Assembly: GCA_002725955.1 (NCBI GenBank)
Contig: PBRN01000273.1
Span: 1-37,218, forward strand
Length of the DNA: 37,218 nt
Direction of reading: 5' to 3'
Origin: Pseudobdellovibrionaceae bacterium
GTDB taxonomy: Bacteria; Bdellovibrionota_B; Oligoflexia; Oligoflexales; Oligoflexaceae
The notes under the pieces were generated by a model that saw only the letters and a list, made by a program, of their open reading frames with translations, was not told where the DNA came from and ran no database searches. The position numbers were made by a program, and so were the translations under genes. Shown here in pieces: positions 1-37,218 of the stretch (its first letter is position 1; each line of letters opens with the position of its first letter).

Positions 1-750
1 ATTACCATGAGCTTTTACTTGTTTGCTGAGGATATCTTTGTTGATAGCAATTTGCATCATACCTACAGGGTCGAACAACCAGACATTCGTCCCAGATGAA
101 CCGGGCGCACCATTTTTCTCCGCATACCTTAGAAATCTGCGAATATTGTCGGCATAATCTTCTTCCGTTGTAACTAAATGGCTAAAGCGGCCACAGACAT
201 CCCCACTAGTAAATTGGACAATAATATCATTGGGCAATGCACCATCCGTTCTTTGTAGAATTCTATCTAACTGGACGATAGCCGAATTACTGCGCGCACC
301 GTCCTGAGCGGCGATCAATATCTGAGAACCTTGATATCCCATTTGCCGGGAAAGTAAATAAGACCAACTAAAAGTTTCATAGTCTAAAAAACGATGCTGA
401 ACACCGTGCATCAAGGTTTTTAATATCCAGTCCCCTCCTCCAACAAATTCCCGAGGGCTAGCAGATAGCCTAACCGGAGGCGCTAAGTCTGATGCCCTGG
501 CAAAGCCCAGTTCATTAATAAGTGATTTCTGTTCGTCAGTTGGCTGCATTTTTTCTTTGCCGGTAAATATCGCCAGCAAGGCATCGGCGTCATAAGCTGC
601 TGTGGACCATGCCGCTGCTCCCGTAGTGAGGTCGTCACCAATGATTCCTATCTGATCACTGCCATATGAGGCTGTCGCTGGTGTAAACGGTAGCAAAGTA
701 AGTACCAAGTAAAACCGATATTTTTTAAGATTCTTGAGCTTAAGTGTCAT
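1..750 (-). CDS. Secreted hypothetical protein, N-terminal 250 codons only (the gene runs off the left edge). It has a weak GDSL/SGNH-like block I with Asp in the Ser position.
   Basis: Absent from the ORF track because it is truncated by the window. I checked the minus frame triplet by triplet: there is no stop from the ATG at 750-748 down to base 1. The translation begins MTLKLKNLKKYRFYLVLTLLPFTPATASYGSDQIGIIGDDLTTGAAAW. That is a signal-peptide-like N-terminus followed by IGIIGDDLTTG, which resembles the GDSxxxG block. Confidence 0.6.
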   Translation of the reverse strand, partial: MTLKLKNLKKYRFYLVLTLLPFTPATASYGSDQIGIIGDDLTTGAAAWSTAAYDADALLAIFTGKEKMQPTDEQKSLINELGFARASDLAPPVRLSASPREFVGGGDWILKTLMHGVQHRFLDYETFSWSYLLSRQMGYQGSQILIAAQDGARSNSAIVQLDRILQRTDGALPNDIIVQFTSGDVCGRFSHLVTTEEDYADNIRRFLRYAEKNGAPGSSGTNVWLFDPVGMMQIAINKDILSKQVKAHGN

Positions 751-939
751 AGTGATTTCCTTAGATCAAAACATTCCAGATTATGATCAGAAATCGTTAT
801 CTCCACAATAGAAATGGCGAGTGGGCAGCTAAAAATTAGTCAAGGGTTACATTTCACCTGTTTGACATAGGCCTTTACCGGTAAGACTTATGGTCTTCTT
901 GATGAATCTATAGACAGTGAACGTCAATTAAGCATGTTA

Positions 940-1896
940 TCAAAAGCTGAAACCCATGTAGGCACGTGTGTACAAGGTTTCACCACTGTATTTTTCAGAG
1001 GATGCGGGTACCACCAAATTTTCATTTTCGCTGGAGTCATTGATAACATTATCAGTCGAGCTTGCCCTTGTTAAAGAAACCATGGCCCCAAACCAATCCA
1101 CCCCTAGATTAAAATTAGAAAACTCCCACTTATTGCCTACTCCTAAGTCAATCACCAGGTCTCGTCTATCCTCATCAAATAGAGGACTTGCATTAGCCCC
1201 CTTCTCTGCTTCAAGGGAACCCGAGCTTTCTATTTGCCTATAGCCAATACCTGAATTCGAATAAAAGGTATTCGTCCAAAACTTCTTCAGTCTGATGGAG
1301 GCTGATCTGGTTACTAACTTGGTTGTCACGGAACCTACCGCTGCGTTTTGTACAGGCTGTGCTGCTAGAAAAGTACTGCCAGTGGCGGTATTCATTTCTA
1401 ACAGCCACCGCGGTTTTATGGAAATGCCAAAGGTGATTCCTAAAGTTGGAACTGGGGCGACGGCCGTACCCAACTCCATATCTACCAAAAATTTTCTACT
1501 CCCAAGCCATGCTTTTACTGAAGATGGCGATGTGAGGTTTACTTTGTTTTTGGCATAGAAATCGGCAATGTTTGATCCCGTAGCCGCGACTAGTTTCAGT
1601 TTTTTACTATTTTTGATATTTTGCCAGCCATGCTCTACCCTAATCACAGCACGATTTGCTCTCACCTTCCTCACCTCACCAAGAGCCTGTTTGGCGCTTT
1701 TTTTGTCTGTCATCAAAAGTCTCATGCCTTCTGGAACTAGAGATTTCTCAAATTTTTTTAATCTCACCACCACCAATTGGCTGGATTCTCTGAACAGGCT
1801 GACAGTGGCGGCGAAACTGCTAACACTAAGTATTTCGACCAGACAAAGGGTTAGAATCAGCTTTTTAAAAACAAACGAAAGGATAGACATGAGCAA
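940..1896 (-). CDS. Putative outer-membrane beta-barrel protein
   Basis: 318-aa ORF with an N-terminal signal peptide (…KKLILTLCLVEILSVSSFAATVS). The C-terminus (…TLYTRAYMGFSF) has alternating hydrophobic residues and a terminal Phe, typical of BAM substrates. It is co-oriented with the secreted-protein gene at 1-750, 189 nt upstream of it. The three plus-strand ORFs opposite are shorter shadow ORFs. Confidence 0.6.
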   Translation of the reverse strand: MLMSILSFVFKKLILTLCLVEILSVSSFAATVSLFRESSQLVVVRLKKFEKSLVPEGMRLLMTDKKSAKQALGEVRKVRANRAVIRVEHGWQNIKNSKKLKLVAATGSNIADFYAKNKVNLTSPSSVKAWLGSRKFLVDMELGTAVAPVPTLGITFGISIKPRWLLEMNTATGSTFLAAQPVQNAAVGSVTTKLVTRSASIRLKKFWTNTFYSNSGIGYRQIESSGSLEAEKGANASPLFDEDRRDLVIDLGVGNKWEFSNFNLGVDWFGAMVSLTRASSTDNVINDSSENENLVVPASSEKYSGETLYTRAYMGFSF

Positions 1897-2098
1897 ACTC
1901 CTGTAAAAACAGCTTATGAAAAACTATTCGACAAGTGGCTCGGTTTCTCCGGCTGGAAAATTTAAATATTTTTTATCAGGACAATTTATCTTTATTTATT
2001 AGTAGGGTACAACCATGTAGTCGCTTTTAATTCATGCTAGAACGGATTTTCTCAAACGTATTCAATGTCTTTCATGAAGCCCAAGAAGGAGTCTAAAT

Positions 2099-2425
2099 AT
2101 GGCCCGTTTATATAAAATCTGTTTTTTCTGCCCTCCCAGCCATACGGAAATTGTTAAAGAAGCTATGTTTAGTTCTGGCGCAGGTAAGATCGGTCAGTAT
2201 CAACGTTGTTCGTGGCAAGTCCTAGGAACCGGTCAATTTGAGGCTTTAAAAGGAGCACAGCCTTTTTTAGGTCAAGTAGGAGATCTCGAAACAGTTGAGG
2301 AATATAGGGTTGAAATGGTTTGTGAAGAGGCTTTTTTGGAAGACACTAAAAAGTCTATGATTGATAGCCACCCATATGAAGCTCCCGCATGGGAAATATA
2401 TGAAATATTTGCGGGAGCTCAGTAA
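2099..2425 (+). CDS. YqfO/NIF3-related small protein (stand-alone ~100-aa domain)
   Basis: LYKICFFCPPSHTEIVKEAMFSSGAGKIGQYQRCSW…GTGQF…GAQPFLGQVGDLETVEEYRVEMVC…HPYEAPAWEIYEI matches the family pattern I remember (vvfVP…aGAG.iG.Y..csf..G.G.F.p..ga.P.iG..G..e.v.E.r.E…HPYEepa). Confidence 0.75.
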   Translation: MARLYKICFFCPPSHTEIVKEAMFSSGAGKIGQYQRCSWQVLGTGQFEALKGAQPFLGQVGDLETVEEYRVEMVCEEAFLEDTKKSMIDSHPYEAPAWEIYEIFAGAQ

Positions 2426-2447
2426 TGATCAGAGCTGTCACTGAACT

Positions 2448-2843
2448 TTACTCAGCCCAGCCACCCTCGGGGCGCTTTTCATAAACTCCCTTTAGGAAGG
2501 TCGTACAAACGAACTGAGGCATCCCATTGGTATACATAGCAACCACACCGTTACTCTCTCCTTCGTTAGAGATGACACAACGGGTGTCGTAGTCGACTAC
2601 GGCGCATACTTCAGTATTATAAGATGGTGGGATATCCTCTTTCGACTGGCTCTGACAATAATCTTGCTTCTGACCTTCGGTCCATTCACCGTCAAAGTTG
2701 GCACAACCAGCAGCCCACTTACCCTCAAATTGACAACTAAGGATAGGTGCTTCTTCCGCTATAGCTGACAATGAACCAAATCCTAAAAATAAGCTGATAC
2801 CCAAAGCACGGGTGATCGTGAGAAGATTTTTCTGCTTCATCAT
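2448..2843 (-). CDS. Secreted cysteine-rich protein (6 Cys), function unknown
   Basis: 131 aa. The signal peptide is MMKQKNLLTITRALGISLFLGFGSLSAIA. The mature part carries 6 Cys and several Trp and acidic residues. I recognise no family. It is divergent from the RiPP operon. Confidence 0.55.
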   Translation of the reverse strand: MMKQKNLLTITRALGISLFLGFGSLSAIAEEAPILSCQFEGKWAAGCANFDGEWTEGQKQDYCQSQSKEDIPPSYNTEVCAVVDYDTRCVISNEGESNGVVAMYTNGMPQFVCTTFLKGVYEKRPEGGWAE

Positions 2844-3094
2844 GATTCTCCTAATGTATTATTTGTCCTGCCGTAGTTAGAATTGATTCTGTGCGAACTG
2901 TCAAGTTCAATAAGTTTAGTAGTATAGAAAAATAGACATTACGGAAAGATGACAAAAAAACTAAGCTCAGATCAAGAAATCGAAAAATAATTTAGCACCG
3001 GCCTTAGATCGCTTGCATGCCATCATTTATAGGATCTCATCACCATGAAGACAACATCACAAGAGAGCTAGTTTGCAGCTCCTTAAAAATTAAG

Positions 3095-3122
3095 TTGCTA
3101 TTAACATTGTAATCTTTAAAAT
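3095..3122 (+). promoter_or_regulatory. Candidate sigma70-type promoter for the RiPP operon
   Basis: TTGCTA (3095-3100), a 16-nt spacer, then TAAAAT (3117-3122), about 50 nt upstream of the ATG at 3172. This is a by-eye hexamer match in AT-rich DNA. Confidence 0.3.
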
Positions 3123-3171
3123 CTGAGTGTCGAAATCTTTTGTTTTCAGATAATTGCCTAAGGAGAACTCA

Positions 3172-3438
3172 ATGGATGCCCGCAAGAAAAAATTATTAGT
3201 TACCGCAGCTCTCACTGGTATTTTTGCTGCAGGAGGACTATCTTCCCCCTTGATGGCTAAAAGTGTTAAAGGTCAATGCCACGGTGTGAATGGCTGTAAA
3301 GGTAAAGGCGATTGCTCAGGCAAAGGCTATACTTGTGCAGGAAATAATTCATGCAAAGGCAAAGGCTGGAAAAAAATGACTGAAAAACAATGTAACGCCG
3401 AGTTAAAGAAAAAAGGCTTCTATTTTAAGAAGGGATAA
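3172..3438 (+). CDS. bufA: Bufferin-type RiPP precursor (DUF2282-like, Sec signal peptide, 6-Cys core)
   Basis: I prefer the ATG at 3172 (AAGGAGAA Shine-Dalgarno 5 nt upstream) over the TTG at 3154 in the track. The 88-aa product is MDARKKK-LLVTAALTGIFAAGGL-SSPLMA | KSVKGQCHGVNGCKGKGDCSGKGYTCAGNNSCKGKGWKKMTEKQCNAELKKKGFYFKKG. The pattern C-[YH]-G-V … D-C … C-A-G … W … C matches my memory of DUF2282, and there are two extra Cys in CKGKG repeats. A DUF692 gene follows 3 nt downstream. Confidence 0.8.
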   Translation: MDARKKKLLVTAALTGIFAAGGLSSPLMAKSVKGQCHGVNGCKGKGDCSGKGYTCAGNNSCKGKGWKKMTEKQCNAELKKKGFYFKKG

Positions 3439-3441
3439 CCC

Positions 3442-4371
3442 TTGTTTGGAGTTGGACTTAGACCAACACATTATCCATATTTAGAGGAAAAGCCCAAGAT
3501 CGAGGTTGATTGGTTTGAGGGCATTTCTGATAATTTTATGAATACTGAAGGGCGACCGATGACGATGCTTGAATTAGTTCGAGCAGATTATCCTGTCGCT
3601 CTTCACGGTGTAGGCCTATCCATTGCCGAAGATGGCATGATCAACCCGGTTTACCTGCAACGCCTCAAGACCCTGGTTGATCGCATTGAGCCCATACTAG
3701 TTTCCGATCATTTGTGCTGGACCCGCGGGGGCAAGCACCATCTCCATGATTTACTGCCTGTACCTTATACCACCAGTGCCATTGATATTATCGTGGAAAG
3801 GTTAGAGCGTGTTCAGGAGTATTTAGGTCGCCAGATTATAATGGAAAATGTCTCTAGTTATATTGGTTTTGCCGAGTCTGAGATGCATGAATGGGAATTC
3901 ATTAGCGAAATAATCCAGAGAAGCGGCTGCGGTCTTTTACTTGATGTAAATAACGTTGTCGTGAATGCGCGAAATCACAGATTTCTACCGCAGCACTTTA
4001 TTGATGGGATACCTATTGATGCGGTAAAACAAATTCATCTTGCTGGTCATGAAGACCTAGGAGAGATTCTTTTTGATACCCACGGCGCACCTGTTAGTAA
4101 AGGAGTTTGGGACCTTTGGGAATATACTAGTGAAAAGCTAATGCAAAATATTTTTGACACTGAACCTTGTCACTTAAAAGCTAAACAGAAAACGATTCCT
4201 GTGATCGTTGAATGGGATCAAAACATTCCTGATTTTGAAACCCTGCAAAATGAAGTCATATTAGCTAAAAGAATTTGGGAACGCACCTATGAGGACAGAA
4301 CCATTAGCCCAATTGCAAAAACAGTTTACACAGGGGATTCTTTCGGGGAAACCCAGCACGGATTTACTTAA
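3442..4371 (+). CDS. bufB: DUF692 / MNIO (multinuclear non-haem iron oxidase) family RiPP-modifying enzyme
   Basis: The TTG start lies 3 nt after the precursor stop. No ATG exists upstream of the conserved GVGLRPTHY N-terminus. Family motifs are present: VDWFEGISDNFM, YPVALHGVGLSI, VSDHLCW, LLPVPYT, IIMENVSSY, GCGLLLDVNNVVVNARNH, IHLAGHE, FDTHGAPV and VIVEWD. Confidence 0.9.
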   Translation: MFGVGLRPTHYPYLEEKPKIEVDWFEGISDNFMNTEGRPMTMLELVRADYPVALHGVGLSIAEDGMINPVYLQRLKTLVDRIEPILVSDHLCWTRGGKHHLHDLLPVPYTTSAIDIIVERLERVQEYLGRQIIMENVSSYIGFAESEMHEWEFISEIIQRSGCGLLLDVNNVVVNARNHRFLPQHFIDGIPIDAVKQIHLAGHEDLGEILFDTHGAPVSKGVWDLWEYTSEKLMQNIFDTEPCHLKAKQKTIPVIVEWDQNIPDFETLQNEVILAKRIWERTYEDRTISPIAKTVYTGDSFGETQHGFT

Positions 4372-5050
4372 TGTCCTAGTACCCGGCGGTTCAATAGCAT
4401 CTGCTGAACAGGCTTTCAATGTATACCGCGGCAACTATATGGCAACTCTGACCGAAGTCCTAGGAGAAAACTTTCCCGCTATTTGGCGTGTCGTTGGTGA
4501 TGATAAATTCTTTGAACTCTGCCGTTCTTATATAGAAGTTAATCCTTCAGTTTCCTACGATTTGTCAGACTATGGAGATGACTTCGGTCAGCATATACAG
4601 CAAATTAGCGGGGACGAATGGCCGTTTCTGGAGGACCTCACTCAATTCGAATTAAACTTCAAATATGTTTTCCATTGTTTATATGAAACCTATGACTTAT
4701 CGAACCAACCTTTGGGCCAAAGCAGTGAAGTTACCCTAGCTAATCACTGTAGGCTTTCGGCTGGCGATATCAAAATATATGATATTTGGCTGGCGAGAGA
4801 CCTGGATGATCCAGATTGGGATAGCATAGGCTTAGAGCCAGGTTACTATTTGATTTTCAAAACATCTGCTCAAAATATGAAAGTAGTTGAACTTGAATCA
4901 TGGCAGTTCCTATTGGGCCAAGCATTAGAAAACTATCCTTTGGGTGAAGCTCTTGCTGTCGTCATGGGGGATTGCCCAGAAATGAATCAGGAAGACATTG
5001 GACCATTTTTTTCATTTCTTACCGAAAATCATCTGATAAACTTAAGATGA
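4289..5050 (+). CDS. bufC: DUF2063 family MNIO partner protein
   Basis: The N-terminus (LAQLQKQFTQGIL … AEQAFNVYRGNYMATLTEVLGENFP) fits the DUF2063 pattern (lQ.af..al … l.vYrn.v…L...fP). It lies immediately after DUF692, as in known MNIO operons. The next in-frame Met would delete this conserved N-terminus, so the 83-nt overlap with the DUF692 ORF appears real. Confidence 0.8.
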   Translation: MRTEPLAQLQKQFTQGILSGKPSTDLLNVLVPGGSIASAEQAFNVYRGNYMATLTEVLGENFPAIWRVVGDDKFFELCRSYIEVNPSVSYDLSDYGDDFGQHIQQISGDEWPFLEDLTQFELNFKYVFHCLYETYDLSNQPLGQSSEVTLANHCRLSAGDIKIYDIWLARDLDDPDWDSIGLEPGYYLIFKTSAQNMKVVELESWQFLLGQALENYPLGEALAVVMGDCPEMNQEDIGPFFSFLTENHLINLR

Positions 5051-5096
5051 TATAAATATAAGTCCCCTATAACTTATCCCTGTCTAGTCGTGGGCC

Positions 5097-6755
5097 TTAT
5101 ATCTCTGTAGCCTCAACCTTTTCCCACATCTTAATAAAACCCTCGGCTGATCGAAATAATGGAGCTAGGTCTTCTTCGTTCATACCGATGTTGCTCATGT
5201 CAGCAATAAAATCGGGGATCATGCCCACATTAGACATACCATCGAAATTAATATCCATCGCCTTTTTGCCAATTTGAAGCCTGTTAAAAGAAATGCTGCC
5301 ATCATAGGAAATAAATGGATACTCAACGGGGTTTCTTTGTTCGGCAACTTGCTCGGCATTTCCACCACAACCTTTTTCACCAAACCTAGCTGAAGGCATG
5401 GTAATCATACCGTTGAGATCTGAACCAAAAGCAACGGAAGGGTATAGGCTCCACCTTTCACTTTTGTCTTTAGCGTAAAGATATGACTGAGCCCAGCTTC
5501 GGATGGAGTAGTCGCAATTGTGATCAATTTTACCCCAGGCAACACTATTCTTCTGGCTTGTCTTTGGGAAAATAGGAGCGACCATACCTCCTAACTGCAG
5601 AATCCTTTGAGTCTGTTCTTCGGTTTTTTTGTTTTCCGCTCGGCTAGATCCTTTTGCTATATCGAGGAAACCGGTATGTGAAGAAACTAATGGATAATTA
5701 TGATCTTCTGCTAAATTCAAAGCCTGATCTATTCCATACTTACTCATATGATCAGTATCAATAATCATTTTATGTTTCATCAGAAGAGTCAAAAAAGACC
5801 TTCCAAAATCTGATAAACCGCGGCTGTTGCAGTGCCCATCAAATTTGCCCAAAGATGTAATTTTAAATTCAATACCCTCTGCTGAGCAATCCCGAGCCTT
5901 AAACAACTGCCCTTGACCAAGCAGATTACCTAAGGTCAAAACCCCTGTTTGATAGATGGCCGCTCCACTGAAGCCATTATCAAATAAATGGACCGGGAAG
6001 ACATGACTCACCCCTTTCCGCTTATATTCCAACAAGGATTTTTCTACTTCTGCGAAATTGCATTTTTCTAATTTACAATCAAATAGTGAATCAACTTCAA
6101 TGCCTAAAACGACTGCTAATTTACCATTCTTAATAACATCGCGAGCCTCTCTCGATGATTTGACAATTCGAAACCACCCTAGCCCTTTGCCCCCTGCTTG
6201 TCTATCAATGTAATCTTGTAGATCATAAGCCGCTTCTATTTGCCGATCTACCAGAACCATATCATTACAACTTGATTTTTTTTCTTTTGGCACCAGCTTA
6301 CAAAGTACTTCATTATTTACAGCATGGATCACAAGTAAACGCAGCCCGCCCCGAAAACTACGTTCAATCCACTCGTAATACATAGTTTGTCTATTGACTT
6401 GATCATTCTGTGACCAATTACCCAGGTTTTTCCGATCTGATTTTTTACCATTGGGTCCATCTCCCAAGGCAAGTTCGGCAACTCTGACTATAAGACGATC
6501 AAATATCGAATAAGAACTATATGACAGTGCTTCTTCTATACCTTTCTCGTCAAAGGGTTTCCCCTCAAAAAATTTACCGCCGAATGCTAGATTGGCAAAC
6601 AAGTGAGTATGTATGTCCGCATAGCCGAATATTTCTTGCTCGAGACCACTTCCATCAATAGATTTCCCGAGACTTGTGATAGGTAGAATTAAGAACACAA
6701 AAAATACAAGCCGTTTCACTTGCCCGTTTGGTTTTATTCTTATTGTTTTACTCAT
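5097..6755 (-). CDS. Secreted amidohydrolase-fold protein, distant membrane-dipeptidase (peptidase M19)-like
   Basis: Signal peptide: KRLVFFVFLILPITSLG. The motif order parallels M19: ADIHTHL (metal HxH/HxD position), VVLGIEVDS (…EG…), GVSHVFPVHLFDNGFSGAA (GvRyltLtHn.dN), GLSDFGRSFLTLLMKHKMIIDTDHMS (GLt.fG…mlvDlSHvS), PLVSSHTGF (PviFSHSs) and AFGSDLNG (giGsDfDG). At 552 aa it is much longer than typical M19 enzymes. Confidence 0.55.
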   Translation of the reverse strand: MSKTIRIKPNGQVKRLVFFVFLILPITSLGKSIDGSGLEQEIFGYADIHTHLFANLAFGGKFFEGKPFDEKGIEEALSYSSYSIFDRLIVRVAELALGDGPNGKKSDRKNLGNWSQNDQVNRQTMYYEWIERSFRGGLRLLVIHAVNNEVLCKLVPKEKKSSCNDMVLVDRQIEAAYDLQDYIDRQAGGKGLGWFRIVKSSREARDVIKNGKLAVVLGIEVDSLFDCKLEKCNFAEVEKSLLEYKRKGVSHVFPVHLFDNGFSGAAIYQTGVLTLGNLLGQGQLFKARDCSAEGIEFKITSLGKFDGHCNSRGLSDFGRSFLTLLMKHKMIIDTDHMSKYGIDQALNLAEDHNYPLVSSHTGFLDIAKGSSRAENKKTEEQTQRILQLGGMVAPIFPKTSQKNSVAWGKIDHNCDYSIRSWAQSYLYAKDKSERWSLYPSVAFGSDLNGMITMPSARFGEKGCGGNAEQVAEQRNPVEYPFISYDGSISFNRLQIGKKAMDINFDGMSNVGMIPDFIADMSNIGMNEEDLAPLFRSAEGFIKMWEKVEATEI

Positions 6756-6799
6756 AAATCATCCTTGATAAATGGGTCAGACAAGTAGGAATATGATAT

Positions 6800-9052
6800 T
6801 TAAATCACTCCTGCTGCGATTAATTTTGCTCTAAGATCTTGCCCGACGGTGCAGCCCTGTTGGTAAAAAACAGGGGGTTCTCCTACCGGTGCTTTGACTT
6901 CATACCAACGACCTTTTTCGGAAGAGTCATAGAGTTGATTGGACCAAAGGTTTATCCAACGACCTGCGGGTAAGTAGACCTTTCTTCTTTCAATATTTTT
7001 TGCCACCACGGGCGCAACAATAAATTTATCTCCAAATAGAAATTGGATACGCCGATCTGGTAAATTGATAAATACTTTATCATCCGGAAAATGCATTGCA
7101 GGATGCCGGACCACAGGCCAACCTAAATTAGCTGCTTCTTCAAACAGTTTTTGCCGATATTCGCTCAAAGCCACATACACTTTGGAAAAACGATCAAATT
7201 GCGCATAAGTTTCTTCATCAGAGTAAAACTGGAAATTTTTCTCAGGCATATTTCCTTCATGCGTTCGGTAGACGGGGAAAAAGGCCGATGCTTCTGCCCA
7301 GCGCATAAATAAGTTTTTTTCTCGAGAAAGGCCAAGACCAGCTAATTTAAACGTACTGTAACCACCGATATCGCTATGATTTAAAGAATAACCTGAAAAT
7401 CCTCCACTTATCTGCCCCTTTAACGCACTAATAAAACCATCATAACGATCCCATGTGACCAGCTGATCTCCCAACCAAAACAAAGTAGTCAAGCCAGGGG
7501 ATTGAGTAAAACCGGATCGGCTAAAGAATAGCATTTCCTTTTCACCGCCAACCTCTTTTATAACCTCTCGATTGAGTCGCGCCCATTCTTCTGGATATTT
7601 ATTATGAAAGGTGGCAGGAGAACCTTTATGGAGTACGGCATCCATAGGCAGCGCTTCACCAAAATCGGCCATCCAACCACTTAGGCCTATGCCTACCATT
7701 TCTTCTTTAATAATTGTCTTAATCCACTCTCGGGTTTCAGGGTTAGTTATATCTAATAGGCCTGCCGCAAAATCGGTATTCACTATGGGATAGACTTGAT
7801 TATTTTTATCAACCACCAACAGACCTTTAGCTGCTGCTTCACTGTACATATTGCGCTGAAAACTCTGCTTGCCAGAACTTTTTACATCCACCAGGAAGGG
7901 GTTCACATAGCCTAAAACCCTAATATTTTCCCTAGCAAAATCTGATAGCATGGCTTCCCAGTCTGGATATCGTTTCCTGTCTAGCTCCCAATTCCACCAG
8001 AGCTGTGATCCAGTTGCAGTTTTTCTCTCTCCCTCCCAGTCTTGCAACCAAAAGGCAGAAACCGGTGTCTTTCTTTTCTGCAACTCTTTGTAAATTTTGC
8101 GGACAAAGCTGGTACCACCCTGCATGCCAACGATTGCCCCCTGGTGTACCCATGATGGTAGCGGTTCCATTCTGCCAGAATATTCTGTAAAGCTAGTCAC
8201 TAAGTCCAGAATACTATTACCATGCAGCAAGCGACCGGTTATCGCTACCTCGGGGCCAAAAACGGTAATAACGGTACGATTCGTTTGCAGGTCGAATGTA
8301 GAATATTCTTTATTTTCGAGAAACAGACTATGTAAGTCGCTAGAAATATAATGGGGTACAGGAGCGTAAGTAGAAAACTCATTACCTCCAGAGCCACGGG
8401 ATCCCCAATTCACAATGGTTGTGATCAAGGGACGCCCCCTACCAATGCCTCCCTCTTGGGTTAGAATAGGTATTTTACGCCCCTTGAGTTCCATATGACT
8501 AAACTGTTCCCCAAAGCCATAAAATTTTTCATTTGGATGAGAGGCAAGAAAGATCCTAGCATAGGTCACGTCTTTTCTACCGAACTGAAGCTTGAACTGC
8601 AGATGTCCTGCTTGCACTACTTTAAATGTGAGCTCATATTTAATTTTAGGTCGCTTTTTACTGCAATTAAAAAGCTCACCTTTGAGCTGTAACTTTTCTT
8701 CGACTTCAACTAAGTTAATCTCATCTAGAGACTGATTTTTACAAGTCCATCGAAATTTTTCCTTAATACTAAATGAACCACGCTTTTCGGTGTAATCAAC
8801 TTCCGCATGACCAGCTTCGACAAAGCTGCGGTTTGGAATCGAAGACCAAAGTTTCTTCTCAGAATCATTCTTATGATAAATTTGAAGAGCCTTGTCAGTA
8901 TTGCTCCAGACAAGGACAAAGTCATTAAGTAGCCAATTTGAAGAAGGCACCTTGCTTATTATGCTTCCCCCGAGAGCCTGGGTAGTCAATGTAAGAGCGA
9001 GGCAGAAGATCAAGTAAAATGTGGCTTTGAAGTCAACAAGATACCTTGACAT
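6800..9052 (-). CDS. Secreted glycoside hydrolase family 31 (YihQ-like clade alpha-glycosidase)
   Basis: Signal peptide: FYLIFCLALTLTTQALG. GH31 signatures are present: AFWLQDWEGE…LWWNWELD, the nucleophile motif SGWMADFGEALP and the acid/base region LNHSDIGGYS. Length is 750 aa. Confidence 0.85.
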   Translation of the reverse strand: MSRYLVDFKATFYLIFCLALTLTTQALGGSIISKVPSSNWLLNDFVLVWSNTDKALQIYHKNDSEKKLWSSIPNRSFVEAGHAEVDYTEKRGSFSIKEKFRWTCKNQSLDEINLVEVEEKLQLKGELFNCSKKRPKIKYELTFKVVQAGHLQFKLQFGRKDVTYARIFLASHPNEKFYGFGEQFSHMELKGRKIPILTQEGGIGRGRPLITTIVNWGSRGSGGNEFSTYAPVPHYISSDLHSLFLENKEYSTFDLQTNRTVITVFGPEVAITGRLLHGNSILDLVTSFTEYSGRMEPLPSWVHQGAIVGMQGGTSFVRKIYKELQKRKTPVSAFWLQDWEGERKTATGSQLWWNWELDRKRYPDWEAMLSDFARENIRVLGYVNPFLVDVKSSGKQSFQRNMYSEAAAKGLLVVDKNNQVYPIVNTDFAAGLLDITNPETREWIKTIIKEEMVGIGLSGWMADFGEALPMDAVLHKGSPATFHNKYPEEWARLNREVIKEVGGEKEMLFFSRSGFTQSPGLTTLFWLGDQLVTWDRYDGFISALKGQISGGFSGYSLNHSDIGGYSTFKLAGLGLSREKNLFMRWAEASAFFPVYRTHEGNMPEKNFQFYSDEETYAQFDRFSKVYVALSEYRQKLFEEAANLGWPVVRHPAMHFPDDKVFINLPDRRIQFLFGDKFIVAPVVAKNIERRKVYLPAGRWINLWSNQLYDSSEKGRWYEVKAPVGEPPVFYQQGCTVGQDLRAKLIAAGVI

Positions 9053-9850
9053 AAACGAGCCTCCATAAAAGCGAGATAGCCAAGTGGTACTATTCGTGGC
9101 ATTTATTGAAATATAAATAATTATAAATACTAACTTTTATTAGGATACCCGGTGAAGACCTTTGATTAAACTAGAAAAAAAATTCTTGTTAAGATTTGTT
9201 GTCGTGTCTCATTCAGAGAAAAGTTAATAAAACAGAGCTAAATTAGACCTAGTCTATATGTCTGTATTTACATACAATTAAAAACGTTTAACAGTAAACA
9301 CCACAAAAAAGCTTTTCTCACCGACCATCAATCATGCGTTTGATTATTCTCAGAAAAGACACTGAATAGACAGATGATATGCAATGCATATTTATCTATT
9401 CATCATGATTTATAAAAACGCATCATTCATAGAGTTCATTTAATAATCACATTTTATTTTACGATCGACAGACTCAACTAGGTGCCATCTAATTACGCAA
9501 ACACGACAAGACATACTATCTGCTTAGGAAGCAGATCTAAGTTCAGGTTGCCTAGAGTAGAGTTAGCAGGGTATCCAAGACCGAAAGTTTTACTGAGTCT
9601 TACGATTGAATGAGATTCCGCAAAGATCCAAGCTAAAAGATTCCTATCTTTGAGAAATTCACGTTCACTAAGATGTTCCTGGTTACCCAAAGATCAGAAG
9701 TGCACAAAACATCAAATTGATACCGCTAACGAACAAAATGACACCTTTTTAAGCAAAATAGCTCTTAATTCGATAATTTTATGCAATCCCGAAGGTGGCA
9801 TGAAAATCGCATAGCTTCTTCTTTAGAATGACAATTCTGCGGAGGAAACC

Positions 9851-10453
9851 ATGAAATTAGCCACCAAGAAAACGACATTGATCATGTTGAGCACCATTTT
9901 CCTTCCCGTTGCTGCTAATGGTCGTTACAGCGATATCAAAAAATTTAGTGTGCGAGGGAGTGGCTGCGGATTAGGCTCAGTTTCAGCAGAATTATCGAAT
10001 GACAATAAACTGCTTTCCATATTTTATAAAGACTTCAACACCAGTAGTGATGATCGCAACAATCGACGTTCCCGCAAACATTGCAAAGTAAACGTCTCGT
10101 TAAACGGACCATCAAATCATTACCTGAAAATTAAAGGTATTGAATTTGCTGGCTCTATTAACCTCCCCAAGGGAGCCAGTGCCTATGTTAGCAGTGAGTA
10201 TTTCTTAGATAGAAACAGAATTGGGAAAAAGTTCTTTAAGAAATGGGGGATTGCTGAAAGAAAAACTGACGATGACTTTGAGTTATTCTACCCTACTGAC
10301 GTAACCTCAAAATGTAGCGGGAACGCTACTATAACTGCCAACAATACCATCGGGGTTCTTGCGGGAGATAAAGATGATGGTTATATAGAAGTTAGCAACG
10401 TTTCTAACCGACCAGGATTAAACTTTATTTTCGAATGGAAGAAATGCAATTAA
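9851..10453 (+). CDS. Secreted protein, DUF4360-like
   Basis: GGAGGA Shine-Dalgarno and signal peptide MKLATKKTTLIMLSTIFLPVAANG. FSVRGSGCGLGSVSAELSNDNKLLSIFYKDF…RKHCKVNVSLNGPSNHYLKIKGIEFAGSINLPKGASAYVSSEYF follows the DUF4360 pattern as I remember it (GsGCp.gs..v..s.d…l.v.f..f … nC.l.l.l..P.G … G...L..g). Confidence 0.45.
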   Translation: MKLATKKTTLIMLSTIFLPVAANGRYSDIKKFSVRGSGCGLGSVSAELSNDNKLLSIFYKDFNTSSDDRNNRRSRKHCKVNVSLNGPSNHYLKIKGIEFAGSINLPKGASAYVSSEYFLDRNRIGKKFFKKWGIAERKTDDDFELFYPTDVTSKCSGNATITANNTIGVLAGDKDDGYIEVSNVSNRPGLNFIFEWKKCN

Positions 10454-10503
10454 CCAATTAAATATTTTGTCAGGATGACTCAGTTTACGAAGATTATAAC
10501 CCT

Positions 10504-11148
10504 TCATAAGAATTCAATGTCATCATCATCATCAGACTTTTCTTCACTTTTCTTTTCTAGCAGAGTTTTAAGTTGATCACTCTCCCATGGATCTACTTTG
10601 GCGAAGAATATGACGCCTCCTTCTTGGACATACATATTCCAAATGAAATCCCATTGGTGCTTATTTGCATCAAAGGCTTCTTCATATTCAGGTAACCCCA
10701 AGGTCATATTGATCCCAAATTTAACCATTTCAGCTTTTATACCACCCGCAATTCCATTGCAAAGTTCTCCCATAAAACCGATTGCTACATCCATATTGAC
10801 ATCGGAGAGATCCCGCCGAATACCTTCTGAAATGAGAAGCTTCATATTGTAGGGACTCCAGAAAACTCCAATTGTCACCACAAAACCCGAAGCGTTTACA
10901 GTTAACTGACTTACCAACTTTTCATTGGTAAGAGACTCTTCAACGCCTTCTTCGAGATCAGCCATCTCTGCTTGAAATTCATCATGGCTGCGGGAAGCCT
11001 GGAATATAGTTTTCATTGCACTACTTAAAATGATATCAATGACTTTACATTCCAGTTTAAAGAGTTGATCCATCTTATTCCTAACGTTTTTGTGGCAATC
11101 CACAAAAAGATTATCAAAGGTCTTAACTTTATCTAAAACCCACTTCAT
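10504..11148 (-). CDS. CheX-like (CheC/CheX superfamily) domain protein with poly-Asp C-terminal tail
   Basis: QLTVNASGFVVTIGVFW…MDVAIGFMGELCNGIAGGIKAEMVKFGINMTLGLPE matches the CheX core (…da.gElgNmiaG.a….G….l.lP), including the E-x-x-N pair (GELCN, encoded at 10756-10770). The C-terminus is …EKKSEEKSDDDDDIEFL. Confidence 0.55.
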   Translation of the reverse strand: MKWVLDKVKTFDNLFVDCHKNVRNKMDQLFKLECKVIDIILSSAMKTIFQASRSHDEFQAEMADLEEGVEESLTNEKLVSQLTVNASGFVVTIGVFWSPYNMKLLISEGIRRDLSDVNMDVAIGFMGELCNGIAGGIKAEMVKFGINMTLGLPEYEEAFDANKHQWDFIWNMYVQEGGVIFFAKVDPWESDQLKTLLEKKSEEKSDDDDDIEFL

Positions 11149-11557
11149 TAATCCTTTCGGCTTATTTGATTTATAAATTTAGCAATAAAAAAGGCCACTT
11201 GCTTGTGCTATAGTTAACTATGGCTATATTCTTCTTTATTAGTTCTTTAGGGGCAAAAGCAGAAGATTTTAACCCTTTAAATTAAATTACTTTCATGTCT
11301 ATTTTTTAACTATCAAAAACAAAAATTGAGAATACCATCAGGAAATAGTAAAAGCACAATAATAAAATAGCGCTGCCAAAATCCATTCGGATAGGTAAAT
11401 ATTCAGTAATTTGATGAATAAGATTAGAGGGATCACATTAAATTGCTGTGATTTTGTCTATTATAGGAACGGCAAGTGGCTACGACTACCTGCCCCAATG
11501 AGCTAAAAGAACTATATGAATCATACCCATCACCTTATCGTTTAGATTGGTTCTTTT

Positions 11558-12640
11558 TTAGGATGACCCAGTTTCATATTCAAGACCCATTTTCTTTAAC
11601 TCTTTTTTATAATCTAAACGGCCGAGACGCTGATAACAAACTACGTTAGCAACCGTGCGTCCTAAAGTTTTCGGAATATACTTTATCAGATCATCATGCT
11701 TATTTTTTGTAGTCTCACGTTTCATCAACAAGAAATCAATCAAAAATTCTTCCGATTCTTCGCAATATGCCGTTCCAGTTACTTTTTCTAGATCGGTCTC
11801 CAAATCACCGAATCGAATTTTTATTTCTGTAGCAGAACCCAAGTTTTTAAATTGAGCATATTTAGCTAAAGATCGGCCAAATTTGACAGCTCGATTGGGC
11901 CATTGAGTTTCAACCATCCGTTTAGATTTGCCATCTCGAGCTTTAATAATAAACTGAACGAAATCTGTGAGCTGCTGGACACCTTCAACTTGAAAAACTT
12001 GTTTTTTCTTATCTTGTTCCACTTCTTTTAACAAAAGACCGGAATCGAGAAAGGTTTGTCCCAACACCTTAACCCGACCTACATTCATTCCAAGAGTTTC
12101 TGCAATTAAATTATAGACTTTATCAACGAGCACAAACTCTTCATTATCTACCGTTACGGAACAAAATCTTGATAAACGATTTAATGCTGTACAAAAAAGC
12201 CTTCCATCATATACCGGAGTTAAAGCCTTCGACTTATATTCGTCCACGGTTATACACTGTTTCATATAATCATCTTCTATATCATGAAGCCTAATCGAAT
12301 ATTCTTTTAAAATAATTAAGAACCATTTCGGTAAATCGCCTATCGCTTGAAGAATCTTTTTATGGCTAATCACTTTGAAACGAACATCTGTTTTGGCTTC
12401 AGCACTAGCTGTTCTTGGTTGATCATTTAAACAAGTAAACAGTCCTATGAGTTCACCGTTTTTCATCTCTGCCAATGGAACCCTAGTATTCTCAAAAGTT
12501 CGATAAATTTCAACTTCACCTGCTTCTATAAGGTAAATATCACCACCTTTATCATTTTCTTGAAAGATGGTTGTTCCTGCTGTGAAAGTCAGTATATTCT
12601 TGTCATCCTTTGACATTTCTTTTTTTAATTCTTCTGACAT
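11558..12640 (-). CDS. Cyclic-nucleotide-binding domain protein with uncharacterised C-terminal domain
   Basis: I prefer the ATG at 12640 (AGAGGA Shine-Dalgarno) over the GTG at 12676. The N-terminal part (FTAGTTIFQENDKGGDIYLIEAGEVEIY…MKNGELIGLFTCLNDQPRTASAEAKTDV) is a textbook cNMP-binding (Crp/PKA-type) beta-barrel with the PRTAS phosphate-binding cassette. The remaining ~230 aa show no HTH or other domain that I recognise. Confidence 0.75.
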   Translation of the reverse strand: MSEELKKEMSKDDKNILTFTAGTTIFQENDKGGDIYLIEAGEVEIYRTFENTRVPLAEMKNGELIGLFTCLNDQPRTASAEAKTDVRFKVISHKKILQAIGDLPKWFLIILKEYSIRLHDIEDDYMKQCITVDEYKSKALTPVYDGRLFCTALNRLSRFCSVTVDNEEFVLVDKVYNLIAETLGMNVGRVKVLGQTFLDSGLLLKEVEQDKKKQVFQVEGVQQLTDFVQFIIKARDGKSKRMVETQWPNRAVKFGRSLAKYAQFKNLGSATEIKIRFGDLETDLEKVTGTAYCEESEEFLIDFLLMKRETTKNKHDDLIKYIPKTLGRTVANVVCYQRLGRLDYKKELKKMGLEYETGSS

Positions 12641-12963
12641 CAATATCCTCTTTTTTCTAGTGCAGCCTAAAATCACGAAGTTTGATCAATAAAAATGACA
12701 ACTAAATATATTTACATCATATCTCAATTTAATAAAAAATTCTTGAACGTCTGCTATTTTTTTGCCACTGCAAAGTTAGCATCATGAGAGAAAGGTGTAA
12801 AAGAAATATAAACGCAGAAAAAAAACACAACCTATTGTATTAATATGGATATAATGTGTTCTGTTTGTCCAGGTACACTAACTTGTTGTGCTTTTACACA
12901 AGAAGACCGTCTTTGATTCAGTTATATTCAACCTTAACTGCAGATAGATTTGATTAGAATTTT

Positions 12964-14535
12964 TCACGAAGAGCAGCTATTCATGGCCACATTTTTTTCT
13001 AGAGCCCAATCTGGTGCCACACTCAGAAGATCTTCTTCATTATCCCAATCATCAAAAGGCCTTTGAATCATCTCATTCACTTTCATGAATAGAGTATGAT
13101 CTCCTTTTTCTGTTGATTCGATCACACGATGTAAAAGATGATTTCTCAGAATCACTCTTGGGTTTACCTGGCATAGCTTTGTGCCAATATCCTTCCTATT
13201 GTCGCCAATAGCATTAAGATACTTTTCGTACCAAAGTCTCCATTTGGCGATGATATCCTGTTGTTCAGTATCAACAAAAATCTTTATAAAAAATTCAGGA
13301 TCTTCATCCCTAAGGGACCTACCGAGAGACCTAAATCTTTCGTTCAAATCTAGCGTATGACCCTGCATCAATTCGTACCATTCATTCAATAAATTCTGCT
13401 CTACTTCTTCAATCTTAGTGAAACCAAACTTCCGTTTCATTATTTCTTGCCAACTATGCAGAAAGTGTTCTTGATAATGAGCCAGGACGGATTCAGCAGC
13501 AGGTTGGGGTATCAGTACGCTTAGAGACTCTGCTAATCTTTGGAGATTCCAGGCTCCCACAGCATATTGTCTACCGAAACAATATCTTTTTCCTGGTAAA
13601 TCACTTGTGTTGGGAGTATATTCAGGGTCAAATTTATCCATGAAACCATAAGGTCCATAATCAATTGTAAGACCGAGAATCGACATATTATCAGTATTCA
13701 TAACTCCATGAACAAAACCAACAGACTGCCAAAGAGCAATCATTTCTGCCGTTCTTTCCACAACCCGTGCGAACATTCTTACATATCTATTAGCACCGTC
13801 TTTAATATCGTCGGTATTTTGCATTAATTGCGGAAAATGCCTTTCAATAGTAACGTTAGCTAGCTGCTGAAGAAACGGGTATTCTTTGCGATGAGAAGGT
13901 AAATCGAAACTACCAAACCGGATAAAGCTTGGAGCTACACGACTTACGATAGCGCTTGGTTCCATCGCACCAAAGCCATTATAAAATTTGTCACGGTACA
14001 CCGACTCTCCTGTCAGAGCGATACTCATAGCGCGTGTTGTTGGAATTTCTAAGAAAAACATGGCTTCCGATGCCAAATATTCTCTGATCGAAGATCGCAG
14101 GACAGCTGCTCCATCACCCATACGTGAGTAGGGAGTTAACCCCGCACCTTTAAGCTGAATCTCCATAGACAGGCCATCGGCACAGGTTAAAACGCCTAGA
14201 TTTATAGCCCTACCATCACCTAACTGTCCGGCCCAATGGCCGAACTGATAGCCTCCGTAGCATTGCGCATATGCTTTTGCATGCGCAGATTGCCTTTGTC
14301 CAGAAAGGAGCTTGAGATTGCTTTCGTCTTCAATATTAATATGCCCTAACCCTAATGTCTCCATAAGCTGCTTAGAGTAACAAAGAAATTTAGCATCTGG
14401 AAAACTACAATTTGGTTCCACAAGAGAGCCAAAACACCCAAAAGTCTGCCGCGGAGTGTTTTCCGCACTCTCATCCATTGGTAATTTACGTCCAAAAAAT
14501 TCATTTAAGCGGTTCTCAAGTAGATGTTCTGACAC
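12964..14535 (-). CDS. selO: Protein adenylyltransferase SelO (YdiU family pseudokinase-fold AMPylase)
   Basis: Hallmark block AYAQCYGGYQFGHWAGQLGDGRAINLG, then GAGLTPYSRMGDGAAVLRSSIREYLASEAM, HGVMNTDNMSILGLTIDYGP and PRVILRNHL. The C-terminus (…MNSCSS) carries the conserved near-terminal Cys. Confidence 0.9.
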   Translation of the reverse strand: MSEHLLENRLNEFFGRKLPMDESAENTPRQTFGCFGSLVEPNCSFPDAKFLCYSKQLMETLGLGHINIEDESNLKLLSGQRQSAHAKAYAQCYGGYQFGHWAGQLGDGRAINLGVLTCADGLSMEIQLKGAGLTPYSRMGDGAAVLRSSIREYLASEAMFFLEIPTTRAMSIALTGESVYRDKFYNGFGAMEPSAIVSRVAPSFIRFGSFDLPSHRKEYPFLQQLANVTIERHFPQLMQNTDDIKDGANRYVRMFARVVERTAEMIALWQSVGFVHGVMNTDNMSILGLTIDYGPYGFMDKFDPEYTPNTSDLPGKRYCFGRQYAVGAWNLQRLAESLSVLIPQPAAESVLAHYQEHFLHSWQEIMKRKFGFTKIEEVEQNLLNEWYELMQGHTLDLNERFRSLGRSLRDEDPEFFIKIFVDTEQQDIIAKWRLWYEKYLNAIGDNRKDIGTKLCQVNPRVILRNHLLHRVIESTEKGDHTLFMKVNEMIQRPFDDWDNEEDLLSVAPDWALEKNVAMNSCSS

Positions 14536-14722
14536 TGTCGGCTTTTCCTTATCTGTTTAATTTATTTGCCTTCAACATATTCAGTGGTTTGAAGGTTGAA
14601 GCGTTTGAAATCACTAAAGATTGAAAAACATTTCGCTCATTATATATAGGAGTTTGAGAGCCAGCTCAATAGTTGACAGCCAAATTGAAGTGACCTTAGT
14701 GGCAATTTTTGACGGGGAATGA

Positions 14723-14935
14723 TTATCGTTTCTTTCGGAACTTGTTCCTGCGATTCTGAGAGGGGTTTGGTTGAGGGAGCACTTTATCCTGCCTCAATTG
14801 ACAGGGAGTCGATGTCATTTCAAATACTTTCTCATCGGGGGGGCCAGCAGTCATGAAACCATACGCCTTACAACCATGAGGGGTATTGGCCTGCCACGTT
14901 ACATAGTAAAATCGACATTGCACGCATCGTCCCAT
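14723..14935 (-). CDS. Small 4-Cys protein (CxxC…C…C) with basic tail, uncharacterised
   Basis: I prefer the ATG at 14935 (AAGGA upstream) over the TTG at 14956. The 70-aa product is MGRCVQCRFYYVTWQANTPHGCKAYGFMTAGPPDEKVFEMTSTPCQL…NRRNKFRKKR. It resembles a conserved small protein family I have seen in other bacteria, but I cannot name it reliably. Confidence 0.5.
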   Translation of the reverse strand: MGRCVQCRFYYVTWQANTPHGCKAYGFMTAGPPDEKVFEMTSTPCQLRQDKVLPQPNPSQNRRNKFRKKR

Positions 14936-15251
14936 GAGCCATGCATCCTTCGGCAATTTCCAGATTAATGCCTCTATCTTATCTCATACGCACCAAATTA
15001 AAATCAGCAGAAAATACCTAGATGGCATGCCCACCAAGGTTAGCGTATCAATTTCAGAACCATAGCTATCCATATGGCACTTGGCCTTTCGGAGGGGTGG
15101 AAGGTAAGTGTGCAAAGTAATCAAATATGGCGTTGCTACTACTTATAAAATTGATTAAACCAAGGCAGACAATATGGCCTTGAATCAGCACATTGATTGT
15201 AAGTTCAATCGATAATTCTGATGGAAAAAGGCCCAGAATGAGGGTGTCTAA

Positions 15252-15827
15252 ATGACCGATGAAAAGACTCAGATGACTGAACGTCGGCAGTCTTTGCTCA
15301 CAACGATGCAGCTAAAGTATGATGCAGGTATCACCTGCACCAATTGCAGTGGTTTATGCTGTTCTTTTGTGGCGAACTCGATGCAAATTACCCCTTTAGA
15401 GGCAAAGGAGCTCTGGACTTTTCTAAAGCAACAAAAACGATGGAATAAACACCTCAAAGATACATTGCAACAGACGATTAACGATTATGGACTCGATAAA
15501 CCGATGCCTGGTAATGGCAAAAGAGTGTTTAGCCGTCGTACATATACATGCCCCTTTTATCAGGAAGGCCCCTTGGGCTGCAGTATTAGCCCTAAGGCCA
15601 AACCCTATGGTTGCTTAGCTTTTAATCCTAACCGCAAAGGGGCTTCCGAGGGTAAGGGGTGCGCCTCGGATCAAATTACATTGCGTGACAGAGAAGAGAA
15701 ATTTAAAGAAAAAGAACAGAGACTCAATCAAAAATTAAAAAGTGATCTAGGTCTATTTTGGGACAAGACTAATATTCCAGAGGCCCTTCTGGAATTAGGC
15801 TCAAAATTAGAAACAGATACAAAATAA
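15252..15827 (+). CDS. YkgJ-family (UPF0153) zinc/iron-chelating cysteine-cluster protein
   Basis: CTNCSGLCCS (the CxxCxxxCC signature), followed by YTCPFYQEGPLGCSISPKAKPYGCLAFNP. Confidence 0.7.
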   Translation: MTDEKTQMTERRQSLLTTMQLKYDAGITCTNCSGLCCSFVANSMQITPLEAKELWTFLKQQKRWNKHLKDTLQQTINDYGLDKPMPGNGKRVFSRRTYTCPFYQEGPLGCSISPKAKPYGCLAFNPNRKGASEGKGCASDQITLRDREEKFKEKEQRLNQKLKSDLGLFWDKTNIPEALLELGSKLETDTK

Positions 15828-15924
15828 AAAATTCCTATGATCATTTTTGGTAGGAAGCTAATGCCAATCCGATTACATTCTATTCCTCATCAGATTAGAA
15901 AAATTGATGCTTATAAAATATGAT

Positions 15925-16431
15925 TTAGATTGCGAAATTCAATAGATGTTTTTTAAATATTCTCGTATCAAAATCTGATTTTAGATCACATCCCAAAAAA
16001 CAAATAACCTGTTGTTCATTTGATTCAAGACACCACCAATGATAATGATTAAATTCTGTCTCATCTGCTTTAGACCAGATATTTGCAAAGCCTCTCGTGG
16101 TATAGGGCAGGCTAATACCAGAATCTATGCCGCACTTACCAAGTCCGGTTTTGACGGTACCAATAACCATCTGACATAATTTTTCATATAGATTGAATGC
16201 ATCTTCGCTAAAAAGGGCTTGAGGTTCGATTTTATTTTTAAAAAAAACCTTAAATAACATTTTGTCATTAAATGAGTGCAGTGTAATCATTGAAAACCAG
16301 AAATCCTCAAAATTAGGCATTTTCATCAGATTGTATAATTGAATATCGCCCTCTTCACACATACTACTGAAAAAAATACGTGAATTTTCTTTAAATAAGT
16401 CAAAGACGAGATCTCTTTGTATTTGGTTCAA
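15925..16431 (-). CDS. CheX-like domain protein, catalytic pair apparently lost
   Basis: The TTG start overlaps the upstream stop (gcTTGAacc) and sits behind an AAGGAGG Shine-Dalgarno. FWFSMITLHSFNDKMLFKVFF…FNLYEKLCQMVIGTVKTGLGKCGIDSGISLPYTTRG follows the CheX core pattern. Where CheX has G-E-L-G-N, this protein reads E-K-L-C-Q, so E becomes K and N becomes Q in my by-eye alignment. Confidence 0.5.
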   Translation of the reverse strand: MNQIQRDLVFDLFKENSRIFFSSMCEEGDIQLYNLMKMPNFEDFWFSMITLHSFNDKMLFKVFFKNKIEPQALFSEDAFNLYEKLCQMVIGTVKTGLGKCGIDSGISLPYTTRGFANIWSKADETEFNHYHWWCLESNEQQVICFLGCDLKSDFDTRIFKKHLLNFAI

Positions 16432-17348
16432 GCGGCCTCCTTGTTATTCTCATCTAATTTACGCAGAGGAGGAGTTAAATCGTCATAAAAGTCATTTACA
16501 CTATGAATAGAAGTGATAAATCCAGATAGATCATCCAAGACTTTGAAAATAACCGTCCTATTATAATTATTATCCCGTGTAATTTCTTCGACTAAATTAA
16601 GCATTTTTTCTATGCTAATATTAAAATCCATGGAATATTTATTAATACGTTCATTAAGACATTGGTAAAGAATGACATTATCATTAATTTCTTCTAAGAA
16701 AAGAGTCGTCTTTTCTTGAACTTCCTCAATTAGTTTTGCAGTATCCTGCACCACTTTTTGACTAGCGGCAGATAAATCGATAAATGAATTAGCAACAACA
16801 ACGAGCCCACTACCCTTTGCCCCCATTCTTTCTGCAGCAATGGCTGCATTGAATGAAAGCAATTTGTATTTATCAGATAGATTTTTAATTTCTGCTGTAA
16901 ATGTTTTTAAGCCGATGAAGAGAGCTTTCAAATCGGCCAAGGTATCGATCGAATTAGTCATATCTGCTACAGCTAACCCTTGGGCAGATAAATATTTTTG
17001 TGATGACTTGTTCTTTATATCAATTGCGATTATTTTCTTCTTATACCTTTCAATGGTCGAAGAAATATCAGTATTCATGGACTGGAAGTTCTGCAATAGT
17101 TTTTTGGTTTTAGCTGCTCCTATATTTTGTTTATCTTGATATTCAGCTGTCGAGCTAGATATTATTTCTGAATAATCATCAATTTTTTGAAACCAAGGTT
17201 CTATATTATCCTTATCTCGCTCAATAGATTTTAGAGCTGCTTGATGCTTGTCATGCAATAGCTCACAGCTAGATTTCTCTGATAATTTTAGCTTCCTAAA
17301 ATATAAGAGAAAAATAATCGTTTCAACAATGAGAACAAATGATATCAA
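16428..17348 (-). CDS. Sensor-less mini methyl-accepting-chemotaxis-like protein (single N-terminal TM, degenerate signalling hairpin)
   Basis: TTG start with an AGGAG Shine-Dalgarno 5 nt upstream. The N-terminal TM segment is MISFVLIVETIIFLLYF. YKLLSFNAAIAAERMGAKGSGLVVVANSFIDLSAASQKV aligns to the MCP tip consensus [34 protein letters not shown]. Length is 306 aa and the protein ends …DENNKEAA. Confidence 0.7.
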   Translation of the reverse strand: MISFVLIVETIIFLLYFRKLKLSEKSSCELLHDKHQAALKSIERDKDNIEPWFQKIDDYSEIISSSTAEYQDKQNIGAAKTKKLLQNFQSMNTDISSTIERYKKKIIAIDIKNKSSQKYLSAQGLAVADMTNSIDTLADLKALFIGLKTFTAEIKNLSDKYKLLSFNAAIAAERMGAKGSGLVVVANSFIDLSAASQKVVQDTAKLIEEVQEKTTLFLEEINDNVILYQCLNERINKYSMDFNISIEKMLNLVEEITRDNNYNRTVIFKVLDDLSGFITSIHSVNDFYDDLTPPLRKLDENNKEAA

Positions 17349-17550
17349 GTCAGCTCCTGGATCTAAATCAAGACCTAAAGCTTTTCGGCTTTCTGCTACG
17401 GCTATTCATTCCATTTCGGTAAAAGTTGGCAAAATCATTGAAATATACTAAAAAATATAAATAGCTCTTAGTCATTTAGTTAAAGCTACATGTTTCACAA
17501 CCCGAAGGAGTGCCTGGGAATCGGTAAAAGCTAATGACAGAAATATAGAC

Positions 17551-18651
17551 ATGACTAAAACAAATCAAACAGCCCTAGATAATAAATCTCCAGACTCTGA
17601 TGAAATAGTTCAGTCGAAAGAGAAAAAGTTGGCTTTTATGAATGATGTCCATACGCCAATTCAAATCACTTTAGCATTGGTTACAGTCGGTTCTTGGAGC
17701 CAGCTAGGACATGAGGATTCCAAGGCTTATATTACTGTAATTCCTTTATCATTATTATTTATTCATCAAATATACCTGCTATTAGACTTTAAGAGTAAAA
17801 ATCGCCAGAATTACAACAATATGAGTAGTTCTTTTAGAACTCAGATTGTCAGATCAAAGAAAGTGGTAAGCAGATTTCATACTAATACAGCCAAGCTTGT
17901 CAGTGGAATACTGGCTTCGTCCAGTAATATTGACCTCAGCGCCAAAGGGCAGCTCAAATACTTGCGTAAGCTATTATATGGATTCATGAACTACACATCG
18001 AGATTATCGATGTTATGCGAAAAATGTGAAACATCTGTCGTAACTGCAGCTAATATTAACAACATTTCAAAGCAGTCTATCGAAAGCCTAGAAAAACAAA
18101 AGGATACAGGTTCTGAATTATTGAAAATCACTAAGAAACTAAGTGTTATAAATTCATTTATTGAGGAAATTGCGAACAGCACCAGCAAGTGCACTGAGAT
18201 AGCACTCAAAAGTGAGATGCTTGCTTTTAATGCTTCGATGGAAGCAGCGGCTGATGAAGCAGGTGGGGAATTCGCATCTATCGCCAAAGAAATGGACGCT
18301 TTAGCCAAGAAAATACATGAAAAATCAGCTACCATGGACAAAATTATTAAAACTACTAAAAAGACTAAAGCTTCTCTCTCCGAAAAATTAAACCTTAGGG
18401 CAGAGGAAGAGATGGGGCGAACTCAGATCATTATTGATAAATATGTCAGTGTCGCTGATGAATTACTGTTAGCAATCGATGATTCTGAGTCGGTGATCAA
18501 GAAAGTTACTGTACAAAGGAAAAGAGGAGGACAGTTAATGGCCTCACTTCAGCTATTACAAGAGGCAACTGTTGTTTTATGTAAAGATCTTGACCAGATG
18601 GAACAAACAATAAAAGGAGATAGCACTTCTAATTCTAAAGAAGCTGCTTGA
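17551..18651 (+). CDS. Sensor-less mini methyl-accepting-chemotaxis-like protein (membrane hairpin anchor, degenerate signalling hairpin)
   Basis: There are two hydrophobic segments (IQITLALVTVGSW and YITVIPLSLLFIHQIYLLL). SEMLAFNASMEAAADEAGGEFASIAKEMDALAKKI aligns to the MCP tip consensus with a 1-residue deletion. The protein ends …STSNSKEAA. No other ATG/GTG/TTG lies in frame between the upstream stop at 17458-17460 and 17551. Confidence 0.7.
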   Translation: MTKTNQTALDNKSPDSDEIVQSKEKKLAFMNDVHTPIQITLALVTVGSWSQLGHEDSKAYITVIPLSLLFIHQIYLLLDFKSKNRQNYNNMSSSFRTQIVRSKKVVSRFHTNTAKLVSGILASSSNIDLSAKGQLKYLRKLLYGFMNYTSRLSMLCEKCETSVVTAANINNISKQSIESLEKQKDTGSELLKITKKLSVINSFIEEIANSTSKCTEIALKSEMLAFNASMEAAADEAGGEFASIAKEMDALAKKIHEKSATMDKIIKTTKKTKASLSEKLNLRAEEEMGRTQIIIDKYVSVADELLLAIDDSESVIKKVTVQRKRGGQLMASLQLLQEATVVLCKDLDQMEQTIKGDSTSNSKEAA

Positions 18652-18662
18652 TAATGCATAAC

Positions 18663-19535
18663 TTAAGCCACAACTTCTGCAGTATCTTGAAAATTTTGTC
18701 TAACAAATTCCTTCAAGCTAATCGGCTCTCTTTCCATTATGTCTCGAGCAATTTGGTTAATCTCAGAAGTTAAACCAGCATTACATAATTGATAAATACT
18801 CAATAGTTGTTGTGCTAGATCCATTTGAATACCGCTTTTCTGAAGTTCTTCGACTAAATTAAACTCCTCGATATCCATATAGGATATCTCACGCTTCATA
18901 TGTCCAGTCATGATTCGAGATACGTCTTGATAACTTAGAGACTCTGATCCCGTGAGAACCATTGTTTTTTTCAAATATGGCTTTGAATTAATCAGTGCCT
19001 TGGCTGCGATGGCTCCAACATCATCAGCATCAATAAAACTAGTTTTGGAATTGGCTCCGGGTATATAAAAAAAACCTTGTTGTTCTATACAACTTTTATA
19101 GAATCTCGTGAAATTCTGCATCAAAATGTTAGGCCGAAGAATAATGTAGTCCAGACCCGATTGTTCTAGCAATTGGTCAATTTCACCATGAAATTTAGCT
19201 ATAGAATGGACCGAATTTGGGTCTGCAGCAACCATCGAAGTCCGCACTACAGTCTCTATTTCGGCTTTTTTTGCAGCATCAATAATATTTGCGGCATATT
19301 GTCTGGAGTGAATATCAAAAGGCAATATAAAGAAGAGTTTTTTAAAGCCACTTAAAGCGCGACACATCTGATTAACATCATTATAGTCAAAATAAGTCGT
19401 GCTCTGAGCACCTGTAACAAATGTATTTGGCGTATTCAGTCCAACCGTGAAATCTATACTATTTAGTACCAAATGATCACATACCTTTTGTCCTATTGTT
19501 CCGCTTGCGCCTGAAACAAATATAGTCCCGAACAT
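18663..19535 (-). CDS. NmrA-like / atypical SDR NAD(P)H-binding protein
   Basis: N-terminal Rossmann motif IFVSGASGTIGQKV. Length (290 aa) and …ILRPNILMQNF… are typical of the NmrA/HSCARG-like family. Confidence 0.7.
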   Translation of the reverse strand: MFGTIFVSGASGTIGQKVCDHLVLNSIDFTVGLNTPNTFVTGAQSTTYFDYNDVNQMCRALSGFKKLFFILPFDIHSRQYAANIIDAAKKAEIETVVRTSMVAADPNSVHSIAKFHGEIDQLLEQSGLDYIILRPNILMQNFTRFYKSCIEQQGFFYIPGANSKTSFIDADDVGAIAAKALINSKPYLKKTMVLTGSESLSYQDVSRIMTGHMKREISYMDIEEFNLVEELQKSGIQMDLAQQLLSIYQLCNAGLTSEINQIARDIMEREPISLKEFVRQNFQDTAEVVA

Positions 19536-20147
19536 AATGATCCCTCTACTTCGTTCTAATGAATGAGTATCTATTTATTTGGAAGCTATTAGAATTATTT
19601 TAGAGTTAATTGTTTTATTTATCAATTTTTTAGTTATGTTATTCGACGTTAGAATCCAAATGTCTTGTTGGTGACGCTGACCCAACATTACTTTATAAGG
19701 CAATATTTTTATTGAGGCATGCTTACATGTGTGTTGTTCTATAAACCAACTGACATTGACATGTAATATCACGATAACCATTTAACTTAATTAGTATTTT
19801 GGTGGTTTATTTATTTAAACAACTATAGTTAACCTCTAATGTATTCTAGAACGGAATCATTAGATCTATCGAAAAGTTAAGACAAAAACCACATTGGCAA
19901 TAAGTCATATTCAGTCTAAAGAACTAATAATATATGAAGCTAATCCCCCGCGAATAGCATACATCTAACGGGAAATTAGCGGCACTTGTCGAAGCAATAT
20001 ACAGTGAGTCATATTAAAAAACATCAGAATAAATAATCAGATAAAATCTTGAATATGGATAAAGTCATTTTATTGCTGTAAAATAAAAACAGAAATAATT
20101 AACTATTCTTAATGCAGGACAATAATATAAATTAGCAGGAAGTCTAG

Positions 20148-21518
20148 ATGGCCTTTGAGAATAGATTCAGAGTATTAAAAGAAGGCAGTACCCTTTACCT
20201 ACATGGTGTCATTAGTGAGACCACTAACTTTATTATTATAGATGAAATGGTTAGAGGGACTAAATATTTTAATTGCGAAAACCTTGAAAGTGCTTCTTGG
20301 AATGGTCTTTTAGCCTTTGAACAGTATCTCACTAATTTAGATGAAAAGATTACGTTAACTAAAGTGCCATGGAAAATATATAACTATTTACGCTTATTCC
20401 CACAGGTCAATAAATCATATCTGTTAGATTCTATCGAAATTCTGATATGTGACCCTAAATACGATAATTTAAAAAACGCAGAATATCTCTGGTTCAATCG
20501 AACTCAATTAGAACAGCTAGGTCGAGAGCAGGGTGTTTTTATTAGTTGGGAAGAAAAACTTATTGTTAGTAAAGGTGAATTCATTTTACCTAATTCAAAC
20601 CAAGATATTGCTCACAAGGAAAAAGCCTGGTACAAGAAAAATCAGGAAGAAGTTGATTTTTGGCATAACTACTTCTGTTTCGCAAATGTCACCGGCTACC
20701 TCGTGTTAAATATGATTCAATCCCTGCAGGTAACTTTGGAAAACTTACTCAATGATCTAGAGTTTAGAGTTCAAGAATCTGAATCGGCTCTGAACCTTCT
20801 TCATGCAAAAGAAGAAGATGTTCATTGTCGTGCAGATCAAATTCATATGATTATCTTCGGTTTTCATACAAAGACAGATAAACTTTATCGACCAATCGAG
20901 GATGTTGCTACTGGCGGGAGTGATTTAGCGTGGAAATTGCAAAAACTAGCTTTGTCTGATGATAACGACAATGATAAGCAATTGGATAAAATTATCGAGG
21001 ATTTTTGCGCCAATAGCCTTACCATAGAAAAGAACCTCAGTATTATCGAAGAAGCTGGGGCAAAGTCTGGCGAAGAAATCAGTATTTTAGGTGTAACTAA
21101 ACAACTCAAAAAAGAACTTGATGAAGTAAATGATGACAAAGTTACCCCTGAAATACTCGAAGAGGTCAGAACAAACCTAGCCATCTTGGATCCTATATCT
21201 GATGGTGATTGGCCAGCAACTAAAAAATTATTTCTTGAGCATATTGAGGAAATTGATGAGCTAATTGAGAAGAGTACAGTTCTATTACAAGGATTCGATT
21301 TGCTCAGACAGGTTTTGGAACATCGATTAGAAGAAGGTCAAGAAATTCTTGAATTCCGTGAAAGGGATTTTGACTTCGAAACCATCAAGCAGTCAATACA
21401 CATGCATATTAATGAGCACCTAGTAACAGTTCAGGAAAAGTATGCCTGTAGATTTTTTCTTCCTGATGCAAGTATTATCGATCAGGGCGCTACACCTGGT
21501 CAGACCATCGTATTTTAA
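20148..21518 (+). CDS. Hypothetical protein: STAS-like N-terminal domain plus long acidic helical region
   Basis: AGGAAG Shine-Dalgarno. The N-terminal ~90 aa (LYLHGVISETTNFIIIDEMVRGTKYFNCENLESASWNGLLAFEQYL…KITLTKVPWKIYNYLRL) follow the SpoIIAA/STAS pattern (l.l.G…vvlD...v.fidSsGl..l … l.l..v...v...l). The rest is heptad-like and acidic. I can name no family. Confidence 0.4.
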   Translation: MAFENRFRVLKEGSTLYLHGVISETTNFIIIDEMVRGTKYFNCENLESASWNGLLAFEQYLTNLDEKITLTKVPWKIYNYLRLFPQVNKSYLLDSIEILICDPKYDNLKNAEYLWFNRTQLEQLGREQGVFISWEEKLIVSKGEFILPNSNQDIAHKEKAWYKKNQEEVDFWHNYFCFANVTGYLVLNMIQSLQVTLENLLNDLEFRVQESESALNLLHAKEEDVHCRADQIHMIIFGFHTKTDKLYRPIEDVATGGSDLAWKLQKLALSDDNDNDKQLDKIIEDFCANSLTIEKNLSIIEEAGAKSGEEISILGVTKQLKKELDEVNDDKVTPEILEEVRTNLAILDPISDGDWPATKKLFLEHIEEIDELIEKSTVLLQGFDLLRQVLEHRLEEGQEILEFRERDFDFETIKQSIHMHINEHLVTVQEKYACRFFLPDASIIDQGATPGQTIVF

Positions 21519-21554
21519 TCAAACAGCCCAGCTTTCGTTCATGTAATACCCGAA

Positions 21555-21585
21555 AGATCTAATAGCAAACATTGATATTAGATCT
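21555..21585 (+). terminator. Stem-loop downstream of 20148-21518 (possible terminator)
   Basis: A perfect 10-bp inverted repeat, AGATCTAATA (21555-21564) / TATTAGATCT (21576-21585), with an 11-nt loop, 37 nt after the stop. The stem is AT-rich and no U-tract follows. Confidence 0.3.
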
Positions 21586-21845
21586 AGTCTTCAACCTATC
21601 TCCACGCATACCCCGTCTATCCGAGTCATTTTTTCATAAGGAAAAGATTGTATCAAATAGCCTATAAAACCAATGCATTTACCCAAAAAAATTACATAAA
21701 AAAATATCAAGGCAATTTTTTATAAAGATAATTGATTTAATCCTTCCAAATATAATCAAATTTTCATCTTTAACCGGTTACTATAACAATAGATTTGGGT
21801 GAAATGACCTCTGTTCAAAGTAACGATTATGCAACATTTTTGTCT

Positions 21846-21873
21846 TTGACATATTGAGAGATGAGCCTATTCT
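21846..21873 (+). promoter_or_regulatory. Candidate sigma70-type promoter for hpf
   Basis: TTGACA (21846-21851), a 16-nt spacer, then TATTCT (21868-21873), about 105 nt upstream of the hpf ATG. Confidence 0.35.
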
Positions 21874-21876
21874 AGA

Positions 21877-21912
21877 GGAAGGAAACTAATTGTCCGGACT
21901 TAATTTCCTTCC
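21877..21912 (+). promoter_or_regulatory. 36-nt near-perfect palindrome at the predicted 5' end of the hpf transcript
   Basis: GGAAGGAAA (21877-21885) and TTTCCTTCC (21904-21912) are perfectly complementary. Further pairing occurs inside (cTAA…TTAa), and there is a central GTCCGGAC palindrome. Confidence 0.45.
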
Positions 21913-21978
21913 GAGTATACTTTCCAGCCTTAAACTCAGTGCTTAAGGCTAGGAACAATCATTCCTTGGAGGTGAACA

Positions 21979-22314
21979 ATGGTATTTAGTACAACTTTTA
22001 TCCACATGGATCGAACGGAATCATTAGAACTGTTCGCTAAGCAAAAAATCACCAAAATTATTGACAGCCTTGCATCCCAGCCAATTAACACCCATGTAAC
22101 TTTTTCCGTTAATGGCAATCGACATCGAGTCAGATTAACTTTAAAAGATCGCAAAGGAGAACAGGTGGTACTCCATTATGAAGCTGACAGCATGTATAAA
22201 TCTGTTGCTATACTCTGCGAAAAATTAAAGGAGAGTTTACGTCGTAAAAAAGACAAAAACACGAACAGAAAGTTCTTTATACCTGAAATTCCAGAGCAGA
22301 TTCATCCTTCTTAA
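21979..22314 (+). CDS. hpf: Ribosome hibernation promoting factor / RaiA family (short form)
   Basis: GGAGGTG Shine-Dalgarno. The 111-aa product (MVFSTTFIHMDRTESLELFAKQKITKI…VTFSVNGNRHRVRLTLKDRKGEQVVLHYEADSMYKSVAILCEKLKESLRRKKDK) has the S30AE/sigma-54 modulation protein pattern: beta-alpha-beta-beta-beta-alpha followed by a basic tail. Confidence 0.8.
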   Translation: MVFSTTFIHMDRTESLELFAKQKITKIIDSLASQPINTHVTFSVNGNRHRVRLTLKDRKGEQVVLHYEADSMYKSVAILCEKLKESLRRKKDKNTNRKFFIPEIPEQIHPS

Positions 22315-22323
22315 ATTTCTAAT

Positions 22324-22353
22324 GGGAAAGCACTTAGGGACGAGGGCTTTCCC
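22324..22353 (+). terminator. Candidate intrinsic terminator after hpf
   Basis: GGGAAAGC (22324-22331) / GCTTTCCC (22346-22353), an 8-bp GC-rich stem starting 10 nt after the stop. It is followed by TTAAGTT, a weak U-tract. Confidence 0.4.
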
Positions 22354-22497
22354 TTAAGTTATCCGCATATAATAAATGAACAAATTTTGTCTATAATGAT
22401 TTTTTAACTAAACTTAAAAAATTCAACTATTGAAGAGAAATACTCATTCAAGACTATCTCCCGGCCATACTCAATCATTGGAAGAGACATAGAATTT

Positions 22498-22929
22498 ATG
22501 CAGGATCCAATCACAAAAAAGCATGATCTTTTCTTTTTTTATGGCAGTTTAAGAGACGTCGATATTTTATCGGCAGTCATTGGCAAAGATCCAAAATCAA
22601 ACTATGAAGGACCTCAAATCATCACTGGTTGGCAAGCAGTTTTTGTAGCAGGAGAAAAGTATCCCGCTTTAACAAAGAACGCTATGGCTACCTGTGCGGG
22701 AGAAACTTATAGCAATTTTTCCCTCCGTGACCTCGCCAAAATAGATTATTTCGAAATAGAATATCACAGAGAAACGATAGAAATAGAAAATCAAACCTCA
22801 TCCGCTTGGCTTCCTCCTGCCTCCATGAAGATAACAACCAAGGCCTGGAACTGGGATCATTTTCTCACCTTTGAAAAAGCCGCTTTCCTCCAAAGAACTA
22901 AGCATTACATGAAAGACGGCCGATGGTAA
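22498..22929 (+). CDS. Gamma-glutamylcyclotransferase (AIG2/GGCT-like) family protein
   Basis: N-terminal LFFFYGSLRD (the YGSL motif of the GGCT fold). Length is ~140 aa. Confidence 0.55.
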   Translation: MQDPITKKHDLFFFYGSLRDVDILSAVIGKDPKSNYEGPQIITGWQAVFVAGEKYPALTKNAMATCAGETYSNFSLRDLAKIDYFEIEYHRETIEIENQTSSAWLPPASMKITTKAWNWDHFLTFEKAAFLQRTKHYMKDGRW

Positions 22930-23019
22930 CTTGCTAACGCAACTCACTTGCCCAAGCTGGACTAGAGTGTTATTGTCCTTGCCTTCGTATCTTGAAATCA
23001 ATTTAGCTTTAGGGATCAG

Positions 23020-23655
23020 ATGAATCGTCATATTAACGAATTGTATCGTGGGGTTGAACCTTTGGCTCAGAATATTCTGAACTTTTGGTTTGGTGAATTT
23101 AATGACAGTATGGAAGTCGCTCCCGAATACACCGATCGATGGTTTAGTAAAAACCCCTCTTTTGATACTACGATAAAAAAAGTTTATGGTTCATATCTAG
23201 AAACCGCCTACATGGGATCACTAGATCGCTGGTCTAGCACTTTAGCTGGCCTCACAGCATCAATCATCATGCTGGATCAATTTCCAAGACATATTTTCAG
23301 AGCTGATAACCGTGCTTGGTTTTACGACAAAAAAGCCATCTCTCTATGCCTATTAGCCATAGAACACAAGGACTGGGTCAATGCCCCGACAGCATGGACA
23401 AAGTTTCTACTTATGCCACTTATGCATGCCGAAGATATGTCGTTTCAGGTCTTAGGTTTGAAAAAGCTGAAAGAAGTTTTAGATCGTACCGATCCACATT
23501 TACGCTATCTTATTGAAGGCTCTGTTGCCAGTGCCAAGCGCCATCAAGACGTCATTCGTAAATTCGGAAGGTTTCCCCATCGCAATCTTTTACTCAAGAG
23601 AGATTCAACACCTGAAGAACAAGCTTTCTTAAAACAACCGGGATCAAAATTCTAA
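23020..23655 (+). CDS. DUF924 family protein
   Basis: ILNFWFGE…RWFSKNPSFD…, LDQFPRHIFR and the hallmark RKFGRFPHRNLLLKRDSTPEEQAFL. Confidence 0.85.
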   Translation: MNRHINELYRGVEPLAQNILNFWFGEFNDSMEVAPEYTDRWFSKNPSFDTTIKKVYGSYLETAYMGSLDRWSSTLAGLTASIIMLDQFPRHIFRADNRAWFYDKKAISLCLLAIEHKDWVNAPTAWTKFLLMPLMHAEDMSFQVLGLKKLKEVLDRTDPHLRYLIEGSVASAKRHQDVIRKFGRFPHRNLLLKRDSTPEEQAFLKQPGSKF

Positions 23656-23669
23656 AAGATATAGATCAT

Positions 23670-24446
23670 CTAAAAGATGTCTTTACGTCGACGAATCTCA
23701 GCAAAAACCTCTTCATCTGTGGCTTCAATCATCTTTAAGTTCTGACGGATGCGGAGGTCATCTGCCCGCAAAAAAGGATTGACCTTTTTTTCTAAACCTA
23801 GATTCGAAGGTATGGTCATTAAACCTTCACTTCGCAATCTTTTTACCTCAGTCATATATTGAACTAAATTCTCATTCTGGGGATCCACAGTCAAAGCAAA
23901 TGCCCCATTTGCTTCTGTGTACTCATGGGCACAATATACCTTTGTGATATCTGGCAATTGTTTGATCTTAGTGAGGCTTTCCCACATTTGAGCAGGGGTG
24001 CCTTCAAATAGGCGCCCGCAACCCATTGAAAATAAGGTGTCTCCGCAAAATAGAACATTATTTTGTGCAAACCAATAAACTATATGCCCTTTCGTATGCC
24101 CAGTGGTGCCAATGACATTGACCTCTCTATTTCCGAAGGTAAATGATTCCCCATCGCTCACTTTAAGGTCGATTCCTGGAATTCTTCGTTGATCAGCTCC
24201 ATGGCCAATAATTTTGCAATCATATCGATCTTTGAGAGTTAGATTACCTCCCACGTGGTCTGGGTGGTGATGGGTATTAAAAATAAAATCGAGTTTCCAT
24301 GATTTTTCGTCTAGTATCTTGATGACTGGTTCTGCAGTTCCTGGATCTATAGTCCCCACTTGGCCTGAAATCAAATCTCTAATAATGTATATGTAATTAT
24401 CTGAGAATGCTGGAACCTGAATCACTTCTAAATTTTCATCAAGCAT
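23670..24446 (-). CDS. gloB: Hydroxyacylglutathione hydrolase (glyoxalase II)
   Basis: It is collinear with E. coli GloB as I remember it: IQVPAFSDNYIYII, IDPG.AEPV, FNTHHHPDHVGGN, TTGHTKGHIVYW, LFCGDTLFSMGCGRLFEGTPAQM, VYCAHEYTEANGAFA, NPFLR and RRRKDIF. Confidence 0.92.
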   Translation of the reverse strand: MLDENLEVIQVPAFSDNYIYIIRDLISGQVGTIDPGTAEPVIKILDEKSWKLDFIFNTHHHPDHVGGNLTLKDRYDCKIIGHGADQRRIPGIDLKVSDGESFTFGNREVNVIGTTGHTKGHIVYWFAQNNVLFCGDTLFSMGCGRLFEGTPAQMWESLTKIKQLPDITKVYCAHEYTEANGAFALTVDPQNENLVQYMTEVKRLRSEGLMTIPSNLGLEKKVNPFLRADDLRIRQNLKMIEATDEEVFAEIRRRKDIF

Positions 24447-24994
24447 AGAAAGTTGCCTTTCTGGTTGTATTCGTTACATGAGGACCTTTAATCAGCAGAT
24501 ATTGTAGACTGACACAAGAAACATCAAGGTGGAATACTAATATGTTTTTTGACAGCCTAAATGACCCTTGTCTATTTTACACCTATCTAAACCAACCACA
24601 AAACGACTGAACCCCCTCTTCCTGATTGCTTGTCATAGCTTTGTGATGGAAATCTTTGTGGTGGATAGCGCAGCAATTTTTTCATCTTCAGACATTCACA
24701 TGATCGTATTTTTACCCATACATTGGTTGTTTGTTGATCAACAAGCATTCGCCCTAACCTATCGCAGCGCAATATCGATATAATTTTTGTTAATAAATAT
24801 AGCTTTATGGAGCTTTTTATTTGGTTCTAGACGTTTCCTTTAGGCTTTAATAACTGTGAACCTAGCTATCTATTGCAACACAAGAAAACATAAAAACTAG
24901 CAACAACTATTGAGATAATTGCTATCGTAAGCATGATTCTTTCGATACTATCTTGGTTTATATTTGATCACAACTGCTCAGGAGTTAAAACACT

Positions 24995-26119
24995 ATGGGA
25001 CTGTTCTCATTGTCTAATGTAAAACCAATCCTTTTTTCTGCTTTGGTAGCCGGTACTGCACTGAGTGCTAAAACAAAAACAATTAAGATTGCGGTAGCAG
25101 GGCCTCATAGTGGCGCAAATGCATCCTTTGGTCTACAGCAATGGCGTGGCGCTACTAAAGCAGCAGAAACTATTAACAAAAATGGCGGTATTGACGGCCG
25201 TAAAATAGAAATCGTTAAGGCTGATGACGCCTGTGAACCAAAACAAGCGGTATCAGTTGCCAATCTGATGGTTGACAAAGAAAAAGTTGTTGCCATTAAT
25301 GGGCACTTCTGTTCGTCATCAACCATACCTGCCTCCGAAGTATACGATGATGCCAATGTACTTATGATTACTCCTGCGTCGACTAACCCTACGGTGACTG
25401 ACCGCGGTTTACCAACCCTACTCCGCATGTGTGGACGGGACGACCAACAAGGGGTTGTTGCTGGCGATTTTATAGCTAAAAAATTGAAGGCTAAGCGCGT
25501 TGCCGTTGTTCATGATAAAACTACCTATGGTCGTGGCTTGGCAGATGCAACGTCTAAGCAATTAGGCAAATTTAAAATCAAGCCGGTTTTGTATGAAGGC
25601 CTTACTCTTGGCGAGAAAGATTTCAATGCTCTGGTTACTAAAATCAAGAGTAAAAAAGCTGAGGTAGTCTACTTTGGAGGCCTGCATACCGAGGCAGGAT
25701 TGCTACTAAAACAGATGAGAGACCAAGGTTTAAAAGCCAAATTCGTATCAGGAGATGGCGTTGTATCAGGTGAATTTGTTGCTTCAGCTGGTGGCAAAAA
25801 GTATGTTGATGGTGTCTACGTGACCTTTGGTCCTGATCCACGTAAACTTGATTCCAGCAAGAAAGTGGTCGCTGATTTTAAGAAGGATGGTTATGACCCT
25901 GAAGGTTACACCTTGTATTCATACTCCGTAGTTCAAGCGGTGGCTCAAGCGGTAAAGGCTACTAAGTCAACTGACGGCAAAGTTCTGGCTCAATGGCTAA
26001 AAAGCAATAAAGTAGAAACCGTAATGGGAACCAAAGGTTGGGATAAAAAAGGTGACCTGACTGCCGGTGGCTATGTTATTTATAAGTGGAATAATAAAGG
26101 TACATACGACGAAATATAA
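24995..26119 (+). CDS. Periplasmic branched-chain-amino-acid-type (LivJ/LivK family) substrate-binding protein, orphan
   Basis: AGGAG Shine-Dalgarno and a signal peptide. IKIAVAGPHSGANASFGLQQWRGATKAAETINKNGGIDGRKIEIVKADDACEPKQAVSVANLMV.DKVVAINGHFCSSSTIPASEVYDDANVLMITPASTNPTVTDRG is typical of the LivK type-I periplasmic binding fold. No permease or ATPase genes are adjacent. Confidence 0.85.
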   Translation: MGLFSLSNVKPILFSALVAGTALSAKTKTIKIAVAGPHSGANASFGLQQWRGATKAAETINKNGGIDGRKIEIVKADDACEPKQAVSVANLMVDKEKVVAINGHFCSSSTIPASEVYDDANVLMITPASTNPTVTDRGLPTLLRMCGRDDQQGVVAGDFIAKKLKAKRVAVVHDKTTYGRGLADATSKQLGKFKIKPVLYEGLTLGEKDFNALVTKIKSKKAEVVYFGGLHTEAGLLLKQMRDQGLKAKFVSGDGVVSGEFVASAGGKKYVDGVYVTFGPDPRKLDSSKKVVADFKKDGYDPEGYTLYSYSVVQAVAQAVKATKSTDGKVLAQWLKSNKVETVMGTKGWDKKGDLTAGGYVIYKWNNKGTYDEI

Positions 26120-26157
26120 TCAATGTATGGATGCATGTCTCCTAGGTTAAAGGGGAC

Positions 26158-26673
26158 ATGCAGCTCACGCCTCCCCAGAAGATCTACATGAAAATAAGAA
26201 CCATCCAGCCTCAAGATAATAATCAATTGAATCGGATTATCACTCAATGTGCTGAGGAGTTCAATCTTATTGGTGAAGGATATGGACCTTCTGATCCAGA
26301 AGTATCGAAAATGTTTGAAGCTTATCACCGACCTGGTTTCTCTTATTTAGTCATCGAGAGTGATAAGGGTGAAATACTTGGTGGGGCGGGAATTGGCAAG
26401 CTAATAGGGGCTCCTAATCATTGGTGTGAATTAAGAAAGATGTATCTCGATCCCTCTGCTCGCAAGAGAGGTTATGGAAGACAGCTTCTAACAGCTCTCC
26501 TGACTATAGCAAGCAAAGATCATTATACAGTATGCTACCTAGAAACTACCGCTATCTTAGCCAATGCAATTCGTTTATATGAAAATTATGGTTTTATCAG
26601 ATTATCAGAACCTATCAGTTATAGCGTCCACAGCTCATGTGAAGTAGCTATGGTGATGGATCCGATCATTTAG
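26158..26673 (+). CDS. GNAT family N-acetyltransferase
   Basis: Motif A, ELRKMYLDPSARKRGYGRQLL (Q/RxxGxG/A), followed by …LETTAILANAIRLYENYGF. Confidence 0.8.
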   Translation: MQLTPPQKIYMKIRTIQPQDNNQLNRIITQCAEEFNLIGEGYGPSDPEVSKMFEAYHRPGFSYLVIESDKGEILGGAGIGKLIGAPNHWCELRKMYLDPSARKRGYGRQLLTALLTIASKDHYTVCYLETTAILANAIRLYENYGFIRLSEPISYSVHSSCEVAMVMDPII

Positions 26674-26919
26674 GATATAAAAGGCACTCGTATCTGCCCA
26701 CAACTATGTTCTGCATATTCATCCCATTAGAATTATTAGTTGTTGGTTATGATCTTGCTACTAAGACCCTTCTGAATTTAGCAGGTAAATTTGAGATCTA
26801 TCGTGATATATTATTATCACAACAGACGCACATGGCGTTAACCGAAAGGAAGACTCATTCATCTGTATTTTTTGCTATAACAGCAGATTTTTGTTCTAAC
26901 CAAAACCTAAGGCGTAAAA

Positions 26920-29658
26920 TTGATTATAAACTGGATCAATTCAAGACTTTCTAGAAAACTCAATTTATACATAGTAGCCACATTTAGTTTGGCCGTCGTC
27001 GGCTTGTCGTTCATGATTGTGTCAACAAATTTTGAAAACTCTAAAAAAGATTTGCAATCACGAGCAAATCAGGCAGGTAAACTAGCCTCAAGAGCATTAG
27101 CTCAAGCCATCTGGGACATGGATATCAATTCCATGAATAAAACAGCTGATGCCTTAATGCTCGATGAAGAAATGATCTATCTGCGTATATATAATGACTT
27201 TGATCATGAGACCGTACGAACCCGTGGCATTGGAAAGAAACTATCGGTTGATATGCTTAAGCAAAGCCCTCGCTTTCCTACTTCGCAGATAGCAATAGAG
27301 AGAAATGATCAAAACATAGCAAATGTTGAAATTGTAATGGGAGATGCAAGCATTGTCGAAAGGGCTAAAAGAAGCGCTATTTCTATAATCACCCTAAGCA
27401 TCTCGGTTTTAATCATTATCGCTCTGGTCATGACTTGGGTGCTCAACACTGTGATCAAAAAGCCACTTTTGGTGCTTGGTGCACATGCAGCGCGGGTTAC
27501 TACTGGGGAGCTGGAACATGAAATTGACGTGAGTAGAAAAGACGAACTTGGAAATCTAGCTCGGTCTTTTAAAGAAATGCAAGGCTCAATTCGTAAGAAA
27601 ATCCAAGATCTGTATTCACTTAATGAAGCTGGTGAGACTATCATGGATTCCAATTCGGAATCCGGCGTACTTACCTTTTGTATTAAAAGGCTTGAAGAAC
27701 ATAATAAATTTTCTGAAGGGTCAGTCTATTTATATGATAAAACAATAGATAAGCTAAAATTGTTAGCTAGTGATCAGGAATCTAAATCCTTGAATGAAGA
27801 GATCCTTGTAAACACGACAGATGGGATCCTTGGGGCTGCTGTAACTAACAGAAAAGTGATATTTGTCCACGACACTAATACAGATAGCCGCTTTCCTGAA
27901 CTAAAGTCGACTATGAAAGAAGCCCGACTAGCCATACCGATGATTGATGCTGGACAATTATTTGGAGTTATGACCTTTTCCGGAGACAGTTCTAAAGTAA
28001 AATTTGAAGATACTGATATGGATTTTTGTGCCACTCTCTCACGTCTTTCAGTAAGCCGAGTGAAGAGTATACATATGATTGGTGTTATTGAGGAACACAA
28101 TAGAACATTGGAAAAAAAGGTAGAAGAAAGAACGCAGAGCTTAAAAACTAAAACCAATGATATCAATGCGATGTTGCAAAACATGAAGCAGGGTATTTTT
28201 ACATTTAATGGTAACCTCAAAATACATCATGAATATTCCGCTCATTTAGAAAAGATTTTAGAACATAACAATATAGCGAATCAAAATCTATACGACCTTA
28301 TTTTAAGTCATACCGAACTCGGATCCGACCAAAACTCGCAAATAACAGCATGTTTACAGTCCTGTTTTGGGGAAACTGCTTTAGCTTGGGATTGTAATAG
28401 TCATCTATTACCTAGAGAAGTTAATTATACTTCACTAAACGAAGAACGTAAGATTCTTGAATTTGACTGGAACCCTACTTTTGACGACGACGACCTAATT
28501 GAAAAATTTATCGTTACGGTAAGAGATGTAACTGTTCTCAAAGAACTTGAAAAAGAATCAGAGCATCAAAAGCAGGAACTTAATATCATTAGCGAAATTA
28601 TAAATATTCCTCAAAATCGTTTTAATGATTTTATTAAAAACTCTAAGAATTTCATTCTAGATAATCAAACCATTCTAGAGAACTACTCCGATAAAAAAAA
28701 TGATGATATAAAAAACATGATCGAGATTCTATTTCGCAATATGCATACCATTAAGGGTAATGCTCGCGTTTATGGCTTTCGCTTAATTTCTGATATTGTT
28801 CATAATGCCGAACAATTTTATGACCAAATTCGGCAGGGTGTTGAACAATGGGACACAGTTAAGCTCAAAGCTGATCTGCTAGAGGTAGAGGCGGTGATCG
28901 ATTCATATGAAAAGATTAACGCCGATAAATTAGCGTCTTTGTCGACTCAAGAAAGTGATAAAGGGCTCACGGTTGAAGATTTACAGAATGTACAAGATAT
29001 TTTTGATGCGCTTAAGCCTAAAATAAAAGGCGAAGATCACAGTCTATTAAATAAAGTGTCTCAAATGATTGATATGAAGGAATACGTCCCTGTCGAAGAA
29101 GCAACAAATCAGGTCATTAAATCGATGCCGCATCTCGCAAAAACTTTGGGCAAGGAGAATCCTGAAGTCATCATAAATAATCCAAGGATCCGTATTCCAT
29201 CAAAATATCAATCGACTATTGAGGATGCTTTTACCCATATTTTAAGAAATTCGTTAGATCATGGCATAGAAAAGCCAGAGGTCCGCAAAGGAAAAGGCAA
29301 GAAAGAAGCCGGCACAATAAATATTTTGTGGTCAGAGACTCAAAATGCTATTACCGCTACAATTCAAGATGATGGCCAAGGACTTAATTTAAACAAGCTT
29401 AGACAAATCTTTAGTAACAATGGATCTTCTGATACGGCTAGCTCTGTTAGCGATGCTGAGCTAGCAGAAACTATTTTCCGCTCAGGTATGTCAACAGCTG
29501 AAACAGTCAGTCAAATTTCAGGCCGTGGCGTTGGACTTGAAGCAGTTCGAAACTTTATTCGTAATTTAGGCGGCGATATTGCCGTTAAGTTCAATGGTGA
29601 TAAAAATAATAAAGGTTATCGTCCAATAATCTTTGAAATAGAAATTAAGAAGGCATGA
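26920..29658 (+). CDS. Membrane sensor kinase: TM-periplasmic loop-TM-HAMP-GAF-PAS-like-Hpt-CheA-type HATPase (no CheW-like P5 domain)
   Basis: TTG start, since no ATG lies upstream of TM1. TM1 is LYIVATFSLAVVGLSFMIV and TM2 is AISIITLSISVLIIIALVMTWVL. HAMP begins KKPLLVLGAHAARVTTGELEHEIDVSRKDELGNLARSFKEMQ (nt ~27457-27615). A GAF-like block follows (…VYLYDK…ILGAAVTNRKVIFVHDTNTDSRF…LAIPMIDAGQLFGVMTF). The Hpt motif FRNMHTIKGNARVYGF places the His at codon 609 (nt 28744-28746). The CheA P4 signature is VPVEEA…LAKTLGKENPEVIINNPRIRIPSKYQSTIEDAFTHILRNSLDHGIEKPEVRKGKGKKEAGTINI…IQDDGQGLN…ISGRGVGLEAVRNFIRNLGGDI. The protein ends ~25 aa later. Confidence 0.8.
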   Translation: MIINWINSRLSRKLNLYIVATFSLAVVGLSFMIVSTNFENSKKDLQSRANQAGKLASRALAQAIWDMDINSMNKTADALMLDEEMIYLRIYNDFDHETVRTRGIGKKLSVDMLKQSPRFPTSQIAIERNDQNIANVEIVMGDASIVERAKRSAISIITLSISVLIIIALVMTWVLNTVIKKPLLVLGAHAARVTTGELEHEIDVSRKDELGNLARSFKEMQGSIRKKIQDLYSLNEAGETIMDSNSESGVLTFCIKRLEEHNKFSEGSVYLYDKTIDKLKLLASDQESKSLNEEILVNTTDGILGAAVTNRKVIFVHDTNTDSRFPELKSTMKEARLAIPMIDAGQLFGVMTFSGDSSKVKFEDTDMDFCATLSRLSVSRVKSIHMIGVIEEHNRTLEKKVEERTQSLKTKTNDINAMLQNMKQGIFTFNGNLKIHHEYSAHLEKILEHNNIANQNLYDLILSHTELGSDQNSQITACLQSCFGETALAWDCNSHLLPREVNYTSLNEERKILEFDWNPTFDDDDLIEKFIVTVRDVTVLKELEKESEHQKQELNIISEIINIPQNRFNDFIKNSKNFILDNQTILENYSDKKNDDIKNMIEILFRNMHTIKGNARVYGFRLISDIVHNAEQFYDQIRQGVEQWDTVKLKADLLEVEAVIDSYEKINADKLASLSTQESDKGLTVEDLQNVQDIFDALKPKIKGEDHSLLNKVSQMIDMKEYVPVEEATNQVIKSMPHLAKTLGKENPEVIINNPRIRIPSKYQSTIEDAFTHILRNSLDHGIEKPEVRKGKGKKEAGTINILWSETQNAITATIQDDGQGLNLNKLRQIFSNNGSSDTASSVSDAELAETIFRSGMSTAETVSQISGRGVGLEAVRNFIRNLGGDIAVKFNGDKNNKGYRPIIFEIEIKKA

Positions 29659-29822
29659 ACATATACACCGAGCATAGTTAGTAAATTATTATTGACAGCA
29701 TCAGAAGATATCCTAGTGTACCGAATAGAATAGCCGAATAATATTTATAAATATATGTATGGCGAGAAATTTATCGGGTGGTCGCAGGCATTGATACCAG
29801 CATGATCGGATATTAGAGAGGA

Positions 29823-30206
29823 TCAGCTGGCTTTAGATGGCGCAAATCTATCCAAAATCTGTTCAAGAATTTTTGTTTCAATCGGCTTCACTACCCATCC
29901 ATTTGCCCCCAAACTTCTAGCTTCGTCAACATAGGGTTGAGTGTTTTCTGTAGAAAGAACAAATATAGGAGGCTTCTCTATTTCGTCTTCATGTTTTTTG
30001 AGATCCCTAAGAGTATCTAAGCCATTCATTATAGGCATATTGATATCCAAAAACATCAAGTCTATATCATTGGACTTTAATGTTTCAACCACTTTACTGC
30101 CGTTTTCTAGTTGCATACTTTCGTAACCGTAACCACGCAGAAGAATACTCAATTGTGTTCTGATTGTGACTGAATCGTCTACCAGTAAAACCATTCCTTT
30201 AGACAT
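29823..30206 (-). CDS. Single-domain CheY-like response regulator
   Basis: 127 aa. VLLVDDS (acidic pocket), LMFLDINMP (phospho-Asp), FVLSTE (Thr) and GWVVKP (Lys) are all present. There is no output domain. It is convergent with the kinase gene, with a 164-nt gap. Confidence 0.88.
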   Translation of the reverse strand: MSKGMVLLVDDSVTIRTQLSILLRGYGYESMQLENGSKVVETLKSNDIDLMFLDINMPIMNGLDTLRDLKKHEDEIEKPPIFVLSTENTQPYVDEARSLGANGWVVKPIETKILEQILDRFAPSKAS

Positions 30207-30477
30207 AATGAAAGCCCTTTCGCTTCTGCGGCAGCTTATCCGCTTTTAATCAGCGTTTTTATCGGAGCCACCTATCTAAACATTAGAAGCTATTTTACCT
30301 AGAATTTAACCACCTGATATTCAGGGATATTATTTCCAATAGTGCCTTTGCAGACACTGACTTACAGTGGGGGAAGAGGTGCGAATTAAAAGCAGGCTTT
30401 TGCAATGAACTGGGTGATCCGCTAAGTCTCTAGAATAAAGCGCTGAAGCAGAGAGTGGTTCGAGACTTTCGCATTGG

Positions 30478-31956
30478 CTAAAGAGAGTTAAGAAAAGCTA
30501 GTAATAAAGATCGTTCTTTAGGAGTTAAATTACGGTAATGATCCCGAGCCGCAAGCGCTTCACCGCCGTGCCACAAAACAGCCTCTTCAATATTCCTCGC
30601 CCGCCCATCGTGCAGCAATTGGGTGTGGCCACTAACAGCTTCCGTCGCACCTAAACCCCATAATGGTGGAGTGCGCCACTCTCGTCCTGTAGCCCCCCCT
30701 TCACCTCTATGGTCAGCGAGGTCTGGCCCCATATCATGCAGGAGTAAGTCACTCCACGGCCATATTTTTTGGTTAGAGAGAGCTTTTAATTTTTTATCAT
30801 TTCCCGTTAAATAGCCTGGGCGATGACATCCTGCGCATCCACTGGCAAAGAAGATTTTCCTTCCAAGCTTTACTTGCTTATCTTTGAATTTAGTCCGCAC
30901 AGGAACAGCTAAATGACGACTATAGAAAAGTACCAGCTCTAACATTTTAGGTGTCACTTCAAAATCTTCTTTTTGATTGGACTGTCCATGAGGCGATGTA
31001 AGGCACTCTTTTTGACTATCTGTACAATCTCCAGCCGGCGAAGGGGTTAGTGGCGCAGAAAGGCCAATATCACCATTGAATGCTTCCTGAATTTGCTGAT
31101 TCATAGTGGGTTGACCAGCTTTCCAACCAAACCTACCCGGCATAATTTTCTGATATTCTTTACTCCAGACAAGATTGACTCGTCCTGATACGCCATCCTT
31201 ATTTTTATCTTCTGGATCCGCTTGAGCAAGTATTGCTTCCACTGGAATCAATTCTAATAAACCAAGACCTATCATCGGAGGAGCTATGCGAGGAGACATC
31301 AGCACATTTTTATGCAATGGGCCGTAACCTAAATGAGTGATTTTATAAGAGGGGACTCTAAGTACAACTGATGGAGCACCACGTAATGAGACTTTCCTCT
31401 CGTGGTAAGTAATGTTTATCCGGCCTTCTGCATTTTGACCTGCGACGGCCATATCTTGCAATTGCTTACCATAATTAGGCTCAGGAATGACATGCACTCT
31501 TCCACTTTTAAGCTGAGCAAAGTCCTTTTTGGTTTCCGGTTTTATACTTAATCTGAGCAGCATCGAAACCGAATTATCTTTGGGCCAGTTACCTTCAGGT
31601 GTGTGGCCTCGGCCATCTTTTAGATGACAATTTTGACATGATCTAGCATTGAACAGTGGCCCCAAGCCATCAGCAGACTTAGTTGAAGAAGGAGATGAAA
31701 CCCACAATCGGGTAAAAAGGCTATCACCCATTGCAAAATCAGCCTGTTGTATGAAAGTTATATTGGCGGCTGGCTGTGAAAAAGCATTCCGGTTGCGCTT
31801 TCCTCGAAAGGTTGCGGTGCCACCCGGAAAAACTTCACTGGGATCTTCTATCAAAAATTTTTTCAGATTATTAGCAAGAGAATCATCGCTAATCAGGCTG
31901 AGAATCAACATAATCTGTAAGGCGCAAATAAACTTGCGCCCACTAAATAACACCAA
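30478..31956 (-). CDS. DUF1111 family di-haem c-type oxidoreductase
   Basis: Two CxxCH haem-binding motifs (CQNCH and CAGCH). Family blocks FGWKAGQPT, REWRTPPLWGLG, LLHDGRARNIEEAVLWHGGEA and a signal peptide are present. The TTG start directly abuts the imelysin stop. Confidence 0.85.
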   Translation of the reverse strand: MVLFSGRKFICALQIMLILSLISDDSLANNLKKFLIEDPSEVFPGGTATFRGKRNRNAFSQPAANITFIQQADFAMGDSLFTRLWVSSPSSTKSADGLGPLFNARSCQNCHLKDGRGHTPEGNWPKDNSVSMLLRLSIKPETKKDFAQLKSGRVHVIPEPNYGKQLQDMAVAGQNAEGRINITYHERKVSLRGAPSVVLRVPSYKITHLGYGPLHKNVLMSPRIAPPMIGLGLLELIPVEAILAQADPEDKNKDGVSGRVNLVWSKEYQKIMPGRFGWKAGQPTMNQQIQEAFNGDIGLSAPLTPSPAGDCTDSQKECLTSPHGQSNQKEDFEVTPKMLELVLFYSRHLAVPVRTKFKDKQVKLGRKIFFASGCAGCHRPGYLTGNDKKLKALSNQKIWPWSDLLLHDMGPDLADHRGEGGATGREWRTPPLWGLGATEAVSGHTQLLHDGRARNIEEAVLWHGGEALAARDHYRNLTPKERSLLLAFLNSL

Positions 31957-33243
31957 TTAATTTACCTTTTCTGGATGATCTAAACTGTCAGATCCCTCAA
32001 ACTCAACTCTATCAAGTTTCAAAGTCGCTACTACTTTTTGAATAACCTGCGTCTGATCAGAAAGTGCTTTCACAATATCGGAGATAATCTTTTCTCCTTT
32101 TTTATTACCAGGTGCAAGTAACTGATCATAGGCGGTACCTGACTCAGCCGTTTTGACTAGTACATCCATTTTTTGTTCAGTATTCGCCAAACTCCTCCGC
32201 ATGTCTTTATCGACTTTAGGAGCTAGTTTCTTTAATAGGTGAGTCAATCCATAACCCCTAAATATCTTACCGTTAATATCCTTATACTCTCCCAAGTATA
32301 TGTTCTTGATACCAAGAGCGTCATAATAATGGGAATAATGGGTATTGTCTGAAAAGCAGTCATGTTCTTCTTCGGGGTCGTTCAGCATTAAACCGAGCTT
32401 GATCCTTTCCCCTGCTAATTCACCGTAAGCCAAGCTACCCATTCCGGTCAAAATAGCTTTCAATGCTTCTTTTTCTTTCCCTTTTTTAGTTATTTTGGTC
32501 CGAGCATCCCCGTTCTTATCCCATTGGGCAACTATATATTGAAGGTCTTGGACTAGGAGATCACCTGCAGCCTTGAGATATTGCCCTCGCCGATCACAGT
32601 TTTTGTTAGTACATTGCTTGATATCATAATCTGTGTGAGATCTTTGCCCCGCTCCCGGCTTATGGCCATTCAGGTCTTGTCCCCAGAGCAGAAACTCAAT
32701 TGCATGATAGCCTGTAGCAACATTACTTTCGACCCCTTCATATTCGTGAAGAGACTGTAATGTATGAATCGTAATCTCGGGTGATTTTAACACAGTGCTT
32801 CCCAGCTTTAGTTTGGGGTTAGCTACAACGTTGGCTTGGAAATAAGGGTTCTGATCAGATTTTCCATAACTGGTATTGTCTACATAGTCGATAAAACCTT
32901 CATCAAGCGGCCAGGCATTAACTTTTCCTTCCCAGTCATCGACAATTGAGTTCCCAAAACGATACACTTCACTTTGTTGGTAAGGAACCCGGGCATCAAT
33001 CCATGCTACTTTTGCCGCTTTTAAAGAAGCGGCGGAAGGTTTTGAAATCAGATTGTCAATGGCTTTTTGTAAAGTCTTAGCACTGTTTAATGAGTCAGAA
33101 TAGACTTTCAGAGCTATATCACTATATGTTTCTACTACCTTGGTATTGGTCACATTCATGGCTTTATGGTCGTCGTGTTTAGATCCACCAAAGCCCGTTG
33201 TTGAAACCATCAGACCGCAAATTAGCGTTAATATTTTATTCAT
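31957..33243 (-). CDS. Imelysin (peptidase M75-like / iron-regulated protein A-like) family protein
   Basis: Signal peptide. GxHxxE motif in ATGYHAIEFLLWGQDL. It is paired with DUF1111, the usual genomic partner of imelysins. Confidence 0.8.
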   Translation of the reverse strand: MNKILTLICGLMVSTTGFGGSKHDDHKAMNVTNTKVVETYSDIALKVYSDSLNSAKTLQKAIDNLISKPSAASLKAAKVAWIDARVPYQQSEVYRFGNSIVDDWEGKVNAWPLDEGFIDYVDNTSYGKSDQNPYFQANVVANPKLKLGSTVLKSPEITIHTLQSLHEYEGVESNVATGYHAIEFLLWGQDLNGHKPGAGQRSHTDYDIKQCTNKNCDRRGQYLKAAGDLLVQDLQYIVAQWDKNGDARTKITKKGKEKEALKAILTGMGSLAYGELAGERIKLGLMLNDPEEEHDCFSDNTHYSHYYDALGIKNIYLGEYKDINGKIFRGYGLTHLLKKLAPKVDKDMRRSLANTEQKMDVLVKTAESGTAYDQLLAPGNKKGEKIISDIVKALSDQTQVIQKVVATLKLDRVEFEGSDSLDHPEKVN

Positions 33244-33435
33244 TTTTTATCCTACTATCGTTATCAACTCACTAAAATTTACTGGTGCTATTGATTGACC
33301 TACGGGTCATCATCACACACGCCGCTTTTCAAAAATAGATGGGCCAGTGGACCATTGTCAACCTCAACTTAGAAGTAGTCCATCACTCATAAGTGAAGGT
33401 CAACTGAGTCAGCACAGCCAAGTGCTTTTCAATAG

Positions 33436-33462
33436 ATGATTGCAGATTGTACTTGCAATCAT
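33436..33462. promoter_or_regulatory. 9-N9-9 perfect inverted repeat in the imelysin/DUF1295 divergent region (possible operator)
   Basis: ATGATTGCA (33436-33444), then GATTGTACT, then TGCAATCAT (33454-33462). It lies 5 nt upstream of a TTGACC hexamer (33468-33473) and 55 nt upstream of the DUF1295 start. Confidence 0.3.
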
Positions 33463-33516
33463 AACTCTTGACCTATTAAATCTTTTCGTTATTAGACTTA
33501 CACAAAGGCGCAATAA

Positions 33517-34383
33517 ATGAAGTACTTAATCTTAGCTTTAGCCTCATTTTTTCTAGCTGGTGTTGTAGCGCTAGCAGGTGCAAGGGGTGGCTTAATGACG
33601 GGTTCATGGCCTATTTTGACGATCGTTTTTCTAGTTACGTTTCTGATTCAGTGGATTATGTATGTGCCTTCATATATTTGGCAGACGGAAAAGTTTTTTG
33701 ACCTTACTGGCAGCCTTACCTATATAACAGTTATCTTCCTAAGCTTATTATTAATCGATGCGACATCCATCAGAACGATCCTTTTGGCCACGATGATTAC
33801 TTTTTGGTCTGTGAGACTAGGAAGTTTCCTGTTCTTAAGGGTTATGAAGGATGGTGAAGATAAACGTTTTAAACTGATCAAGACCTCGGGGGCTAGGTTC
33901 TTTATGACTTGGAGTCTGCAAGGATTATGGGTTTTCTTAACTGCAGCTTGCGCCTTAACCGCCATGACTTCTGGTAAAACCATTGCAATGGGGTTCTGGG
34001 GTTGTTTAGGGACATTACTTTGGGTTCTCGGTTTTCTAATTGAAGTCATTGCGGACCGGCAGAAACAGCAGTTCCGGACTGATGAAAATAATCAAAACAA
34101 ATTCATTACCAGTGGATTATGGTCAATATCACGCCATCCCAACTATTTTGGTGAAGTGTTACTCTGGACCGGTATTGCCTGCATCGCTTTACCAACTTTA
34201 TCCGGAATGCAATGGGTCACACTTATTTCCCCTGTGTTTGTCTATTTACTGATTCGTTATGTAAGCGGAGTTCCAATGCTTGAAGAAAGTGCAGATCGGA
34301 AGTGGGGAGACATAGAGGCGTATCAAATGTACAAAGCTAAAACCGCCATCTTCATCCCTTATTTTATAAGGGCAAAACGTTAA
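33517..34383 (+). CDS. DUF1295 / steroid 5-alpha-reductase-like polytopic membrane protein
   Basis: Multiple TM segments. The C-terminal signature is GLWSISRHPNYFGEVLLWTG. Confidence 0.8.
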   Translation: MKYLILALASFFLAGVVALAGARGGLMTGSWPILTIVFLVTFLIQWIMYVPSYIWQTEKFFDLTGSLTYITVIFLSLLLIDATSIRTILLATMITFWSVRLGSFLFLRVMKDGEDKRFKLIKTSGARFFMTWSLQGLWVFLTAACALTAMTSGKTIAMGFWGCLGTLLWVLGFLIEVIADRQKQQFRTDENNQNKFITSGLWSISRHPNYFGEVLLWTGIACIALPTLSGMQWVTLISPVFVYLLIRYVSGVPMLEESADRKWGDIEAYQMYKAKTAIFIPYFIRAKR

Positions 34384-34742
34384 TTACCGATCCCATGAAA
34401 AATGGAAACTAGAGCAAAAATAAGCATTAATGTTACCAGCAATCTACCTAAGACTCTTTTGAATCTGGATTTCATCATTGGATCCAATTAGATAACCCCT
34501 TATTAAGGCGTAGCATTGTGATTTACTCACTAAATTGAACATTATCTATCATTCGATATTCACTAAAACCGAGTTTTATGAGGGCTGCGGCTATAATATA
34601 GTCATCGGCAAAATTGACCTAGATACAGTAAAGGCTAGAGCATAGGAGATCAACGACTTTTATTGCGCATGCTAGATATTGAGACATACTATATTTATCA
34701 AGGTTAAGAAGATACGCTGCCCTTAGCAAAAACCAGTTATGA

Positions 34743-35570
34743 TTGTTAGAAAGGTCAACCTTGCTTGAATCAGCAATAGACTCTCCCCCTACAATAATCG
34801 ATCCTAACGACAAAACTATAGGTTCAATGAGTGATCATAAAGACGCAGCCAAAGAATATGGTTGTTATCATTATCTGCGCAGTGATGAAAGTAAACCTCA
34901 TTATGTCCAGACTGGCATAACTGAATCATTTTCTATTCACGATCGACTGGATTATTCTGGTTTTTGTATCAAGAGCACAAGAGATGCCTCTCAACATTTT
35001 TCACAGGCTCAGATTACCACTTGGGCTTACTATTCAAAGTTGGGCGAATCCTTTGCGAAACCTAAACAAGTTGATCTTTTAGCTGATTTGCCTCAGGCGG
35101 AATCAGTTATTAGCTGTAGATACTATTTAAGATCGAACCAACTGCGTGTATATCGAAAGGTCAATAGTGAAACCTTAAAAGTCTTTGACTACCCCTATCG
35201 CGGCGAGTTGCCTATATTACCACTGATGAGGTGCTTTCTGGGTCCATTGATTTATCTGATGAGTAAAAGCGAGAGGGGGACATCTGAAATGATCGTACCT
35301 GATATTCGTGACCCTGCGTCATCTGAGTTTGCTCTCCCGTTATTTGAAAAGCGCAACGCACAGATTTTACCACAACGAAAGAAAAAAATAATGATCGACT
35401 CCCAAGATCGATGCGCACAAGCATATAGCTTCCTTGGGGGAAACTATGATCATAACAGTATTTTTTGGCTAGATAGAAGCAACCAACTATTACTTTGTTA
35501 CGATTATAAGGCTCCAAATGGAGAGAAATGGAGGACTTGGCTAAAGAATCACAGATCGGAATCTATCTAA
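34743..35570 (+). CDS. Hypothetical protein (start uncertain: TTG 34743 or ATG 34827)
   Basis: An uninterrupted 275-codon ORF with normal amino-acid composition. It has no signal peptide, and I recognise no motif. Confidence 0.45.
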   Translation: MLERSTLLESAIDSPPTIIDPNDKTIGSMSDHKDAAKEYGCYHYLRSDESKPHYVQTGITESFSIHDRLDYSGFCIKSTRDASQHFSQAQITTWAYYSKLGESFAKPKQVDLLADLPQAESVISCRYYLRSNQLRVYRKVNSETLKVFDYPYRGELPILPLMRCFLGPLIYLMSKSERGTSEMIVPDIRDPASSEFALPLFEKRNAQILPQRKKKIMIDSQDRCAQAYSFLGGNYDHNSIFWLDRSNQLLLCYDYKAPNGEKWRTWLKNHRSESI

Positions 35571-35709
35571 TTTTTTCTAACATTCACCTAAATACATAAA
35601 ACTTTAATAAGACTGAATCCTTCCCGAATATGGGTATTTCTTTTTATATGCCTCTAATAAAAAGAAATTTCCATCCGTATTACTTTGGTTCAATGAAGTA
35701 ATAAACTTT

Positions 35710-35741
35710 TTGACTTATCATTTATATGATAGTCTTATAAT
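35710..35741 (+). promoter_or_regulatory. Candidate promoter with over-long 20-nt spacer carrying a dyad (MerR-type architecture) upstream of the BASS transporter
   Basis: TTGACT (35710-35715), a 20-nt spacer, then TATAAT (35736-35741). The spacer contains TATCAT-TTAT-ATGATA (35716-35731). Pairing extends to GAC…GTC if one bulged T is allowed. Confidence 0.3.
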
Positions 35742-35777
35742 ATTAAAAAATTAAAAACAACTTATGGATGGTAGAGT

Positions 35778-36638
35778 ATGGAAGCTAGTATCCTCTCTAA
35801 AGTAGTTCTGCCCTTGTCGCTATTTATTATCATGCTTGGGATGGGACTATCTCTAAACATAAATGACTTTAAGCAGGTCGGAAAAAGCCCAAAAGCAGTT
35901 ACGATAGGACTGATTTGTCAGATGGTCATGCTACCGTTGATCGGTTTTTTTGTAGCTATTGGCTTTGGCTTATCCCCTACTCTTGCTATCGGTATTTTTA
36001 TTTTATGCCTTTGCCCGGGGGGCGTGACGTCTAATCTATTTTGTTATCTATCAAGAGGCAATGTGGCTTTATCAATTAGCTTAACCGCTATAGTTAGCCT
36101 GATAACTCCTTTCACTATTCCAATTTTTGCAGCTATCGGCATGACTTATTTTCTTGAGGGTGGCCGCACCATAGAGTTGCCATTGGTTAAAACCATTACG
36201 ACATTGATTGCAATTACCTTAGTACCTGTGGGGCTTGGCATGACCATTAGAAAGAAATGGCATAATGTGGCTCAAAAGGCGGAAAAACCGGTAAAAATAT
36301 TATCAATGGCATTCTTATTCATCATTATTGGCGGCATAGCCCAGCAAAATTGGGACAATATTCCAAGCTTCTTCGCTCAAATAGGTATGGCAGCCTTTAT
36401 TCTCAATGTAGTTACCATGCTATTAGGTTATTTTATACCTTCATTCTTAGGATTGGAGACAAAGGATTGTGTCAGTATTGGTGTCGAAGTTGGTATTCAA
36501 AATGGTACCACAGCTTTGTTCATCACTAGTACATTATTAGAGGACCCTGTGATGTCAATTCCCGCAGCTACCTATAGTTTGATCATGTTTGCGACCGGTG
36601 CTGCCTATGCCTATTTCTGGCAAAAAAAGATAACTTGA
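35778..36638 (+). CDS. Bile acid:sodium symporter (BASS/SBF-like) family transporter
   Basis: A polytopic 286-aa protein with the family core LAIGIFILCLCPGGVTSNLFCYLSRGNVALSISLT and a second repeat, GVEVGIQNGTTA. Confidence 0.85.
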   Translation: MEASILSKVVLPLSLFIIMLGMGLSLNINDFKQVGKSPKAVTIGLICQMVMLPLIGFFVAIGFGLSPTLAIGIFILCLCPGGVTSNLFCYLSRGNVALSISLTAIVSLITPFTIPIFAAIGMTYFLEGGRTIELPLVKTITTLIAITLVPVGLGMTIRKKWHNVAQKAEKPVKILSMAFLFIIIGGIAQQNWDNIPSFFAQIGMAAFILNVVTMLLGYFIPSFLGLETKDCVSIGVEVGIQNGTTALFITSTLLEDPVMSIPAATYSLIMFATGAAYAYFWQKKIT

Positions 36639-36656
36639 CTAGAAAAAACTAGATTA

Positions 36657-36691
36657 ATAGAGAGATCAAACGAATAGTTTGCTCTCTCTAT
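36657..36691 (-). terminator. Intrinsic terminator hairpin between convergent BASS and sodN genes
   Basis: ATAGAGAGA-t-CAAAC-gaata-GTTTG-c-TCTCTCTAT, i.e. 14 bp in two helices. On the minus strand it is followed by TAGTTTTTTCT, so it serves sodN. On the plus strand it is followed by TTAAAAAAAATTT, a poorer U-tract. Confidence 0.65.
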
Positions 36692-36728
36692 TTAAAAAAA
36701 ATTTGTAATTGATTACTTAAACTTTTGG

Positions 36729-37193
36729 TTAGTGGTGATGCTTGTTGTAAAGATCTCTGAAGAGTTCAAAATTTTCCCTGAGTGCTTCTAGGTTCTTTAA
36801 ATCCGTGGTTTGTTTGCTTTTCATGGCGTATACCGTCATACGATGCAGTAGAACCAATTTGCTAACTAATATATTATATTTTTCCTTTTCTTTGGTTTCA
36901 ACCAGCTTTATTCTCTGTGCGGAAAAATATTGTTGTAACTTGTCGGCGAAGTGATCTGCATGAAATTCCTTATTCTGAACCCATCGAACTGTTTGGTTTG
37001 GTTCCGTTTTACCATTGCCAGCTAGTTTATTAATCTCATTCATAGACTTCTCAATAGTCCGAAGGTCTAATTCTAGCTCTCTAAAAACATTTTCATCATC
37101 GTACAAACCACATGGAATTTGGCAATGAGCATTAGCAAAGGAAGGGAGAGCGAAAAAGGCAAACAATGTTAAAAACCCTAATGTACCATTCAT
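36729..37193 (-). CDS. sodN: Nickel superoxide dismutase with hydrophobic signal-peptide-like leader
   Basis: AGGAG Shine-Dalgarno. The 22-aa leader is MNGTLGFLTLFAFFALPSFANA. It is followed directly by the Ni-hook HCQIPCGLYDD (consensus H-C-x-x-P-C-G-x-Y), with the His codon at 37127-37125. The remaining four-helix-bundle-length body ends …YNKHHH. Confidence 0.85.
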   Translation of the reverse strand: MNGTLGFLTLFAFFALPSFANAHCQIPCGLYDDENVFRELELDLRTIEKSMNEINKLAGNGKTEPNQTVRWVQNKEFHADHFADKLQQYFSAQRIKLVETKEKEKYNILVSKLVLLHRMTVYAMKSKQTTDLKNLEALRENFELFRDLYNKHHH

Positions 37194-37218
37194 AATTTGC
37201 TCCTAAATAAAGCGAACA

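Follow-up and report, generated by a model that had tools for sequence, protein, structure and literature searches.

Analysis of a 37,218-nucleotide stretch of DNA (the window), from a contig of open-ocean TARA samples with a GC content of ~40%, revealed a locus that is very probably an operon of three genes, bufABC, belonging to the Buf2 (BUF_6/12Cys, 'Cys-Lys' captophorin) type, whose product is expected to be a thiooxazole-containing, Sec-exported, copper-chelating peptide. Gene anatomy, the conserved gene order, the family to which each of the three proteins belongs, the conserved catalytic and Cys residues and the partner protein's fold are shown by the analysis and described below, with the coordinates of the features collected in Table 1.

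Table 1. Features of the bufABC locus and its upstream region, with positions in the window.
Feature	Position	Strand	Description
Promoter-like match	3095..3122	+	TTGCTA-16 nt-TAAAAT; 9/12 positions match; weak lead
Shine-Dalgarno sequence	3160..3165	+	AAGGAG; 6 nt ahead of the bufA start codon, read from the sequence
bufA	3172..3438	+	ATG start, 88 aa; Buf2-type (BUF_6/12Cys, 'Cys-Lys') bufferin precursor
Sec-type signal peptide	3172..3258	+	aa 1-29; predicted SPase I cut after PLMA
Core peptide	3259..3435	+	59 aa; pI 9.7; 15 Lys, 12 Gly, 6 Cys
bufB	3442..4371	+	TTG start, 309 aa; MNIO (DUF692) bufferin maturase
BufB insertion	4141..4188	+	16 aa (aa 234-249), MQNIFDTEPCHLKAKQ; lineage-private; from sequence alignment
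bufC	4289..5050	+	ATG start, 253 aa; DUF2063/RRE partner, PME1 type

Reading of the ORFs yielded three intact, co-oriented genes, as an earlier sequence-only reading of the same DNA had reported, in the strict order of precursor, MNIO and DUF2063 partner by which Buf2 clusters are recognised. The order bufA-bufB-bufC was also found in related loci (L007, L008 and L011-L014) and on the P0002 contig, with unrelated flanks. Among these flanks, a pyridine-nucleotide disulfide oxidoreductase gene lies immediately downstream in L011/L012, and YHS and YceI genes lie upstream in L013. The TTG start that had been proposed for the DUF692 gene, 3 nt beyond the bufA TAA, was confirmed at 3442: since the bufA TAA is in frame with bufB, this TTG is the only start that retains the invariant N-terminal residues G5, R7 and H10. 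The block had been drawn as beginning at 3095, but coding begins at 3172 and the former position marks a weak promoter-like match. The DUF2063 gene, which had been described as simply following bufB, is indeed the third gene, but its start overlaps the end of the bufB ORF by 83 nt, compared with 4-11 nt in the nearest relatives. The N-termini of BufC relatives line up with the ATG at 4289. The long overlap, a bufC gene that lacks a clear Shine-Dalgarno sequence and the existence of MNIO-less stand-alone bufferin precursor genes (PMC12452194) would each fit a locus in decay or without operon expression, where the overlap marks a frameshift at the end of bufB and the peptide stays an unmodified Cys-rich periplasmic protein. 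We regard this reading as extremely improbable. All three ORFs are intact and all conserved catalytic residues are present, the Pfam domain of BufB (aa 2-278) is complete before the overlap begins, other BufB homologues carry 46-64 aa of C-terminal tail beyond the catalytic Asp, and the DNA of the locus is identical except for one synonymous site across at least six independent assemblies from different samples. The same identity between assemblies and the similar tails in homologues led us to reject an assembly frameshift as the source of the long BufB tail and the overlap.

The precursor narrowly exceeded the threshold of the NCBIfam model NF050166 (Cu_RiPP_BufA2), with 60.3 bits against a cut-off of 60, a margin of 0.3 bits (E 1.6e-16), and bufA was the sole BufA-like ORF in the window. 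Profile-HMM comparison, which had been put forward as a check, matched the three proteins to the DUF692, DUF2063 and bufferin precursor (BufA2) models; the expected DUF2282 match failed, as Pfam PF10048 gave no BufA match at E<=0.01 and only a weak precomputed hit. Alignment of BufA with 47 homologues revealed six invariant Cys residues (C36, C42, C48, C55, C61 and C74), together with invariant G38, N40, K43, N59, G63 and G65. The resulting pattern, C-x-G-x-N-x-C-K-G...C...C-x-G-x-N-x-C-K-G-x-G...C, contains two conserved Cys-Lys motifs, C42-K43 and C61-K62. The precursor had been described as an 88-aa Sec-exported peptide with a Lys/Gly/Cys-rich core of ~59 aa, and its composition bears this out, as do a basic n-region (MDARKKK) and a 16-residue hydrophobic stretch (L8-L23), within which 9-residue Kyte-Doolittle means reach 2.0. 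PLMA and KS come next, and we infer that cleavage falls between them. No lipobox Cys is present in BufA, whereas 11 of the 47 homologues possess one. We also considered whether the Lys content (25%) and pI (9.7) of BufA set it apart, but both proved to be family traits, the homologue medians being 19% Lys and pI 9.2. The closest non-self sequence in the databases searched was 59% identical. An AlphaFold model, with pLDDT values of 66-76 over the core, placed CysI in the first strand (residues 33-39) and CysVI in a helix (residues 71-81), a topology that agrees with that described for BufA1 and BufA2 (PMC11626156). A Foldseek search with this model (pLDDT 65) returned nothing significant, and a sequence/profile search of the PDB with BufA returned nothing meaningful.

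For BufB the family assignment came from profile models. Pfam PF05114 matched with 310 bits (E 1e-92), and the NCBIfam equivalog model NF050167 (MNIO_BufB, 'MNIO family bufferin maturase') with 323.7 bits against a cut-off of 310 (E 7.5e-97), while the models for HvfB (219 bits, cut-off 360), MbnB (TIGR04159; 65, cut-off 325), ApyH (72, cut-off 400) and ChrH (43, cut-off 600) all scored BufB below threshold. In a PDB search the best match was 3BWW (E 4.9e-38), followed by TglH and MbnB (E 2.8e-9). Seven motif blocks that had been said to hold the metal ligands were all located: HGVGLS at position 55, SDHLCW at 88, ENVS at 135, LDVNNV at 167, HLAGHE at 199, DTHG at 212 and EWD at 257. Every ligand position was also conserved on alignment, the step at which the proposal might have failed; H55, D89, H90, E135, D168, N171, H199, D212, H214 and D259 are conserved in 120/120 aligned sequences, and E257 in 119, the remaining sequence being gapped at that column. 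When BufB was paired with MbnB (7TCR), residues H55, H90, E135, D168, N171, H199, D212 and H214 corresponded to MbnB H54, H90, E133, D163, N166, H192, D208 and H210, respectively, which are the iron ligands of MbnB. Three residues essential in HvfB (N175, D242 and H244; 10.64898/2026.07.17.739211) have N171, D212 and H214 as their BufB counterparts, and D259 is the counterpart of the FonB catalytic base D249 (PMC13097082). The closest non-self BufB sequence in the databases searched was 55% identical. Matches in GTDB genomes reached at most 46% identity, to MAGs of Alphaproteobacteria, Gammaproteobacteria and Planctomycetota, and named matches were spread over Nitrospirales, Leptospira, Bdellovibrio and Spirochaetia at 48-54% identity.

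Two features of BufB depart from those of its relatives. The first is the private 16-aa insertion, which separates the helix that follows DTHG from the EWD-bearing strand. Most of its positions are empty in all of the other 119 nearest homologues, with one to four of these having residues in the few positions at either end; it is also missing from 3BWW, and its sequence is unchanged in at least six independent assemblies. Since it occupies a loop before a barrel strand, it would lie away from the active-site face. The second is Gln260, directly after the catalytic Asp, where an acidic residue would be expected: the equivalent D251 of BufB2 has been proposed to contact the substrate Lys in Cys-Lys-type MNIOs, although an acidic residue here is a reported tendency and no strict family definition (PMC13097082). 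Of the 120 nearest BufB homologues, 70 have Glu at this position, 29 Asp, 10 Gln and 6 Ala. Taken together, Gln260 and the insertion suggest that substrate handling by BufB could differ in detail. A larger departure would be for BufB to catalyse another MNIO reaction, such as oxazolone/thioamide formation (as in methanobactin) or beta-carbon excision (as in TglH), or to modify a different subset of Cys residues. The chemistry of MNIO enzymes is varied, no other sequence exceeds 55% identity to BufB, its insertion is private and its Gln260 occupies a position implicated in substrate selectivity (PMC13097082), and the Buf2 modification is without an NMR solution, the thiooxazole assignment having been made from mass shift and 305-nm absorbance (PMC12452194). 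Nonetheless, we judge a different reaction very improbable, as BufB passed the equivalog model and fell far under the MbnB, ApyH and ChrH cut-offs, the MNIOs of Buf1, Buf2 and EGKCG systems form one sequence cluster, every re-examined product has been a 5-thiooxazole (both PMC13097082; 10.64898/2025.12.15.693703), and the insertion appears to point away from the active-site face.

The third protein matched Pfam PF09836 (DUF2063) over aa 8-103 with 68.9 bits (E 4.6e-19), and scored 26.8 bits with the HvfC model, against a cut-off of 142. Its AlphaFold model was confident (pLDDT 95.9) and consists of a helical N-terminal domain and a strand/helix C-terminal domain. Using this model, Foldseek retrieved NGO1945 (3DEE) and TglI (8HI7_A and 8HCI_A), all with a probability of 1.00, as well as weak matches to MbnC (E 0.68) and the TbiB1 RRE. 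PDB sequence/profile searches with BufC returned nothing meaningful, and it was fold comparison alone that tied BufC to 3DEE and TglI. BufC thus combines the DUF2063 N-terminal and RRE-like C-terminal domains by which a Buf2 partner is recognised, and the earlier naming of a DUF2063 partner was upheld. An exhaustive HMMER search recovered 3,898 representatives matching over their full length at E<=1e-3. A word-indexed homology search had returned only a 90%-identical BufC variant, an apparent isolation that we rejected as a sensitivity artefact given the HMMER result. The closest non-self BufC sequence in the databases searched was 37% identical. With the BufB equivalog, the BufA2 model and this partner in place, the bufferin-type gene logic that had been proposed for the locus is supported, with the subfamily corrected to Buf2 in place of DUF2282/Buf1.

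Little could be read from the DNA around the operon. A spacer of 328 bp separates bufA from a divergent gene (2448-2843). This encodes a 131-aa secreted Cys-rich protein, which we considered as a second substrate or accessory and rejected, as it was negative with the BufA HMM and is absent from related buf loci. Promoter-like sites of the kind listed in Table 1 numbered 11 in the region compared with 6.6 +/- 2.6 in shuffles, which is not above shuffles, and neither a promoter nor an intrinsic terminator could be defined above chance. Inverted repeats in the upstream spacer were at chance level only, no Rfam family was matched and no tRNA was found. The 37-kb window contained no copper genes (CopA, Cus or multicopper oxidase) and no copper-responsive regulators, and neither DoxX nor an ECF sigma/NrsF anti-sigma pair was found among non-nested ORFs of 100 aa or more lying wholly inside the window, a scan that left out the gene cut by the left end of the window (1-750). 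Since Buf2 clusters are usually without linked regulators (PMC12452194), the absence of regulators here says little. These observations bear on the metal. The same thiooxazole and Sec logic might serve another metal or role, namely detoxification of Hg, Ni, Zn, Au or another thiophilic metal, or scavenging of scarce copper in the open ocean. Such a function would be in keeping with a window in which copper-homeostasis genes and copper-responsive regulators were not found, with the MerC-Buf2 fusions known from mercury clusters (PMC12452194), with the disulfide oxidoreductase and YHS/YceI neighbours of the related loci and with the open-ocean origin of the contig. However, all characterised members (Buf1, Buf2, oxazolin, fontiphorin, gonophorin and bulbicupramide) are linked to copper (PMC11626156, PMC13097082) and Buf2 clusters are typically regulator-free in any case, and we consider a different metal or role unlikely. 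Somewhat less probable still in our estimation is a broader proposal, that this diverged open-ocean Buf2 system differs in function from the copper-detoxifying prototypes by using a different Cys set or another metal, by retaining scarce copper or by contributing to the pool of strong copper ligands in seawater, in place of buffering an excess. The divergent features behind that proposal are the BufB insertion, Gln260, the Lys-rich non-lipidated core and the lack of linked metal genes.

Among known systems, the preferred assignment as a copper-linked Buf2 operon finds its closest counterpart in buf2ABC of Caulobacter vibrioides (CCNA_03001-02999), which matches it in its three genes and their order and likewise lacks DoxX (PMC11626156; PMC13097082). 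Both systems combine a Sec signal peptide, a six-Cys core of ~60 aa with two C-K-G motifs, a BufB-type MNIO and a DUF2063/RRE partner. The locus described here differs in its divergent sequences, its marine host of ~40% GC, the BufB insertion, Gln260 and the 83-nt overlap. The Caulobacter operon is regulated by SigF; copper induces the operon, which gives protection against the metal, and in its 61-aa core the four central of six Cys residues each lose 4.03 Da while CysI and CysVI stay unmodified (PMC11626156). Buf1 systems (buf1ABCD of C. vibrioides and the Cupriavidus gig operons) share the MNIO sequence cluster, the partner type and Sec export, and also the outer disulfide, conversion of inner Cys residues to 5-thiooxazoles and copper buffering, all three of which are predictions for our locus. 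In contrast to the six-Cys precursor found here, which is negative for PF10048 at E<=0.01, Buf1 precursors have four Cys residues and match that model, and their clusters usually include DoxX and in many cases a sigma factor paired with the anti-sigma NrsF, none of which was found in our window. The oxazolin, fontiphorin and gonophorin systems (HvfABC/FonABC; EGKCG 'Lys-Cys' captophorins) likewise couple an MNIO and DUF2063 partner to a precursor with a signal peptide, and yield 5-thiooxazole products associated with copper. However, their precursors carry EGKCG repeats that are lacking in the core described here, their MNIOs have Phe after the catalytic Asp ('ERDF' in 3BWW) instead of the Gln of BufB, and the HvfB and HvfC models failed. 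More remote is methanobactin (MbnABC), which shares the TIM-barrel MNIO fold, the iron-ligand set, the need for a partner and the oxidation of Cys into a copper ligand, but whose MbnB is distant from BufB in both the PDB search and the model scores given above. It differs in its leader-peptide precursor, oxazolone/thioamide products, dedicated exporter and role in copper acquisition; our locus shows neither an MbnB equivalog match nor an MbnC partner, and its precursor has a signal peptide instead of a leader.

The chemistry and the metal, the Cys residues that are modified or joined in a disulfide, and the route of export with its site of cleavage are all taken by analogy from characterised relatives, and the most likely mechanism is one modelled on Caulobacter Buf2. 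BufA would first be synthesised as an 88-aa pre-peptide. In the cytoplasm, BufB would act in complex with BufC, its DUF2063/RRE partner, through a multinuclear iron site, expected to be active as a mixed-valent Fe(II)/Fe(III) pair at sites 1 and 2. An O2-dependent four-electron oxidation of each central Cys would then generate 5-thiooxazole rings, the predicted positions being Cys13, 19, 26 and 32 in core numbering (C42, C48, C55 and C61). The modified and still linear peptide would be exported via Sec, with signal peptidase I removing residues 1-29, and the predicted disulfide between core Cys7 and Cys45 (C36 and C74) would be made in the periplasm. With four thiooxazoles and the disulfide, the monoisotopic mass of the core is predicted to fall from 6318.08 to 6299.94 Da. 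The resulting basic mini-protein of ~6.3 kDa would chelate copper via its thiooxazoles, probably binding Cu(I) more tightly than Cu(II), and may thereby buffer the periplasm against metal excess.

The locus had been singled out as the least ordinary block of the window, a view that is dated. Thousands of Buf2 precursors are now described (PMC12452194), more than 24,000 MNIO-partner loci have been catalogued, spread across about half of the reference genomes of Pseudomonadota (PMC13097082), and dedicated annotation models exist, such that current NCBI models would annotate this locus automatically. Since the Buf2 family is this well described and is named automatically, the sequence-only reading overstated the interest of the locus. 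Within the bufferin family it is divergent yet ordinary, opening no new class, mechanism or question, and its private 16-aa insertion, Gln260 and 83-nt overlap are minor local oddities. Bufferins and captophorins nevertheless represent a way of handling copper that is very widespread among bacteria and was recently recognised, and they are rare examples of Sec-exported RiPPs, to which the locus adds a divergent Buf2 member from an uncultured marine bacterium represented in several TARA Oceans samples. With Gln in place of Asp/Glu after the catalytic base, it could be used to test the substrate-recognition rules of Cys-Lys-type MNIOs, and it could serve for NMR-level proof of the Buf2 modification, which has so far been deduced from mass and UV data.

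We read bufA, bufB and bufC in a single orientation, with the TTG of bufB 3 nt after the bufA TAA, as the sequence-only reading had described. Since bufB shares its frame with that TAA, and starting at the following candidate codon would remove the invariant G5, R7 and H10, this TTG is the only workable start. The N-termini of BufC homologues align with the ATG at 4289, so bufC starts inside bufB in a different frame; the overlap of 83 nt compares with 4-11 nt in related loci. Because the Pfam domain of BufB is already complete before the overlap begins, its extra C-terminal tail (51 aa; the median in homologues is 37) may have originated from the loss of an ancestral ATGA-type stop. A promoter-like site at 3095-3122 was not above chance, and no terminator was found 3' of bufC.

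Features of the buf locus and its surroundings
Feature	Position	Strand	Description
bufA	3172-3438	+	ATG start, 88 aa; AAGGAG Shine-Dalgarno 6 nt 5' of start
bufB	3442-4371	+	TTG start, 309 aa
BufB insertion	4141-4188	+	aa 234-249, MQNIFDTEPCHLKAKQ
BufB Gln260 codon	4219-4221	+	directly after catalytic Asp
bufC	4289-5050	+	ATG start, 253 aa
bufB/bufC overlap	4289-4371
Variable site	4813		CCA/CCT, Pro175 of BufC
Six-Cys protein	2448-2843	-	131 aa, signal-peptide-like N-terminus; divergent from bufA, 328-bp spacer
Membrane-dipeptidase (M19)-like protein	5097-6755	-	552 aa, N-terminal hydrophobic segment; convergent with bufC
Sensory gene cluster	16428-18651 and 26920-30206
Imelysin/di-haem oxidoreductase gene pair	30478-33243	-	adjacent genes, imelysin (Peptidase_M75) and DHOR/cytochrome c
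Nickel superoxide dismutase gene (Sod_Ni)	36729-37193	-	right end of contig

Profile searches identified BufB as a DUF692 enzyme (Pfam PF05114, 310 bits) that passes the NCBIfam equivalog 'MNIO family bufferin maturase' (323.7 bits, cut-off 310), while the HvfB, ApyH, MbnB and ChrH models all scored well under their cut-offs. All seven motif blocks named in the sequence-only reading were found. The PDB alignments were to 3BWW, TglH and MbnB, and H55, H90, E135, D168, N171, H199, D212 and H214 of BufB lie opposite MbnB H54, H90, E133, D163, N166, H192, D208 and H210, the iron ligands of MbnB in its published structures. Proper alignment thus bore out the metal ligands: these BufB residues and D259 are conserved in 120 of 120 sequences, and E257 is kept in all but one, which has a gap at that column. 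N171, D212 and H214 are the equivalents of N175, D242 and H244, residues that HvfB needs for its activity (10.64898/2026.07.17.739211), and D259 is the counterpart of D249, the catalytic base of FonB (PMC13097082). Gln260 occupies the position proposed to select the residue beside the modified Cys, where relatives mostly have Glu or Asp. The central residues of the 16-aa insertion are absent from the other 119 nearest homologues, one to four of which occupy its edge positions (the first and last few). The closest non-self sequence shares only 55% identity with BufB and the top GTDB match 46%, with named hits spread over several phyla.

The expected DUF2063 partner was also recovered by profile (Pfam match at aa 8-103 of BufC). 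A word-indexed homology search returned only a near-identical variant; an exhaustive one gave 3,898 representative relatives, matched over their full length at no more than 37% identity. Searching the PDB with BufC, by sequence or by profile, found nothing. An AlphaFold model built from a 61-sequence alignment (pLDDT 95.9) was matched by Foldseek to NGO1945 (3DEE, a solved DUF2063 partner) and TglI with probability 1.00 each, and weakly to MbnC and an RRE domain.

BufA has the proposed signal peptide, with a basic n-region (MDARKKK), a hydrophobic stretch (L8-L23) and predicted cleavage at PLMA|KS, leaving a Lys/Gly/Cys-rich core of 59 aa (pI 9.7; 15 Lys, 12 Gly, 6 Cys). High pI and abundant Lys are family traits; about a quarter of relatives have lipobox-like signal peptides, which this BufA lacks. 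The bufferin assignment stood at the level of the system but not of the subfamily: BufA narrowly passed the NCBIfam equivalog 'BufA2 family periplasmic bufferin-type metallophore' (60.3 bits, cut-off 60) while Pfam DUF2282/BufA1 gave no hit at E<=0.01. Of the fifty homologues found (top non-self identity 59%), 47 were aligned; C36, C42, C48, C55, C61, C74, G38, N40, K43, N59, G63 and G65 are invariant among them and make up the duplicated C-x-G-x-N-x-C-K-G pattern known from the BUF_6/12Cys family. AlphaFold models BufA with moderate confidence (core pLDDT 66-76), placing CysI (C36) in the first beta-strand and CysVI (C74) in a C-terminal helix. This agrees with the topology described for BufA1 and BufA2, in which CysI and CysVI make the disulfide (PMC11626156). 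No solved structure resembled BufA by sequence profile or by fold, and the window holds no second BufA-like ORF.

We infer the mechanism from characterised relatives. BufB and BufC would turn the four central cysteines of BufA into 5-thiooxazoles in the cytoplasm. The peptide would be exported via Sec and cleaved by signal peptidase, would form the CysI-CysVI disulfide in the periplasm, and would chelate copper. Each of the four central cysteines of Caulobacter Buf2 loses 4.03 Da and the outer pair stays unmodified; copper induces the operon, which also protects against the metal (PMC11626156). NMR has since confirmed thiooxazoles in Buf1 and in several EGKCG peptides, but so far in no Buf2 peptide (PMC13097082, 10.64898/2025.12.15.693703, PMC12452194). 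Modification is predicted to bring the core mass from 6318.08 Da down to 6299.94 Da.

Six related loci and one additional contig share the bufA-bufB-bufC arrangement; their flanks are unrelated. DoxX, a sigma/anti-sigma pair and copper-homeostasis proteins were all missing from the scanned ORFs of the window, and the window has no Rfam family or tRNA. The prototype, Caulobacter vibrioides buf2ABC, likewise lacks DoxX and linked regulators, as Buf2 clusters typically do (PMC11626156, PMC12452194). The six-Cys protein upstream matches Pfam DUF7707 only below threshold, is not matched by the BufA HMM, and its gene is not beside buf operons in related loci. The 46-bp gap between bufC and the M19-like gene has no terminator hairpin. 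The sensory cluster comprises two divergent MCP signalling-domain proteins, a single-domain response regulator and a HAMP-GAF-Hpt-HATPase kinase (912 aa, TTG start). Related Buf2 loci have metal/redox-flavoured neighbours that the window lacks: YceI and YHS-domain genes upstream, with MarR and an ECF sigma factor on the downstream side, on a 'Proteobacteria bacterium SG_bin7' contig (L013/L014; 4915-5974, 8080-9179), and a VTT/DedA-fused pyridine-nucleotide disulfide oxidoreductase downstream on TARA scaffolds (L011/L012; 7965-10124).

The window is a marine metagenome contig in ENA. At least six independent assemblies, a number of which derive from TARA Oceans samples, carry this locus, and its copies differ only at the synonymous site 4813. 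There the window departs from the ENA entry for its own contig and from another three copies (two in ENA assemblies, one in a Logan assembly); the remainder of 2101-5097 is identical among them, which points to a population nearly clonal across samples.

Of the testable features that define Buf2, the locus lacks only a soft one, an acidic residue following the catalytic Asp; it does not show those that define the Buf1, EGKCG/oxazolin and methanobactin systems. Its unusualness had been rated too high, since the family is large and well catalogued: Buf2 precursors number in the thousands (PMC12452194), MNIO-partner loci exceed 24,000 and occur in roughly half of the reference genomes of Pseudomonadota (PMC13097082), and NCBIfam has dedicated models. 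The locus is a new, divergent Buf2 member, from a marine bacterium, of a family that is itself already known.
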